Source of the DNA: a virus
Taxonomy: Duplodnaviria; Caudoviricetes
DNA: 64,000 nucleotides
Direction: 5' to 3' (one strand)
Virus record (IMG/VR): IMGVR_UViG_3300032030_000074
Span: 3,916 to 67,915 of that record
This document shows positions 1 to 64,000 of this stretch, piece after piece. Numbering within the stretch: position 1 is the stretch's first letter; each line of letters opens with the position of its first letter. Under the pieces are notes generated by a model. That model was not told the DNA's origin. It saw only the letters and a list, made by a program, of their open reading frames with translations, and searched no databases. Both the position numbers and the translations under genes were made by a program.

Positions 1-177
1 GGCGATACCTTTGCAGGTCAAAAAACCTTCACAATGAAGGGATTCAGTGCGACGGGCACGCCTGCGCAAGCCAACGCTGTACTTGACAAGATTATTGGCG
101 ATATCGGCGGCGGCAGTTATGTCAGCAATTCAAAGGTTCGTACCATTACGCAGGGCGTAGACGGCGAGCCGGACTGA
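1..177 (+). CDS. partial small protein, DUF1659-like (5' truncated by window)
   Basis: Open frame 1 to TGA at 175-177 (GDTFAGQKTFTMKGFSATGTPAQANAVLDKII...); resembles the N-terminus of 467..1105. Confidence 0.4.
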   Translation, partial: GDTFAGQKTFTMKGFSATGTPAQANAVLDKIIGDIGGGSYVSNSKVRTITQGVDGEPD

Positions 178-198
178 AATTAAGAGAGGTGAATTTAA

Positions 199-453
199 AT
201 GGCTACTAAGGCAGAAATTAATTTGACTTTCGGCTATGGCGACGAAACAACACGCAAATTCAGTGTGGGTCCGTACCCCGAAATGGCGGAAAGTGATTTG
301 ACGGTAGTTAAAGCCGCCGTTAAAAATTTTAATGCGACGGGTCTTGCGGACGTTGCTGACTTGATTCTTTCGGACGGCGGTTCAAGTTGCACGGGTATTG
401 TCGGTGCAGGCGTCTCAATGACAAATTCCCGCGAAATTAATCTTAACGGTTAA
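199..453 (+). CDS. DUF2922-like small protein
   Basis: RBS gaggtg; 84 aa; pattern similar to 1124..1390 (LTFxYxDxxTRxxxI...IVGA). Confidence 0.5.
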   Translation: MATKAEINLTFGYGDETTRKFSVGPYPEMAESDLTVVKAAVKNFNATGLADVADLILSDGGSSCTGIVGAGVSMTNSREINLNG

Positions 454-466
454 GGAGGTGTGAATT

Positions 467-1105
467 ATGGCTACAGCACTTAAACTTTACACCAAAGACC
501 AAAACCTTAATGCGATTAGCAAAACTGTCGGCAACGTCAACCCCGTGGCTACGGACTATGTGCTTAAGCATTTTAGCGAGCAACTTGTAAGTTTGTCCGC
601 AAATACCTTGCAAAAGATTGAACGTGTTGACACGAAAGATATTACTAATGCTGACACCGATACTTCTACTGTAAATTGGGTACTTCGTAGCACGTCTGAC
701 ATATTCAGCGCCGACAGTGAGAAATACGCGGCGGCGGCGGCTGGGCTCACTAACGGTATGATGTACATTGGTATCAACGAAAATGGCGGTGCCAACCGTA
801 CGGTTCCGATAGACATTGACGCTAATTTTAAAGCCCTTAAAGGCGTAGTTGAACTCGGCAAACTCATCAGCTCTAAATTAGTTCAAGCTATCAACGGAGA
901 GATTATACCTTTAGCTACAGTAACAGGTTCGGACGGACAACTTGCATTCAGTGATTTTTTCAGTAGCAGGGTAAACAAAGTAACCGTTAGCGCTACCACT
1001 CAAGGCATCATAACTTCCATATGGGAAGGCGTGGTACAGCCCGCCTCAACTGCAGACTATACCGTTACATTTGAAAGTAACGTTATCACTATTCAGAAGA
1101 AATAA
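467..1105 (+). CDS. DUF1659-like N-terminal domain with C-terminal extension
   Basis: RBS aggagg; first ~60 aa (LKLYTKDQNLNAISKTVGNVNPVATDYVLKHFSEQLVSLS...IERVDTKDI) fit the DUF1659 pattern. Confidence 0.55.
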   Translation: MATALKLYTKDQNLNAISKTVGNVNPVATDYVLKHFSEQLVSLSANTLQKIERVDTKDITNADTDTSTVNWVLRSTSDIFSADSEKYAAAAAGLTNGMMYIGINENGGANRTVPIDIDANFKALKGVVELGKLISSKLVQAINGEIIPLATVTGSDGQLAFSDFFSSRVNKVTVSATTQGIITSIWEGVVQPASTADYTVTFESNVITIQKK

Positions 1106-1123
1106 TAGACTGGGGGGACAATA

Positions 1124-1390
1124 ATGAAATTCGATATTCAGCGTTTTGCCGATACTGTTACCAGTTCCAGCGTCGGCAACTTGGTACTTAAGTTTTACGA
1201 CGGAGACACGCGCACATTGCCGATTGACGACCCGCGCAGTGACTTGACGGCGACAGAAATTAACGAGTTTGTTGACGTTATGAAACAAACCCAGCCGCTC
1301 ATTGGTGACGAGGCAGGTGCGTCTATTGTCGGCGCAGAGAAATTTACAATCGTCGAGAAGACCGACGTTAAATTCGACTTGTCCGAATAG
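1124..1390 (+). CDS. DUF2922-like protein with N-terminal FDIQRFA motif
   Basis: LKFYDGDTRTLPIDDPRSDLTATEI...IVGAEKFTIVEKT fits the DUF2922 pattern. Confidence 0.6.
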   Translation: MKFDIQRFADTVTSSSVGNLVLKFYDGDTRTLPIDDPRSDLTATEINEFVDVMKQTQPLIGDEAGASIVGAEKFTIVEKTDVKFDLSE

Positions 1391-1550
1391 AAATAACGCC
1401 GTGTTGACGGCTTGAAAAAAAATTGAAATTTGAAATTTGAAATTTAAAATCTGAAAGTGGCGTGTGTCGAGTTTTGCGCTTTTTTATATGGAGTAGTGGG
1501 AGCCTTGAAATATAGGTTCCCAAATTTTTTTTAGGCATTTTTAAGGGGAT

Positions 1551-1763
1551 ATGGAAATGACGAAGGAAACAGCTAATAAATTTTTGGACGCCAACATTGA
1601 ATTTCAAGGCGTCATTATGAAAATTATTGAGGAATTGGACGGCATAAGTGTCAGCGACGCGAAAAAGATTTTGGACGCCGTGAATTGTTTTCTGGCGGAA
1701 AATACTTTGATTGACGCCGCGACAACTAAGAGTTTGATTTTGGACGGTGACAGAGATGAATAA
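1551..1763 (+). CDS. hypothetical protein
   Basis: 70 aa ORF with RBS; similar to 1747..1944. Confidence 0.55.
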   Translation: MEMTKETANKFLDANIEFQGVIMKIIEELDGISVSDAKKILDAVNCFLAENTLIDAATTKSLILDGDRDE

Positions 1764-1944
1764 GTACACGGCAGAGGCAATTAACGATATCTTAGAAATT
1801 TTGGACGGTATGTCTTTCACGGAGATTGACGCAGTTATAGACGCGGTGGAAGGCGTGTCAGACGCCGCAAGAAAAAGCGGGGAAGAATATTTTAATTTCG
1901 CCGAATACGCTTTAACACGTAGGCAGGGTGATAACAATGCTTGA
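1747..1944 (+). CDS. hypothetical protein
   Basis: 65 aa; ILEILDGMSFTEIDAVIDAV resembles IIEELDGISVSDAKKILDAV of the upstream ORF. Confidence 0.55.
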   Translation: MTEMNKYTAEAINDILEILDGMSFTEIDAVIDAVEGVSDAARKSGEEYFNFAEYALTRRQGDNNA

Positions 1945-3379
1945 TACAAACACAATGCAACGCGGCACGGACACATTTGAATTTCGGCGCCGAGCTTTGC
2001 TTAAGACAACAGAGCCTTTGGACTTGACGGGCGAAACGCAAGTCAGCGGTTTTGTGGTTTACGGCACCGAGCCTATTGGAACTTCACGCCGCGTAATTTT
2101 TGAAGTCGACGGCAAGCTTTATTACTTTACAAATGACGGCGTCACGGAATATTGCTCATATGGCGACATCGACGACATTTTAGAATACGGAAACACGGCG
2201 GCTGAATTATTGGAAGTGAACGGCATTGCCAAATGGCTCGGTAAAAAAGTTTATCCGATTATCGCACTTGACGCCCCGCGCGACGCTATTGTTATGCCAA
2301 AAATTAAACTCGGCTTGAAAGTGAATTGCTTTAATGACGAGTATCAGCGCGACCAAATTTCGCCGATTTTTGAACTTAAGCACGGCACGAACCCTGCGCG
2401 AATTGTCACGGCTGATTTTAATAAAGCTAATAACGGCTATGCTAAATCGGACGTCAAAATCAGACTTCGTGACGCCGCAGGTGATTGGGGTGACTGGCTT
2501 GAAATGACTGCGGCTGTCGGCAAGGAGGCTACAGCGGTTCAATTCAAGGCGACGTACATTTTGACCGCGCTTGACGGCACGGACGAGGCAAGCGTTTTTG
2601 ACTGCAATGTTTCTTACGTCACGGACGCAGAAAATCTTTCAGGCGACGTCTTAGAGCTTTACACCTTGCCGCAAACTTACTATCAAGATTTAGGCACGTG
2701 CTACGCGATGATTAAGCACACCGAGCTACTTGACGCGGAGATTAAAGCCTATATCAAGTTCGCGACGCCGACAAAAAAGCGCACCAACATTGTAATTGGA
2801 CGCGGCAACGGCGCGATTGATACTTACTATTTGGGAATTAACGGCGGCATTGACCCGCGCATTAACCAAAACACTTTGCACTTGACGGCAGGCGGAAAAA
2901 CTATCACCGATTTTTACTACAACACGCAAGCGGCGACGGTTGACCTTAAAGCAGATTCAGGCGTTGAGATTCGCGCATCCTATGAATATGACGTTGACGC
3001 CGAAAACTGGATTGAAATGGCGGGTGAACTTTCGCAACCTTACGGCGACGCGGGACTTTATATGTCACGGTTCATCCACCGCTTGACCGAGTTTACAAAC
3101 AAACGTACAAGCGCCGTGAAATTTGTGCTTGAACGAAAAAGCGGAGTGCAGACCGAAACAATTTTGGCGACGTCGACAGGCAAGACGCTGACATTTATGT
3201 TGCCGCACCGAGCTAAGGGCGAAGATTTAGTTTGCTCTGGCAACTACGACTACGACGAGGCAACGCAAAAATTGACCGTGACAGCCGCGCCCGACGAAGT
3301 GATTAGAGTTGCTTACAAGTGGACAGGTGAATTTCCACGCATTGAAAATATTGCGGTTGGTTGGACTGCCGCGACGTAA
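1937..3379 (+). CDS. putative tail-associated structural protein
   Basis: ~480 aa beta-rich ORF immediately upstream of the tail fibre; function inferred from position only. Confidence 0.5.
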   Translation: MLDTNTMQRGTDTFEFRRRALLKTTEPLDLTGETQVSGFVVYGTEPIGTSRRVIFEVDGKLYYFTNDGVTEYCSYGDIDDILEYGNTAAELLEVNGIAKWLGKKVYPIIALDAPRDAIVMPKIKLGLKVNCFNDEYQRDQISPIFELKHGTNPARIVTADFNKANNGYAKSDVKIRLRDAAGDWGDWLEMTAAVGKEATAVQFKATYILTALDGTDEASVFDCNVSYVTDAENLSGDVLELYTLPQTYYQDLGTCYAMIKHTELLDAEIKAYIKFATPTKKRTNIVIGRGNGAIDTYYLGINGGIDPRINQNTLHLTAGGKTITDFYYNTQAATVDLKADSGVEIRASYEYDVDAENWIEMAGELSQPYGDAGLYMSRFIHRLTEFTNKRTSAVKFVLERKSGVQTETILATSTGKTLTFMLPHRAKGEDLVCSGNYDYDEATQKLTVTAAPDEVIRVAYKWTGEFPRIENIAVGWTAAT

Positions 3380-3391
3380 AGGGGTGATATT

Positions 3392-6300
3392 ATGGGGATT
3401 TCTTGGAGCGTTGGACTGCGCGAAGACCAAGTATTTGACAAGGCGAAGGGCGAAGTTGACCGAAAAAATTGGGCGACGCTAAATTCAGCATTGAATGACG
3501 AAACCGCCGCGCGTGAAAGTGTCGACGCTGAAATTAACGCTGATAAAGCCGCGTTGTGGACGGCACTGCAGGACGAAACAACTTTACGCGCTCAGGACGA
3601 TTACGAATTACGGCAAGAATTTTTAAATATTACGTCAAGCGAAACGTCAATTAGAGCCGCCGCAGACGAAACACTAAAAGCCGCGCTTGATTCTGACGTT
3701 ACGGCGCTTAAAGCTTTAATCGACACGGAGCGCGAAGAAAGAATTGCAAACGATTCGGCGGTAGTTGAACAGATTAATAATAAGTACGACCCGCTGATTA
3801 ATGACATTAACACGGCGATTGCAAATGAAAATACTTTGGCGGCTAAACGCGATGACACAATGTTTTCAGCACTAAGCGCGTCAATATCTGCGGAGCAAAA
3901 ATCACGCGGCGACGGCGACGCGGCTTTACAGACTGCAATTAACAATCTCGGCAAGTCGGCAGTTGATTCAGTCAAGGCTGAAATTAATGCGCGTCAATCT
4001 GCAGATGCTACATTACAGCAAAACATTGACAAAGTGGCGGCTAGCATTACAAGCGGCAGTTTTACGGTTGAAGAGTTCAAACCGTCAAGCACGACGCAGG
4101 AGGGCAAGGCAGGTATTCTCCCCGCGCCGCCTAAACTGCAGACCGAAGAACAAATTTTATTGCCGACTAATTTTGGGTGGAAGTCACTTGCTGATACAAA
4201 CATTTTTATCGGTACGACGCCTTCACAAAAATTTGTACCGTCATATACAGGCAACACGATTTATCCAGCGTGGAAAGATTATGAAGAGCAAAAAGTAAGT
4301 GTACGCGGCGATTTATCGGCAGTCAACGCGGGAACTTACACAGTGTATTTTAAGCCGGTTGGCTTGTATTGTTGGAGTGACGGCACGCGCGGTGAAAGGG
4401 TAGTGCAGTGGACAATTGCGCCTGCTTTAATCGCAATTCCTACCGCCGCGACTACCACTTTTGACTACACGGGCAACGTGATATCTCTCAATGCCGCTAA
4501 CGTCGACTTGACCAAAATGGATAAAAACGGTCAAGATTCAGCAACCGAGCAAGGCAACTACAGCGTCACGTACACGCTAAAAGACCCTGCGAACGTGCAT
4601 TGGAGTAATAACTCAACGGCGCCCGTAACAATCAGCTGGAAAATCCAAATTAAGGAGCTTGATAAACCTTCTGCCGCCAATACCACTTTTACTTATGACG
4701 GCAACACTAAAAAGCTTGACGTTGACAATTACAATGCGGCGTTTATGACTGTTACCGGTACGACGTCCGAAATTAACGCGGGAACTTACAGCGTCACGTA
4801 CGCCTTGAAAAATAAAACGTCAATGCGCTGGGCGGACGGCAAGACCGATGACGTCACAATTACGTGGACGATTAACCGTCAAAAACTCTCCTACGCCGAA
4901 AGTAATTTGACGTCAAACCCACTTGAATACACGGGCAATAAGCAAAGTGTATCGCTTAACGGCTATAACTCGGCTAAGCACGTTTTAAGCGGCGACACTA
5001 CAGGCACGGCGGCAGGTTCATACACCGTCACCGTCACGCCGAATCAAAACTACGAATGGTACGAAGGCGGCTACGGCGGCAAGCAAGTTGCGTGGAGCAT
5101 TGGCAGTATGTCATTTGCCAAACCTACCGCCGAAAAAACCGTTTTTACTTACACGGGCAATTCAATCAGCTTGAACGTTCAAAACGTTAATTTGACTTAT
5201 ATGGACAAAACGGGTTCCGACACTGCGACGGCAAAGGGGACGTATTGGGTCAAGTACACGCTTAAAAGTGCAAGCTATACTTGGGCGGACGGCAGTAAAG
5301 ACCCCGTGACAATTAATTGGAGCATTGGCGAAAATGCCGTTGCTATCCCGACACTTACTGAAACAAATTACATTTACAACTATCAAAGTCAATCGGCTAA
5401 AATTGCAAATGGCGCGTCCGACAAATTTACCGTGACGGGTACAACCGCCGCAATTGACGCGGGGACTTACACAATCACCTACACGCTTAACGATCCGACT
5501 AATACTAAGTGGGCGGACGGCACGAATAAGCCAAAAACTATTGAGTGGACGATTCAGCGTCAACCTTTGATACAACGGCTAAACTATACTTATTTTGCGG
5601 TTCAATCCATTACTTATGACGGCAATGTTAAAAATCTTGCCGATAATTTGAGGGGTTATAACGCGACTTGCCACAAATTAAGCGGTAAAACATCAATGAT
5701 AAATGCGGGGACTTACACGGCGCAAGTAGAGCCAACCGCAAATTTCGCATGGAATGACCGAACAACCGACGCTAAAACTATTACTTGGACGATTAGCCCT
5801 AAGTCTTTCGCAAAACCGACTGCCGAAAAAACTGCGTTTGAATATGACGGCGCCACTAAAACTCTTTCAATTAGTGGTTATGATGCAAATTATATGACGC
5901 CTAGCGGTAAAACTTCGGCAAGTGCTAAAGGCAGTTACAGCGTCACGTACACGCTGAAAGACACTGCAAATTATTGCTGGGCAGACGGAACGACCGCTCC
6001 GCACGTTATTACGTGGACAATCGGCGCTAACTCCGTTGCCAAACCTACGCTTAAAGGCACGACGTCTTTTACTTATGACGGCACCGCGAAAAGCGTCACG
6101 GTAGACGGCTATGACTCTACCACAATGACTTTCAGCGGTACGACGTCAGAAACAAATGCCGGCGAATATACCGCGACCTACAAGCTGAAAGACAAAACCA
6201 ATTACGCTTGGGCAGACGGCACGAACGACGACGTAGTTTTAAAGTGGAGCATTGCACCGAAAAAATTAACCGCCACTCAAAGTAATTTGTCACTTAAAAA

Positions 6301-8509
6301 AAGCACGTACACGTGGGACGGCGAGTATAACAGTTCGCTTGGTGCACTTTTGGGCACGCTTAAAATTACCGGTTCCGACATTACCAATTTCAATTCAACC
6401 TACCATGAAATCACGGGCGGCAATTACACGTTGCTTACTCAATCCACTACAGGTTATTCTACAAGCACCAATTTCACGGTTGAAGTCAGTCCGAAAAAAA
6501 ATTACGCTTGGAATGACGGCACGACGGACGCCAAAGTTTTTAACTTTAAAATCACCGAAAAACTTCTCCCCAAACCGGTTATCAGTGGCGACAGTACATT
6601 TGCTTATGACGGCACGACCAAAAGTATTACCGTGACAAACTACGCGGCAAATTATATGACGCAAGCGGGTACACTTTCGGCGAGCAACGTCAATACTTAT
6701 TCGGTGCGATATACTCTTTATACCGCACGTTTTAAAAGCGGTAGCGCAGTGTCCAATGTCCCCTTAGTCAAGTGGAGTGACGGCTCCACAAATGCCGTTA
6801 CATTGGATTGGCAAATTACCGCAGGCAACGGCATTGCTAAACCTACTCTTAAAACCACCGAATATGAGTGGACGGGCGGTAGTATTACGCCGGACATTAA
6901 AGGCTATAATTCTTCCGCGATGAATGTCAGCGGCACGACCACTGCAAACGCTATTGACACGTACACCGTGACGTATTCGCTTAAAGACAAGACCAATACC
7001 ACTTGGGCGGACGGCACGACGGCGGACGTAAAATTAACGTGGAAGATTGTAAGGCAAAAACTTACAAACGACGTCACGGTAGCTTCAAATATACTTACAT
7101 ACAACGGCAATTCACAAGAGCCAACATTAAAATACGGCTCAGTACAGTGGACGCTTGCCAATCTTTCGACTTACTGCGATTTGTCCAGTCAAACGTCTGC
7201 AGTTAATGCCGGTACTTACACTTTCAAGGCAACGCCTAAGTCAACCTTCGCGTGGAAAGACGGCGGCACGGCGGCGAAAAGTTTTGATTGGAAGATTAAT
7301 AAAATCGTTATTTCGTCGTTCACGGTTCGCAATAAATCTACAGGTGCAGTCTTATCAAGTAGCGTGTCACCTGATACCGAAGCAGGCTTGATTTTTCCTG
7401 CCGGCAACGAATCTGCTTTAACTTTAAATAATCCCGTCACGCTATCATTTGAATATACCGGCGACGCTACTTTAGCGTTTTGTGGCTCGACAGGCGTCGT
7501 TATTACTAATCCAAATTTGGTTAGCACAGAAGGTGACACTGCCACTCATACACAATACAGCGACGTTACAGTTACGTTGACAGGCAAAGAGGTAACGTTT
7601 ACACCGTCTAGTTATACTGATACAACACGAGTTATTTACGTTAGACTTGTCGACGGCACCAATTACGCCGCGCCGTCAACTCGGTATGTGGCAGGAATCA
7701 GAATTATTCCACAACGCATCATCTCTTTAAAAGATTGCACATGGGAAGAGGTGCAACAGATTATTCAGAGTGGACGCACCGCCGATATATGGCAAGTCGG
7801 AGATTACAAAGTTTTTGACAGCAACGGCGGCTCGGTCACGACCGAATTGGACGGCAAAAAATCTGTCGACACATACCCCAAACTTGCTATGACTTTAATC
7901 GGTATAGACCATAACCCCGACGTCGAGGGCAGAAAACGCGCTCATTTTATGCTTACGCATTGGACGGCTACAGGTACAGGTTCACCGGTTTCGGCGCTTT
8001 TTAAAAGCACCAATGCCACTTTCCATATGACGCCGCAAGGTTCGTTCGGCGGCATACAGGGCTATAATTACTCATACTTTAAACAAGTCGTAGCCAATCA
8101 GATTTTAAATATGTTGCCTTCCGACTTAAAAAATATAATATCACCTGTTGTTAAATGGACAGCCGACAGGTCAGAGAGCCATAGTGTAACAGATAAAATT
8201 TTTCTTCTCAGCGCCAAAGAGGTTTTGCCGGGTTATAGCGGCTGGTCAGGCATAAACAACGTTGTTTATGATTATTTTGCCAACGGTAACTATTTGCCGG
8301 GCATAGCAGATAAAACTAACAACGCGATAACCGTTGTATCTACTTGGACGAGAGATTATGTAGGTGTTGCTGACGGTGTAGCTAAATTTCAAGCCGTAAA
8401 ACACTTTGAATCTCCGAACGGATATATTAGTCAGCACGGTGCAACACCGCTGGCGGCTAATAATATGGCGATGTGTGATACTTACTTGCCCTGCTTTACC
8501 ATTGCTTAA
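3392..8509 (+). CDS. long tail fibre/adhesin: coiled-coil N-terminus, 13 Ig-like repeats, C-terminal DUF6273-like domain
   Basis: ExxxRxxxDxxL heptads; repeats ending WxDGT...WxI; C-terminal SLKDCTWEEVQQII...IGIDHN...LPSDLKNII...DKIFLLSAKEV...CFTI. Confidence 0.8.
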   Translation: MGISWSVGLREDQVFDKAKGEVDRKNWATLNSALNDETAARESVDAEINADKAALWTALQDETTLRAQDDYELRQEFLNITSSETSIRAAADETLKAALDSDVTALKALIDTEREERIANDSAVVEQINNKYDPLINDINTAIANENTLAAKRDDTMFSALSASISAEQKSRGDGDAALQTAINNLGKSAVDSVKAEINARQSADATLQQNIDKVAASITSGSFTVEEFKPSSTTQEGKAGILPAPPKLQTEEQILLPTNFGWKSLADTNIFIGTTPSQKFVPSYTGNTIYPAWKDYEEQKVSVRGDLSAVNAGTYTVYFKPVGLYCWSDGTRGERVVQWTIAPALIAIPTAATTTFDYTGNVISLNAANVDLTKMDKNGQDSATEQGNYSVTYTLKDPANVHWSNNSTAPVTISWKIQIKELDKPSAANTTFTYDGNTKKLDVDNYNAAFMTVTGTTSEINAGTYSVTYALKNKTSMRWADGKTDDVTITWTINRQKLSYAESNLTSNPLEYTGNKQSVSLNGYNSAKHVLSGDTTGTAAGSYTVTVTPNQNYEWYEGGYGGKQVAWSIGSMSFAKPTAEKTVFTYTGNSISLNVQNVNLTYMDKTGSDTATAKGTYWVKYTLKSASYTWADGSKDPVTINWSIGENAVAIPTLTETNYIYNYQSQSAKIANGASDKFTVTGTTAAIDAGTYTITYTLNDPTNTKWADGTNKPKTIEWTIQRQPLIQRLNYTYFAVQSITYDGNVKNLADNLRGYNATCHKLSGKTSMINAGTYTAQVEPTANFAWNDRTTDAKTITWTISPKSFAKPTAEKTAFEYDGATKTLSISGYDANYMTPSGKTSASAKGSYSVTYTLKDTANYCWADGTTAPHVITWTIGANSVAKPTLKGTTSFTYDGTAKSVTVDGYDSTTMTFSGTTSETNAGEYTATYKLKDKTNYAWADGTNDDVVLKWSIAPKKLTATQSNLSLKKSTYTWDGEYNSSLGALLGTLKITGSDITNFNSTYHEITGGNYTLLTQSTTGYSTSTNFTVEVSPKKNYAWNDGTTDAKVFNFKITEKLLPKPVISGDSTFAYDGTTKSITVTNYAANYMTQAGTLSASNVNTYSVRYTLYTARFKSGSAVSNVPLVKWSDGSTNAVTLDWQITAGNGIAKPTLKTTEYEWTGGSITPDIKGYNSSAMNVSGTTTANAIDTYTVTYSLKDKTNTTWADGTTADVKLTWKIVRQKLTNDVTVASNILTYNGNSQEPTLKYGSVQWTLANLSTYCDLSSQTSAVNAGTYTFKATPKSTFAWKDGGTAAKSFDWKINKIVISSFTVRNKSTGAVLSSSVSPDTEAGLIFPAGNESALTLNNPVTLSFEYTGDATLAFCGSTGVVITNPNLVSTEGDTATHTQYSDVTVTLTGKEVTFTPSSYTDTTRVIYVRLVDGTNYAAPSTRYVAGIRIIPQRIISLKDCTWEEVQQIIQSGRTADIWQVGDYKVFDSNGGSVTTELDGKKSVDTYPKLAMTLIGIDHNPDVEGRKRAHFMLTHWTATGTGSPVSALFKSTNATFHMTPQGSFGGIQGYNYSYFKQVVANQILNMLPSDLKNIISPVVKWTADRSESHSVTDKIFLLSAKEVLPGYSGWSGINNVVYDYFANGNYLPGIADKTNNAITVVSTWTRDYVGVADGVAKFQAVKHFESPNGYISQHGATPLAANNMAMCDTYLPCFTIA
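4240..7300 (+). repeat. 13 tandem ~70-85 aa repeats inside the tail fibre
   Basis: Recurring KPT..FxYDG...AGTYxVTYTLKD..WADGT..WTI units; boundaries approximate. Confidence 0.8.
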
Positions 8510-8521
8510 GGAGGCTTTTTG

Positions 8522-8866
8522 ATGTACAGAATTACAAACGCCGAAAACGGCGCATTAATCACGCAGACAGACGACCCGCGCTTTGTCCGCATTAACCCCG
8601 AATCAGGCGCGTGGATTCGCACCGACGCTATCAATGCTCAGTGTATCGCGGTGAATGGCGTTCGCTACAGTTTGGCGGGGCGTGAACCGGTTGCAGATGC
8701 GCCTATTGTTGCTTTTGTGCAGAAAGTTGACGCGGGAGCGATTCAGCTTGCCACCGACAACAAAGTCACGGCGCAAAATGACAGCATTGACACTTTGGCT
8801 TGGGCGATTAACAAAATGGCGGAAGAAATTGTCGACAAATTCAGCTTTAAAACGGAAGAGGGATAA
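8522..8866 (+). CDS. hypothetical tail-fibre-associated protein
   Basis: RBS aaggagg; directly follows the fibre gene. Confidence 0.55.
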   Translation: MYRITNAENGALITQTDDPRFVRINPESGAWIRTDAINAQCIAVNGVRYSLAGREPVADAPIVAFVQKVDAGAIQLATDNKVTAQNDSIDTLAWAINKMAEEIVDKFSFKTEEG

Positions 8867-8868
8867 AA

Positions 8869-9057
8869 ATGCCGACGACTTACAATGCAAGCGAAACAAA
8901 ATTAATCGTGCTTGATGCACTCGACAAATTTAAGCGCACCGACCTTGATTTTAACGACAACCGCTATATGCTTAAAGGCGAGGCGCTTGACGCTAACATT
9001 GACTACGCGACTGTTTCCGACGAGGAGATAGCCGCTATTATTTTGCCTAAAAACTAA
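8869..9057 (+). CDS. hypothetical protein
   Basis: 62 aa ORF with RBS. Confidence 0.5.
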   Translation: MPTTYNASETKLIVLDALDKFKRTDLDFNDNRYMLKGEALDANIDYATVSDEEIAAIILPKN

Positions 9058-9090
9058 AAAAATCCCTACTAAACTGCGGGAGGTGATTTA

Positions 9091-9417
9091 ATGGAAGTTA
9101 TCGGCAAGTCGGAGCTTTTAAGCGTGATTAAGCGCTATCACAATCTGACAAACGCCGCATTAACCGCCGAAGTTAAAAATTGCGTTCACGGCGTCACTGA
9201 CACCGACGGCAAGCTTAAGTTTTTGGACGGCAACGGCAACGTCGTGGCGGAATTGGAGCTTAAAGGCGGCATTGATGACAGCGACATTGCGACGAATGAA
9301 GAAGTAGCAGAGTTGCTCGATGATATTTTTGGTAGCGACGGGACAGGCGGGACGGGTGAAGAGATAGCTACTAATGACGAAGTCCGAGAGTTATTGGACG
9401 ACATTTTTAAAAATTAA
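9091..9417 (+). CDS. hypothetical protein with two IATNxEVxELLDDIF motifs
   Basis: RBS ggaggtga; internal peptide repeat. Confidence 0.6.
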   Translation: MEVIGKSELLSVIKRYHNLTNAALTAEVKNCVHGVTDTDGKLKFLDGNGNVVAELELKGGIDDSDIATNEEVAELLDDIFGSDGTGGTGEEIATNDEVRELLDDIFKN

Positions 9418-9432
9418 TTGGAGGTATTTACA

Positions 9433-10092
9433 ATGGCTTATGATTTGGAAAAACTGACAAGACTGCAAGCGATTAAGGATTTAGGCGACCGCGTCAACGC
9501 GGAAATTAACAATCTCAAAAACACGGGCGTTGCGTCCGCACTTAAAATGGTTGCCGTCGACGGCAACGCGCTGAAATTCTACACGAGTTCCGATACGGCG
9601 GCGGAGGCGGCATTTAGCTTTGACCTTCCTGCCGAAATGTTTTTAGACGCGGCGTCCACAAAATTTGAACCCAACTTTAACTTTGCGAACGGCAATTACA
9701 CGGGTGCGACTAATCCCAATTTGGACGGAAAGCCTGTCTTGGTACTAGGAGTCAAAACCAAAACCAATGACGGCAAAACCACGACGCTTGCGTACAGCTT
9801 TTTAAATATGGCGGGGCTTGTCGACATTTACACGGCGTCCGACACGTCCGTTGTTATCACTGACTACAAGGTCAAGGCAAATGTTTCCGCTGATTCTGAC
9901 AATATGCTTGCGACGACGGCGAACGGCTTGAAAGTTGACGGTAGCGGCAAGGTTGACAAAGTCACGACGGCGACGGCAGGTAACATTGCGACGTTTGTGG
10001 CAGGCGGCGGCATCAGCGACACGGGCATTTCAATCGCGACGAATGCGGAGGTTACTGAAATGCTTGACGGTATTTTCGGCGCACAGAGCTAG
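9433..10092 (+). CDS. putative tail-fibre-type structural protein
   Basis: RBS ggagg; KVDKVTTATAGNIATF segment; C-terminal IATNAEVTEMLDGIF. Confidence 0.55.
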   Translation: MAYDLEKLTRLQAIKDLGDRVNAEINNLKNTGVASALKMVAVDGNALKFYTSSDTAAEAAFSFDLPAEMFLDAASTKFEPNFNFANGNYTGATNPNLDGKPVLVLGVKTKTNDGKTTTLAYSFLNMAGLVDIYTASDTSVVITDYKVKANVSADSDNMLATTANGLKVDGSGKVDKVTTATAGNIATFVAGGGISDTGISIATNAEVTEMLDGIFGAQS

Positions 10093-10177
10093 TCTTTAGT
10101 TCATAAAAAAATATATGTGGCACTTTCGGCGGGTATGGTTTCAATCTGTACCCGCTTATTTTTTTAGGAGCGATTTT

Positions 10178-11734
10178 ATGTCTATTGACCAATATACTAA
10201 ATGCTTAATGCACTTTGATAGCTCACCGACGCGCGATGAATGCGGCAACGTATGGACGGCAAGCGGAACGCCTACTATTAGCGACAATGCTAAATTCGGA
10301 AAGTCACTGGCTTTAAACTACACTGATTATATTCAATCTACAAGCGGCATTACTCTTTTTGATTCGGACTTCACCATTGACGGCTGGGCTTATATCAAAG
10401 ACCCTCTAACCATTCAAAACGAAGATGAAATTACGGATTACTATGAGCCAGATTCTAGATTTCACTCTTTCAGTACGCTGTTTTCTTTCTTTCAAAACTT
10501 CTCACCCGAAGCTAGAAAAAATCGTTTCCACCTTGAAGCTGATAATTATTTAAAAACGTTTACGCTTAGTCGTTATGACGAAACACAAGGCGCGACAGCA
10601 ACTCTTAAGGTTCCATTAGACAGAAAAGGGATGAATTATAAAGAAATATCCTACTACGAATACAAGTCACTTTTTAATACTTACCCAAATGGCATTTCAG
10701 TGCCTTATGACCAATGGTTCCACTTTGCAGTTGTATTCTCGTATTCAACTCCTTCGTTGAACTTTTTTATTAATGGCGTTAGTCAATATGTATATACTCC
10801 TACCGACGAGGAAAAAATTGCTTTACTTAGAACTCCTATCACATATACTTATTTGGCTATCGGGTTTGAAAATACCACTGAAACCGCAGGATTTGTCGGC
10901 AACGTTGATGAATTTCGTATTTTAAAAGGCGCAGCATGTTGGGAAAATGATTTTACGCCGCCTTACAAGCCTTATACCGACCCCATGACAATTCCGACAC
11001 TTGAACATTTGACAAATACGCTTAAACGCATTAACGACAATATCACTGCAAAATGTGACACGATTGAGGTAAATTTAGCCGACTATATCAAAAAAGTAGA
11101 GGCTAGTAGCACGTACATTGCTAAAGCTGAATTGTCAATTATATTGCGGGATTACATGCGTGATTACAAAAACAATGCTTTAAATCCTGAATTATCACTT
11201 AGCACTGATACTGCCGTAATCGTTGCCACTTACAGTGACACTGTTGATGTATCAAGCGTCAGCAACGGTGCTATTTCTGCTAAGTCCGCTGATACTAACA
11301 TTGCAACTGTTTCTGTCAATGACCAACAACTTACTATTACCGGCGTTGCCAGCGGCACTACTACTGCAACTGTTACCATTGACACTACCGATACTTATGC
11401 CTCCGATTCAATAGTTTTACCTATCACGATTGAAAACCAAATATCAAAAAACCCGTCATTTAGTTTGTCGACAACAAACGTGACTGTTGAGCGGGGGTCA
11501 AGTAAAAATGTTACTTACTCTCTGACTTGGAACATCGACAAGGATTATCAAGCCACTATAAAATGTGCAGGGTTCAGCAACTGGGGAACCGTCGATACAG
11601 ACACCAAGACTATAAAACTTGCTCCGAGTACATCAGTTGCGGCTCGCTCATATTCTGGGCGTGTTCAAGCTATATGTACTTACCGACAACAAAATGCAAG
11701 TATAACCACTTATCTGACGGTTACAGTGACGTGA
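10178..11734 (+). CDS. LamG/concanavalin-like jellyroll plus Ig-like domains; putative second receptor-binding protein
   Basis: LMHFD...AKFGKSL...DFTIDGW...WFHFAVV...FFINGV...GFVGNVDEFRI...FTPP. Confidence 0.7.
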   Translation: MSIDQYTKCLMHFDSSPTRDECGNVWTASGTPTISDNAKFGKSLALNYTDYIQSTSGITLFDSDFTIDGWAYIKDPLTIQNEDEITDYYEPDSRFHSFSTLFSFFQNFSPEARKNRFHLEADNYLKTFTLSRYDETQGATATLKVPLDRKGMNYKEISYYEYKSLFNTYPNGISVPYDQWFHFAVVFSYSTPSLNFFINGVSQYVYTPTDEEKIALLRTPITYTYLAIGFENTTETAGFVGNVDEFRILKGAACWENDFTPPYKPYTDPMTIPTLEHLTNTLKRINDNITAKCDTIEVNLADYIKKVEASSTYIAKAELSIILRDYMRDYKNNALNPELSLSTDTAVIVATYSDTVDVSSVSNGAISAKSADTNIATVSVNDQQLTITGVASGTTTATVTIDTTDTYASDSIVLPITIENQISKNPSFSLSTTNVTVERGSSKNVTYSLTWNIDKDYQATIKCAGFSNWGTVDTDTKTIKLAPSTSVAARSYSGRVQAICTYRQQNASITTYLTVTVT

Positions 11735-11760
11735 TGAATTATGCGAAGGAGGTGATTTAA

Positions 11761-12015
11761 GTGGAAGATTTTATGTTAAAAACGGCGGAGTTTGGCGTTT
11801 TAGGCGTGATAACGTTTTACCTGCTTACGAAAGGCACGGCTGAAATTGACAAGCTTGCCGAATCAAATAAGCGGCTTGCAGAGGCAGTGGACAAGTTTTT
11901 TGCAAAAGTCAGCAACATTGATATCCGCGTGAACAGTATTGAATACGAGTTGCGAAGTATCGGCACGCGGCTTGATAAAATTGAGGAGTCAATTTCCGAT
12001 TTGAAAAAGGATTGA
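11761..12015 (+). CDS. YvrJ-like/holin-like single-TM protein
   Basis: Hydrophobic N-terminus FGVLGVITFYLL followed by coiled coil; upstream of the endolysin. Confidence 0.55.
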   Translation: MEDFMLKTAEFGVLGVITFYLLTKGTAEIDKLAESNKRLAEAVDKFFAKVSNIDIRVNSIEYELRSIGTRLDKIEESISDLKKD

Positions 12016-12029
12016 TGCCGTGCTATAAT
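12001..12029 (+). promoter_or_regulatory. sigma-A promoter for the tRNA
   Basis: TTGAAA (12001-06), 17 bp, TG-extended TATAAT (12024-29). Confidence 0.8.
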
Positions 12030-12037
12030 TGGCGCAA

Positions 12038-12111
12038 GGGAGTTTAGTTTAACGGTAGAATGACGGTCTCCAAAACCATTGATGAGAGTTCGATTCTTTC
12101 AGCTCCTGCCA
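12038..12111 (+). tRNA. trnW: tRNA-Trp (CCA)
   Basis: Cloverleaf: acceptor GGGAGTT/AGCTCCT, anticodon loop CT-CCA-AA, T-loop TTCGATT, encoded 3' CCA. Confidence 0.9.
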
Positions 12112-12140
12112 ATCGGAAAAATAGTAGCGGAATTTACACG

Positions 12141-12162
12141 GCACCTTCACGGTGCTTTTTTT
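12141..12162 (+). terminator. intrinsic terminator after the tRNA
   Basis: GCACC-ttcac-GGTGC followed by 7 T. Confidence 0.6.
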
Positions 12163-12181
12163 AGTTTTGGGGGTGTTTAAA

Positions 12182-12694
12182 TTGAAAGTGTTTTTAAATC
12201 CTGGACACTGCGTAGGTCTAGACAGCGGAGCTTGCGGCTACGGCATTACAGAGGCGGAGACAGCTCTTAAAATTGCGTGTAGGGTACGCGACTACCTGCT
12301 TGCCGTCAACTACGAAGTTTACCTGTTTCAGTTTGACGGCTTGGACGAGATTGTAACCGAATCAAATTTGTGGGGAGCTGATTTATTTGTGTCAATCCAC
12401 TGCAACGCGCTTGACGGCACTGTACGCGGCACCGAAACTTTTTATTGCGGCTCGTATGACGGCGAAAGACTAGCGACCTGCATACAGAATCAGATTTTGG
12501 CTAAGTTGCCGACGGTTAATCGTGGCGTCAAGGATAAAAATTTTTACGTCATAAAGTACACTGACTGCCCTGCCGTTTTGGTAGAGACCGCGTTTATTGA
12601 TAACGTCGACGACAACGCGCTTTTAGTGGAGCGGGAGGACGACTTTGCACGCGCCATCGCCTGCGGCATCACTGACTATGTTAAGGAGTTTTAA
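12182..12694 (+). CDS. endolysin, N-acetylmuramoyl-L-alanine amidase (Amidase_3)
   Basis: VFLNPGH...E...ADLFVSIHCNA...GTETF...PAVLVETAFIDN. Confidence 0.9.
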   Translation: MKVFLNPGHCVGLDSGACGYGITEAETALKIACRVRDYLLAVNYEVYLFQFDGLDEIVTESNLWGADLFVSIHCNALDGTVRGTETFYCGSYDGERLATCIQNQILAKLPTVNRGVKDKNFYVIKYTDCPAVLVETAFIDNVDDNALLVEREDDFARAIACGITDYVKEF

Positions 12695-12696
12695 AA

Positions 12697-13059
12697 ATGG
12701 ATTTTGACGAATTGGAAAGCAGAGTAACTGCGACGATTGACAGCTACGTCTGCAAAAATGAAACCGAACATAAAAAAATCAATCAGCAACTTTCAGAATT
12801 AGGAGGAGGTGGAATTATGCCGAATGAAAATAAAATCAATCCCGAGTATTATCAAGGCTCAGCTATGGCTGATTATGTTTCTGATTTTAAGCTTGACTTT
12901 GATTTAGGCAACGTCATTAAGTATGTTTCACGCGCCGGAAAAAAATTTGGAGAGAAGGCGATTGACGACCTTGAAAAAGCTAAGTGGTATTTGGATCACG
13001 CTATTAACAAAATTACAAAAAATGTTATGGAAGACGAGAAACCGGTTTGGGAAAATTGA
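12697..13059 (+). CDS. DUF3310 domain protein
   Basis: INPEYYQ...FDLGNVIKYVSRAGKK...DDLEKAKWYL; second possible start at 12817. Confidence 0.8.
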   Translation: MDFDELESRVTATIDSYVCKNETEHKKINQQLSELGGGGIMPNENKINPEYYQGSAMADYVSDFKLDFDLGNVIKYVSRAGKKFGEKAIDDLEKAKWYLDHAINKITKNVMEDEKPVWEN

Positions 13060-13116
13060 ATTTTTGAGTTATAATAATAATGCATTTGACTATTATAAGC
13101 CTTTTTTACGGCTAGT

Positions 13117-13154
13117 AAAAACCCCTGCGCTAGTTTGTGCAGGGGGCTTTTTTT
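13117..13154. terminator. bidirectional intrinsic terminator
   Basis: AAAAACCCCTGC...GCAGGGGGCTTTTTTT between convergent genes. Confidence 0.75.
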
Positions 13155-13164
13155 ATGCCTATTT

Positions 13165-13869
13165 TTAGTGACCGATTGAAATCGTTACTGATATCACGTC
13201 ACCGTTTTCTTTGTACATCGCACCGGCGCCGAATTTGCCTTTACTTTTTGGGTACACTTGCTCCAAAAGTTTACTTGACGCCTTAGCCTCATATGTAATT
13301 CCGACTTTTTTTTCTTCAACTTGAACTGTATCACTCGGCAGGAAGTCACGGGGATTTATTCCGCCTAAATAATTATTTTCCGCCAATGGTTGAAGTGTTA
13401 CTGATATTGCACGGTCGCCGTCAAACATTACCAATATGCCGTCATTGTTGTATCTTACATAATCACTACCATTACCGGAATATGCTTTAAAAGTTTTGCC
13501 AAATTCTTCACGCGTCGCACCGATACTCGGCAAGACGCTTATTTTTGACGGCAGATTATTTTGTTGTTGAGTTGTTACCGGTTGCGGCGGCGGAGTTATA
13601 TCCTGCGGCGGGGTTGACGGCAGATTATTTTGTTGTTGAGTGGTTACCGGTTGCGGCGGCGTGATATTTGGTTCGTCATAAGTTTGTGCTACTAAATTTC
13701 CGGCAAATATAAGACCAAAAACCAGCGAAATAAATATCTTAGTTTTATGTCCGTAATGAGTATATTTCCATAACAAAAAAATTCCTACGGGGGCAATAAA
13801 AATCAAAAATAAAGTTATTACCCAATTTTTTTGATACCATTCATTTTGTGAATCATTATTTTCTTGCAA
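13165..13869 (-). CDS. membrane-anchored protein, superinfection-exclusion-like position
   Basis: N-terminal TM segments (WYQKNWVITLFLIFIAPVGIFLLW); duplicated PQPVTTQQQNNLPS linker with 69 bp period; downstream of the repressor. Confidence 0.65.
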   Translation of the reverse strand: MQENNDSQNEWYQKNWVITLFLIFIAPVGIFLLWKYTHYGHKTKIFISLVFGLIFAGNLVAQTYDEPNITPPQPVTTQQQNNLPSTPPQDITPPPQPVTTQQQNNLPSKISVLPSIGATREEFGKTFKAYSGNGSDYVRYNNDGILVMFDGDRAISVTLQPLAENNYLGGINPRDFLPSDTVQVEEKKVGITYEAKASSKLLEQVYPKSKGKFGAGAMYKENGDVISVTISIGH

Positions 13870-13980
13870 TGCTATCACTCCTTCCAAAAAAAAGAAATCA
13901 CCTTCAAACGGAGGTGATTTTATTATATAGCACTGAAAATTTTATGAATGATTCCTATTTTTTGTGGAAATTTTGAATTG

Positions 13981-14334
13981 CTATCCAGCTTCGTCCAATG
14001 ACTTCTTTTGCAAAATTTTTTTAGTATGTTTGGTATAAATGTAGTCAAGATAATTGCCGACTTCCGCTTTTTCCGAATCATTCAACGCACGGAATTTTGA
14101 AATAATTTCTTGCTCGGTCTCGTCCAATTCAACCTTTACCAACCTGCCAACAAGTTCATCAAGCGTGACGTTAAGGGCGTCCGCTATTGCTATCGCCTTG
14201 TCTAAAGACGGGCTCGCCTTGCCGGTTGCATAGTTTGAAATTAAAGCCGATGAAATTCCCGTAATTTTACAAACGTCAGCTTGCGTCATTCCTTTTTCTT
14301 TCAACAACTCAGTAATTCTGTTTTTAAATTCCAT
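13981..14334 (-). CDS. CI-like XRE repressor
   Basis: HTH MTQADVCKITGISSALISNYATGKASPSLDKAIAIADAL; divergent from the Cro-like gene. Confidence 0.85.
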   Translation of the reverse strand: MEFKNRITELLKEKGMTQADVCKITGISSALISNYATGKASPSLDKAIAIADALNVTLDELVGRLVKVELDETEQEIISKFRALNDSEKAEVGNYLDYIYTKHTKKILQKKSLDEAG

Positions 14335-14360
14335 TTTATTTTCACCTGCCTTTCACGCTT

Positions 14361-14450
14361 ATACTAAATATATTTAGCGATTCTGTCAAGATTTTTATTG
14401 ACAGACTAAAAATCTTTAGTATAATGACACAAAAAACTAAATATATTTAG
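14361..14450. promoter_or_regulatory. lysis-lysogeny switch: divergent promoters and three 14 bp operators
   Basis: CTAAATATATTTAG at 14364 and 14437, CTAAAAATCTTTAG at 14406; plus TTGACA(14398)-16-TATAAT(14420); minus TTGACA(14389)-17-TAGTAT. Confidence 0.8.
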
Positions 14451-14466
14451 CAAAGGAGTGAAATAA

Positions 14467-14673
14467 ATGTTTGAAAATCTCAAAGCGGAAATGGCACGCA
14501 ATCACAAAAACAACAATGACGTAAGCAAAATTTTGGGCATTTCTGCCAATGCGGTAAGTTTTAAGCTTACCGGTAAAACGCCGTTTACCCTTCACGAAAT
14601 TTGGAAACTTGCGGACGAATTTAAATGCTCTATGGATTATTTGGCTGGCAGAAAATCTAATTCCGGTTCATAA
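14467..14673 (+). CDS. Cro-like HTH regulator
   Basis: 68 aa; VSKILGISANAVSFKLTGKTPFTLHE. Confidence 0.8.
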   Translation: MFENLKAEMARNHKNNNDVSKILGISANAVSFKLTGKTPFTLHEIWKLADEFKCSMDYLAGRKSNSGS

Positions 14674-14698
14674 AACAAAAAAATAAAGGAGAATCACG

Positions 14699-15430
14699 AT
14701 GAGCAAAAAGAAGAAGGAAAAGAATTTGGAAACCGCGTTGCAAGTCTACGTTAATGACGCATTCGGCAAAATTCGCGCTATGCTGATTGATGACAAACCT
14801 TACTTTGTCGGCAAGGACGTTGCGACGGCGCTGGGATATACCAATTCGCGTAAAGCTTTGCGTGACCACGTAGATGAAGAAGATACAAGGGAGGAACGAA
14901 TCGTTACTCCCTCTGGTACACAAGCTACAAAACTGATAAACGAATCAGGCTTGTACAGTTTAATCCTTAGTTCAAAGTTGCCGAGTGCAAAGACGTTCAA
15001 ACGTTGGGTGACGTCGGAGGTTTTACCGTCAATCCGTGAAACCGGTACTTACACCGTCGACAAAAATTATCAACGTTACCTTGAAACACACGCTGCCTAT
15101 TTAATTTCACGGCATTCAGAAACCGACACTATCAAGCTTTTCATAGAGTATGCACGAGCGCAGGGTTGCACGTGGGAAGAAAGTTGCATCTACGCAAAAA
15201 TTACTATTTGGTGCAACGTCGGAGCGGGCTTGCCGCAAAAGGGCGGACGCGGCGGAGCAACAATTCAACAACTTAACACCATTGACCTGCTTGAAGGCAC
15301 GGTCGTCAAAAACGTTTTAACTAACGGTATGACGGAGGGACTCCATTGGACGCAGATTTTAGCGCGAGTTGAACAACAAATTAACGCCTTTTTGCAGATC
15401 ACCTTTCAGACGCCGGCATTACTCAAATAA
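14699..15430 (+). CDS. BRO-N antirepressor
   Basis: FGKIRAMLIDDKPYFVGKDVATALGY...INESGLYSLILSSKLPSAKTFKRWVTSEVLPSIR. Confidence 0.9.
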   Translation: MSKKKKEKNLETALQVYVNDAFGKIRAMLIDDKPYFVGKDVATALGYTNSRKALRDHVDEEDTREERIVTPSGTQATKLINESGLYSLILSSKLPSAKTFKRWVTSEVLPSIRETGTYTVDKNYQRYLETHAAYLISRHSETDTIKLFIEYARAQGCTWEESCIYAKITIWCNVGAGLPQKGGRGGATIQQLNTIDLLEGTVVKNVLTNGMTEGLHWTQILARVEQQINAFLQITFQTPALLK

Positions 15431-15585
15431 ATTTTCTTAAAAAAAATCGAACAACGGTCACAATAGCCGATTAAGGCGCCACACCGTAACCGGCTATTGA
15501 AACAGTTGCTCATAAATTAAGACCTCTCACAAAAATTGTTTTCTACCGCCGTACCCCTTAAGCCAACGGCGGCAGACGAGAATTT

Positions 15586-15846
15586 TTGGAAAGGAGAAAC
15601 AGAATGACAAAAAAGACAACTTATGACGTCGTGACGGACGTTGACAATGGCGTTTACTCGGTCGTCGACATTGCCGCCAACGCAATTTACATTTACGCCG
15701 AAAACACCTGCAAGCTTGTCGGTGTTATCAAAAATGCCGGTAGAAAACTTAGCTATCACGACCAAATTGCAAAGACACGTAAAGCACTTGACGTTTTTCA
15801 AGGTGTTGCCAAGCTTAACGGCAAGCACAAAAAACACGCGGCGTAG
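15586..15846 (+). CDS. hypothetical protein
   Basis: ORF; likely start at ATG 15602 behind RBS aaggag. Confidence 0.5.
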   Translation: MERRNRMTKKTTYDVVTDVDNGVYSVVDIAANAIYIYAENTCKLVGVIKNAGRKLSYHDQIAKTRKALDVFQGVAKLNGKHKKHAA

Positions 15847-15858
15847 GAGGTAGTTCAT

Positions 15859-16122
15859 ATGACTACAGAGGAGCGCATTGAAAATTTAGAAAAGCGCGTC
15901 AAGGTGCTTGAAAACTTGCTTAAGCTTACGGCGGTTGATGATTGGATTGAAAAAGAATCAGCGAAAATTGCGCTTGTCGAAAAGGTTATCACCGAATCAG
16001 ACGACGATTCCGCTAAAAATGCCTTTATCTTCAATAAGGAGGTTGTGGAGTTCGTCAAGACGTGGTCTGATAACGTCCATACAATTTTGGATATCGGCTT
16101 AGATAAGGAGATTGAAAAATGA
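15859..16122 (+). CDS. hypothetical protein
   Basis: RBS aggagg; 87 aa. Confidence 0.55.
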   Translation: MTTEERIENLEKRVKVLENLLKLTAVDDWIEKESAKIALVEKVITESDDDSAKNAFIFNKEVVEFVKTWSDNVHTILDIGLDKEIEK

Positions 16123-17027
16123 AATTTGAAAAGTATCAGCACGTCGAAAAGCTCGGCACCCCTGCGACAGAGGGCATTTTAAACGGCGAAGTTTATATCT
16201 TCTCTAAGCTTGACGGCACCAACACGAGCGTCTATCTCAATGAAGACGGCGAAATTGAAGTTGCAAGCCGTAACCGCGTCTTGACGCCGGAACACGATAA
16301 CGCAGGAGCTTATGCCGCCTTACATTCGCAGGATAAATTCAAGCGCTTTTTTGCCGAGTATCCTAATTGGCGGCTTTATGGCGAATGGCTTATTCCAAAC
16401 GTCATTCGCAAATATCGCGATGACGCTTGGAATAAGTTTTACGTTTTTGACGTCGTGAACGAAAACGGCAAGTACATTCCTTATTTTGATTATGCACCGA
16501 TTTTAAACAATTTTTGGACTCCAAATGATTTTGGTATCGAATGGATCCCCTTAATTGCAAGGCTCACTAACCCCGACACGGAAGACGTTATGCAACAGCT
16601 TGAAAACTGCAACTACTTAGTCAAAGACGACACGCCTGGTGAAGGCATCGTCATTAAAAATTATGACTTTGTAAACAAATTCGGTCGTACGACGTGGGCT
16701 AAGATTGTTCGCGCAGAAGCTAAGAAAGCCGCTAAAAAAACCAGCACGCCGCCGATTGTTGGGCGCTCGGTGGAATGTGATATCGTCGACCACTTTGTCA
16801 CATCGGCATTAGTGGAAAAAGAATTTTCCAAAATCGTGAATGAAAACGGCGGGCAGTTTGAAAATAAGCTTGTCGGCAAATTTTTGGGCGTCCTGTGGTA
16901 CACGTTTATAACAGAAGAAATGTTCAACGTCCTGCGCAAATTTAAAAATCCGACTATCAATTTCAAGCTGTTACACAAAATGGTAGTTGACCGCGCCAAA
17001 GACATTAAAGCTGATATCTTCAGTTAG
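16119..17027 (+). CDS. RNA ligase (Rnl2-like nucleotidyltransferase)
   Basis: Motifs KLDGTN, LYGEW, FYVFDV, EGIVIK, WAKIV. Confidence 0.8.
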   Translation: MKFEKYQHVEKLGTPATEGILNGEVYIFSKLDGTNTSVYLNEDGEIEVASRNRVLTPEHDNAGAYAALHSQDKFKRFFAEYPNWRLYGEWLIPNVIRKYRDDAWNKFYVFDVVNENGKYIPYFDYAPILNNFWTPNDFGIEWIPLIARLTNPDTEDVMQQLENCNYLVKDDTPGEGIVIKNYDFVNKFGRTTWAKIVRAEAKKAAKKTSTPPIVGRSVECDIVDHFVTSALVEKEFSKIVNENGGQFENKLVGKFLGVLWYTFITEEMFNVLRKFKNPTINFKLLHKMVVDRAKDIKADIFS

Positions 17028-17042
17028 GGTGGTGCTGCCGGA

Positions 17043-17993
17043 ATGATTGAAGGTACTAATTTGCTTTTTGATATAAAAAATGAAAAAGCGTATTTGGATG
17101 GCGTCGAAGTTACGAGGGATTCCATTCAGCAGTACGTTGGAACAGAAATTGAAGTTGATAGATGGGGTGGAACGGAGAAAAGACGCGAATACGAAATGTG
17201 GGACAATTTAGAATTTCGTGGCATTGAAAAAATTGAAAATAATTACATTTATTATTGTAGAGGATTTGCTTATTACCATGATATCTATGGCACTTACATA
17301 ATCAGTTTTAATCACGACGGGCATTACAAAATAACGCCTATATTGCCGCAAAGCCTTCGTCAAGTGTTTTGGCGGAACGGAGCTGAAAGGCACAATCGAT
17401 ATCACCGTATTTTAATGCGTGGCATACGTAAACCGCACCCTAGTTATCCCAATGACAAAGAATGTACGGTCTATATACACGGTGATTGTTACCTTCCTAT
17501 GACAAATGACGTGAATCCTCCTAGTATCATAAATGTTAATGAGTGTGAATCCTTCTATAAAATTGACAAATCGACACTTGAACAACTTGTCAGTGAAGTC
17601 CCTGAAATTTGGGTACCGTTACGTTATCGTGCAAAACCCGCAAATTTAGACGCCGCACGAGTTTATACACCTAAACCGCCTTCTCAAAATGCTAATCCTG
17701 ATGACAAAAGTTGTGTATATGTTTTTGAGTTTTCGGACGGGCTTGTAAAAATCGGCGTTAGTAGCAATCCTGAACGCAGAATGAGAAATTTAATCAGCGG
17801 TGGGGGCAGAGCCGTTACCAATCATTTTGAAAGTGAATTTGTACCTACATCAAAAGCGTTTGAGATTGAAAAAGCTATGCATAAATTTTTTCAAAAAAAT
17901 CGCGGCATAGGAGAATATTTTAATATCAAATTTTATGACGCTTGCGCCAAACTTTGGGATTTTTTTTATTTAGAGGAGGACGAAAATGCGTAA
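17043..17993 (+). CDS. protein with C-terminal T5orf172/GIY-YIG-like domain
   Basis: VYVFEFSDGLVKIGVSSNPERR...EIEKAMHKFF...GEYF. Confidence 0.7.
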   Translation: MIEGTNLLFDIKNEKAYLDGVEVTRDSIQQYVGTEIEVDRWGGTEKRREYEMWDNLEFRGIEKIENNYIYYCRGFAYYHDIYGTYIISFNHDGHYKITPILPQSLRQVFWRNGAERHNRYHRILMRGIRKPHPSYPNDKECTVYIHGDCYLPMTNDVNPPSIINVNECESFYKIDKSTLEQLVSEVPEIWVPLRYRAKPANLDAARVYTPKPPSQNANPDDKSCVYVFEFSDGLVKIGVSSNPERRMRNLISGGGRAVTNHFESEFVPTSKAFEIEKAMHKFFQKNRGIGEYFNIKFYDACAKLWDFFYLEEDENA

Positions 17994-18207
17994 CATACCT
18001 TTTAAATTTCGCGGCATCATCGTTGATGAACAAAAACAGGTTTATGGTACGAACATCGCTCAAAGTCGCGATGGCAGATTTTTTATCGGTGAAGATTACA
18101 CCAATGAAAACTATGAGGTTTATCCTGATTCGGTCGGACAACTCATCGGCTACGATGAAAAAGGCTTTGAAATGTATAACGGAAACCCCGATTGGTGGAA
18201 CAATTAA
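17986..18207 (+). CDS. short YopX-like protein
   Basis: IPFKFRG...VYPDSVGQLIGYDEKGFEMY. Confidence 0.6.
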   Translation: MRNIPFKFRGIIVDEQKQVYGTNIAQSRDGRFFIGEDYTNENYEVYPDSVGQLIGYDEKGFEMYNGNPDWWNN

Positions 18208-18267
18208 AATCTTTCCAAAAAAGAATAACCGCAGAATAGTTTTTATAGTTTTCAAGGAGATGAGTTA

Positions 18268-18993
18268 ATGAGTATTGGTATTTTAGTTTTTGGCGCACCA
18301 GGCGCCGGTAAAACGTCCGCCGCACGAACGCTTGACCCTGCGACTACCGTAATTTTGGACGCCGACGTTAAAAACGGCTTGCCGTGGCAAGGTTGGCGCA
18401 AGCAATATTCCAAAGACAAGGGCAATTACTTTACGCTGTCACCTTATACCAAAAAGGGCGGCTTGGATAGCAAAGGCGTTTTAGATCGCATTATATCTGC
18501 TATCGAGACTTACGGCACGAAGGACGAATACAAAAACGTCCGCACGCTGATTGTTGACGGTTTTAACAACGCTATGCTTGACGAGACCGTCAATTACAAA
18601 AAGCGCACTAACTCTAACAACAAATTTGAGATTTACGAATCACTCCGCGACAAAGTTTATTCAATTTTAATGTCGGCTAAGACGACGCGGGATAACCTTT
18701 TTGTGGTATTCAATGCGCACGTTGCAGTGGCAGACCCTTACTCGGCTAATGACTACGATCATATGTTTAGCCCTGGCAAGGCGGTTGAAAAGTACGTACA
18801 GCCGGAAGGTCAATTTCTCTACGTGTTTTACGCTAAGTCAAAGCGCGACGAGGACGGCAAAGTACAGCGTTGGTTTGAAACCGTTGCCGACAAGTCCACT
18901 GCACGCGCACCCGACGGTTGTTTTGATGAGGGTATTCCCAATGATTTACAGTTTATCATTAATCGCATAACCGAATTTGAAGGAGTTGAGTAA
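18268..18993 (+). CDS. P-loop ATPase (AAA_24/Sak4-like recombination protein)
   Basis: GAPGAGKT Walker A, LIVDG Walker B; followed by SSB-like gene. Confidence 0.75.
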   Translation: MSIGILVFGAPGAGKTSAARTLDPATTVILDADVKNGLPWQGWRKQYSKDKGNYFTLSPYTKKGGLDSKGVLDRIISAIETYGTKDEYKNVRTLIVDGFNNAMLDETVNYKKRTNSNNKFEIYESLRDKVYSILMSAKTTRDNLFVVFNAHVAVADPYSANDYDHMFSPGKAVEKYVQPEGQFLYVFYAKSKRDEDGKVQRWFETVADKSTARAPDGCFDEGIPNDLQFIINRITEFEGVE

Positions 18994-18994
18994 C

Positions 18995-19558
18995 GTGATT
19001 AATTTGGGCGACGACTACGGCAACATTAAACCCTTGCAAGAAGGCGAGATAGAGCGCCTTCCGGCAGGAGGTTATGTCTGTATCGTGCTTTTTGCGCAGG
19101 TAAAAAACACTAAAAACGGCAAGCCGATGTTGGTGTTGTCACTTGATATCGCAGAGGGCAAGTACGCCAAATTTTATGCCAACGTCGATAATTATTCACC
19201 GCGCATTTTTAGGACGATTCACGACAAAGACGGCAAGGTTTCACCGTTTTTCAAGGGCTTACTTGACAATTTCGAGCAGTCCAATAGCGACCTTAAAATT
19301 GAGTTTCCGTATTTTGACGAAACAAAACTCAAAAATAAAAAAATCGGCGTAATTTTCGGCGAGGAAGAATACCTTTCAAATGGCGAGGTTAAGACGTCAA
19401 TTAAGCCGGTTCGCACGACGACGGTTGAAAATATTCGTAACGGCAAATTTAAAGTGCCGGAGCCTAAAAAATTAAATCCTGCCGACAAGCCGACTACCGG
19501 AAAAATTGATGAAGACTTTGCAGGAGAACCAGTGGACGATATACCCTTGCCGTTTTAG
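18995..19558 (+). CDS. DUF669-like single-stranded DNA-binding protein
   Basis: LPAGGYVCIV...KNGKPMLVLSLDI..EG..; acidic tail ending DDIPLPF. Confidence 0.7.
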   Translation: MINLGDDYGNIKPLQEGEIERLPAGGYVCIVLFAQVKNTKNGKPMLVLSLDIAEGKYAKFYANVDNYSPRIFRTIHDKDGKVSPFFKGLLDNFEQSNSDLKIEFPYFDETKLKNKKIGVIFGEEEYLSNGEVKTSIKPVRTTTVENIRNGKFKVPEPKKLNPADKPTTGKIDEDFAGEPVDDIPLPF

Positions 19559-19649
19559 ATAACGTCTAATTAAAGCATATAAATTTGATGTAGGCACGGT
19601 GTTTCGGACAGACAGCGCCGTACCTATAGACTTAATGGAGGTGATTCGT

Positions 19650-20210
19650 ATGGCTGAAATTTTGCAGGTCAAAGAAAAGTTTGTGATTGATGACGCGGTA
19701 AAAGCTGATTGGGCGCTTGAAAAAATTCGCGAGCATAAAAAAATTATTCGCGAATACGAAACACGCCGCGACGCGCTCATTGCCGAGTATCAAAGACGCA
19801 TTGACAAAGTAACTAAAGACTGCACCGACGATTGCGCCGACGACTTAGCGGCTATCGACAACTTGACGTCACTGTTACTTGAATACGCGCAAACGGCAAT
19901 GCCTAAAAATAAACGCACACTGAAATTTGGGTGTGGAAATATCTCTTTCCGCAAGCAACAGACCAAATTTTATTTTACCGATGGCGAGGAGCCGTCCGCT
20001 AAGTCAGAGCGCTTGGTAGAGTATCTGCGCAAAATTGACCAGCATTTAATTATCCCGCATTACACGGCGGCTTGGGATCGGTTTAAGCGCCGCCTTGCCG
20101 TTGACACCACGAAAAACAATGAGATTGTCGACACGGTAACAGGCGAGGTTATCACCGACATTTACGCCGTTACGCCGCCGGACAAATTTATTGTTGATAT
20201 TTTGGATTAA
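19650..20210 (+). CDS. Gam-like host-nuclease inhibitor
   Basis: FVIDDAVKADWALEKI...coiled coil...KRTLKFGCGNISFRKQQ. Confidence 0.7.
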   Translation: MAEILQVKEKFVIDDAVKADWALEKIREHKKIIREYETRRDALIAEYQRRIDKVTKDCTDDCADDLAAIDNLTSLLLEYAQTAMPKNKRTLKFGCGNISFRKQQTKFYFTDGEEPSAKSERLVEYLRKIDQHLIIPHYTAAWDRFKRRLAVDTTKNNEIVDTVTGEVITDIYAVTPPDKFIVDILD

Positions 20211-20215
20211 ACGCT

Positions 20216-20926
20216 ATGGATATCAACCTTAATAATAAACCTGGGCTTGCAGAATTTTTAGAGGACGCCCGCATACTTACGGCAATACAAAATGATTTTG
20301 GCAAACACAAACGCGCATTCCGCATGAAGCTGGAAATGGATATAAATCATTATGCCGGCGGTGATTGGAAACAGCTCCTTGACTTAATCAACGACAGCTA
20401 CCAAAAACATATTAACGCCGTCAAAACACAGGACGAATACGACGCATTGTACCAAAATACTTATGACATTGCTTGTATCGCACGTGTAATATCCGGCGAT
20501 ATGCTGGCGTACTGTGGCATTGCTGAATATTATATTGAACAGATTAAATTTACCGATGTGGTATGTCCCTGTTGCGGCAAGGAGCTTGATACAGACGTCA
20601 TAGACCACTTGCAAAAAGACCTTAACCTGCATAGAAGCCTGGAATGGTTTTATAGTAAATGTTGTGGACAGCGTCTTAAAGACTGTATCGCACTAAAACA
20701 ACTTGCCGCCGAGAAAGATTTTGATTCGCAGAATTGGCAAAAAAATTTAAAGCAAGCGATTGGCGCAAGGGCACGAGTTGAAGATATTGAGGGCGAACCT
20801 TCGGAGGTAGGTCAAGTTTTAGATGACTTGCGTGCTAAGGCGGCGGAGGAAGAAAAGCAAGCCGCCTTAGAAACAGTAAAAGCGTGGTTTAAAGGCAGAG
20901 ATGAAAATGCAACCGACAGGAGGTGA
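20216..20926 (+). CDS. hypothetical protein with Cys motifs
   Basis: CPCCG and KCCG; 236 aa. Confidence 0.6.
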   Translation: MDINLNNKPGLAEFLEDARILTAIQNDFGKHKRAFRMKLEMDINHYAGGDWKQLLDLINDSYQKHINAVKTQDEYDALYQNTYDIACIARVISGDMLAYCGIAEYYIEQIKFTDVVCPCCGKELDTDVIDHLQKDLNLHRSLEWFYSKCCGQRLKDCIALKQLAAEKDFDSQNWQKNLKQAIGARARVEDIEGEPSEVGQVLDDLRAKAAEEEKQAALETVKAWFKGRDENATDRR

Positions 20927-20933
20927 AAAATTA

Positions 20934-21051
20934 TGTGGGTTATCACGGATAAAGGCGACGCGCGAAATTTAGCGCACGCATACAAGAGTCAATAACCCAC
21001 CGCAACGGCGACGTGAAAGTTTATGCTACATTTATGAGAAAATTTATTTGA
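20934..21051 (+). pseudogene. possible frameshifted small gene
   Basis: RBS ggaggtga then MWVITDKGDARNLAHAYKSQ*; a shifted frame continues ITHRNGDVKVYATFMRKFI*. Confidence 0.3.
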
Positions 21052-21061
21052 CGCGGGAGGT

Positions 21062-21331
21062 TTGAAAATGGACAAAAAAAAGTTTGAAGCGGCAATTTTA
21101 AGAATTGCCAATTTAGCTGAGAATAAGCGAGACGTTTTTGGTGAGGACGTTCATAAGTATATTGACTGCGAAATTATTAAGGCGGCACGTGCACTTTTGA
21201 CGGCGGCTGGTGACGATATTGTAGGAACTCCCACACCTGCAGGTATAAAAGCATATCCTTCAGGCAAGCGCGAATTTGTTTGTACGAAATTGTCATATAG
21301 ATATGATGATGCAGTTAAAAATACCAATTGA
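21062..21331 (+). CDS. hypothetical protein
   Basis: RBS gggagg; 89 aa. Confidence 0.55.
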   Translation: MKMDKKKFEAAILRIANLAENKRDVFGEDVHKYIDCEIIKAARALLTAAGDDIVGTPTPAGIKAYPSGKREFVCTKLSYRYDDAVKNTN

Positions 21332-21674
21332 CATTGTACCGCAGGGACGTCCGCGTTTTTACAATGGTGTAGCCGTAGACCCGCCGAAGAGTAGACAATT
21401 TAAATACGTCCTAGCCTTGATAGTTAAGCCGCTTGCCGGTACGCCGATGAGCGGCGAAGTCAAAGTTAAACTTGATATTTATCGGCATTGCAAAAGTGTC
21501 ACGTCCCGCCGGTACGGTGACATAGATAATTTAGCAAAGGCTGTATTGGACGCATTGAATGGTATTTGTTGGCAAGATGATTCGCAAATATCGGAGCTAC
21601 ACATTACAAAAAATCTTGCCGACGAGCCGCGCATAGAAATTGAGATTGAGGAAATCAAAAATGATTACACTTGA
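21303..21674 (+). CDS. rusA: RusA Holliday junction resolvase
   Basis: PQGRPRF...DIDNLAKAVLDALNGICWQDDSQI. Confidence 0.9.
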   Translation: MMMQLKIPIDIVPQGRPRFYNGVAVDPPKSRQFKYVLALIVKPLAGTPMSGEVKVKLDIYRHCKSVTSRRYGDIDNLAKAVLDALNGICWQDDSQISELHITKNLADEPRIEIEIEEIKNDYT

Positions 21675-21963
21675 CGACTTAAAAACCTTCGCAAAGTTGC
21701 CGCATATTTTCACGTCGGACATTTACCGCAGAATCGAAATGTCTATTGCGTACTATGACGCCTGTAAAACTTATATTGTCCGCCTTTTAAAAGATATTGG
21801 CGAGGACGCTTACAAAAAGCCTTACGAATACGACAGGCTTAAAGAGTTTATACTTGATTGCCCCAAAAATCCTTATGACATAGACCACACGCCTTATCTT
21901 TTGGCGATTATTGCACAGATGAAATCTCAAAATTGCAAGGAGGTTCACGATGACAAAGTTTAG
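21661..21963 (+). CDS. hypothetical protein
   Basis: ORF coupled to neighbours. Confidence 0.5.
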   Translation: MITLDDLKTFAKLPHIFTSDIYRRIEMSIAYYDACKTYIVRLLKDIGEDAYKKPYEYDRLKEFILDCPKNPYDIDHTPYLLAIIAQMKSQNCKEVHDDKV

Positions 21964-22273
21964 TTTAAAAACCGTAAACGGTAAACTTAAAAAATTTTTC
22001 GCGGTTGCCGCATTGGGATTTTTCGGCGCGGCTACGGCTAGCATTAATTTCGACGACGAGCCGAAATATGAAGTTCACGTCGAACGCTACAAGGTTCGTG
22101 CCGGTGACACGTTTTGGGATGTATCGCGCTACTACCGCGATTTGGACGACCGCAATCTTTACATTTTTGACTACCAAGACGAATTGCGCCGCCTGAATCC
22201 CAAGCTTGTCGAAAACAAAAATCAGCTGAATGTTGGAGACACGATAGAGGTTCTGTATTACAAATATAAATAA
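21950..22273 (+). CDS. LysM-domain protein with N-terminal hydrophobic segment
   Basis: YKVRAGDTFWDVS...LRRLNP...LNVGDTI. Confidence 0.75.
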   Translation: MTKFSLKTVNGKLKKFFAVAALGFFGAATASINFDDEPKYEVHVERYKVRAGDTFWDVSRYYRDLDDRNLYIFDYQDELRRLNPKLVENKNQLNVGDTIEVLYYKYK

Positions 22274-22412
22274 AAAAATGTCCTGCAAGCAGGACGGTAT
22301 AAAAAACCAAAAATATTATATCACGTTTCAAAACCGTAAACAGTAAAAATATTATATCACAAGCAAAGTTAAAAAAGTGGCGGTGGACAAAAAAAATCTG
22401 CCGCCTTGAGGG

Positions 22413-23090
22413 GTGATTAAATTGACGCAAGAAGAAATTGAGAAAAGGGTTGCACTGCACAAAAAATGGCTTGACAGCGAAGACGGCGGCGAGAGAGCAA
22501 GTTTTACTCATCAAGATTTAAGTTGTAAAGATTTATCAGAAGGACTTTTCAGTCAAGCTTATTTTATCGAGGCGCAATTAAAATACGCCTTGCTTAGAAA
22601 TGCAAATTTAAAGGGTGCTGATTTAGTCGGCGCAAATCTTTTCGGAGCTTTGTTAATAAACGCCAATTTAAAGGGTGCTGATTTAGTCGGCGCAAATCTT
22701 TTCGGAGCTGATTTAAGTGAAGCGAACTTAGCTTATGTCAGAGTAGATGACAACACGCAAGGATATTTTCTTGCCTGTCCGTCGCACGGTGCTTTTACCG
22801 CGTTTAAAAAAGCGGGTGGCTATATCGTTGTGCTATGGATTCCGGAAGATGCTAAACGTTCATCCGCGACTACCTACAAGTGTCGGTGTGATAAGGCTAA
22901 AGTCCTGCGAATTGAAAATCTTGATGGCACTCCCACCAAGATTGACCGCGTTTCAAGTAACTACGACAAAGATTTTATTTATAAAGTCGGCGAAACGGTT
23001 TCGGTTGAAAATTTTGATGATAATCGGTGGAATGAGTGTTCCACAGGCATCCACTTTTTCATTGACCGAGACTTAGCGGTAATTTATTAG
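22413..23090 (+). CDS. pentapeptide-repeat protein with DUF5758-like C-terminus
   Basis: ANLKGADLVGANLFGA twice (45 bp copies at 22605 and 22665); IPEDAKRSSAT..KCRCDKAKVL...ECSTGIHFF. Confidence 0.85.
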   Translation: MIKLTQEEIEKRVALHKKWLDSEDGGERASFTHQDLSCKDLSEGLFSQAYFIEAQLKYALLRNANLKGADLVGANLFGALLINANLKGADLVGANLFGADLSEANLAYVRVDDNTQGYFLACPSHGAFTAFKKAGGYIVVLWIPEDAKRSSATTYKCRCDKAKVLRIENLDGTPTKIDRVSSNYDKDFIYKVGETVSVENFDDNRWNECSTGIHFFIDRDLAVIY

Positions 23091-23102
23091 TGGGGTGATT
23101 TA

Positions 23103-23441
23103 ATGCAGGGCATACCAATTAAATTTCGTGGTAAACCTATTTCATCAAGCGAAAGTGACTACATTTATGGCGATTATGTCACGATCGAAGGGGGTTGCGC
23201 GATCCGCGTCAAGATAAGAGCTAACCTTTTTCATATTCACGAATATGAGATTGCAGTCAAGCCGGAAACCGTTGCACAGTTAGTCGGCTACGACGCCAAC
23301 GGCAAGGAAGTCTACGAAGGCGACACGGTTGACGCATTTTTCGGCACTTCTGAAAAACCGTCACACAATTTTCCTGCCGCATTATCAAGCAATATTGAGG
23401 CACCGACAGATTTAGATTTTAAATTTGTGAAGAGAGGTTAA
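23103..23441 (+). CDS. YopX-like protein
   Basis: IKFRGK...VKPETVAQLVGYDANGKEVYEGD. Confidence 0.7.
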   Translation: MQGIPIKFRGKPISSSESDYIYGDYVTIEGGCAIRVKIRANLFHIHEYEIAVKPETVAQLVGYDANGKEVYEGDTVDAFFGTSEKPSHNFPAALSSNIEAPTDLDFKFVKRG

Positions 23442-23444
23442 GCA

Positions 23445-23579
23445 ATGAATGACGACGAACCGAGCAAACCCTATTGGAAATTAAAAGACGAAATGCAGAG
23501 GCGCGTAGCAAAAATGTCAATGACTACACTTATGATTTGGAGAGACTTTTACTTTCAGGAGTTGTTTAAAAATGAATAA
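23445..23579 (+). CDS. small hypothetical protein (44 aa, not in ORF track)
   Basis: RBS gagagg, MNDDEPSKPYWKLK...; stop overlaps the next start. Confidence 0.45.
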   Translation: MNDDEPSKPYWKLKDEMQRRVAKMSMTTLMIWRDFYFQELFKNE

Positions 23580-24117
23580 AATTTTGCCCTTGCCGGTCAA
23601 AAAAAATAAATTTGGCGAACGTGTAGCCGAAATCAGCATTGAAAAGTGTTACCACCAAATTTGCGAAGAGGTTGTGGAGGCGCACGAGTGGCAATATACG
23701 GTGGACGAAAATCGCGAACACAGTTACGAGGCGGAAGAGCTTGTAGACGTCATAACTTGCTGTATCACGCGTCTTAACATTATCAACTGCAAAGATGATG
23801 TTATCGACGTAGTTAAAATGCAGGAAAAATATTATGACGAACCTGCCGACTTTTACACCGACCTTGCCGTCGTCGTTATGAATAGTTACCACGCCGCTAA
23901 AACAGCTATAAATTTTGAATATATGCATAATAAAGGCTGTGGATATTGCGCCATTGACCTTGCAGAAGTCGAATACGTCGAAAAATATTGTCTCGGCTAC
24001 ATTATCGTGATGTGCATAAAGCGCCTTGCAAAACTCGGCTACGACGAATCGGCACGGCAGAAAATTTATCAAGCCGTAAATGAGAAAAATCGCAAGCGCG
24101 GATATTTTGAGGAGTAA
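23572..24117 (+). CDS. MazG-like nucleotide pyrophosphohydrolase
   Basis: ICEEVVEA...EAEELVDVI acidic motifs; C-terminal NEKNRKRGY. Confidence 0.5.
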   Translation: MNKILPLPVKKNKFGERVAEISIEKCYHQICEEVVEAHEWQYTVDENREHSYEAEELVDVITCCITRLNIINCKDDVIDVVKMQEKYYDEPADFYTDLAVVVMNSYHAAKTAINFEYMHNKGCGYCAIDLAEVEYVEKYCLGYIIVMCIKRLAKLGYDESARQKIYQAVNEKNRKRGYFEE

Positions 24118-24122
24118 AAAAT

Positions 24123-24392
24123 ATGACTAATATAAATTATGCGCAAATGCGCAAAATCTGCGTGGATTTAAAGGTAAAAATCGAATATTGGCAGGATATT
24201 TGCGAGACGCAATGCCAACTTGATATCGCCTTGCAAAATTTAAAAAATGGCGACGATGCGGACGACTGCCAAAATACAAGAGCCATTGCCGCAATGGATT
24301 CTGCTCTTTCGACTTTGCAAGATTTACAGCTTTATTTCTGCGAGGAAATTCAAAATAACATTTTATTGGCGGCACAAATATTTAGAGCCTAA
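24123..24392 (+). CDS. hypothetical protein
   Basis: 89 aa ORF with RBS. Confidence 0.5.
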   Translation: MTNINYAQMRKICVDLKVKIEYWQDICETQCQLDIALQNLKNGDDADDCQNTRAIAAMDSALSTLQDLQLYFCEEIQNNILLAAQIFRA

Positions 24393-24410
24393 TTACGGAG
24401 TGATTAAAAA

Positions 24411-25514
24411 ATGAAATTTTCGTTCAGAAAAAAAGAATTGGTAGATGTGCTTACGCAAGTATCAAAGGCGGTCGCAGTTAAGCCGATGACGCCTGTTTTG
24501 CAGGGCATTTACCTTAAAGTTTTCGGCGACGTTTTAGAGTTGCAAGCCAACAACTATTCACTCGGTATGGCGGGGCAAATCACCGTGAACGCATATGACG
24601 ACGGCGGCGAAGCAGTAGTTATCGGCAAAAAATTTTTGGAAATTGTCAAGGTTATGCCGGACGACGTGATTTTAATCGCGCGGAATGACAAAGATAATTG
24701 CCTTGAAATTTCTTCAGGTAGGTCAAACTACTCCGTCGCTACAATGAACGCCGATGATTTTCCGAAAGTCACGCAAGACGACACGGAGACGCGGTTTGAA
24801 ATTAATGCGTCTGCACTGAAAAACGCGATTAAGCGTACGGTTTTTGCTTGTAGCAATGACGACGGCGGACACCCACTTTATACCGGCTGTCTGTTTGATA
24901 TCGGCGATGACAAAATCGCAGTTGCCGCGACCAATATGCACCGCCTTGCCGTTATCAAAGACGTATTTTTAAACGCGCCGATGTCAGCTAGGTTTGTTAT
25001 TCCCGCCGGCGCACTTAATGTCATTGCCGGTATGTTGACGGATGAAGATAAGCTTATTGGCATTTACTACAGCGGCAAAAGTGTATCTTTTTCAATCGAC
25101 GGCGTTTTTGTAAAGGCGCGGCTGATTGAAGGCACTTTTCCCGACTACAACCGCGTGATACCTGCCGAAACTGCTATCACTGCCAATTTGATGACAAGCG
25201 AGCTTAGAGCCGCTATTGCAAGACTTTTGGTGATATCTCAAAACACTAAGGACAGCAAGATTAAATTTAATTTTGCGCGTGACAGTGTGGAGATAACGGC
25301 GTATTCGGCGGAGTTTGGCGAGGGCAAAGAATTTTTAAGCGCGGACGTTTCAGGCGGCGAGTTGGGAATTTGCTTTAACAGCCGCTACATCAATGACGTG
25401 TTGAGAGATTTTAAGTCGGAAGATTTTCAAATTGCGCTTAACGGCGAATTTGACCCCGCGCTTATTCGCGACGCCGACAATTATATTTACGTTGTCACGC
25501 CGCTTAGAGCTTAG
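24411..25514 (+). CDS. dnaN: DNA polymerase III beta sliding clamp
   Basis: 367 aa; VAVKPMTPVLQGI, AATNMHRLA, ARLIEGTFPDYNRVIP, FNSRYIND, YVVTPLR. Confidence 0.92.
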   Translation: MKFSFRKKELVDVLTQVSKAVAVKPMTPVLQGIYLKVFGDVLELQANNYSLGMAGQITVNAYDDGGEAVVIGKKFLEIVKVMPDDVILIARNDKDNCLEISSGRSNYSVATMNADDFPKVTQDDTETRFEINASALKNAIKRTVFACSNDDGGHPLYTGCLFDIGDDKIAVAATNMHRLAVIKDVFLNAPMSARFVIPAGALNVIAGMLTDEDKLIGIYYSGKSVSFSIDGVFVKARLIEGTFPDYNRVIPAETAITANLMTSELRAAIARLLVISQNTKDSKIKFNFARDSVEITAYSAEFGEGKEFLSADVSGGELGICFNSRYINDVLRDFKSEDFQIALNGEFDPALIRDADNYIYVVTPLRA

Positions 25515-25526
25515 GGAGGAGACCTA

Positions 25527-25790
25527 ATGGAATTTTTTAGCAACAAAGATTTAAATAAACGTATTTCACGTCTTGAAAATGCGTTTGCTGAAATAAATTC
25601 AGATACTGCCACAGCGGCTTTGATTTATTTAATTGATAACGGACGATTAAGAATTGAAGTTCCGACACCTACAGTAAACATTGAAATTGAAAGTTCGTCG
25701 GTTGAAAATTTTGTTGAAGCCACCGAAAAATTAAAACAGCACAATAATATTTGGAATTTGAATATCACGGGCAGGATAAAAGTCGGGTAG
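25527..25790 (+). CDS. hypothetical protein
   Basis: RBS gggagg; 87 aa. Confidence 0.5.
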   Translation: MEFFSNKDLNKRISRLENAFAEINSDTATAALIYLIDNGRLRIEVPTPTVNIEIESSSVENFVEATEKLKQHNNIWNLNITGRIKVG

Positions 25791-26169
25791 CTATCTGCCC
25801 AAAAATTGTTCCAAAAGTTGCACCGAGCAATGCCCAGCCTATTGATTCTATTATGTGTGTACATCGCGCCTTACTTTTTTGGCGTTTCCAGTTCATCAAT
25901 AGAGTTTTCCCGCGTTCTGTGATGAAATATCTCGGTGTACTTAAGCCACTATTTCCACTCCAAATTTCATACTTTACTTTTAAAACATTGGCATTTTCAA
26001 AGGCAACACGTATCCCATTGATATTTTCTTCTTTTGCCTCAGAAAGAATCATTAAATTATAAGTCAGCTGATAATCTGGAAAATGTTTTTGGTGCAAGTC
26101 ATCTATAGTAACACCGTTTTCACCGTAACTATTAATGACGTCTAAAATTTCAAAATCAAAATCAGTCAT
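25765..26169 (-). CDS. reverse-oriented moron with C-terminal TM helix
   Basis: Winged-helix-like N-terminus ending YFITERGK; hydrophobic C-terminus; own TGCTATAAT on minus strand at 26193-26201. Confidence 0.6.
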   Translation of the reverse strand: MTDFDFEILDVINSYGENGVTIDDLHQKHFPDYQLTYNLMILSEAKEENINGIRVAFENANVLKVKYEIWSGNSGLSTPRYFITERGKTLLMNWKRQKSKARCTHIIESIGWALLGATFGTIFGQIATRLLSCP

Positions 26170-26221
26170 AATTTCACCCACTTAAAAATAAAATTATAGC
26201 ATAAAGAAAGGAGGTGACTGA

Positions 26222-26587
26222 ATGAAATATTTGATTGAAGGCATTGCGGTTGAATCTTTTGGACTTGACGAGTTCACCGAGCAGGACGCAAAAAAATATG
26301 TAGATTATATTCACGAACACGTACCTCCGGAAGAAATGGCGACAGTTGGCAAAGAAGTCACTTTGTCTATCGAAGTTAAACTTTGTGATGACGGCAAGGT
26401 TGACGCCGACTATATTTTTAAAGGTGAAAAGTTTGAACGTATCCGCCGTATTACAGGATATTTGACTGGAAATTTAAACACTTGGAATGACGCTAAACGG
26501 AGTGAAGAATCAGACCGCGTAAAGCACACGGGCAAAGACGGCTCGGACGGCTGGTTTAACAGCTCAGGCAGACAATTAAAGGAGTAG
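26222..26587 (+). CDS. stand-alone NrdD C-terminal (glycyl-radical motif) protein
   Basis: ERIRRITGYLTGNLNTWNDAKRSEESDRVKH matches class III RNR C-terminus; only 121 aa. Confidence 0.75.
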   Translation: MKYLIEGIAVESFGLDEFTEQDAKKYVDYIHEHVPPEEMATVGKEVTLSIEVKLCDDGKVDADYIFKGEKFERIRRITGYLTGNLNTWNDAKRSEESDRVKHTGKDGSDGWFNSSGRQLKE

Positions 26588-26592
26588 CGGCA

Positions 26593-27063
26593 ATGTTAAA
26601 AAATAGCAAAACCAATTGGGAGCCGGTACCGTCACTAAATTATTTGTACGAGCTTAATTCAGAGGGCGCATTGCGAAATGCTCGTACTAAACATTGCTTA
26701 GCACTTCAGCCGCAAGGTCGCTATGCTCCAACGGTGCAAGGCAAACAAAGGCTCTGCTCTAAAAAAAGTTTATTATGGGAAGTGTTCGGTGTAATTCCGA
26801 AAACCTATGGCAAGAACAAGCCGATAACTATAATTGCCCAATTTAACGGTAAATGTTTTAAATTAAAAAGCATCGCCGAAACAGCGGCTTTTTTGTCGCA
26901 AAAAACCGGAAAATTAAAGGAAACGTTACGCAAATACCTGCACTTTCGTGTGGCAGAGATTGGCGGCTACAAAATCACCTACTACCCGCCGAAGGATTTA
27001 GCCGCCGTCACCGACACGGTAACGCAATGGAAAGGCAAGCGGTACGGCGAAAGAGGCGATTGA
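26593..27063 (+). CDS. NUMOD4-like DNA-binding protein
   Basis: WEPVPSLNYLYELNSEGALRN; no clear HNH motif. Confidence 0.55.
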   Translation: MLKNSKTNWEPVPSLNYLYELNSEGALRNARTKHCLALQPQGRYAPTVQGKQRLCSKKSLLWEVFGVIPKTYGKNKPITIIAQFNGKCFKLKSIAETAAFLSQKTGKLKETLRKYLHFRVAEIGGYKITYYPPKDLAAVTDTVTQWKGKRYGERGD

Positions 27064-27065
27064 AA

Positions 27066-27317
27066 ATGCAAGAATTACTGAATACCGGTCGTGACATTTT
27101 GGCGGTAGTTTGGGGGCTTAACTGCTTGCTCCTTGTACTGGCGACGTTGTTTGCCATTATCTGCGTACCGATTTTTAAAAATCCCGACGACTACAAAGGT
27201 TTTTTAAACCGAGTATTTGTCCCCTTAGCAAAGGCGGAAAAATATTTCGTAATAGCCGCGATGACGATTTTAACGGCGCTGATAATACTGCGCGTCTTGA
27301 TTTATTTAGGCATATAA
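27066..27317 (+). CDS. small two-TM membrane protein
   Basis: Two hydrophobic stretches. Confidence 0.5.
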   Translation: MQELLNTGRDILAVVWGLNCLLLVLATLFAIICVPIFKNPDDYKGFLNRVFVPLAKAEKYFVIAAMTILTALIILRVLIYLGI

Positions 27318-27570
27318 AAACACGGTAAAAGGTTGAATGGATAGCGTTTCCGGCTCGGCAGATCGTAAAGTCCGATTGAAAATATTGACAATGCCGCAGT
27401 AACCCGTTATTATTTTCCTGCCGCATTAGCAGGAGGTGATAACACTGACAATCGGCGCAATGAAAAAGCCCCGCTTTTAACGGAGCTTTTCAAAGATTTT
27501 GGCGGTTATACTTGAGACCTATAGCCGCTATTTATTCAACCTTTAACTGCCTTAAAGGAGGAATTTCATT

Positions 27571-29169
27571 TTGAATAAGGATAATTTTGAAGTCTTACAA
27601 AGACTTAACACCGACCTTGAGGTCAACCACAGTGCGAAGTATCAAGACATGGAACTTGAACTTCTTGGTATGATGATTTTGCCGCAGAAAAAAGGCGAAT
27701 GCATACCCGTAATACGCAGTTACTTAAAGGCTGATGATTTCATTAATCCCGAACACGCCGCGATTTTTAACGCTTGCGTCAGCCTTTACGACGAAGGAAC
27801 CTTGCCTAACTTGACGCTTGTCGCGGACTGGCTGAAAAATCATAACTACACAATTTACAATAGCGCCAATGGAGAGGCTATTGCAAATGCCAATTCAAAC
27901 GTCGGTTGTGTAGCTACCGATACCATAATGAATTTAGGACAAGCCGCATTTACGGACGCTTACGCCGACAATTACGCGGCTATACTTGCAAAGGCGGCGC
28001 TGAAAAGAAAAATGTTAAAGCACAATTTACAGAGCATACAAAACATTTTCCGCGACACAATGTCGCCGGACGAAATGTTAAATGCCGACCAACAAATTAT
28101 TGACGAATTGACCGGCAATTCAAAAGTAAAAAAATTTGAAGGAATTTCAGAATTTCTTACCGGCAAGAATGATATCACAGATTCCAAATTATTTCAATAC
28201 TTCGAGGCATTTCAAAAGTTTGCAAATCGCAAAACCGGCTTTGAAAATTTTGACGCTGTACAAATTTTGGCGCCTTCGGTGCAAGTGATTGGCGGACTTC
28301 CCGGAACGGGCAAAACTACCTTTTGCTGGCAACTCTTAAATCAGCTTGCCGAGAGTGGCGAAACCTGCTTATATTTTAGTTATGAAATGTCGAATGCGGA
28401 AATATTCACCAAAACACTTGCACGCGAGCACTTCAAGATTTGCAATGCACGAGACATACCGACTTTAAATTCTATCGGTATTCGCAAAGGCGATTTTTGG
28501 AATGTTGTAATGCAGGGTAAAGAAAATCCTTTGTACGAATCCGCAATGGCGTTTATTGACGGCGTGATTCCTCGCGCTAAACTCAAATACAAAACACTGA
28601 AAATTTATGAGGCGGAAGATGAAACGATTGACGACATTTTAAGGATGATTCGCCCGTTTTGTCAATCCGGTAAAGCACCTATTGTCTGCATTGATTATCT
28701 GCAACTCATTAGCCCGACCGATCCTAAACTTACTGAGACTGACAACTTAAAAATCGTGATGAAACGCCTTAAGCGCTTTTCAACTACTACCAACACGACT
28801 TTTATCATTATTTCGGCATTAAACCGTGATTCTTATGCCGGCGGTGACACGCTGAAAGGTTTTCGCGGCACGTCCGCCATTGAGTTTAGTTGCGATGCCG
28901 CCTATTTGTTAAATCTCAATTTTGACCCTAAAGTCGAATCTGCCGAATCAGCGCAACGCAAACAACCGCGCGGAATCCGTTTGAAATGTTTAAAAAATAG
29001 GTTTGGCAACACTTTTGAAATTTATTTTGATTATGCCAGTGCGCACGATTATTTTGTATCAGCAGAGGCACCCGACGTCGTAGACGATACACCCGCCGAG
29101 CCGCAATCTGCCGAATCCGCACCGCCCACCACCAATGAGGACGACGAAGAAGAATTGCGCAGAGAATAA
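27571..29169 (+). CDS. DnaB-like replicative helicase
   Basis: DnaB N-domain (ELELLG...DDFINPEHAAIF), GLPGTGKT, IDYLQL, KNRFG. Confidence 0.85.
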   Translation: MNKDNFEVLQRLNTDLEVNHSAKYQDMELELLGMMILPQKKGECIPVIRSYLKADDFINPEHAAIFNACVSLYDEGTLPNLTLVADWLKNHNYTIYNSANGEAIANANSNVGCVATDTIMNLGQAAFTDAYADNYAAILAKAALKRKMLKHNLQSIQNIFRDTMSPDEMLNADQQIIDELTGNSKVKKFEGISEFLTGKNDITDSKLFQYFEAFQKFANRKTGFENFDAVQILAPSVQVIGGLPGTGKTTFCWQLLNQLAESGETCLYFSYEMSNAEIFTKTLAREHFKICNARDIPTLNSIGIRKGDFWNVVMQGKENPLYESAMAFIDGVIPRAKLKYKTLKIYEAEDETIDDILRMIRPFCQSGKAPIVCIDYLQLISPTDPKLTETDNLKIVMKRLKRFSTTTNTTFIIISALNRDSYAGGDTLKGFRGTSAIEFSCDAAYLLNLNFDPKVESAESAQRKQPRGIRLKCLKNRFGNTFEIYFDYASAHDYFVSAEAPDVVDDTPAEPQSAESAPPTTNEDDEEELRRE

Positions 29170-29250
29170 TATTTAATTATAAGCTTGCCTTTAGCACCGA
29201 TTTTTAAAATTGGTGCTATTTTTGGCGCTGTAAATAAAGGAGAATAGTCA

Positions 29251-30414
29251 ATGTGCAGGTACACACCGATAAAAAATATTTATATCGCGAATCATAAAAT
29301 TATCAAAATGGCGTTCGCGCTTAATGTCAGTGACAAAAAAGAAAAAAAAGAAAGAACAGAATACACCGCGAACTTAAATCAAAAATACGCCGAAAGAGTT
29401 ACTCAAAATAAAAAAATTGCGTTCACAGTTAATGGCTATGACGTTTTCAGACCTAAACCCGGCGGCAAAAAGGGCGAAATCGTCAAGCACAGAGTCACGT
29501 ACCCGTGCAAATTGCGCGTGGTCGAAGACCCTTTGCTTAATCTCAGTGACGCGGAGCGCGAAAATCTCAAAACGCCGCCTAATCTCTTTGACCGCTTAAT
29601 TTTTACCGCGTTGACTTCCGCATACCACGAGGGCATTAAGGAAATTTCCGTTGCCGCGCTTTATCGTATTATCACCGGAAAAAATAATTTTAACTGCAAA
29701 CCCAGCGAAAATCACGTCACCGAAATTTTAGCGTCCGTCAAGAAGTTAGCTTGTCTGCAGGTTAGCATTGACGCCACCGACGCTTTTACAAGTTATACTC
29801 ATAAAGACGGGACGCCAAAATACAATGACGGCAAGCCGCTTGTCATTGACTTCACACCGATTATTCCTTGCACTATTTTCAGCGGGATTTTTCAAAGTGA
29901 TAAAAATACAGAGGTTATTAGGCTTACTGCCGAATCCCCGCTTTTCAAAGTTGCACGTCTTATGAATCAGCTTTTAACCGTCCCGCGTACAGTGCTTGAT
30001 GTCGGCAAAACACGTCATACCGCCAATATTTACAAAGTCAAATTTTGTACGCTTTTTCGCGTAGTGGAAATTCCCAAAGCACGCAACCTCACAGACGTTA
30101 TCACCTTCGACGACCTTTTTACCAAATGTGGAATTGATAATGCAAGCCCAAAAATCAAGGCAACGGCAAGAGATATTATCGCTGTGATTCTTCGCAATCT
30201 TCAAAGTGCCGACGTGTTGAAGGCTTTTAAAATTATTCGCGACGGAGCCGAGTACGCAAAAATCGAACTTACGTACCTTTCAAAAAGCGAAAAATCCCCC
30301 AAAAAAGCGCAGTCAACTAAAAAGTCAAATGGCAGTAAAGCAGAATCAGTGTTTTTAGACTTTGACTTTTTTATAAGACCCTTGCGAAATAGGACAAATA
30401 TCCTTGCGAAATAA
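29251..30414 (+). CDS. putative replication initiator
   Basis: Basic 387 aa ORF after the helicase; its 3' end runs into an iteron array. Confidence 0.55.
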   Translation: MCRYTPIKNIYIANHKIIKMAFALNVSDKKEKKERTEYTANLNQKYAERVTQNKKIAFTVNGYDVFRPKPGGKKGEIVKHRVTYPCKLRVVEDPLLNLSDAERENLKTPPNLFDRLIFTALTSAYHEGIKEISVAALYRIITGKNNFNCKPSENHVTEILASVKKLACLQVSIDATDAFTSYTHKDGTPKYNDGKPLVIDFTPIIPCTIFSGIFQSDKNTEVIRLTAESPLFKVARLMNQLLTVPRTVLDVGKTRHTANIYKVKFCTLFRVVEIPKARNLTDVITFDDLFTKCGIDNASPKIKATARDIIAVILRNLQSADVLKAFKIIRDGAEYAKIELTYLSKSEKSPKKAQSTKKSNGSKAESVFLDFDFFIRPLRNRTNILAK

Positions 30415-30481
30415 GGTATTTTTACCTTGCGAAATAGGACAAATATCCTTGCGAAATAAGGTATTTTTACCTTGCGAAATA
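30380..30481. repeat. iteron array, putative origin
   Basis: CCTTGCGAAATA at 30380, 30402, 30425, 30447, 30470 (22/23 bp spacing). Confidence 0.85.
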
Positions 30482-31087
30482 GGGTATAATTGCCTACTTC
30501 AAAAATGCGCCGAAAGTCCGCGTATCATAAGGCTTTTCCGATTTTTGCGCCGCGCCCTCATATCTATGCATATCTTACAGATAAATGCATAGATATATAT
30601 GTATTTATATCTGCGTTAATCTACGCTTGCGTCTACGCCGCTTACCGCTGACGCTATCGCGGCTAGACGCCGCGCTTTTCGTGAAGTTAGGGTTATCGCC
30701 ACATTTTAAATGTTATCTCTACCGAAATTAAAAAAAATAAAAAAACTAGCAAAGAGGAAAAACGGCAAAGTCAAGCAATCACCGGAAGTTAAGCTACAAA
30801 CTACCGCAACAACGTGAACCGAAGGCTAACGCCTAAATACACCGACAACCCCTTTAAAGACAGCAAAAATAAAAAACACCGCCGTCACCGTCACATTTAC
30901 CCGTAAACGCCTTCCCGTCGTCTTGAAGGTAACCCCCTATCAACCACCGTCACAAACGGCGCTTAAATCAAATTATACGACGTTTTAAAGGTATTTCTGC
31001 AAAATTAACTATACAAAATTCCGCCGGTTCATGATATAATAAAAATGGGATAATTTGAATTTGAAGTCACGAAGGCAGGGAAGACAG

Positions 31088-31507
31088 ATGACACAAGAGG
31101 AGCTAACAACAGTTACGGTATTGACCGACGCAATACGAAAGGAACAAAATCGCTTAAGCAAGCTTAGAGATTGGATAACACGCATTACGCAGGAAATAGA
31201 CGGAATGCCGCACGACCACAGCTACCCCAAGTCAAGCATAGAGGAGCTGACAGCGCAAATAGTAGATTGTGAATCAAACATACAAAATTTGACAATTTCG
31301 CGTATGATTGCAAGGAGCAAGTTGACTAAAGACATCGACAAACTCTTTGACGACAATGCAACGAAGGAAGTCTTTGTCGAGAGGTATGTTTTCGGCAGAA
31401 AATTTTGCGACATTGCAAAGACGATGAATTTTTCCGAAAATCGCGTTTATTGCCTTCGTCGTCAAGGTTTGAAAACACTCGGCATAAAAAAGGACTTTGC
31501 AGAATAA
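31088..31507 (+). CDS. ArpU/RinA-like late transcription regulator
   Basis: ITQEIDGMPH...VFVERYVFGRKFCDIAKTMNFSENRVYCLRRQGL; upstream of the packaging genes. Confidence 0.75.
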   Translation: MTQEELTTVTVLTDAIRKEQNRLSKLRDWITRITQEIDGMPHDHSYPKSSIEELTAQIVDCESNIQNLTISRMIARSKLTKDIDKLFDDNATKEVFVERYVFGRKFCDIAKTMNFSENRVYCLRRQGLKTLGIKKDFAE

Positions 31508-31632
31508 ATCGTTAGCATAAGATTATGCCGATATACGTATGATGTTGCTTGCAAGTTAGGAATTGGCTATGAGATAATAAACGCGGCGTAAAATACCAGT
31601 CATTCAAAATGATTTCTCTTTTAGAAAAGGTT

Positions 31633-31656
31633 AGGCGGTGACGAGCCGCCTTTTTT
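31633..31656 (+). terminator. intrinsic terminator
   Basis: AGGCGG-tgacgag-CCGCCT followed by T run. Confidence 0.65.
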
Positions 31657-31688
31657 GCACTCATTTTTCAGCGGACGCCCCCCTGGTT

Positions 31689-31733
31689 AGTTTCTTTCGG
31701 CACGGGATTGATTTTTCTTGCGGGCGCCGACCC
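31689..31733 (+). other. putative cos site
   Basis: GGGCGCCGACCC (31722-33) vs lambda cos GGGCGGCGACCT, 10/12 match; upstream AGTTTCTTTCGG resembles cosQ; ~90 bp before terS. Confidence 0.55.
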
Positions 31734-31823
31734 CAGCAACTTTCTAGGCACAATAAAACTACTAAGTTGTAATTGTAGTAATGGCGATTTGATAAAAATT
31801 TCCTATATAAAGGTGGTGGTGCG

Positions 31824-32339
31824 ATGAGCTACAAGTACAATGGCGAAATTTCCGAAATAACGGTAACGCAGACATCACTTGCGAAATGGCTTGAATGTAG
31901 TCAACAACGTGTAAGTCAAATGGTTGCAAACGGTGAATTAGTCAGAGATGAGTTTGATAAAACAGGACGCGTCAAATTGGCAGAAAGTCTAAGATTTTAT
32001 TATCTTAGTAAAGCTGATATCGGAGACGAGGCAAGCTATTGGAAAGAAAAGGCGCTTAGAGAAAAGATAAACCGAAAACGCGACGCATTGAAATTAAAAA
32101 AAGAAGAAGGCTCGGTGTATGATGCGCAGACCGTTGAAATGGCATTGATTGAACTATTAACCAATTTGCGCACTCAATTATTAGGACTTCCGGCTAAATT
32201 TGCAGTACAGCTTGAAGGTAAAAACCGCGATGAAATTTACAACGCAATGACGCTTGAAATTGAAAATCGCCTACAGGAGCTATCAGAATACGACCCGCAA
32301 AAATTGAATCAAGAATTGGAAGAAGTTGTAACGGAATAA
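31824..32339 (+). CDS. terminase small subunit, Nu1-like (copy 1)
   Basis: wHTH TQTSLAKWLECSQQRVSQM; SYWKEKAL..; LLTNLRTQLLGLPAK. Confidence 0.75.
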   Translation: MSYKYNGEISEITVTQTSLAKWLECSQQRVSQMVANGELVRDEFDKTGRVKLAESLRFYYLSKADIGDEASYWKEKALREKINRKRDALKLKKEEGSVYDAQTVEMALIELLTNLRTQLLGLPAKFAVQLEGKNRDEIYNAMTLEIENRLQELSEYDPQKLNQELEEVVTE

Positions 32340-32426
32340 TTTTTTCTGCCTTTGATAACTTTTAAGTTGACCAAAAATCACTTTGGAATTATCATTTACA
32401 AGAATTTTCTTGTAGGAGGCAGAAGA

Positions 32427-32699
32427 ATGGAAAAAGAAAAGAATCCTGCCGAATCTGTCATTTTTGCGCAGTCTGAACAAAAAAAGATTGTCGACGAGAT
32501 TATTAAAATTCGGAAGGAACAGAAAATCAGCCAGCGCACGCTTAGCGAATTGAGTGGCGTGAAACAACCGATTATTGCACGTATGGAAAAAGGAAACACG
32601 GCGCCGCAATTAGAAACGGTGTTGAAAACGTTGTACCCTTTGGACAAAACACTTGCGGTAATTCCGCGCGAAAGTACGGAAGGTGGTGCTGAATCGTGA
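32427..32699 (+). CDS. XRE HTH protein, antitoxin-like
   Basis: IRKEQKISQRTLSELSGVKQPIIARMEKGNTAPQLETVLK. Confidence 0.8.
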   Translation: MEKEKNPAESVIFAQSEQKKIVDEIIKIRKEQKISQRTLSELSGVKQPIIARMEKGNTAPQLETVLKTLYPLDKTLAVIPRESTEGGAES

Positions 32700-33193
32700 A
32701 GGCAATCGGAGAAGTAAAAGATATTACTACGTCACAATCGGCATTGGCGCGTTATCTTAATTTGACGCAAGCGAGAGTTAATCAGCTTATCGGTGAAGGC
32801 ATTGTTATTCGGAGCAATAAAGAAACAGGCGTTTTGGTCGCTGACAGCATTAAAAATTATTTTATTGAAAACAGCAAAAATGAAAATAAAGAAGTCAGCT
32901 ACTGGGAAGAAAAAGGACTTCACGAACGCGCAAAACGCGAACTTGCCGAGTTAAAATTAGCGAAGGCACGCGGTCAAGTTTACGATGCAAAGGTCGTTGA
33001 ACAAGCGCTTGAAAAAATGCTTGCTAACTTTCGCACCAATTTGACGGGGCTTGCACACCGTTTACCGGCAGAGTTGGCATATTGCACGGAAGAAGAAATG
33101 CAAGACGTTTTAGCGGCGTCTTTTGAAAATCTTTTGGCGGAATTATCGAATTTCGACACAAAGAGCCTTGCCGAAGAAGGCGATGACGAATGA
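32696..33193 (+). CDS. terminase small subunit, Nu1-like (copy 2)
   Basis: SQSALARYLNLTQARVNQL; SYWEEKGL..; coupled to terL. Confidence 0.8.
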   Translation: MKAIGEVKDITTSQSALARYLNLTQARVNQLIGEGIVIRSNKETGVLVADSIKNYFIENSKNENKEVSYWEEKGLHERAKRELAELKLAKARGQVYDAKVVEQALEKMLANFRTNLTGLAHRLPAELAYCTEEEMQDVLAASFENLLAELSNFDTKSLAEEGDDE

Positions 33194-35097
33194 AAAGTAT
33201 TAATGACTTACTCGGCAAGGTAATGAAAAAAGGTTTACAACCGATAAAAAAAATGTCGGTTAGCGAATGGGCTGACAAGTATCGCCAATTACCTGCAGAC
33301 GCGGCGGAGCCGGGTCAATGGCGGACTTCGCGCACGCCGTATGCAAAAGAGATAATGGACGCCTTCACTGATAACAACATTCACCGAGTTGTTGTAAAAT
33401 CGGCGGCGCAGGTTGCAAAGACCGAAATTTTATTGAACGTTATCGGCAGGTTCGCGCACCTTGACCCTTGCAGTATTCTCTTAGTTAATCCTACAATCGA
33501 AATGTCGCAGGACTTTTCAAAGGCGCGTTTGTCGAGGATGATACAAGACACGAAGATTTTGACGCCGCTTTTTTACGGCAAGGGCGAAAGTGCTAAAACG
33601 CGTGACACTAACCAAACAATTTTGTCCAAATTTTTCACCGGCGGCAGGTTGGTATTAGGCGGAGCAAATTCACCTGCAGGTTTGGCGTCAAGACCGATTA
33701 GAATTTTACTTTGTGACGAAGTGGACAGGTTCCCAATTTCGGCAGGTAGTGAAGGTGATCCGGTAGACCTTGCCGCAAAGAGAATGACAACGTTTTGGAA
33801 TTACAAAATGGGATTATTTTCCACGCCGACGAATGAGGGTGCAAGCCGTATTGACATTGAATATTTGACGGGAACACAGGAAGAGTGGCAACACCGATGT
33901 CCGAATTGCGGCGAATTTCACGCACTAGACTATCGCGCAATGAATGTAGACTTCATAGAGAATCAAGACGACGCGGGAAATAAAACCGTCATTGTTAAAA
34001 GCGTGAAGTGGAAATGTCCCGACTGCGGTTTTGATTTTGATGAACGTACGATAAAAACGGCGCCGCAAAAATACGTTGCTCAGAATCCCGACGCTATTCA
34101 CAACGGCATAAGGTCATTTTGGCTTAACGGCTTTTCGTCCCCGTGGTTGACGTGGGCAGAAATAATGCGTGAATGGTTAGAGGCTAAAGGCTTGCCGTCA
34201 CGCGAGGCGGTAGTTTTCAATACGCGGTTTGGTTTGTCGTATAAATTAGCGGGTGAATACGAGGATGAGCAAGTATTTCTTGACCGACGCGAAGAATATC
34301 AAGCCGAATTGCCGGACGGAGTATTACTCTTGACGGGCGCGGTTGACGTACAAAAAAACCGCCTTGAATATGAAATTTGCGGTTGGGGCTATGATGAAGA
34401 ATGTTACGGAATAAAGCGCGGCGTTATAATGGGCGAACCTACAGACGTCGGCACTTGGCGCGAGCTTGACAAAATTCTTGACCGTGAATTTTATTTTGAG
34501 GACGGCACGCCACTGAAAGTGTCACGTACTTTTATTGACAGCGGCTATTCAACACGCGCGGTATATGAGTATTGTACAGCCAACGTGCAAAAACAACGCT
34601 TTCCGATTAAAGGTAAAGGCGGAGCCGGTCTTCCGCTGATTTATCAGTACACAAAACTTAAAAACCTGCCGGTGCCGCTTACGATTTTGGGCGTTGACGA
34701 CGGCAAACAAGAAATCTTTGCACGTTTAGGTATCACCGAAAAAGGCGCCCAATACTTTCATTTCCCAAAAAATGACAAGTATATAGAGCGGCGCGGCTAT
34801 GATAATCTTTACTTTAAACAGCTGATAGCGGAGCGCCGCGTATTTCGTAAGGTCAGCGGCGTCATTCAAATTGCGTGGGAACCAGTTGCAGACGGCGTCA
34901 GAAATGAAAGTTTGGACTTAAGAGTTTACAATTTGGCGGCAATGAAATCTTGCGAGGCGAAAAGAGGTGCGGCATTTTGGAAGAAGAGGACGGAATTGTT
35001 GAAGGCGAAATCGGTGACACCGACACAGGCACCGAAACCGCAACCAACACGGCAAGACAATACAGCTACGTACAGACAGCTGGATATTTGGACTTAA
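33190..35097 (+). CDS. terminase large subunit, lambda GpA family
   Basis: SVSEWADKYR, KSAAQVAKTE, LLCDEVDRF, STPT, CPNCG, GAVDVQ, NESLDLRVY. Confidence 0.95.
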   Translation: MKSINDLLGKVMKKGLQPIKKMSVSEWADKYRQLPADAAEPGQWRTSRTPYAKEIMDAFTDNNIHRVVVKSAAQVAKTEILLNVIGRFAHLDPCSILLVNPTIEMSQDFSKARLSRMIQDTKILTPLFYGKGESAKTRDTNQTILSKFFTGGRLVLGGANSPAGLASRPIRILLCDEVDRFPISAGSEGDPVDLAAKRMTTFWNYKMGLFSTPTNEGASRIDIEYLTGTQEEWQHRCPNCGEFHALDYRAMNVDFIENQDDAGNKTVIVKSVKWKCPDCGFDFDERTIKTAPQKYVAQNPDAIHNGIRSFWLNGFSSPWLTWAEIMREWLEAKGLPSREAVVFNTRFGLSYKLAGEYEDEQVFLDRREEYQAELPDGVLLLTGAVDVQKNRLEYEICGWGYDEECYGIKRGVIMGEPTDVGTWRELDKILDREFYFEDGTPLKVSRTFIDSGYSTRAVYEYCTANVQKQRFPIKGKGGAGLPLIYQYTKLKNLPVPLTILGVDDGKQEIFARLGITEKGAQYFHFPKNDKYIERRGYDNLYFKQLIAERRVFRKVSGVIQIAWEPVADGVRNESLDLRVYNLAAMKSCEAKRGAAFWKKRTELLKAKSVTPTQAPKPQPTRQDNTATYRQLDIWT

Positions 35098-35321
35098 ATT
35101 TTGATTTAAAATCGCTTAAGCGACAGCGGCTTTATGCGTATATGGAGGCGGAAAAAGCTATCCTTCTCGGCGCTCAATCCTACACGCTTGATAACCGCAC
35201 CTTGACGCGAGCTAATTTGGCAGAGATTAAAAAGATGATATCTGATTTAATTGCGGAAATAGCATTGGAAGAATCAGCGGCTAAAAACGGCAACGTCCGC
35301 CGCGCGGTGTTTATTGATTAG
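35088..35321 (+). CDS. gpW-like head-tail joining protein
   Basis: YMEAEKAILLGAQSYTLDNRTLTRANL; between terL and portal; start uncertain. Confidence 0.7.
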   Translation: MDLNFDLKSLKRQRLYAYMEAEKAILLGAQSYTLDNRTLTRANLAEIKKMISDLIAEIALEESAAKNGNVRRAVFID

Positions 35322-35329
35322 GTAAATTT

Positions 35330-36985
35330 ATGAAAACTAAACGAAGGTACAAAATACGCGACAAGACGCCGCAATTTAAAAATAGCGGTTATTCCGGCGG
35401 CGGCGCGAATCACGAGCGCAATACGCTAAAATCTTTTCTACCTGCGCATTACTCAGCTACGTCTGATATTGACTTCAACCTTTCGACGCTTAGAAATCGC
35501 GCGGCAGATTTAGTGATGAATAGTCCTATCGGCAGTGCGGCGGTCGTGACGTCAACGGCAAACGTAATTTCAAGCGGCTTGAAATTATTTCCGCGCTTAA
35601 AACCGAAGGCATTGGGCTTGACGCCGGAGCAAGCGGTAGATTGGTGCCGACATACTAAGCAGGAATTTGAATTGTGGGCAAACAGTTTGCACTGCGACTA
35701 TTACCGCCGAAACAGCTTTAATGAGTTACAGCGAATCGCCTATATGTCATACTTGACCGACGGCGATTGTTTTTGCTTATTCAAGCGTCGATATCCTACA
35801 AAAGATTTTCCGTACAGCTTAAGATTACAGCTGATAGAGGCGGCGCGAGTATCAAACCCGCATTTTAGCAACAGACCGTATTTCGGCATTTCGCCTTTTG
35901 GAATTGAAATGAAGAATCCCGACAACGGTCACCGAATCATTAACGGCATTGAAGTAGACAAGACGGGACAATTTATCGCGGTTTGGATATCCAATAAAAT
36001 TTGGAATGAACCTATAAATCTTGACGAAAATTTGGAATGGCAGCGCGTTAAAATTTTCGGCGAGGAAACGGGACGGCGAAACGTGCTACATATTTGCTAC
36101 GACAGCAGGACGGAGCAATTTCGCGGCGTACCACTTTTAGCGCCGGTTATCGAATCACTTAAGCAGATATCACGCTACGGTGACGCTGAATTAACTTCGG
36201 CGGTTATCAAGTCATTTTTTTCAATTTTCTTCACGGAGGTTTTTCAGTCAACGGGATTTGAACTGAATCAAGTCTTGCCGGACAATGACGGCTTGACCGA
36301 TGAGGAAACCGATGAGGAAATGGATAAAGTGATGCGCGAATATAAACTCGGCGCAGGAACGATAACCAAACTGCCGCGCGGCGTCGACGTGAAGGCGATT
36401 GACCGCAGTAATGCGCAGTCAACCTTTGACCCGTTTATTAACGCATTTTTGAAACAAATCGGCGCGGCGCTTAACATACCTTTTGAGATTTTGATTAAGC
36501 AATTTCAAGCGAGCTATTCTGCAAGCAAAGCGGCTTTACTGCAAGCCGACACCGAATTTAATATTAGGCGGCAAGCATTTATCAATGATTTTTGCCAACC
36601 GATTTATGAAAATTTTTTAATGGAAGCCGTTGCACTTGGACGAATCAAGGCAGACGGTTTTTTTGATGATCCGCTGAAAAGAGCGTTGTGGAGTTCCGCT
36701 GATTGGTATGGCGAAAGTTCAAAAATTCTTGACCCCGTGAAAGAAGTTCAAGGCTCATTGATGAAAATTCTGCTTGGACTGTCGACGCACCAAAAAGAGT
36801 GTATGGAATTGGTCGGTGCAGATTATAATGACAATTTGGAAGTTTTGGCATCTGAATATAATATGCGCAAAAAACTTTTACCGGACATTCCCGAAATGCA
36901 AAACGCCGCCGTACCGAACATCAATGACGAAAAAGAAAAGCCTAAAGAGGAGAATGCCAATGCTGGAAATCGACAGAATTTATAA
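35330..36985 (+). CDS. portal protein, lambda family
   Basis: TLRNRAADLVMNSPIG, QFRGVPLLAPVI, SYSASKAALL, DPVKEV. Confidence 0.93.
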   Translation: MKTKRRYKIRDKTPQFKNSGYSGGGANHERNTLKSFLPAHYSATSDIDFNLSTLRNRAADLVMNSPIGSAAVVTSTANVISSGLKLFPRLKPKALGLTPEQAVDWCRHTKQEFELWANSLHCDYYRRNSFNELQRIAYMSYLTDGDCFCLFKRRYPTKDFPYSLRLQLIEAARVSNPHFSNRPYFGISPFGIEMKNPDNGHRIINGIEVDKTGQFIAVWISNKIWNEPINLDENLEWQRVKIFGEETGRRNVLHICYDSRTEQFRGVPLLAPVIESLKQISRYGDAELTSAVIKSFFSIFFTEVFQSTGFELNQVLPDNDGLTDEETDEEMDKVMREYKLGAGTITKLPRGVDVKAIDRSNAQSTFDPFINAFLKQIGAALNIPFEILIKQFQASYSASKAALLQADTEFNIRRQAFINDFCQPIYENFLMEAVALGRIKADGFFDDPLKRALWSSADWYGESSKILDPVKEVQGSLMKILLGLSTHQKECMELVGADYNDNLEVLASEYNMRKKLLPDIPEMQNAAVPNINDEKEKPKEENANAGNRQNL

Positions 36986-37823
36986 CGAAGACTGTCTAGA
37001 GGGCATGAAAAAAATCGATGACGGCACAATAGATTTTGTTTGCACAGACCTTCCATATGGCTTGATTGACTGCGGTTGGGATAAACGCATTGACTTACAA
37101 AAATTTTGGAAAGAAGTACGCCGAATATTAAAACCGCAATCAAGCGCGGCAATGTTCGCCAGCGGCAAATTTGTTTTTGAATTGGCTCAATCAAATTGGC
37201 AATGGTACAAGTACAAATGGGTTTGGATAAAAAATCAGCCGACGTGTTTTGTACACGCTAAAAATTGTCCAATGCACAAACACGAAGAAATTTTAATTTT
37301 TTCAAACGGCGTCATTAATCACGAATCACTTTCACCCAAAACGCGAATGAAATATTTTCCGCAGGGCGTTCACGACATAGAACCTACGCAAAAGAAAACT
37401 TCGCACGGCAGACTTGTAGGAATATCAAGCCAGCTAAGGGGGGTTAAATGTCAAGGAAACACGCGCTTTAATGCGCTGAATAAATTCGGCAGTGCATACG
37501 GCAGGCGACCTTCCCAAAAAGAAGTTTATACGTCGACGAAAGAGGGCTATCCTGCAGATGTTTTACAATTCAACACGGTTTGCACGAATGCAAAATTTAA
37601 TCCTTCACAAAAACCCGTTGACCTGCTTGAATACTTAATCAAGACGTACACGAATGAAGGCGAATTGGTTTTGGACGCTACAATCGGCAGTGGAAGTACG
37701 GCAGTTGCGGCGGTCAACACCGGCAGACACTTTATAGGTTTTGAGACGGAAAAACATTTTTGCGATATCGCGAACGAACGAATATCGAAGGCGCTTGCAG
37801 ATAAAATGCAAGTGCTTTTTTAG
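36960..37823 (+). CDS. DNA methyltransferase, N6A/N4C beta class
   Basis: IYNEDCLEGM...TDLPY...HEEILIF...QKPVDLLEYLIKTYTNEGELVLDATIGSGSTA. Confidence 0.9.
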   Translation: MLEIDRIYNEDCLEGMKKIDDGTIDFVCTDLPYGLIDCGWDKRIDLQKFWKEVRRILKPQSSAAMFASGKFVFELAQSNWQWYKYKWVWIKNQPTCFVHAKNCPMHKHEEILIFSNGVINHESLSPKTRMKYFPQGVHDIEPTQKKTSHGRLVGISSQLRGVKCQGNTRFNALNKFGSAYGRRPSQKEVYTSTKEGYPADVLQFNTVCTNAKFNPSQKPVDLLEYLIKTYTNEGELVLDATIGSGSTAVAAVNTGRHFIGFETEKHFCDIANERISKALADKMQVLF

Positions 37824-37834
37824 TAGGTGACAGA

Positions 37835-38017
37835 ATGTCTAAGATACAACAATTAAACAAGTGCAAGGAAATAGACACGCGGCAATTTGCAGATGAAAAA
37901 TTTGCTCATACCTGTCCGCGTTGCGGTTTTAAATTTAACGGCGGAAAAAATAATGTTTCATTGGAATTGGAAGTTGACAGACCTGCCGACAACGACGAAC
38001 GGGAAAAAGGTATTTAG
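37835..38017 (+). CDS. small protein with CPRCG knuckle
   Basis: FAHTCPRCGFKFN; overlaps the C5-MTase start. Confidence 0.45.
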   Translation: MSKIQQLNKCKEIDTRQFADEKFAHTCPRCGFKFNGGKNNVSLELEVDRPADNDEREKGI

Positions 38018-38960
38018 TTGCTTTTCGTGCGGCGGAGGTTCGTCACTCGGTTATAAACGCGCGGGGTTTGAGGTTATCGGCAACGTTGAAATTGACAAGT
38101 CGGCAAGTGCCGCTTATGTCAGAAATCTTAAGCCGAAATACAATTTTTGTATGGATTTACGCGATTTTAACGCGCTTGATAATCTTCCGGCGGAGCTTTA
38201 CGCGCTTGATATATTGGACGGTTCGCCACCTTGCACGCCGTTTTCAATTTCCGGCAGACGCGAAAAGCATTGGGGCGTTGAGAAAAAATTTCGTGAAGGT
38301 CAAAAGTTACAGACGCTTGACGATTTATTTTTTGTGTTTTTGGAGACCGTCAAAAAACTGCGTCCTAAAATCGTAATTGCCGAAAATGTTAAAGGCTTGA
38401 TACAAGGCAACGCGAAAGGCTATGTCAATCAGATTTTGCACGGATTTAAAAATTTAGGTTATGACGTCCAAATATTTCAGCTTAATGCGGCGTTTATGAA
38501 TGTCCCGCAGGTACGCGAGCGAATATTTTTTATTGCCAATAACCAAAAATATCCGCGTTTGAAATTGGATTTTAACAATACGCCGATACTTTTTAAAGAT
38601 GTCAGGACGGCGCAAGGTATACCGATTGGCGACGGAATCACTACAAAACGGCTTGAATATTTGTTGCCGACCGATACCATGATAGCCGATATAACCGCGC
38701 GAACAGAAAATAAATGGACGGGTTTTTGCACCAAAATTTATCAAGACGACAGAATAGCACCGACTTTGACACATTGCGGTGTGAGTATTCGCGCTTGTGA
38801 TAAAACAAAATTGTCGGCAGGTGACTACATAAATATTTCAACCTTTCCGCAAGATTATGACTTTAGCCGAGCGTCGGTAAAATATCTATGTGCAATGAGT
38901 GTACCGCCTAATATGACGGCGAATTTAGCGACAGAAATTTATAAACAGTGGCTGAAATAA
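37953..38960 (+). CDS. C5-cytosine DNA methyltransferase
   Basis: FSCGGG motif I, GSPPC motif IV, ENVKG motif VI, QVRERIFF motif VIII. Confidence 0.92.
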   Translation: MFHWNWKLTDLPTTTNGKKVFSCFSCGGGSSLGYKRAGFEVIGNVEIDKSASAAYVRNLKPKYNFCMDLRDFNALDNLPAELYALDILDGSPPCTPFSISGRREKHWGVEKKFREGQKLQTLDDLFFVFLETVKKLRPKIVIAENVKGLIQGNAKGYVNQILHGFKNLGYDVQIFQLNAAFMNVPQVRERIFFIANNQKYPRLKLDFNNTPILFKDVRTAQGIPIGDGITTKRLEYLLPTDTMIADITARTENKWTGFCTKIYQDDRIAPTLTHCGVSIRACDKTKLSAGDYINISTFPQDYDFSRASVKYLCAMSVPPNMTANLATEIYKQWLK

Positions 38961-38986
38961 GCCGCTTTTTTATTGGAGGTGACAGC

Positions 38987-40054
38987 GTGAAAAAGTTTTG
39001 GAATAAGGCGGAGACGTCCAATGACATTTACATTTACGGCGAAATTGTAAGCGAGCGTTGGGACGACGCAGAGGTTACGGCAAAAAGCTTTTTAGAAGAT
39101 TTAAAATCGTGCAACGGCAAGGCGGTCAATCTGCACGTCAACAGTCCGGGCGGCGACGTCTTTCAGGCATTGGCGATTTACAACACACTGAAAAATTACA
39201 AAGGTGACGTGAATGTTACCATTGACGGGTTGGCGGCGTCGGCGGCAACGTTAATCATTTGCGCAGGTGATAACGTAAAAATGGCGTCGAACGCACTTTT
39301 AATGGTACATACGCCTTCGGTAAGGTTGATTGGTTATTATGACGCGGCGGAGCTAGAAAAAGTTACAACGTCACTTAAAGCGGTCGAAGGGTCAATCCTT
39401 GACACTTACAAACAACGCTTGCCGGAAACGTCACACGCTGACATTGCTAAAATGGTAACGGCTGAAAAGTACTTGACGGCAGAGCAAGCAAAAGATTTAG
39501 GATTTGTGGACGAAATAACGGGCGAAGTTGAAATGAAAGTCGACGACGCGAAAAAGTTATTGTTTGTTAATAAAGTCGAGATTGATTGCAAGAATCTCGG
39601 TGACAAATTCAGAACCTTAGTAAATTTGAAAGGGGTAAAAAAAATGGCAGATAAAACCGAAACGCCGAAAGTTGACGTGATAGACGTTAAGGCGGCGAAT
39701 GATTTAATCATAAAAGACGCGATTAAGCAGGAGCGTCAACGCGTAAAAAACTTAATGGCGCTCAAAGGCGACAACGCAATAGTAAACGCGCTGATTGAAG
39801 TTGCAGTCGGCGAGGGCGCGGAAGTATCAGACATTACGCCGTACATTGACGCGGTTAAAAATTTGAAATTACCTGTTACCAGAAATGCGGCAGTGGAGGA
39901 AATTAAAGCTACAATCAAAGAAAATATGACAAGCGGCGCTGAAAACGTCGGCGGCAGTGTTGAACCGGTAATGACGCCGGACGAAAAGCGAATGGCGGAC
40001 GCTAAGTCACTTGCCGAAATGGTTAATGCATTGAGAGGTGTTAAACGTGGGTAG
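38987..40054 (+). CDS. ClpP-like prohead protease with C-terminal scaffold region
   Basis: VNSPGGDVF, IDGLAASAAT, LMVHTP, AKDLGFVD. Confidence 0.9.
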   Translation: MKKFWNKAETSNDIYIYGEIVSERWDDAEVTAKSFLEDLKSCNGKAVNLHVNSPGGDVFQALAIYNTLKNYKGDVNVTIDGLAASAATLIICAGDNVKMASNALLMVHTPSVRLIGYYDAAELEKVTTSLKAVEGSILDTYKQRLPETSHADIAKMVTAEKYLTAEQAKDLGFVDEITGEVEMKVDDAKKLLFVNKVEIDCKNLGDKFRTLVNLKGVKKMADKTETPKVDVIDVKAANDLIIKDAIKQERQRVKNLMALKGDNAIVNALIEVAVGEGAEVSDITPYIDAVKNLKLPVTRNAAVEEIKATIKENMTSGAENVGGSVEPVMTPDEKRMADAKSLAEMVNALRGVKRG

Positions 40055-40448
40055 ATTTTTCGGCACGCGCGACGGCATTAAGCGTGATGAATTAATGGGC
40101 GGCACGGACGGTATACCGGTGTCAATTCGCAACGTCGAAGTGGCTAAAGACGCGGCGATTGAAAGAGGTATGCTTTTAGCGTCGGCAAGCACTTTTGGCG
40201 TTTTTGCACCGGCGGCGGCAAGTGACACGGGCAAAGTTTTGGTTATCGCCGAAAAAGATTTTGCGGCTGATTCAGACCATACCGTTACGCAAGCATACAC
40301 AAGCGGCAAGTTCAATCGCGAAAAAATTAAACTCGGCACAGGATTGAACATTGATAATTTTGAAGAGCCTTTACGCAAGGTGAATATTATTCTTACTTCC
40401 ATTGCGAAAGGCACGATTAACAAAGACGAATGGCAGATTGGCAACTAA
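40047..40448 (+). CDS. head decoration protein (gpD-like)
   Basis: Between protease and capsid; AYTSGKFN. Confidence 0.7.
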   Translation: MGRFFGTRDGIKRDELMGGTDGIPVSIRNVEVAKDAAIERGMLLASASTFGVFAPAAASDTGKVLVIAEKDFAADSDHTVTQAYTSGKFNREKIKLGTGLNIDNFEEPLRKVNIILTSIAKGTINKDEWQIGN

Positions 40449-40463
40449 GAAGGTGATAAAACT

Positions 40464-41519
40464 ATGGCACTTGAAATATATGATATTACAGACACTTTAA
40501 CCCTAATGGCGACTATTGAAATTATGGACAAGCCGTCAAGCTACTTGTCAGACACATTTTTCCCAAATAAATTTCCGATATTTTACACGTCAAAAATCGC
40601 GGTAGAATACAGACGGCAAGACCGAATGATAGCGCCTTATGCAGTTGCAGGTACAAAGGGCTTAAACGTCGGACGCGGTACGTCAAAAATTATGGAATTT
40701 TCGGCGCCGATGTTTGGCGTCCGCAGAGTAATTGGTCAACGCGATGTGGAAATGCGGCAATTCGGCGAAACACCGGTATTTTCGACGATGAAACCGGAAG
40801 AAAGAGCGCGTCAAATGCAAGCGCAAGACCTTTTGGACTTAATGGCAATGCACGCTAACCGCAAAGAAAAAATGGCGGCTGATATCCTGCAACACGGTAA
40901 AACGACAATGAAGGCGTACGCTGATGACGGGCGTGTCGCCGAGACCGAAACAATAGATTTTGGTTTTGTTAATACCGCCACTACAGATTGGACGCAGTCA
41001 ACGGCTAAAATTTATGACGAGGTTCGCGCTGTCAGTGACAGAATCCAATCCCGCGTCGGCGAAATTCCCACGCTTGCAATTTGCGGTAAAAACGTCGAAG
41101 AATATTTGATGAATAACACCGAGATTAGAAATTGGCTCATGGTGCCGAATCGCGAAAATCTGACAATGGCGAGCTTTTCACCGCATTACACGGACGTACA
41201 GGCGCGATATATCGGCAGAATCAGCGCGTTAAATATGGATTTTGTAAGCTACGGCAAGACTTACATTGACGAAGACGAACAGACTAAGCCTTACATTGAG
41301 GACGACACGGTAATAATTTCTGTTGCCGGACGCGGCAGAGTTTTACGCGGGTCAATGGTATTTATGGATGACGGCGGTTGGAAAACGTATTCGGCTGATT
41401 ATGTACCGCGTTATGACATTGACAAAAAAGCTAATCAGATGTCACTTGCGATATTTAGCCGTTACCTGCTTGTGCCTGCACTTCTTGACGATCACTTTGT
41501 GCTTAAGGTTAAGCCGTAA
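40464..41519 (+). CDS. major capsid protein, lambda gpE family
   Basis: 351 aa; YLSDTFFP, IAPYAV, position in head module. Confidence 0.88.
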   Translation: MALEIYDITDTLTLMATIEIMDKPSSYLSDTFFPNKFPIFYTSKIAVEYRRQDRMIAPYAVAGTKGLNVGRGTSKIMEFSAPMFGVRRVIGQRDVEMRQFGETPVFSTMKPEERARQMQAQDLLDLMAMHANRKEKMAADILQHGKTTMKAYADDGRVAETETIDFGFVNTATTDWTQSTAKIYDEVRAVSDRIQSRVGEIPTLAICGKNVEEYLMNNTEIRNWLMVPNRENLTMASFSPHYTDVQARYIGRISALNMDFVSYGKTYIDEDEQTKPYIEDDTVIISVAGRGRVLRGSMVFMDDGGWKTYSADYVPRYDIDKKANQMSLAIFSRYLLVPALLDDHFVLKVKP

Positions 41520-41534
41520 TTGGAGGTTGTAAAA

Positions 41535-41774
41535 TTGAAAGTAGTAGCATTAAAGACGATTTTATACAGCGGCGGCGGACGCGCGAAAATTTATGAAAAA
41601 GGCGACGTTTTTGAGATTGATGATGTGTCATACTACGTTCGCAAGGAGCGCGGCGAAATTGACGACGTCCACGAGCTGACAGAAAATGAAATCATTAACG
41701 TAGATGAGGGCTTGCCGCCGCTTGACGTAGACGAAAAGACGGCACGCAAAAAGAAAAATGTTACCGACATTTAA
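41535..41774 (+). CDS. hypothetical head-completion protein
   Basis: Position after capsid. Confidence 0.5.
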   Translation: MKVVALKTILYSGGGRAKIYEKGDVFEIDDVSYYVRKERGEIDDVHELTENEIINVDEGLPPLDVDEKTARKKKNVTDI

Positions 41775-42150
41775 AGATTATCAGCGGCAGGATAATCAAG
41801 ACGTTTTTATCAATCTCAAAGAATTTGGCGAATATGCGACGATTGACGGCGTGAATTTGCAAGTGCAGGTGCAATATCGGACTGAAAGATATTCGGCGTT
41901 GCAGTCACAAGATTATGAGACTTTGCACGGCGATTTTGTCAAGATATTTTTTCGGACGGCTGATTATTGCGGCAAAAATGAAAGGTTACCTTATCAAGGC
42001 GAATATTGTCACATTAACGGCAAGCGTTACAAAGTGCAGACGTGCAAGGACGAAATGGGCATTACGCGGCTTGTAGTGTCGAGTTATCGGCAGGAACAAT
42101 TACGGCAGACGCCTTTCCAACGTTTTGAAATAGGTGGGCTTGATGATTGA
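41758..42150 (+). CDS. putative head closure/neck protein
   Basis: TFKDYQRQDNQDVFINLKEF..IDG; INGKRYKV..DEMGI. Confidence 0.6.
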   Translation: MLPTFKDYQRQDNQDVFINLKEFGEYATIDGVNLQVQVQYRTERYSALQSQDYETLHGDFVKIFFRTADYCGKNERLPYQGEYCHINGKRYKVQTCKDEMGITRLVVSSYRQEQLRQTPFQRFEIGGLDD

Positions 42151-42691
42151 AATCAGAATTGAACCGCCGCCCGACCTTCAGGCTAAACTTCAGCGTATTG
42201 CTATGATACCGGGCGCACTTGAAAAGGCGGCGAAAAATGCGGTCAAGCGAACATTGCGCGGCGGCAAACAGGATGCGTCACGTAAAATTGCTCAACGCTA
42301 TACAATTCGCGCTGGCGTCGTGGTACGCACGATAAAAATCAAGCAAGGCGGCTTAAACGGCGAAATGTCGTCACGCGGCGGAATAAATCCATTGAAATTA
42401 TTCCGAATCAAACCAAAAAGCCGCCCGCGCAAAATGCCTGCAGGCGGCGTATTCGTGCAAAACGTCAAGGGACAAGGCGGCTATATTCGACGCGGCTTTT
42501 TGACGCACAAAGGAAACGTCGTGGAGCGTGCAGGCATAAGTCGATATCCATTGCGCGGTTTAGGCGGTCCCTCGTCACCCGGTATGCTTGGCAATCCGAA
42601 TGTGGGTCCGTACATTGAAGATAAAATGTTTCAGCGTCTGCAGATTAATCTTGACCACGCGGCAAACGCGATTATCGGAGGCTTTTTTTGA
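42143..42691 (+). CDS. gpZ-like tail completion protein
   Basis: Basic; RYTIRAG..; RYPLRGLGGPSSPGM. Confidence 0.7.
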   Translation: MIEIRIEPPPDLQAKLQRIAMIPGALEKAAKNAVKRTLRGGKQDASRKIAQRYTIRAGVVVRTIKIKQGGLNGEMSSRGGINPLKLFRIKPKSRPRKMPAGGVFVQNVKGQGGYIRRGFLTHKGNVVERAGISRYPLRGLGGPSSPGMLGNPNVGPYIEDKMFQRLQINLDHAANAIIGGFF

Positions 42692-43322
42692 TTGAAAGTT
42701 TTTTGACAGGTCTGAAAAGACGTTCGCCGGTGTCACCATTTTTGATTCTTGCAAATAACGTAGCTCGATAAATTCCACTTTTTTCGGCGGCTTCAGCAAG
42801 TGTCATTGATTCACCTTTATATTCGACGATATGATTGCTACGTTGATTACGGGTTTGAGTTTTGCGGTCTGCCCAGCGCAAATTGTTAGGTTCATAGTTG
42901 CCATTATTGTCTATGCGGTCAAGCGTGTATCCTTCTTCTCCATAATGTTCAAGTTGGCTGACATAATCGTAAAACGCTTGAAAATTGTTAATCCAAGCAG
43001 GATAAACAGAAATGCCGCGTCCACCGTAATGTTTGTAAGCTCTATTGCCTTTTTCCAAACACCGCGCTAGCATATTTTGCCATGTACGGTAAATCTTAGT
43101 GCCACACATCCCGTGTTTGGTACTATATTTGATAATTCTTTCGCGTTTTTGGCAACCGCACGATGTAGTAAGATTGTGATTCAAAGCGCTAGCATCAACA
43201 ATAACGTCGTTACCACAATCACAACGGCACTTCCAACAAGCGCGTTTACCTTTGTTTTCGACGCGTTCAATGACGGTTAAGCGACCGAACTTCATACCCG
43301 TTAAATCTTTCAAATTCGACAT
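42672..43322 (-). CDS. HNH endonuclease A, antisense insertion
   Basis: DLTGMKFGRLTV...WKCRCDCG...TTSCGC...YGGRGI...TLDRIDNNGNYEPNNLRWA. Confidence 0.88.
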   Translation of the reverse strand: MSNLKDLTGMKFGRLTVIERVENKGKRACWKCRCDCGNDVIVDASALNHNLTTSCGCQKRERIIKYSTKHGMCGTKIYRTWQNMLARCLEKGNRAYKHYGGRGISVYPAWINNFQAFYDYVSQLEHYGEEGYTLDRIDNNGNYEPNNLRWADRKTQTRNQRSNHIVEYKGESMTLAEAAEKSGIYRATLFARIKNGDTGERLFRPVKKLSIKKSLR

Positions 43323-43337
43323 TTTATCACTCCTTTA

Positions 43338-43471
43338 TTGACTACAACCGCAAGGCGTGATAGAATTTAAAATACAAAATGCCCTGCAGTATTGCTTATT
43401 TAGTTCACGGCAATTATAGCAGAGGCGTTTTTGCTTTTCAAGAATATATTTCGCCGAAAGGCGATTTTTTT
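43338..43471. promoter_or_regulatory. convergent-promoter cassette A
   Basis: Plus TTGACT(43338)-17-TGnTAGAAT(43361); minus TTGAAA(43441)-17-TGCTATAAT(43418-13); terminator TCGCC-GAAA-GGCGA-T7. Confidence 0.8.
43372..43471 (+). ncRNA. predicted ~100 nt antisense sRNA A
   Basis: Promoter, long stem CAAAAUGCCCUGC/GCAGAGGCGUUUUUG with inner AUUGC/GCAAU, terminator; homologous to 53511-53610. Confidence 0.6.
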
Positions 43472-43490
43472 AGTTAGGAGATTTTTATAA

Positions 43491-44054
43491 ATGACGGCGG
43501 CAGATTTAGTATCGACATTGGCGAGCGAATTGCGTCAAGCTACAGAGCATTTTATTTTTCAAGCTGAATACCAAAAAGACAAAAAAGTCAGCGTTTATGA
43601 AGGCTATGTCCCCAGCGGCAATTTTACCAACGAAACATTTTTGCCAATGATAACGGTAGAATTTCGCGGCTTAGATGATATAGATGACGGCGCGACGTTG
43701 ACGGCAGGGCTTATGTTGGCAGTATACGGCGGCGAAAATGCGAAATATGACGGCGGACGCGAAAGAAAAGGCGAATTTTTCAAAGACTACGGCGACGGTT
43801 GGCGCGATTTAATAAATTTGGCGGAAACGGTACGACAATATTTGTGGACACGTCCCGACAGATATTTAGCCGACAAATATAAGCTTGTGAACTTGGTATT
43901 TGTCCCGCAACCCGACCAGCCCGAGCCTTTTTTCTACGGAGATATGGTATTGACGTTTTACACGGCGCAACCGTACACGCCGATAAATTATCCCGCCGAG
44001 TTCGAGGAATCGCGCGTACCAGTTCAACCTAGATTTAGGAGATTAAAAAGATGA
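43491..44054 (+). CDS. putative tail terminator protein
   Basis: Position before sheath; PEPFFYGDMVLTF. Confidence 0.6.
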   Translation: MTAADLVSTLASELRQATEHFIFQAEYQKDKKVSVYEGYVPSGNFTNETFLPMITVEFRGLDDIDDGATLTAGLMLAVYGGENAKYDGGRERKGEFFKDYGDGWRDLINLAETVRQYLWTRPDRYLADKYKLVNLVFVPQPDQPEPFFYGDMVLTFYTAQPYTPINYPAEFEESRVPVQPRFRRLKR

Positions 44055-44293
44055 ATACAATTTACATTGGACCCAGCAATCATAAACTGGGCTTAATTCA
44101 GTTCACGATTTACACTGAAAGACCGACGGCTTTAATAGACGGTTACAGAGCGGCAATTCCTATGATTGACCGCCTTTTTGTTTCAGTGGAGGAATTTTCA
44201 GAAGTTGAAAAAGACTTGGAAAAGCCCGAAACGCTGATTTTTGCGGCGTGCAAGCAAGTCTTACAAGCAGGTAAAGAAGAGGTGAAAAAATAA
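44051..44293 (+). CDS. hypothetical protein
   Basis: MNTIYIGPS..; small gene before sheath. Confidence 0.6.
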   Translation: MNTIYIGPSNHKLGLIQFTIYTERPTALIDGYRAAIPMIDRLFVSVEEFSEVEKDLEKPETLIFAACKQVLQAGKEEVKK

Positions 44294-46009
44294 ATGGCTT
44301 ATAAACACGGCATATACTCAACCGAAGTACCGACATCAATCACGCCGCCCGTTACGATTGACGGCAACAGCGGTTTAGTAGTTGCATTCGGTACGGCTCC
44401 GATACATTTGGCGGCGGAACCGGCTAAACCTAACACGCCGATTTTGGCGCATTACTACAGCGAGGCAGTTAAGCAACTCGGCTACAGTGACGACTTCGAT
44501 AGTTACACTTTGTGCGAGGTTATGAAAAGTCAATTCGTGCTTTTCGGCGTGGCACCCGTTGTATTTGTAAACGTGCTTGACCCTACGAAACATTACACCG
44601 AAAATACATTTACGGCAGAGGGCATAGGCGCGACACCTGCGAATATCGGCAAGGACGCACTGATTGACACATTGGTAGTTACAAGCGGCGTCGACAAGGA
44701 GCCGGACGAACTGGTTAAAGATACAGACTACAGCATTACGACTACCAGCGAAGGTGAAGGCAGTGACACTGTCACGACTACGACGCTTAATATTTTGGCG
44801 CTTGATAACATTACGGACAATGCGATTGTGCTTGAATATCAGACGTCACGCGACACTGAAAATTTTGAACACGTCACGGCAGAGGTTGACGTCGGTACGT
44901 CAATCACTCTTGATTCCGATACAATTTTGTCAACGGTCAAGGTATTAAGCGGCGGTTCTGAAATGCGCACTTTGCAAGCGGACATTGACTTTAACGCGGC
45001 ACGCGACACGGACGGCGCCGTTGTTGTTACGCTGATTGACGATGCAAAGGTAGTTGACGATACAATTTCACTTAGCTACCACGAAGTGGACACGTCCAAA
45101 GTTACGGCAATGGATATTGTCGGCGGCGTTGACACAATGACGGGCGATATTACGGGGCTTGAATTAGTCGGCAGTATTTACCCGAGATTAGCGGTTTTGC
45201 CAGGCATAATCATTGCACCGAAATATTCAACCAATACGGCAGTTGCGGCGATTATGAAGGCAAAGGCTAAGTCAATCGACGACGTTTTCAAGGCGACGGC
45301 GATTGTTGACATTGACACGGAAGACGCGCGACTTTACACGGAGGCGGCAGAGCGAAAGGCGATTAATAATCTCGTCGATCCGTTTTTGTTTGTTTGCTAT
45401 CCTAAATTGTCACTTGACGGCGAGCAATATCACCTTTCAACGCAAATGGCGGCGCTGATGAATCAAGTTGACGCCGATAATAACGGCATACCTTATGTGG
45501 CACCTTCTAATCACAATTTGCAATGTGATTCTACGGTTAGAAAAGACGGTTCAGAGGTTTATTTCGGTCTGCAACAGTCAAATTACCTTAACGGCAACGG
45601 TATTTTAACGGCAATGAATTTTGCAAGCGGTTGGAGACTTTGGGGCAGTAGGACTTCCGCGTACCCTACGAACGCAGATGTTAAAGATAATTTCATACCA
45701 ATACGCCGAATGTTTAACTATATCAGCAATTCACTGATCCTTAACTTTTGGAGCCAAATTGATAACCCAACGAATAAGCGTTTGATTGAATCAATCGTGA
45801 CGTCGGCAAATATTTGGCTTGACAGCTTGACTTCGGCGGGTGCTTTACTCGGCGCACGTGTAGTATTTTTGCCGGAAGATAACGCGACGACAGATTTAAT
45901 GGACGGCATTTTAAAATTTCACATTTATATGACGCCGCCGCCCCCTGCACGTGAAATTGATTGGATACAAGAATACGATCCGAATTATTTGGCGACGTTA
46001 TTTGCATAA
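44294..46009 (+). CDS. tail sheath protein
   Basis: MAYKHGI..EVPTS, FGTAPIH, YLNGNGI, RLWGSRT, RRMFNYI, TPPPPA. Confidence 0.93.
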   Translation: MAYKHGIYSTEVPTSITPPVTIDGNSGLVVAFGTAPIHLAAEPAKPNTPILAHYYSEAVKQLGYSDDFDSYTLCEVMKSQFVLFGVAPVVFVNVLDPTKHYTENTFTAEGIGATPANIGKDALIDTLVVTSGVDKEPDELVKDTDYSITTTSEGEGSDTVTTTTLNILALDNITDNAIVLEYQTSRDTENFEHVTAEVDVGTSITLDSDTILSTVKVLSGGSEMRTLQADIDFNAARDTDGAVVVTLIDDAKVVDDTISLSYHEVDTSKVTAMDIVGGVDTMTGDITGLELVGSIYPRLAVLPGIIIAPKYSTNTAVAAIMKAKAKSIDDVFKATAIVDIDTEDARLYTEAAERKAINNLVDPFLFVCYPKLSLDGEQYHLSTQMAALMNQVDADNNGIPYVAPSNHNLQCDSTVRKDGSEVYFGLQQSNYLNGNGILTAMNFASGWRLWGSRTSAYPTNADVKDNFIPIRRMFNYISNSLILNFWSQIDNPTNKRLIESIVTSANIWLDSLTSAGALLGARVVFLPEDNATTDLMDGILKFHIYMTPPPPAREIDWIQEYDPNYLATLFA

Positions 46010-46032
46010 AATTTGCAAAAGAGGTGATTTAA

Positions 46033-46566
46033 ATGGCTGATTTGTCAGTTTTGCGCGGTATGACCGACAACTACGAATGTTATTATCGCGGCAACAGATT
46101 TTTAGGAATGACGACGGTTGAATTGCCGGACTTTAGCTTTTTGACAGCTGAAGTAAGCGGACCCGGCATAATGGGTAATTTAGAAATTCCTGCAATAGCT
46201 CATACCGAATCATTAGAATTAACGCTTAATTGGCGCACGATACATGAAGAAATGTTATTTGCGTTGCACCCGCACGCTCACGACTTAACGCTTAGAAGTT
46301 CCCAGCACAATTACGATCACGGCAACGGCAGGACGCTTAGTCAACCCGTACGCATTGATTTTCGCGGCTTGACGAAGAACGGTGGAATGGGCAAGCTTGA
46401 AAAGGCGACAGAAACCGAATCTAAAACTGTATTTGAACTGATAACACTTCAAATTTATGTAGACAATCAGAAACAGTTAGACTATGACAAACTGAATTAC
46501 AAATTTGAAGTTTACGGGGTAGATTATCTGCGTGATTATCGTCAATCAGTAGGACTTGACTTTTAG
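46033..46566 (+). CDS. tail tube protein, P2 FII-like
   Basis: VELPDF..EVSGPGIMG..; DKLNYKFEVYGVDYL. Confidence 0.88.
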   Translation: MADLSVLRGMTDNYECYYRGNRFLGMTTVELPDFSFLTAEVSGPGIMGNLEIPAIAHTESLELTLNWRTIHEEMLFALHPHAHDLTLRSSQHNYDHGNGRTLSQPVRIDFRGLTKNGGMGKLEKATETESKTVFELITLQIYVDNQKQLDYDKLNYKFEVYGVDYLRDYRQSVGLDF

Positions 46567-46577
46567 GAGTGATTTTA

Positions 46578-46913
46578 ATGGCGATTGAAAATATTAACCT
46601 TCCGAAATTAATTGACACGCTGAAAGAGAAATTGGACGACTTGACTGGGTTTGATTTTGAGGAAGTCGAAAGACAAGAGCGTTTAGCCGGAAACGCGGCG
46701 CCGAATGTATCTTTCACACCGTCATTTCGTACGAGGTTAGCGGCGAAGGCGTTGGGCGTAAATCCGCACGATATCAAGGAATTAAAGCTTAAGCAGTATA
46801 CAAAAGTAGATTTAGAGGTAATGACTTTTTTATTTGGCGATTCGGCGAAGGACGAGACGTCGTCAAATACTTACGAAGCACAGCTGCCGACCTTAAAGAG
46901 TGGGGAAGCATAG
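46578..46913 (+). CDS. tail assembly chaperone (gpE-like); -1 frameshift product would extend to 47023
   Basis: Position; slippery T TTT TTA at 46826-32 opens a 66-codon -1 frame ending TGA 47021-23. Confidence 0.8.
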   Translation: MAIENINLPKLIDTLKEKLDDLTGFDFEEVERQERLAGNAAPNVSFTPSFRTRLAAKALGVNPHDIKELKLKQYTKVDLEVMTFLFGDSAKDETSSNTYEAQLPTLKSGEA

Positions 46914-47030
46914 AATTTTGGATGAAACGTCCACTGTACGAGCTTGACAACTGGATAAAAATCATCAATGAAAAAGTCAGAAAACGCAACGCCGAAATGA
47001 AGGCGGCTAGTAAGAGGAGGTGAATTGTCA

Positions 47031-50000
47031 ATGGCGCGAACTTATGAAGTAGCTTTTAGAATCAGCGGCGCTTTAAACGGACAATTCGCCGCCGCAATGC
47101 AAGCCGCCCAAAACGCAATGCGCGGGTTAAGTACAGCGGCCCAGCAAGTCAACGCGGCAATGGCAGGGAGCGCCGGAACGTTATCACGCTATTTGAACAG
47201 TTTAAATCAAATGGCGGCGCAATCTAAAAAGTTTGCCGATTTAAAAGCCGCTATACCGCAGACACAATCTGCCTTGACTGCAGAGTTAGCCAAAATGGGG
47301 CAGTTGGCGACGGCGTACCGTCAGCAAAAAGCGCAGGTAGACGCAATGCGCGCGGCGTACCAACAATTAAAAGCTAAACAAGCGGATTTAAAAAAATCAT
47401 ATACCGATGAGCAAAATAAACTTAGAGGATTACAGGCATTAAAACAACAATATAAGCGTGAATTGGCTGAAAATGAAGCTAGACCACATAACCTTGAACA
47501 GATACAAAAAGCGGTACGGCTTGAAAGTCAGATAAAATCAACAACAGCCGCGATTGAGCAACAACGCCAAAAAATTCGCGAGGCAAAGTCGGTATACGAT
47601 ACTTTAACATCGGCAATGAAAGGTTCGTCCGCTGAATTACGCGCGGCAGAATCAGCGCTTAAACAATTAGGCAGTAATTTTGATTCGTCAAAGGCAAAAG
47701 TCACAGAGCTTATGAATACCCTGCGACGGCAAAAATCGGAACTTGCCGGTTTAAAATCGTCACTAAGTGCGGCGGGATTTTCAACAGACCATTTTATATC
47801 GTCTGAAATGCGGCTAAGGTCGGAAATCGCGGCAACTACAGCGGCGATTGAAAGGCAACGTCAAGCGGCGGCGTCATTGTCAGCGGCGCAGAATAATTTA
47901 AATGCGGCGTCAAGCAATTTCAGCGAGGCGCAATCTGCTTTTAATTCCGTACAGCAAGCGGTTGATGTTGTTGCCGCGCCGATACAAAAGTCCGTAGAAA
48001 CGGCAATGACTTTTGAACACGCGATGAGTCGAGTAAAAGCCTTGACGCAATCGCAAAATATACGCGAAGGCAAGACCGATGTCGTAGAAAAAGAATTTGC
48101 GGCGCTTGAAAAGCAAGCACTTGATTTAGGTGCTACGACAAAATTCACGGCAATTCAAGCGGCAGAGGCAATGAGCTTTCTTGGTCTTGCGGGTTGGAAA
48201 ACTAATCAGATACTAGGCACAATGCCGGGTATGCTTGATTTAGCGGCGGCGGCAGGCGCGGACTTAGCGCAAACTGCAGACATTGTGTCAGATAATATGA
48301 CGGCAATGGGCGTACCGGTCAAAGACGCGCCACATTTTATGGACGTCTACGCATATGCCTTGACTAATTCCAATGCGCGATTGACGGACTTCGGTGAAAC
48401 AATGAAGTACGCGGCGCCGGTAGCAAAGGCGTTTGGTTCAAGCCTAGACGAAACGGCGGCAATGGTAATGATGATGGCTAATGCCGGAATCAAAGGCTCT
48501 ATGGCAGGTACGTCACTTAGAATGGGCTTACTTCGATTAGCGGGACCACCTAAAACCGCGACGAAGGAAATGGAAAAATTAGGCTTGTCATTATCGGACG
48601 CACAAGCAGGCGCACTAGAGGCACAAGCGGTAATTGAGGGTTTAGGCATTGACTTAAAAGGTGCAACGTCACCGGCGGAAAAAATGACGCGGGTAATAAT
48701 GCAGTTGCACGAAAAAACCAAAAATCTTTCGCAGGACGAAAAATTAGCGGCGTTTAAAGGTATTTTCGGCGTCAACGCGGAGACAGGTTGGTTAGCGCTA
48801 TTCGATCAGGGACCCGATGTCTTTTTAAAATATGTCGAAGGGCTAAGAAATGCGGACGGTTATGCACGTCAAGTAGCGACGACGATGATGGACGACACGC
48901 AAGGCGCGATAACAATTCTTAAATCAGCAATGGAAAGCGCCTATTTAGCGGTCGGCAAAGCCTTGAATCCTGCAATACGCGCGGCGGCAGAGGCAGTAAC
49001 ACCGTTAATCAGCGCATTTACACAGTGGGCTAATGCTAACCCGCGTGTTGTACAAGGCATAGTCGGCATAATCGCGGCATTATCGGCATTGGCACTTGCA
49101 GTTACAGGCGTAGCAGTGGCGTTCGCGGCGTGGAGCTTTATCACGGCGCAATTTGCAATGTTTCAAGCGGGATTGGCGGCAGTTCGCGCGGGAATGATAG
49201 CTACAGAGGTTGCAAGTTTAGGAATGGCAGGGCGAATTGGCGCGGCGTTTGCAACGATACAAGCGACATTGGCGGGACTAACTTTTAGCGGCATTGCGGC
49301 TAGTGTATCGGCGGCATTTACAAAAATCGGTGCGGCGATAATGACGGCGGCGCGAGCGTCTTTGGCGTTTATAGCTACACCACTTGGTTTGTTTTTGACG
49401 GCATTGGCGGCGGCGGCTTACGTTATATATGAAAATTGGGACAGGATAGCACCTGCAATAAGTCAAGTGGGCGCGGCAATATCGTCTGCATTGGACGCGG
49501 CAAGTCAAGCAGTCAGCGGCTTAATGACGGCGCTGGGTCCAATCGGTGACGCAATATCACAGGCGTTTGGCGACATTTTGGGTATATGGGAAATCGAAGG
49601 CTTTACGGACGGCATCGTTGCGGCGTTTTTAGGTATTGTGAATATTGTTGCCGGTGTCGGAGTGTCAATAATCAATATCTTCACGGCGACTGTCCAAACT
49701 GTTACGGCATTAATTGAAGGTTTAAAAGATACATTTAGCGGTTTGGGCGAATTTATAAGCGCCGTGTTGACTTTTGATTTTGACAAAATGGGCGACAGCG
49801 CTATTTTATTGCAAAGTAAGATTGATAAAGCTTGGAGAGGTATAGACTTTGAAAAGGCGGACTTTGGCTATGATATAAGCGGAAATTTCCGTCAGCAATA
49901 TGCGGCGTACAAAAGAGCGCCCATAACACAACCATTTCAATCGGCGGCAGAAAATCAAGGTGCATTGTCAAATGCGGCGGCACTTTTTCAACCTGCACAA

Positions 50001-52256
50001 CCAGCACAACCGGCGGCACCTGCACCAATGCCGACACCTACACCTGCCGAAACACCTAATCTTGATACTTCGTCATTTACGGCGCAAATGCAAGCATTAG
50101 GCGCGGCGGCAGAGCAACCTGCACAAACTTTACCGCAAATCGGTCAAGGTGCGGAGCAAGTCAATCAATCACTTACAAATTTTTCAACGGCGGTTCAACC
50201 TGCTCAAGAATCAATAGCGCAACTTCCGCAAGCAATTCAACCCGTTCAAGACGCCTTAGCAAACTTCCCAGCGGCGATTGAACCTGCGACAACGGCGTTG
50301 CAAAATGTAGCTACGACAATCGAGCCGGTAAACGCAGGATTAACGGCATTGACGTCGGCAGTCACGGCTGAAACAACGGCGGTCACTGCACATACAGCGG
50401 CATTGACAGCAAACACGGCGCAAGTTACGGCGTCGACTTCGGCTTTACAAGCCTTCATTGCGGCGTTGCAAGCTACACTCGGAGCATTGCAAGCGTTCAC
50501 GGCGGCATTGCAAGCTACAATCAGCGGCTTAACGGCATTGGCGTCGGCAAGTTCAAGCGCGGCGACAAGCGTAGCGTCGTTAGGCTCAGCGGCAAGCAGT
50601 GCGGCAAGCGCAATGTCAAGCGCGGCGTCAAGTATAGCGTCAGCGGCAAGCAGTGCGGCAAGTGCGGCGGCAAGTGCAAGCGCGGCGGCGGCGTCTGCAG
50701 GAGCGAGTAAACCTGCGGCAAACTACAAAGGCGGCATTTACAACAAAGGCGCATTTCTTACGTGGTTTGCAGAGCGATCACCGGAGGCGGCAATTCCGCT
50801 TGATAAATCTGCACGCGCAATAAATTTGTGGACGCAAGCAGGTCAAATGTTAGGCGTCTTGCCTTCCGACAGTCCCGTTAATACAACGGCGGAGAAAATA
50901 CCGCGTGACAATACGCAACGCGCGATATTAACCTTTCAGAAATCGAAAGAGATAAAAGCACGGAAAATTTACAATTCTGTAGTAAATCAATCGGCGACGG
51001 AAAATTACAATACGTCGGCAGTACAAAATACGGCGTTGAGTAATGTCACGTCGACAGTTGAACGAATCAGCAATGTACAAAGGCGGGTTCAAAACTTACA
51101 AGCGGCGCAATTTGATGAATTAGGTAACATAATCGGATTGAACGGCGCGGCAGGTAACGTAATAACGCAGTACGACAGCGAACAGGTCAAGCACGTCAAG
51201 CAGGAACTACAGCTGAAAGAATTTGCCGAAAAGCAGGACGGCACGTCTAGCCTTGCACGGTATTTGGATAAATTCCGCAACTTAATCAGCAAAGTACGCG
51301 AAACCATACAGCCGGCATCGCAACCAGCTGAAAAAATTCCCGCGCCGACAATTTTGTTTGAAAGTCAGCGTTGGCGGTCTGAATCACCTACGCGCGAAAA
51401 GACGCTTGACCGAGTTGCCAACAGTCGAAGTTATCAAGCTATCGTAAATGCACAGCGTCAATCGGTAGTAAATTCGCACCGAAATATGACGCGGCAGAAT
51501 ACGCGGACGTCGATTTTAAATGCACCTGCCGAGTTGCAAACTACCCTGCCTACAGACAGATACAAAAATCTGAATATCGGCGGTTTTAATCTGCGTGATA
51601 TCCCGTTTGTAGGTGACATTTTCGGCAAGGCGAATGACGCATTGCGCGGCATTTTCGGCAAGCAACCCGTTGACATATTCAGCGGCATTGGCAAAAGTGT
51701 AGATTATGAGATTATGCACCCGCGCGGCACATTTCCTACCCTTCCGGCGGAAACACAACCGCAGGGCAATTTGCCTACAGATATTTTTAAAAATGTCGGT
51801 GGCGTAAATTTAGATAATGTACCGATAATCGGCGGCTTGATTGGCAAGGCGAATGACGCATTACGCGGCATTTTCGGCAAGCAACCCGTTGACGTTATCA
51901 GCGACATTACAGGCGGCGCGAAGGCTCAGGCAAGTTATGACATAATGCATCCTACAGGTACATTTCCGACATTGCAGAGTAATTCGGCACCAATGCTTGA
52001 CAGGATACAAAACCTGCAGTCAAGCGTGACAGATAATCGGCTGGAAGATGTTAAGACGTACGAAGGCGGCACGTCCAATGATTATTCAGCGGCGGCATTT
52101 CAGCCGACTTTTAATATAACGGTTACTATCACCGGTAGCGGCGAGCAAGTCGACACAAAAAAAATCGGCGAGCAGATCGCCTATTCGGCGTGTGAAAGTT
52201 TTGAAAGGAAGTACAATAACTTTATGCGTGAAAAATCAAGGAGGGGTTTTGCGTGA
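47031..52256 (+). CDS. tape measure protein (TP901-type core) with long C-terminal extension
   Basis: FEHAMSRVKAL, LGATTKFTAIQAAEAM, AGIKGSMAGTSLR; Ala-rich helical. Confidence 0.92.
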   Translation: MARTYEVAFRISGALNGQFAAAMQAAQNAMRGLSTAAQQVNAAMAGSAGTLSRYLNSLNQMAAQSKKFADLKAAIPQTQSALTAELAKMGQLATAYRQQKAQVDAMRAAYQQLKAKQADLKKSYTDEQNKLRGLQALKQQYKRELAENEARPHNLEQIQKAVRLESQIKSTTAAIEQQRQKIREAKSVYDTLTSAMKGSSAELRAAESALKQLGSNFDSSKAKVTELMNTLRRQKSELAGLKSSLSAAGFSTDHFISSEMRLRSEIAATTAAIERQRQAAASLSAAQNNLNAASSNFSEAQSAFNSVQQAVDVVAAPIQKSVETAMTFEHAMSRVKALTQSQNIREGKTDVVEKEFAALEKQALDLGATTKFTAIQAAEAMSFLGLAGWKTNQILGTMPGMLDLAAAAGADLAQTADIVSDNMTAMGVPVKDAPHFMDVYAYALTNSNARLTDFGETMKYAAPVAKAFGSSLDETAAMVMMMANAGIKGSMAGTSLRMGLLRLAGPPKTATKEMEKLGLSLSDAQAGALEAQAVIEGLGIDLKGATSPAEKMTRVIMQLHEKTKNLSQDEKLAAFKGIFGVNAETGWLALFDQGPDVFLKYVEGLRNADGYARQVATTMMDDTQGAITILKSAMESAYLAVGKALNPAIRAAAEAVTPLISAFTQWANANPRVVQGIVGIIAALSALALAVTGVAVAFAAWSFITAQFAMFQAGLAAVRAGMIATEVASLGMAGRIGAAFATIQATLAGLTFSGIAASVSAAFTKIGAAIMTAARASLAFIATPLGLFLTALAAAAYVIYENWDRIAPAISQVGAAISSALDAASQAVSGLMTALGPIGDAISQAFGDILGIWEIEGFTDGIVAAFLGIVNIVAGVGVSIINIFTATVQTVTALIEGLKDTFSGLGEFISAVLTFDFDKMGDSAILLQSKIDKAWRGIDFEKADFGYDISGNFRQQYAAYKRAPITQPFQSAAENQGALSNAAALFQPAQPAQPAAPAPMPTPTPAETPNLDTSSFTAQMQALGAAAEQPAQTLPQIGQGAEQVNQSLTNFSTAVQPAQESIAQLPQAIQPVQDALANFPAAIEPATTALQNVATTIEPVNAGLTALTSAVTAETTAVTAHTAALTANTAQVTASTSALQAFIAALQATLGALQAFTAALQATISGLTALASASSSAATSVASLGSAASSAASAMSSAASSIASAASSAASAAASASAAAASAGASKPAANYKGGIYNKGAFLTWFAERSPEAAIPLDKSARAINLWTQAGQMLGVLPSDSPVNTTAEKIPRDNTQRAILTFQKSKEIKARKIYNSVVNQSATENYNTSAVQNTALSNVTSTVERISNVQRRVQNLQAAQFDELGNIIGLNGAAGNVITQYDSEQVKHVKQELQLKEFAEKQDGTSSLARYLDKFRNLISKVRETIQPASQPAEKIPAPTILFESQRWRSESPTREKTLDRVANSRSYQAIVNAQRQSVVNSHRNMTRQNTRTSILNAPAELQTTLPTDRYKNLNIGGFNLRDIPFVGDIFGKANDALRGIFGKQPVDIFSGIGKSVDYEIMHPRGTFPTLPAETQPQGNLPTDIFKNVGGVNLDNVPIIGGLIGKANDALRGIFGKQPVDVISDITGGAKAQASYDIMHPTGTFPTLQSNSAPMLDRIQNLQSSVTDNRLEDVKTYEGGTSNDYSAAAFQPTFNITVTITGSGEQVDTKKIGEQIAYSACESFERKYNNFMREKSRRGFA

Positions 52257-52450
52257 CGTATACGACGCAGAGCGGCGACACGTGGGACGTGATTGCGCAT
52301 AAGACGCTGGGCGATAGTCGCTACACCGAAGATTTAATCAATGCCAACAGGCAATATATCACGACATTTATTTTTTCAGCGGGTGTGAAATTGGAAATAC
52401 CCGCGATTAGTAAAACTAAAACAAAAACGCTCCCGCCGTGGAAGCGTTAA
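52253..52450 (+). CDS. tail protein X (P2 gpX-like)
   Basis: YTTQSGDTWDVIA...LINAN...FSAGVKLEIP...LPPWKR. Confidence 0.88.
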   Translation: MTYTTQSGDTWDVIAHKTLGDSRYTEDLINANRQYITTFIFSAGVKLEIPAISKTKTKTLPPWKR

Positions 52451-52471
52451 TTTTTTTTGGAGGTATGAAAA

Positions 52472-52750
52472 ATGTTAGGTTCAATCAAATTTGAAAATAT
52501 CACCGATTTAACAAAATTGCCGCAAAAACCCGCAACGGCACTTTCGGTGCTTGAAAGTCCTATTGCAGGTGCAGGATACAAAGGTTTAATGTACGTCGGC
52601 AAGCAAACAGTGAAAGGCGTCAATTATTGGTTTATCGCGCACCAAACCTTGACATTGAGAGAGCCGGAAGAGCATATTGTAAAAATTGCGGTGAATGACT
52701 TCAAAGGCAAAATGAAAATTGCGGCAGGATCAATCGAACGAATTTTTTAA
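52472..52750 (+). CDS. hypothetical protein
   Basis: RBS ggagg; 92 aa. Confidence 0.6.
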   Translation: MLGSIKFENITDLTKLPQKPATALSVLESPIAGAGYKGLMYVGKQTVKGVNYWFIAHQTLTLREPEEHIVKIAVNDFKGKMKIAAGSIERIF

Positions 52751-53460
52751 GATTTATTTCGCGAACGACTATGTTTTTGTGCGCAGTTGCGACTACAATA
52801 AATTTTGCGGTTATTGCTAGTTAAAAATTTATTACCACACTGCGCACAAACTTTTTCTTTCACGGCAACTTTGTCCCGCCACATTTTATTCGCGCATTCG
52901 AGAGAGCAGGTTTGAGTTTTGGCGTCTGAACGAACTCGGAATCTTTTGTTGCAAATAGCACAATGCCTATATTCATAATGGCGGTGACCTATATCTCTAC
53001 ATTCTTTTGAACAATAAGAATTTTGGCGAGTGTTGGTAGTTGAAAAAGTTTTGCCACATTGTTTGCAGGTAAAAATGCGCGGTGTGTCATAAGTGACGGC
53101 GGCATTACCTTGAGGTTTGTGAATTTTTTGGTGTTCAGAACGTGTGACTAAAAGCAAGTTAGAAATATCATTGTTAGCTTTATTTCTGTCGATATGATGA
53201 ATATCATAACCGGAAGGAATTTCGCCGTAATAATATGTGTAAACGGCGCGGTGAATGTGAAAAGTAGCACGGTAATGCCCTTGTACGTCAGAAAAATAAT
53301 TAATACCGTTAAATTTTTGATGAGTATCGTCAACGACTTCAACGGTCGGCGGCGCGGTTAAATCGCGCTCCAAAACGGCAATGCGGTGACGTTCAAAGTC
53401 ATTTTCGGCGTTGTCTTTGAGAGTTTGCAGAGCCGCTTGAATTTCAGGGGTAAATTTCAT
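52747..53460 (-). CDS. HNH endonuclease B with three Cys4 repeats, antisense insertion
   Basis: IHRAVY..YGEIP...DIHHIDRNKANNDISNL...EHQKIH; three CxxC...CSxxC units. Confidence 0.88.
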   Translation of the reverse strand: MKFTPEIQAALQTLKDNAENDFERHRIAVLERDLTAPPTVEVVDDTHQKFNGINYFSDVQGHYRATFHIHRAVYTYYYGEIPSGYDIHHIDRNKANNDISNLLLVTRSEHQKIHKPQGNAAVTYDTPRIFTCKQCGKTFSTTNTRQNSYCSKECRDIGHRHYEYRHCAICNKRFRVRSDAKTQTCSLECANKMWRDKVAVKEKVCAQCGNKFLTSNNRKIYCSRNCAQKHSRSRNKS

Positions 53461-53476
53461 ATGAATCAATCCTTTC

Positions 53477-53610
53477 TTGACTTTAGCCCGCAGGATTGAT
53501 AAAATAAAAATACAAAATTCCTGCGGGATTGTCTATTGGTTACACGGCAATTTTACCACAGGGATTTTTGCTTTTCAAGAAAAAATATTTGGCGCCGAAA
53601 GGCGCTTTTT
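53477..53610. promoter_or_regulatory. convergent-promoter cassette B
   Basis: Plus TTGACT(53477)-17-TGnTAAAAT(53500); minus TTGAAA(53578)-17-TGGTAAAAT(53555-50); terminator GCGCC-GAAA-GGCGC-T5. Confidence 0.8.
53511..53610 (+). ncRNA. predicted ~100 nt antisense sRNA B
   Basis: Stem AAAAUUCCUG/CAGGGAUUUU with inner AUUGUC/GGCAAU; same layout as sRNA A. Confidence 0.6.
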
Positions 53611-53623
53611 GTTTGGTAATTTT

Positions 53624-54643
53624 ATGAAAGCAAGAAATATAAGAGTTGAAATAGAAGTCAACGGCAAAAATATCACGGACGAGATAAGCACTTACGTTAA
53701 ATCCGTTTCCTATACTGATGTTTTGGACGGAGAGGCGGATACTGCCGAAATTTTACTTCAAGATGCCAATAGAATTTGGTGTGAAGATTGGTTCCCGCAA
53801 CGCGGCGACACGGTTAAAATTACTTTGATTCGTCAAAATTGGAATGGCGAAGAAGTAGAAATATTGCCTTTGGATTTTTGGGAAATTGACGAATGTGAAA
53901 ACGATTACAGCTACGGCGGCGGCAATGAATGCAAAGTCAAGCTTAATTCCATTCCCAATAACACGGGACTTCGTAGCATTGATGAAAGTCACAGTTGGGA
54001 AAAAGTCAAGCTGTCTAAAATCGCAGGTGACATTGCGGCAGAGGCGGGCTTAACTTTATTTTACGATACAAAAGAGGATCCCGAGATAGCACGCGCCGAG
54101 CAGTCGGAGTTATCCAATTTGGCTTTTTTGCAGAAATTATGCAAAGACAAGGGCTTAGCTTTAAAGGCGTCGGATCGTAAATTAATTATCTTTGACGAAG
54201 AAAAGTACGAAGGGCAAACGCCGATTGTTACTTTGCACTACGGCACGGACGCCATTAAACATTTTGGCGGTAAAGCCACGATATCTAAAATTTATAAATC
54301 CTGCAAAGTCGAATACAAGCACGGCAAGAAGTCAGAGGAAATTTCCGCCGAATATACCGACCCCAGCAAGAAAGACGGAATGACGCTTAAAATCAATCAA
54401 AAAGTGGAGACTAAGGCAGAGGCTGAAAAGCTTGCCAAGAAAAAATTGCGCGAAAAAAATAAAGAGGAAATTAAAATCTCATTGACGCTTGTCGGCAACT
54501 TTGTATATCTCAGCGGCAACGTCATAGAGTTTGCAGGTCACGGCTTTTACGACGGAAATTATATTATCGAAAAGGCTACGCACAAAGTAGGAAACGGTTA
54601 TGAAGTGTCAGTGGACTTGCGTAAATGTTTATCCGGCTATTAG
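53624..54643 (+). CDS. baseplate hub, P2 gpD/late control D family
   Basis: VSYTD..DGEADT..I.L; QSELSNLAFLQKLC; YIIEKATH. Confidence 0.9.
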   Translation: MKARNIRVEIEVNGKNITDEISTYVKSVSYTDVLDGEADTAEILLQDANRIWCEDWFPQRGDTVKITLIRQNWNGEEVEILPLDFWEIDECENDYSYGGGNECKVKLNSIPNNTGLRSIDESHSWEKVKLSKIAGDIAAEAGLTLFYDTKEDPEIARAEQSELSNLAFLQKLCKDKGLALKASDRKLIIFDEEKYEGQTPIVTLHYGTDAIKHFGGKATISKIYKSCKVEYKHGKKSEEISAEYTDPSKKDGMTLKINQKVETKAEAEKLAKKKLREKNKEEIKISLTLVGNFVYLSGNVIEFAGHGFYDGNYIIEKATHKVGNGYEVSVDLRKCLSGY

Positions 54644-54655
54644 TAGGTGATTGGT

Positions 54656-55111
54656 ATGGAAGGCGAGGCACGCGACTTAGTCAAGGAAGGAATTGTAAGT
54701 GAAGTTTATCCGGCGCGACATTCGGCGCGGGTGACTTTTGAAGATAAAGACAACGTAGTAAGCGCCGAGTTGCCGATTATAACTTTATGGGCGCTGGAAA
54801 ATAAGGCGTATGCACTCCCCGACATTGGAGAAACGGTTTTGTGTATTTTTGCGACGAACGCAGATACAACGGGCGAAGGTTGGATAATCGGCAGTAGGTT
54901 TCACGACAAAAGTAAACCGAATGCCAATGCGCAGGACGTAACACGAATTGATTTTAAAGACGGCACGTCGGTAGAGTATAACCGCAAGCAACACGCGCTA
55001 AAAGTGGAGTGCAAAGGCACGCTGGAAATTAAATGCGACAAAGAAATTTCAATCGTCAGTGAAGAAAATATGATTCTGAAAGGGAAGAATATCTTTATCA
55101 ATGAAGGGTAG
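54656..55111 (+). CDS. baseplate spike, gpV-like
   Basis: GIVSEV..ARVTF..VSAELP..LPDIGETVLC..F.DGTSVEYNR. Confidence 0.88.
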   Translation: MEGEARDLVKEGIVSEVYPARHSARVTFEDKDNVVSAELPIITLWALENKAYALPDIGETVLCIFATNADTTGEGWIIGSRFHDKSKPNANAQDVTRIDFKDGTSVEYNRKQHALKVECKGTLEIKCDKEISIVSEENMILKGKNIFINEG

Positions 55112-55120
55112 GTGACAGAA

Positions 55121-55444
55121 ATGCCTGCGGCAACACGAGTAGATGACGGGACGACGGGAACTTGTGATTTAGGCATACCGGACTGTTGTCCACACGGACG
55201 AACGGGAAACAACACGGAAGGAAGTCCAAACGTTTTTATAAATGGAAAACCCGCGCACCGATTAGGTGACACGGGCTCAATAGCCTGTCCTCATGGAGGC
55301 ACTTTTGTTTCAAACAGCGGGTCAAGTACAGTTTTTATAAACGGCAAACCTGCGACACGAATTGAAGATAGTACAGCTTGCGTCGGTTGCGGAATGGCAG
55401 GTCACCACATAAACGGATCGCCGAATGTTTTTATAGGCGGGTGA
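55121..55444 (+). CDS. PAAR-domain spike tip
   Basis: PAATRVDD, GSPNVFINGKPAHRLGD, TVFINGKPATRIED. Confidence 0.9.
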   Translation: MPAATRVDDGTTGTCDLGIPDCCPHGRTGNNTEGSPNVFINGKPAHRLGDTGSIACPHGGTFVSNSGSSTVFINGKPATRIEDSTACVGCGMAGHHINGSPNVFIGG

Positions 55445-55448
55445 TAGT

Positions 55449-55853
55449 ATGGTAATTGGAGCCTTCGGCGAAATGGTTTTTGAAGTATCGGCGCGGCGCG
55501 TGATAACCTTTGACAACTACAAGCGCAAGACGAAGGCTAAATACGCTACGCACGAAATAATTGGACGTCCGCCGGTTTTAGAATTTACAGGGCGGGAACT
55601 TGAGGAAATTACCTTGACTATAACGCTGATATCTTGCTTAGGCGTCACGCCGGAAGAAGAGGCATTGAAGTTGCGTGAAATGTGTCAACGCGGCGAGCCT
55701 AACTTTTTAATCATCGGCAACACGGTTTACGGCGAAAACGAATTTGTGATTGACGACGTGCAAGAATCAGTGTTGCATTGGACAGGCGGCGGTAACGTCT
55801 TGACGAACAAATTGGACGTAACTTTTAAGGAGTATGTCCCGACAGGCGATTAG
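55449..55853 (+). CDS. gpU-like tail protein
   Basis: IGAFGEMVFEV..YATHEIIG..PVLEFTG. Confidence 0.88.
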   Translation: MVIGAFGEMVFEVSARRVITFDNYKRKTKAKYATHEIIGRPPVLEFTGRELEEITLTITLISCLGVTPEEEALKLREMCQRGEPNFLIIGNTVYGENEFVIDDVQESVLHWTGGGNVLTNKLDVTFKEYVPTGD

Positions 55854-56080
55854 TCTCTTGATTTTAAGATAACATCAAAACCCAGAATATCACCTAACTG
55901 TTTTAACTCGTCATAGCGAATCGCGCCGCAAACTAATTTGCGCGAAAATGAAGGTTGATTGTATTTTGTACCGTAACGTTTATTAAATTCGTCACGCAAT
56001 GCCTTTTGAGTATAACCGCGCAATTTGGCAAATCTCATAATCAATTCGCCGATTGTCAATTCTGTATTTATATCAGACAT
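55850..56080 (-). CDS. small XRE-like HTH repressor
   Basis: GYTQKALRDEF...FSRKL...YDELKQLGDILG; RBS ggagga. Confidence 0.7.
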   Translation of the reverse strand: MSDINTELTIGELIMRFAKLRGYTQKALRDEFNKRYGTKYNQPSFSRKLVCGAIRYDELKQLGDILGFDVILKSRD

Positions 56081-56103
56081 TTCAAATCCTCCTTTCTCAA
56101 AAA

Positions 56104-56209
56104 ATTTTATACCTTATAAAGGTATATGTCAATAAAAAAAGGCAAAAAATATCTTTTAAAGGTATTGACATTATGCTTTTTTGTGGTATTATATGCCTAT
56201 AAAAGATAT
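56104..56209. promoter_or_regulatory. second divergent switch with three 17 bp operators
   Basis: ATACCTTATAAAGGTAT (56109), ATATCTTTTAAAGGTAT (56149), ATGCCTATAAAAGATAT (56193); minus TTGACA-17-TAAAAT; plus TTGACA-16-TGnTATTAT. Confidence 0.8.
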
Positions 56210-56241
56210 TAACCGCTTGAAATTCTAAGGAGGAAACAAAA

Positions 56242-57813
56242 ATGATGAAGGTTAGCAAGGCGAAGTTGGAGGCGTACGAAAAAGCTCTCCACGCTGAAAA
56301 CAACTGCGTTATGCTTTACATGGTCGGCAATCGCAAGCAGTTTGATGTTTACGGCACGTATTACGTGAAACGCAAAGTAAACTGCGCACGCGGAGTGAAG
56401 GTGTACAAAGACGTTAAAACGGTTGGTTGGCACAAGGTTAGCCAAAAGGACGTTGCCGAGATTCTCAAAAACTACGGCTTGACGGTTGATGAATTTGTTG
56501 CTATCGCGAACGGCGAATACGAGGAAGAAACGGCAGAAGTTGAAAACGTCACGACGAACGAAGAAGTTACCGCCGAAGTTAAGGAGGAAACAGAAATGCA
56601 AGAGGTTAAGGTACAGGAGGCAAGCGCTACTACCGAAATTAAAAAGTTTGAAGTCGGCAAAATTTATTTTCCGTGTGTCCGCTTTGAAAAGCCTAGAATC
56701 AAAATCACGAAACGCACTGCCAAAACGGTACACTACAAAATCGAACGCTTTAATGACGAATTTGACTGCGAGACAAGAGCAAATATCTCTATTTTTGACG
56801 GCAGTGAACACTTTTATAGCGAATATTTAAATCGTAGCTACTATGCCCTTGACGAAGAGGACACAGCGGTTGAAACCGAAAACACCGTGAATGCAGAAGA
56901 CAGCTCGACGGTTAAGGCGGCAAAAGAAGAGTTAATCTACGTCAACAATCAGATTAAAGGCGTTCAGCGTGACATTGAATACTACGTCGAGCAGATAAAA
57001 GAATATATCGGCTGTATCGCTAAGTGCGAAAACTTTATCAGCAATTACGGCGTTAACCTTTATGACCTGCAAAATAAGGCGGCGGCGTTGGAAAATGAAA
57101 TTGCCAACCGTAAGATTGTTGACGCGATTGACGATATCGGCGGCAGTGCAGACGCAGTAGACGCAAGCGTTGCGGCAATGATTGAACTTAACGCGGCGAA
57201 CTTCACGACGGCTAATTTGCTTGACGCGGTAAATGCGCAGGTAGGTACGGCGGTTGAAAATATCCCCGTAAAGTTTGAAATTCAAAATTTTGCGGCGGAC
57301 GCAGTAACGGCGAACGACGTAGCGACGATTGACACGGCAGTTAGCGGCACTGTGATTGAACCGGCTGATGAAGACGACGTTAAGACGCAAGCGTATTTGG
57401 CGGAGATTGCAGACATTGACGCGCAAATTGCGGCATTGCAAGCTAAACGCGCCGAAAAAGAAACGGAATTACTGAATCTCCTTGAAGGCGTCACGGCTTG
57501 GGCGTACGATAAAATTAAAGCCGTTACCAGTCTTGATTCAAGGTATTTAGAGATTATTGCGCCTGCCAGATCAACAATTTTTAGAAACGACTTCGACGAA
57601 TTGTACTTCGATTGTTTCAAAGACGGGGGATTTCAAATTTCAAAATATCTTCATAGACTTGTAACATACAGCACGGCGAAACAATTTAAAGCAGTAATTC
57701 GTGACCTTGTAGCGGCGATTGAACGCGGCGACAAAACCTTCGCCTTCCCTGCGGATATCCCGCCGATTGCCGAAGTTGCCGACAGCGACACCGAAACCCA
57801 AAAGGCAATTTGA
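56242..57813 (+). CDS. large acidic hypothetical protein
   Basis: RBS aaggagg; 523 aa; coiled-coil segments; FEVGKIY...ITKRTAKTV module. Confidence 0.75.
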   Translation: MMKVSKAKLEAYEKALHAENNCVMLYMVGNRKQFDVYGTYYVKRKVNCARGVKVYKDVKTVGWHKVSQKDVAEILKNYGLTVDEFVAIANGEYEEETAEVENVTTNEEVTAEVKEETEMQEVKVQEASATTEIKKFEVGKIYFPCVRFEKPRIKITKRTAKTVHYKIERFNDEFDCETRANISIFDGSEHFYSEYLNRSYYALDEEDTAVETENTVNAEDSSTVKAAKEELIYVNNQIKGVQRDIEYYVEQIKEYIGCIAKCENFISNYGVNLYDLQNKAAALENEIANRKIVDAIDDIGGSADAVDASVAAMIELNAANFTTANLLDAVNAQVGTAVENIPVKFEIQNFAADAVTANDVATIDTAVSGTVIEPADEDDVKTQAYLAEIADIDAQIAALQAKRAEKETELLNLLEGVTAWAYDKIKAVTSLDSRYLEIIAPARSTIFRNDFDELYFDCFKDGGFQISKYLHRLVTYSTAKQFKAVIRDLVAAIERGDKTFAFPADIPPIAEVADSDTETQKAI

Positions 57814-57973
57814 CTTTTGGAAAAGCAATTCAGAAAGGCTTGTAGACTTCGCAAAACGCCCGTAGACGCGCGATAGACGGGTTGACATACAAAGACTACT
57901 AGGCGACACCGAAAACGGCTTAAAACGGCAATGACAATTAATCACTAAAGAAGTTACGTAACAAATACCCAAC

Positions 57974-58007
57974 AAAAAAGGCGGCTTGTGGAGAGTCGCC
58001 TTTTTTG
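57974..58007. terminator. bidirectional intrinsic terminator
   Basis: AAAAAAGGCGGCTT...GAGTCGCCTTTTTT. Confidence 0.75.
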
Positions 58008-58082
58008 CTTTAATGAAATTAATCCATTAAAGAAGTTGGGTAGATTATAGCATAGTTCGGCAGAAAGGCAAGGGCGGCAAAA

Positions 58083-58445
58083 GTGATTCGTGTTACTACA
58101 GATTTAGCGGAAATAAATTTAATGCCGGTGACGGAGCTTGAAGAAGTCATTCAGAATGTCAAGACAATTCTTATGACGGTAAAAGGCGAAGTCCCGCTCG
58201 ATAGAGATTTTGGCACCGACAGAAAAATTTTAGACTTGCCGATATCGGTAGTGACGGCAAAAATCACGGCGGCTATTGTGGAGGCAGTAAACAAATTTGA
58301 ACCCCGCGCACGTGTTACACGTGTCACGTACGAACAAACGCAGGAAGAAACATTGGACGGCATATTAAAGCCGGTCGCAGAAATTGAATTGGTGCAAGAC
58401 AAATTGCGCGGGTATGTTTTGATAGAGGACGGAAATGGAGCTTAA
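58083..58445 (+). CDS. baseplate wedge gpW/gp25-like
   Basis: EVIQNVKTIL.T.KGEVPLDRDFG...FEPRARV. Confidence 0.9.
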   Translation: MIRVTTDLAEINLMPVTELEEVIQNVKTILMTVKGEVPLDRDFGTDRKILDLPISVVTAKITAAIVEAVNKFEPRARVTRVTYEQTQEETLDGILKPVAEIELVQDKLRGYVLIEDGNGA

Positions 58446-59553
58446 AGATTTACCAAAATTAACATTTGCGGATGCCGACGTTGACAAACTCCTTGACAAC
58501 GCCTTAACGATAGTACGCGGCTTGCTGAAACGTGAAATAGCACGCGCCGATCCGCTAATGCTTTTTATAAAATCCTTTTTGGCAATAATCGTACAGCAAC
58601 GCCTTTTAATTGACGAGTTAGCAAAGGCTAATCTGCTTGCCTATTCAAGCGGCGCGGCATTGGAGCATTTGGGCGTATTGGTAGGGGTATATCGACTTCC
58701 GGCGGCGGCGGCAAAAACAACGGTGCAAGTCACGCTGTCGGCGCCGCGTGCAAGAGCGATAACCATAATGCAGGGTACACGTGTTCACGCCGGTGACAAC
58801 GTCAATTTCGCGCTTGATTCAGCGGTGATTTTTCCGTCCGGCGAAACGTCAACTACAGTAAGCGCTACCTGCTTGCAGACGGGCGACATAGGCAACGGCT
58901 ACAAGGCGGGTGATTTATGCCACATAGTTGACCCGCAACCCTTTTTAGCGTCGATAGTCAATTTGACCGAGTCAGAGGGCGGAGCCGATATCGAGAGTGA
59001 CGACAGCCTACGCGAAAGGATTCACGAGGCACCGGAGAAATTTAGCAATGCAGGAAGTAAAGGCGCGTACGAATATTGGGCAAAAACGGCGTCGACATTA
59101 ATTTCAGACGTGTACGTTATCAGCGAATATCCTGGCGAAGTCAGCGTTTACGTCTTGCTTGAAGGCGGCGAACTGCCCGATATTGAAATGCTGAATACCG
59201 TTGCCGACGTCTTGAATGATAAAAAGGTACGTCCACTTACTGACTTGGTACACGTCAAGCCGCCACTTGTCACAAACTACGATATCGAAATTAGGTATTA
59301 CATAGCACGCAGTGACGCAGTAAGCGCCGTGACGATACAGCAACGTTGCGAAACGGCGGTTGACGAGTATATAGCGTGGCAAAAGAAGAAATTGGGCAGG
59401 GACATTAACCATACCGAATTGTATTATAAGATTCGCGCGGCAGGTGCTAAACGCGCCGAAATTATTTCGCCGACGTTTACAAAAATAGCGCCGAATGCCG
59501 TAGCGATAGCGCAGAATGTCACTGTATCTTACGGCGGCATTGAGGACGATTAA
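58435..59553 (+). CDS. baseplate J-like protein
   Basis: GAALEHLG, GGADIESDDSLRERI, AGSKGAYEYWA, VRPLTDLV. Confidence 0.93.
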   Translation: MELKDLPKLTFADADVDKLLDNALTIVRGLLKREIARADPLMLFIKSFLAIIVQQRLLIDELAKANLLAYSSGAALEHLGVLVGVYRLPAAAAKTTVQVTLSAPRARAITIMQGTRVHAGDNVNFALDSAVIFPSGETSTTVSATCLQTGDIGNGYKAGDLCHIVDPQPFLASIVNLTESEGGADIESDDSLRERIHEAPEKFSNAGSKGAYEYWAKTASTLISDVYVISEYPGEVSVYVLLEGGELPDIEMLNTVADVLNDKKVRPLTDLVHVKPPLVTNYDIEIRYYIARSDAVSAVTIQQRCETAVDEYIAWQKKKLGRDINHTELYYKIRAAGAKRAEIISPTFTKIAPNAVAIAQNVTVSYGGIEDD

Positions 59554-59569
59554 CGAAGGAGGCGGCGGA

Positions 59570-60754
59570 ATGTTGAAAGAAATTTGGTTACCGAAAATAG
59601 CTGACATACTGCCGCGAAATATTTTAGCCGATAAAAAAATGCACGCGGCGGCAGAGGCATTAGACCTTGAATTAAAGGCGCTGTCTTATGACGCTTGGCA
59701 AGTGCTACACATACCGCGCCTTGATGAACTTAATCACGACGTACTAGACCATTTAGCCTACCAATTCCACGTTGACCATTACGAACCGTCAACAATGCCG
59801 CTTGAAGTCAAGCGCAATTTAATCCGGCAGTCAATCTTGTGGCACCGAATCAAGGGTACACCGGCAAGCGTTGAGGAATTTCTCGGCGCATTCGGCATAA
59901 AAGCTAAAGTTAAAGAGAATTGGGAATATGGCGGCGATCCGTACTTTTTCCGCTTGACTGTTTCGGACGTGGCATATATGGGCGACGACGGTGAAACATT
60001 TATGCGGCTTGTCTACGCGGCGAAAAACGAGCGTAGCTGGCTTGATTTATTTATCTTCGACTTGACGCGCGAACCGCCGGACAACGAACTTTACATAGGC
60101 TTTCCGACGGTTAGTGTTGTTCGCGACGTGATAGACGGCGCAGGACTTGAAACAACTACCAATTCGCTTTACATAGCTGAAAAGACAATCGACGCAACAC
60201 GGAGCGTGATTGATTATGATTCAACCGACTACAACAATATTTCAAATGACTTAGTAGTTACGACGTGGTTACAAATTGGCGGCTATACCGAAATTGCGGC
60301 GGAGGTTGACCCCGACGACACGCAAGAGTGGAGCTTTTCGTATTGGTTATGGACGCGCTATAACAAATGGAAACATAACCCCGACGTTAAAGAGTATGAT
60401 CACCACTTCGACGAGGACGACGGCGAAATTGACCCCGACGACCCCGACTACATTGAACCATTTCCGCTTGGGCGCGACTTTCTGCGGTTATACTGGGAAT
60501 TTCCAGATCGCCGAATCAGATTTATGACGCTGAAAAATCCCCGCCAAAATGTCACGGGTGCAGAGATTAACGCGGTTGGCGATTATGCCGTACTGAATAA
60601 GGCGATTTTAAATTCAAAGGGCTACGCGCCCGACCGAATCAAAAAGGCGCTTTACATTACGCAACGTAAAATTAATTTAATTGGCGGTCACGCACCGAAG
60701 GCTGACAATGGCAAGTTTTCTCCATTGCCGCCGCCAAAACCTAAAGGAGCTTAA
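59570..60754 (+). CDS. P2 gpI-like tail protein with C-terminal extension
   Basis: IPRLDEL..VLDHLAYQFHVD..KRNLIRQSI.WHRIKGT. Confidence 0.85.
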   Translation: MLKEIWLPKIADILPRNILADKKMHAAAEALDLELKALSYDAWQVLHIPRLDELNHDVLDHLAYQFHVDHYEPSTMPLEVKRNLIRQSILWHRIKGTPASVEEFLGAFGIKAKVKENWEYGGDPYFFRLTVSDVAYMGDDGETFMRLVYAAKNERSWLDLFIFDLTREPPDNELYIGFPTVSVVRDVIDGAGLETTTNSLYIAEKTIDATRSVIDYDSTDYNNISNDLVVTTWLQIGGYTEIAAEVDPDDTQEWSFSYWLWTRYNKWKHNPDVKEYDHHFDEDDGEIDPDDPDYIEPFPLGRDFLRLYWEFPDRRIRFMTLKNPRQNVTGAEINAVGDYAVLNKAILNSKGYAPDRIKKALYITQRKINLIGGHAPKADNGKFSPLPPPKPKGA

Positions 60755-60757
60755 GCT

Positions 60758-61540
60758 ATGATTGATATTGATAAAGTGTATAATGCCGATTGTTTGGAAG
60801 GTATGAAGGCGATTGACGACGGAGTTGTTGACTTTGTACTTACAGACTTGCCTTTTGGAATTACCGCCGCACCTTTTGACGTCAAGATTGACCTTGCGAA
60901 GTTTTGGGAGCAGATAAACCGCGTGACTAAGCGGACGGCGGCAATAGCGTTGTTTGCTAATAGCAAATTCCTCATTGAACTCGGTGCGTCGAATATCAAA
61001 AACTACCGCTATAAATGGATTTGGCAAAAAAATTCAACGACAGGCTTTTTGAATGCCAAGAAAATGCCACTAAAAGCGCACGAAGATATTTTGATTTTTT
61101 ACCGTCAACTGCCGACGTACAATCCGCAATTTACGCAGGGCAAACCTAAAAATTGGAATAGTGATAAACAAATAAATTCAAGGTGCTATAATGCTATTAG
61201 GAACAGACGCACGGGTTATCATAATTTGGAAGGTAAGTATTATCCTAAAGATATTGTAGTTTTTAATACTATGCTTTCGGGCGGTGCAAAATATGACAAC
61301 GGTCTACATTGCATACACCCAACAGAAAAACCCGTTGACCTGCTTGAATACCTAATCAAGACGTACACGAATGAAGGCGAATTGGTTTTGGACGCGACAA
61401 TAGGCAGTGGCAGTACGGCAGTCGCGGCAGTAAACACGGGCAGACACTTTATCGGTTTTGAGACCGAGAAAAAATTTTGCGATATAGCGAACGAGAGAAT
61501 ATCAAAGGTGCAAGCTGAAAAGGCTCAGGCGCTTTTTTAA
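60758..61540 (+). CDS. DNA methyltransferase, N6A/N4C beta class (paralog of 36960..37823)
   Basis: VYNADCLEGM...TDLPF...HEDILIFY...EKPVDLLEYLIKTYTNEGELVLDATIGSGSTA. Confidence 0.9.
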   Translation: MIDIDKVYNADCLEGMKAIDDGVVDFVLTDLPFGITAAPFDVKIDLAKFWEQINRVTKRTAAIALFANSKFLIELGASNIKNYRYKWIWQKNSTTGFLNAKKMPLKAHEDILIFYRQLPTYNPQFTQGKPKNWNSDKQINSRCYNAIRNRRTGYHNLEGKYYPKDIVVFNTMLSGGAKYDNGLHCIHPTEKPVDLLEYLIKTYTNEGELVLDATIGSGSTAVAAVNTGRHFIGFETEKKFCDIANERISKVQAEKAQALF

Positions 61541-61556
61541 TTTGGCGGTGATTAAA

Positions 61557-61673
61557 ATGTTTAAAATTGTCGGTAACATAATCGTACGTACATTGGACAT
61601 ACCGCGCAGGACTAAAAAAATACGCAAAAAGGCGCTTGCTCGTGCTTTAACTCTAACTAAAAAAAGCAGGTGA
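61557..61673 (+). CDS. 38 aa basic peptide (not in ORF track)
   Basis: RBS gcggtga; MFKIVGNIIVRTLDIPRRTKKIRKKALARALTLTKKSR. Confidence 0.4.
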   Translation: MFKIVGNIIVRTLDIPRRTKKIRKKALARALTLTKKSR

Positions 61674-61678
61674 TTGAA

Positions 61679-61867
61679 ATGGTTGACAAAACTGTCCGTG
61701 CGAAGAAATACAAAAATTTTTTTGCGAAATATAGAATTCATATTACGGAGTTGTTTCGGCGTTTAGGTGAAATTAAACATACGTCAAAATTTCGGCGTAT
61801 GCAAATACGTAAATGGATGAAGTGGGAGTATATGCACTTTCTTAAAAGCTTAAAAATAGGTGATTGA
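61679..61867 (+). CDS. 62 aa basic hypothetical protein
   Basis: RBS caggtga. Confidence 0.5.
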   Translation: MVDKTVRAKKYKNFFAKYRIHITELFRRLGEIKHTSKFRRMQIRKWMKWEYMHFLKSLKIGD

Positions 61868-61868
61868 A

Positions 61869-61940
61869 ATGGAAAATTTTTTGTGTATATTCTTAGGAGT
61901 ATTGGTCGGCAATTTGTTATATGATTGGTTTAAAGAGTGA
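61869..61940 (+). CDS. 23 aa hydrophobic peptide (not in ORF track)
   Basis: RBS taggtga; MENFLCIFLGVLVGNLLYDWFKE. Confidence 0.45.
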   Translation: MENFLCIFLGVLVGNLLYDWFKE

Positions 61941-61958
61941 AAAAGGCAGGTGAATTAA

Positions 61959-63371
61959 ATGACAGATACAGCGACAGAAACCGCGACTTTTAATCTCGGC
62001 ACGGTCGGAATGATGTGTACGCGCAAAGGCTTAAACGTACTTTCGGCGGGTTTGTCCGGTGAAAGAATTGTATTTACTAAGCTTGCGATTGGCGACGGCA
62101 TTTTGGACGTCACGAGCGACAGCGAATACAGAGTGGCAGTGCTTAACAAAACCGAAATGACTAATTGGCGAATGGATTTACCAATTTGCGAAAACGTCAA
62201 CAAAGGCGACGGCACGATGTTACTTCACGCTATAAAAACCAACGCTGAAATCGTCGAGGGCTTTTTTGCCAGAGAGCAAGCGGTTTTTGCGATTGACCAA
62301 GCGACGGGCGAAGAAATTTTGTACGCCTATAGAAACAGCGGTGACGCCAGTTCATTTCTGCCCGCCAATACCGGACCCGTAGCCAAAACGATTGACTTAG
62401 GCGTCGTCACGGTGATTCAAAACGCGCAAAAAGTAGAGGCAATTTTGGACGCCTCATTTGCATACGTCGGTATGGCTGATTACAAAATTCACGTCGACGC
62501 GGAGCACCCGCACCCCAATATGCCGAATTACTACGGCAATGTTTATGACACCAATGCATTTTGGGCGGCTAATCAAGACAAGCACCTTTACCAAATGTCG
62601 GTAGACAATACGCGGCACGTGATTTTAGGCGACGCGGCGGAGCTTATACCTTCACTCGGCAAGACGATAACCGACAATCAAGCCAAAATTAACACGCTGA
62701 AAATTATTTCGGATTCCAAAAACGAATTGGGCTTAGATGCTAATATGATGATTGTCGAAGATTTTAAACCGACGACCGAAATTGACGTGTACAAAATGAA
62801 AGTTTTGTCCTGCGCACAGAATGGTAAAATTATCGGCGTGCAGTCGGACGAAGGCATTATCGCGGGGCAGTATTATTGGATTTCCGACGGCAACAATCAA
62901 GAATTGGTGCAGGTTATTGGCGCCGTTTATTCTACCGACTACTATCACGTCGAACTTGCCGAGCGGCTGACTTACGGCTACAACTTAAGCACGGTTTATT
63001 TGTATCGGTCGACGGTGCTTGATAACACGGCGACGGTTGACAAAAAATGGCTTAGTTGGACGCCGAAATACACGTTTAAAGGCATTAGCGCGAACATTGA
63101 GAGGGTGAATTATTTGGACACGTCACAATACAACCGCGCGGCGCTAAATATCAGCGGAGAAGGCGTCGTCACGCGGGACGGCTATTTTACCTTGACTAAC
63201 GACGAGGGAAGTTTTGAATACACGCCCGATGAGGACGCAGGTCAAGCGTGGGTGACACAGCCCGACATTGACACGCTTTTTGCGGCGATTGAACGCGACG
63301 CTAATGCTAATAACTTGACGTCGGAAGAAGTAGACGCGCTTGTAGATTTGCAGGAGGGTGGCGAAGGGTGA
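61959..63371 (+). CDS. tail-collar/fibre protein (gpH-like N-terminus)
   Basis: GLNVL..IVFTKLAIGDG, FFAREQAVFA.D..TGEEILYAY, HVDAEHPHP. Confidence 0.8.
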   Translation: MTDTATETATFNLGTVGMMCTRKGLNVLSAGLSGERIVFTKLAIGDGILDVTSDSEYRVAVLNKTEMTNWRMDLPICENVNKGDGTMLLHAIKTNAEIVEGFFAREQAVFAIDQATGEEILYAYRNSGDASSFLPANTGPVAKTIDLGVVTVIQNAQKVEAILDASFAYVGMADYKIHVDAEHPHPNMPNYYGNVYDTNAFWAANQDKHLYQMSVDNTRHVILGDAAELIPSLGKTITDNQAKINTLKIISDSKNELGLDANMMIVEDFKPTTEIDVYKMKVLSCAQNGKIIGVQSDEGIIAGQYYWISDGNNQELVQVIGAVYSTDYYHVELAERLTYGYNLSTVYLYRSTVLDNTATVDKKWLSWTPKYTFKGISANIERVNYLDTSQYNRAALNISGEGVVTRDGYFTLTNDEGSFEYTPDEDAGQAWVTQPDIDTLFAAIERDANANNLTSEEVDALVDLQEGGEG

Positions 63372-63577
63372 AAAAAATACCGCCGAAATATCGCGCTAAA
63401 CATTTGTACAGCAATCAAATTTTTCACGGCAACTTATTTGTGGGGTTTATTGGCGCGTTTATACTTTCAGGCGACTTTCACGCGCGTGTTGACCCCGACA
63501 CAATACAAAAATTTTGCGGCTATGATAAAGACGGCAACGAGGTTTACCGCAGTTACAAACCTAAATTAAAAAGGTGA
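63368..63577 (+). CDS. short YopX-like protein
   Basis: IPPKYRAK...VDPDTIQKFCGYDKDGNEVY. Confidence 0.55.
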   Translation: MKKIPPKYRAKHLYSNQIFHGNLFVGFIGAFILSGDFHARVDPDTIQKFCGYDKDGNEVYRSYKPKLKR

Positions 63578-63582
63578 TTGCA

Positions 63583-63867
63583 ATGGATATACCGTATAAA
63601 TTTCGCGGCATTGATGAGGACGGCAACTTTCACTACGGCGACTTAGTTCAATGCCGCATTTGTATGATTATGGAAGATTACGCCGCCACTAAGGTTCTGC
63701 CGCAGAGTGTTTCGCAACTGGTCGGCTATGACGTGGACGGCAAAGAAATTTACGAAGGTGACACGCTGGTTGATAAAGACGGGAACATTTGGGATAAATT
63801 GGAAATTTATTCAGATGTCGACAACGCCTTCACGGTGCAAAAATATAAATTGCGTTTGAAAAATTAG
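63583..63867 (+). CDS. YopX-like protein
   Basis: IPYKFRG...VLPQSVSQLVGYDVDGKEIYEGD. Confidence 0.7.
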   Translation: MDIPYKFRGIDEDGNFHYGDLVQCRICMIMEDYAATKVLPQSVSQLVGYDVDGKEIYEGDTLVDKDGNIWDKLEIYSDVDNAFTVQKYKLRLKN

Positions 63868-64000
63868 TGATTATTGACAGGTCTGAAAAGACGTTCGCCG
63901 GTGTCACCATTTTTGATTCTTGCAAATAACGTAGCTCGATAAATTCCACTTTTTTCGGCGGCTTCAGCAAGTGTCATTGATTCACCTTTATATTCGACGA
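63864..64000 (-). CDS. 3' end of a second copy of HNH endonuclease A (truncated by window)
   Basis: 63874-64000 is identical to 42703-42829; this copy ends RLFRPVNNH*. Confidence 0.85.
   Translation of the reverse strand, partial: VEYKGESMTLAEAAEKSGIYRATLFARIKNGDTGERLFRPVNNH

Follow-up and report, generated by a model that had tools for sequence, protein, structure and literature searches.

Described antisense and homing endonuclease control

The antisense RNA of IS10 is 69 nt long, and its 35-nt overlap with the mRNA covers the translation start, blocking the ribosome directly (PMC5006887). How the phage host is spared harm from free-standing homing endonucleases has been named an open area in the T4 literature, in which the control mechanisms are promoter choice, ribosome-binding-site hairpins, and autorepression (PMC2988022). 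A phage antisense RNA, CfrI of cyanophage S-PM2, is linked to the homing endonuclease gene F-CphI according to a cited summary of Millard et al. 2010 (PMC12197685). The cassette described here would represent a self-sufficient regulator of expression that accompanies free-standing homing endonuclease genes. Judging from predicted promoters and folds, it very probably encodes a small folded antisense RNA that restrains the nuclease, probably by IS10-like cis-antisense damping, with the ribosome-binding site masked via leader refolding in HNH subfamilies.

Copies and layout of the cassette

Three copies of an element of ~140 bp were identified on the phage contig. Copies A and B lie in the window, meaning the whole 64,000-nt stretch of DNA that was analyzed, and copy C lies outside it at the contig start. 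Cassettes A (43336..43474) and B (53475..53615), both on the plus strand, were covariance-model matches with 142.4 and 142.8 bits (R1) and 95.7 and 114.6 bits (R2), respectively; cassette C occupies L001:247-385. The ~135-bp regions upstream of the nuclease genes HNH-A and HNH-B have the same layout, with all three shared blocks of the original prediction present in both regions as described. The sequence TTTTTGCTTTTCAAGA has two exact occurrences in the window (0.26 expected), and a third was found at the contig start, outside the window. The host of the cassette is a temperate phage of rumen Selenomonadaceae, which was found as contigs in two metatranscriptome runs.

In each of the three copies, two near-consensus σ70-type promoters are placed face to face, the nuclease ribosome-binding site lies immediately next to the −35 box of the plus strand, and the plus-strand unit is closed by a hairpin and T run. 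The plus (small RNA) promoter of A (43338-43366, plus strand) consists of TTGACT, a 17-nt spacer that holds arm 1, and a TG-extended TAGAAT, while its minus (nuclease) promoter (43441-43413, minus strand) consists of TTGAAA, a 17-nt spacer that holds arm 3, and a TG-extended TATAAT. A consensus scan recovered the corresponding promoters of B (TTGACT-17-TAAAAT at 53477-53505 on the plus strand and TTGAAA-17-TAAAAT at 53578-53550 on the minus strand) and the GAAA-loop terminators of A (43451-43464) and B (53591-53606), in agreement with the opposing extended −10 promoters and terminators initially proposed. Across 41-56 kb, the four cassette promoters alone scored 10 or more of 12 matches while also having the 17-nt spacing and a TG-extended −10 box.

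For counts of layout, promoters, and terminators, 46 distinct copies were aligned. A TTGACA-like plus −35 box, a 16-18-nt spacer, and a TAnAAT box were present in all 46, with the nuclease start codon ~17-18 nt from the plus −35 box in most. Arm 1 lies inside the plus-promoter spacer, arm 3 inside the minus-promoter spacer, and arm 2 between the two starts. The small RNA promoter was nearer consensus than the nuclease promoter in 30/46 copies and weaker in 7/46. In 32/46 copies, a terminator-like hairpin precedes a T run. The other 14/46 had no clear terminator, and their plus transcript may extend into downstream genes.

Nuclease genes associated with the cassette

HNH-A (42672..43322, minus strand), placed from the ORF list and translation, encodes a free-standing HNH endonuclease of 216 aa (phrog_374; E value, 2.8e−71). 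HNH-B (52747..53460, minus strand) encodes a 237-aa HNH_3 endonuclease with Cys-rich C-terminal repeats (PF13392, E value, 3.2e−18; phrog_15471); its start was corrected from TTG 53469 to ATG 53460. The two proteins were unrelated by BLASTP (E value, 0.04), consistent with the different architectures first ascribed to them. A third nuclease gene, an HNH-A paralogue, has its 3′ end at 63874..64000 on the minus strand (127/127 identical to 42703-42829) and its 5′ end at the contig start, outside the window (L001:1-241). The nuclease genes run counter to the structural genes on either side of them, and the start of the following plus-strand gene lies within tens of bases of the cassette.

A covariance-model search turned up >60 more copies, located in rumen phage contigs and in prophages of Selenomonadaceae, nearly all directly upstream of a free-standing nuclease gene. 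Listing of the adjacent genes showed the same layout at the head of HNH_3, second-type HNH (phrog_374-type), GIY-YIG, Bro-N, and ORF6N/T5orf172 genes. In searches independent of protein similarity, five genomes yielded 24 matches, which adjoined HNH (11), GIY-YIG (11), Bro-N (1), or unclear (1) genes. In a set of 151 Selenomonadaceae genomes, 8 were matched, and of the 17 new matches, 12 adjoined GIY-YIG-type genes. None of 150 other genomes of the same class matched the cassette model. The cassette-linked nucleases are 130-390 aa long, contain HNH_3 or GIY-YIG domains only, with no RuvC, and carry their own DNA-binding modules (NUMOD3, HTH, and zinc fingers). By its sequence features, namely a homing-family domain, intergenic position, and empty sites in relatives, the cargo appears to fit a free-standing homing endonuclease gene.

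Mobility of gene and cassette

Mobile insert A (42681..43479) comprises HNH-A and the whole of cassette A, including the terminator; in a run X3 contig from a ~95%-identical phage, position 42680 is joined straight to 43480, skipping 799 bp. Mobile insert B (52752..53656) runs through HNH-B and cassette B and takes in the opening ~30 nt of the gene that follows; in contigs from runs X3 and X1, positions 52751 and 53657 are linked by 61 other letters. As the empty sites in related phages lack exactly the gene plus cassette, the mobile insert includes the cassette. In run X7, a related phage has kept cassette A beside ~744 nt of unlike sequence that replaces HNH-A. Cassette C precedes an HNH-A-type gene and carries B-type arms, and thus the arms do not track the protein; B and C have the same arm 2 and are identical over ~30 nt of the overlap. 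The proposal that the cassette is a portable unit is therefore strongly supported, since unrelated nuclease families share the layout and related phages lack exactly gene and cassette.

The predicted small RNA and its fold

The antisense RNA predicted for A (43373..43471, plus strand; ends predicted) is ~99 nt long with a fold of −29.8 kcal/mol (z = −4.07), and the model divides it into a 5′ tail, a long stem (arm 2 plus arm 3), a GAAA-loop terminator, and a T run. That predicted for B (53512..53610, plus strand) is ~100 nt long with a fold of −30.9 kcal/mol (z = −3.88). Folds of the plus RNA were below those of shuffled controls, with z scores of −4.1 (A), −3.9 (B), and −3.0 (C), and a long stem appeared in each, as had been anticipated for A and B. 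This stem was further supported by covariation. In alignments that had been fitted to the model's own structure, a property that bears on all of these pair counts, 85.8% of the cells pair (61.7% when shuffled and 34-49% with slid partners), 20/22 pairs are altered on both sides, the basal helix is 94.6% paired with both-side changes in 8/9 of its pairs, and the plus strand has 48 G-U wobbles versus 10 A-C mismatches. The arm 2 plus arm 3 helix reached −23.0 kcal/mol for cognate and −15.0 kcal/mol for non-cognate arms. Stem sequence varies freely between copies, with pairing alone conserved, and arm sequences differ widely among copies within one genome.

In line with the initial failure to assign this RNA to a known family, no family of Rfam 15 was matched, RNA-OUT, HEARO/omega RNA, and the type I antitoxin RNAs included. 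Type I antitoxins, as in SymE/SymR, are unstable antisense RNAs that counteract a stable toxin mRNA, with toxicity ensuing once the RNA is lost. In the window, the sole gathering-level match was a tRNA; for copies A to C at E values up to 5, only isrQ was returned (18-24 bits against a threshold of 50), and in twelve loci of other subfamilies nothing was matched at cassette positions.

An RNA that accompanies an HNH protein has a precedent in IscB and its HEARO/omega RNA; the protein combines RuvC and HNH domains in ~400-500 aa, and its RNA of ~200-300 nt lies upstream on the same strand. This system was rejected as a candidate on the basis of protein length (130-390 aa), the missing RuvC domain, location of the RNA on the opposite strand, and the lack of an Rfam match. 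A nuclease-bound RNA, initially kept as a second option, found no support, and it is extremely improbable that the small RNA serves the nuclease as a cofactor, be it guide, scaffold, or homing template. The consistent linkage of the RNA to nuclease genes would suit such a role; however, the HNH, GIY-YIG, and Bro-N folds are unrelated, making a shared RNA-binding surface unlikely, the partner proteins, small homing endonucleases of the classical type, already possess DNA-binding modules, conservation resides in pairing and not in sequence, and Rfam gave no HEARO match.

The nuclease mRNA leader

The predicted HNH-A leader (43323..43406, minus strand) is ~84 nt long, and its 5′ ~34 nt overlap small RNA A. 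It is modeled as a hairpin of arm 2′ and arm 1′ followed by the Shine-Dalgarno site against the plus −35 box. For the predicted HNH-B leader (53461..53543, minus strand), the hairpin is formed by CCCGCAGGA and UCCUGCGGG, and an alternative helix between AUCAAUCCU and AGGAUUGAU is predicted to cover the Shine-Dalgarno site. A leader hairpin on the minus strand, as first suggested, was predicted in nearly all copies. The leaders are 83-102 nt long. Overlap with the small RNA, originally put at the first ~35 nt of the mRNA, agrees with the 26-44 nt (median, 34; 46 copies) that separate the predicted starts of the facing promoters; the Shine-Dalgarno site lies a further 30-45 nt beyond the overlap.

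Arm 2 is part of two predicted helices, and both covary. The arm 2 plus arm 1 helix reached −18.7 kcal/mol for cognate and −12.4 kcal/mol for non-cognate arms, and in the HNH type-2 leaders it works only in the mRNA sense (about −20 versus −12). The plus sense gives the stabler arm 1-arm 2 helix in several GIY-YIG copies, a result that the model does not explain. These data bear on whether the plus unit instead serves the phage operon, as an outward promoter plus structured leader (a put-like antiterminator, attenuator, or RNase III site) that restores or tunes late genes downstream of an antisense-inserted nuclease. Such a role is unlikely. It would accommodate the opposed orientation of the nuclease, the closeness of the next plus-strand gene, the 14/46 copies without a clear terminator, and the read-through implied by terminators within a late operon. 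However, most copies finish in a hairpin and T run directly before the downstream gene, contrary to what a restart promoter would do; pairing with arm 1′ of the leader is a further constraint on arm 2, and in the type-2 group it includes G-U pairs of the mRNA sense; the Shine-Dalgarno site adjoins the plus −35 box without exception, which links the unit with the nuclease; and the stems vary freely in sequence, which put RNAs do not.

When the overlap was masked, the Shine-Dalgarno site and start codon were 0.32 unpaired, compared with 0.43 in shuffled leaders (Wilcoxon P = 6e−5, a value that overstates independence given that many of the sequences are close relatives). In the HNH type-2 group and in copies B and C, the Shine-Dalgarno site and AUG are predicted to be covered by an alternative helix; no helix masking the ribosome-binding site was predicted in copy A or the GIY-YIG group. 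Together with the leader hairpin, this helix could indicate that only the nuclease mRNA matters, through its promoter and a stabilizing or masking 5′ hairpin of the kind documented for I-TevI, segB, and mobE (PMC2988022), and that the plus "promoter" is an AT-rich by-product. We consider this quite unlikely given that plus hexamers with 17-nt spacing occur in 46/46 copies and are nearer consensus than the nuclease promoter, that arm 3 lies beyond the predicted mRNA and still covaries with arm 2 with plus-strand G-U pairs, and that a dedicated terminator follows arm 3.

It is very unlikely that the arms are DNA operator half-sites for a phage repressor or an autorepressing nuclease, with the RNA helices a side effect. 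Promoter spacers, which hold arms 1 and 3 exactly, and the interval between the starts, which holds arm 2, are natural places for operators, I-TevI autorepression offers a precedent (PMC2988022), and some GIY-YIG copies show no mRNA-sense preference. Yet the arms vary widely within one genome independently of the protein, as in cassette C, the layout is common to unrelated nucleases with different DNA-binding domains, G-U wobble is tolerated over A-C mismatch (48 versus 10), and the type-2 leader helix holds at the RNA level only.

Proposed mechanism

An IS10-like antisense switch is the best fit, although unproven, as it is built on predicted promoters and folds, from which we also infer the firing of both promoters, the RNA ends, and the direction of regulation. 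From this original prediction, the facing promoters and 5′ overlap were retained, whereas the overlap misses the ribosome-binding site. As it ends 30-45 nt short, the direct IS10 mechanism is inapplicable, and repression must be indirect, by leader refolding, duplex cleavage, or promoter interference.

The minus promoter would produce the nuclease mRNA with its 83-102-nt leader, and the plus promoter, usually nearer consensus, an RNA of ~90-125 nt ending at its own terminator. In the proposed three-arm design, arm 2 would pair with arm 3, derived from the nuclease-promoter spacer, in the small RNA, and its complement with arm 1′, transcribed from the small RNA-promoter spacer, in the leader. 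In silico, the mRNA 5′ tail was 0.70 unpaired, its small RNA target (facing mRNA nt 1-12) 0.54, and the stem 0.23. As the single-stranded tail is complementary to the small RNA apical loop, pairing could nucleate there and zip, as with IS10 RNA-IN/RNA-OUT, to a duplex of 26-44 bp. Formation of the duplex would dissolve the leader hairpin, and in HNH subfamilies including B and C, the strand released in this way, made up of arm 1′ and the −10 box complement of the plus promoter, could base pair across the Shine-Dalgarno site and start codon, which would turn translation off. Duplex cleavage and mutual occlusion of the facing promoters may add to repression. The net effect would be a nuclease output that is low or pulsed and drops with rising copy number.

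More tentatively, the small RNAs might work in trans and connect homing endonucleases in a network of immunity or copy control whose specificity is coded in the arms, which we regard as possible but doubtful. Copies sharing arm 2 (B and C) would silence each other as well as nuclease genes with the matching arm in relatives that co-infect or superinfect, whereas A, with its diverged arms, would be exempt. The conserved cassette would have a second role as a handle for recombination, allowing nuclease ORFs to be swapped behind it.

Comparison with known systems

The closest likeness is to RNA-IN/RNA-OUT of IS10/Tn10, where a selfish-element gene has its own facing promoter pair (PMC5006887). 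Like RNA-OUT, the predicted antisense product of the cassette is a small stem-loop RNA that would complement the opening ~35 nt of the mRNA in full, and its promoter is predicted to be the stronger one. Contact between its loop and the 5′ end of the mRNA may likewise occur, and copy-number-dependent damping is expected. The cassette differs in that its overlap ends 30-45 nt before the Shine-Dalgarno site, whereas that of IS10 covers the translation start; its RNA is ~100 rather than 69 nt long and has its own terminator; its three-arm design couples both RNA folds with the spacers of both promoters; the two are unrelated in sequence and in Rfam; and its cargo is a phage homing endonuclease instead of a transposase.

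As in the T-even genes I-TevI, segB, and mobE, nuclease translation would be governed by leader structure near the ribosome-binding site, and the regulatory element moves along with the nuclease gene (PMC2988022). In T4, however, masking is set by whether an early, middle, or late promoter includes the masking strand, and neither an antisense RNA gene nor facing promoters are described for these cases (PMC2988022), whereas the cassette promoters are of the host σ70 type. CfrI, as presented in the cited summary, joins psbA and a neighboring endonuclease gene in one phage lineage, and is not described there as a portable cassette of unrelated nucleases or as having facing promoters at the 5′ end (PMC12197685).

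A putative antisense-RNA gene in its own right, the cassette travels with the nuclease and is common to unrelated nuclease families. If it works as proposed, it would constitute an RNA family outside Rfam with clear covariation and, since both promoters are of the host σ70 type, a compact three-arm design testable by simple reporters. It would also add the transposon-style control logic of IS10 to homing elements.

Genomic setting of the nuclease genes and their cassettes

The window spans bases 3916 to 67915 of a 67,915-bp IMG/VR viral contig, and a structural module of the myovirus type lies on its plus strand, with genes for the major capsid, tail completion, sheath, and baseplate proteins and for a tape measure of 1743 aa. 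Two genes inside this module lie on the minus strand: HNH-A (42672-43322), which matched phrog_374, and HNH-B (52747-53460), which matched PF13392 (HNH_3) and phrog_15471. The original prediction described these as different HNH proteins, each preceded by the same ∼135-bp region; BLASTP returned an E value of 0.04 for the pair, indicating that they are unrelated, and the region was found 5′ of both genes as described. The only Rfam match at gathering level in the window was a tRNA gene at 12038-12108.

A third copy, cassette C, was located at the start of the full contig record (L001:247-385), outside the window, where it precedes the 5′ part of an HNH-A paralogue. The 3′ end of this paralogue was identified at the other extremity, as window positions 63874-64000 match 42703-42829 at 127/127 positions. 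The third nuclease unit thus comprises L001:1-398 and window 63874-64000, with ∼260 bp of the gene missing. Since the paralogue is split over both contig ends, the assembly probably broke inside this unit, a repeat, in a circular or circularly permuted genome. Cassette C is a recombinant, with B-type arms, an A-type terminator, and an HNH-A-type gene.

Anatomy of the cassette

Each cassette contains two facing promoters, with arm 1 in the spacer of the plus promoter, arm 2 between the two starts, and arm 3 in the spacer of the minus promoter. The plus strand would yield a small antisense RNA (sRNA) and the minus strand the nuclease mRNA with its leader. A consensus scan of 41 to 56 kb identified four sites combining at least 10/12 matches, a 17-nt spacer, and a TG extension, and these were exactly the two plus and two minus promoters of cassettes A and B. 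In both cassettes the same scan also picked up a GAAA-loop hairpin with a T run after it. The Shine-Dalgarno site of the nuclease gene abuts the plus −35 box, and in cassettes A, B, and C the predicted starts are ∼32 to 34 nt apart. The predicted ∼100-nt plus RNAs folded far better than shuffled sequence (z = −4.1, −3.9, and −3.0).

The terminators of cassettes A and B (43451-43471 and 53591-53611) lie within the late structural operon, directly 5′ of the next gene. Late transcripts arriving from upstream must pass these terminators or restart; relative to the nuclease genes they would run antisense.

Across 46 copies, the plus (antisense) promoter was nearer to consensus than the nuclease promoter in 30. 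In 32 of the 46 a terminator follows, and this contradicts the reading of the plus unit as a promoter that restarts the late operon.

Distribution of the cassette family

The same layout with other stem sequences was found in IMG/VR relatives of HNH-B (42 to 48% identity). With a covariance model trained on five copies (R1), 25 matches were obtained in loci that had been gathered from IMG/VR, metagenomes, and GTDB genomes on the basis of HNH_3 similarity; all were on the strand opposite to the nuclease, and nearly all lay just upstream of its gene. Additional matches in the flanks of these loci head further HNH_3 genes, forming tandem arrays. Two to three HNH_3 genes, each with its own cassette and ∼1.0 to 1.2 kb apart, were present in five Selenomonadaceae MAG contigs (L030, L031, L035, L041, and L133). 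Named organisms included rumen Selenomonadaceae/Selenomonadales MAGs, Quinella, and one MAG labelled Christensenellaceae. The covariance model found no cassette at ∼80 more distant HNH_3 loci (L048 to L125) or at eight HNH-A-type loci of other phages (L011 to L018).

A second model from 28 sequences (R2) was run over whole genomes rather than protein-seeded loci. Five MAGs known to hold such loci gave 24 matches (2 to 8 per genome), most with 17 to 18 nt between the start of the minus-side gene and the cassette edge. The genes at these matches were HNH_3-type (n = 11, one a fragment), GIY-YIG (n = 11), Bro-N (n = 1), and unclear (n = 1); Pfam confirmed nine of the 11 GIY-YIG genes, many of which also have NUMOD3 and HTH domains. 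From an even sample of Selenomonadaceae, 8 of 151 genomes matched at an E value of ≤1e−4. These yielded 17 new matches, of which 12 head GIY-YIG-type genes (nine Pfam confirmed), one heads an ORF6N plus T5orf172 gene, and four are doubtful (L154, which adjoins an acetolactate-synthase-like gene, L155, L161, and L165). When R2 was run on 150 other genomes of that class it matched none, a result that doubles as a specificity control. BLASTN with both cassettes against INPHARED phages gave no match; of two IMG/VR pattern scans, over a set from which the window's own record and close relatives may have been excluded, the first returned nothing and the second two chance matches inside coding sequence. 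It is unlikely that the sRNA serves as a nuclease cofactor, because the partner nucleases have unrelated folds.

Opposite-strand model scores of 22 to 25 bits were recorded at L133:301-460, L136:1501-1660, L127:2404-2562, and L130:1501-1667, because the two promoters and three arms are arranged almost as mirror images.

Selection on the RNA helices

It had been proposed that the stem of the plus RNA is kept despite sequence change, and covariation supports this. In the 46-sequence alignment, which like the others used for pair counts was fitted to the covariance model and so is biased toward structure, standard pairs occupied 85.8% of cells of the plus-strand structure, compared with 61.7% after shuffling and 34 to 49% with slid partners. 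The covariation score was 0.586, versus 0.204 and 0.059 to 0.153, respectively, with a similar result on 28 sequences. Both sides had changed in 20 of 22 pairs, 94.6% of the basal helix was paired, with as many as five types of pair at a position, and G-U outnumbered A-C on the plus strand (48 versus 10).

RNAalifold, applied to 44 leaders aligned with MAFFT, produced no consensus; in this alignment the arms are out of register by 1 to 2 nt between subfamilies. Per-sequence folds and cognate/noncognate duplex energies were used instead. On the opposite strand, arm 2 is predicted to pair with arm 1′ (the mRNA-sense complement from the plus-promoter spacer), giving a leader hairpin in nearly every copy. 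Each arm fits its own partner, with duplex energies of −23.0 (cognate) versus −15.0 kcal/mol (noncognate) for arm 2 with arm 3 and −18.7 versus −12.4 kcal/mol for arm 2 with arm 1. The leader helix of the HNH type-2 group is far more stable in the mRNA sense (∼−20 versus −12 kcal/mol). Given the slid-partner control and the independent per-sequence folds, we argue that the covariation signal is real. Protein operators are an unlikely explanation of the arms, as arm sequences vary freely, tolerate G-U, and do not track the encoded protein, copy C pairing an A-type gene with B-type arms.

Several GIY-YIG copies (e.g., L144:470-631, L148:1501-1662, and L149:595-757) show the opposite preference to the HNH type-2 group, with −22 to −29 kcal/mol for the arm 1-arm 2 helix in the plus sense versus −17 to −22 kcal/mol in the mRNA sense, which the model proposed below does not account for.

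Mobility of the cassette

The suggestion that the cassette is a portable unit was borne out, as it heads unrelated nuclease families and is missing together with its gene in a related phage. Contigs of this ∼95%-identical phage (run X3) join 42680 straight to 43480, a gap corresponding exactly to HNH-A and the whole of cassette A, as far as the next gene's ribosome-binding site. At the second site, contigs join 52751 to 53657, with 61 other letters replacing HNH-B and cassette B. A relative in run X7 retains cassette A at ≥90% identity from 43323 onwards, with 1-nt deletions at 43395 and 43404, next to ∼744 nt of nonaligning sequence where the HNH-A ORF lies, the stretch concerned being window 42586-43323; judging from this unlike sequence, cassette A may head some other gene there. 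An IMG/VR search for empty-site relatives using the downstream virion protein returned nothing.

Proposed antisense control and comparison with known systems

The cassette most likely provides antisense control of the nuclease, with a design like that of IS10 RNA-IN/RNA-OUT. In predicted folds the mRNA 5′ tail is 0.70 unpaired, which resembles the IS10 design, and its complement lies in the apical portion of the sRNA, which is more open than the stem (0.54 versus 0.23 unpaired). When leaders were folded with the overlap masked, arm 1′ and the complement of the plus −10 box were predicted to pair with the Shine-Dalgarno site and AUG; the predicted partners in copy B, for example, are AUCAAUCCU and AGGAUUGAU. 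The ribosome-binding site in the leader remainder was 0.32 unpaired versus 0.43 in shuffled sequence (p = 6e−5), an effect strongest in the HNH type-2 group and absent from the GIY-YIG group and copy A. Given this predicted masking once the overlap is blocked, pairing with the sRNA would, in some family members only, switch the leader from open to masked. Duplex cleavage and promoter occlusion could provide further routes; all of these steps are inferences.

The notion that arm 1′ always comes with a CCUCC-like anti-Shine-Dalgarno sequence was rejected, being true of some type-1 copies only; the plus −10 box complement takes part in the broader alternative helix as well. Sheep gut metatranscriptomes X1 and X2 contain 34 to 41% of the sampled words, as short contigs of depth 1 to 6 stored without strand or ends and possibly including DNA.

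The original prediction assigned the cassette to no known RNA family, and indeed no Rfam family matches it. Sub-threshold isrQ (RF01399) matches over the full model length were found on all three copies (window 43323-43474 and 53462-53615; L001:236-381), scoring 18 to 24 bits against a gathering score of 50. This identity was rejected, the likeness probably reflecting composition and the terminator.

Recorded control of phage homing endonucleases relies on promoter choice, on hairpins that cover the ribosome-binding site, and on autorepression (PMC2988022), and CfrI of S-PM2 is a known antisense RNA linked to an endonuclease gene (summarized in PMC12197685). The cassette's promoters are host-type and its terminator is its own. 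It shares with IS10 RNA-IN/RNA-OUT (PMC5006887) a pair of facing promoters whose predicted transcripts overlap perfectly over ∼34 nt at their 5′ ends and, in those 30 of 46 copies, an antisense promoter nearer to consensus; unlike in IS10, the overlap ends 30 to 45 nt short of the Shine-Dalgarno site. We place the cassette outside the IS10 family and regard it both as a new variation on cis-antisense control and as a new family of RNA.
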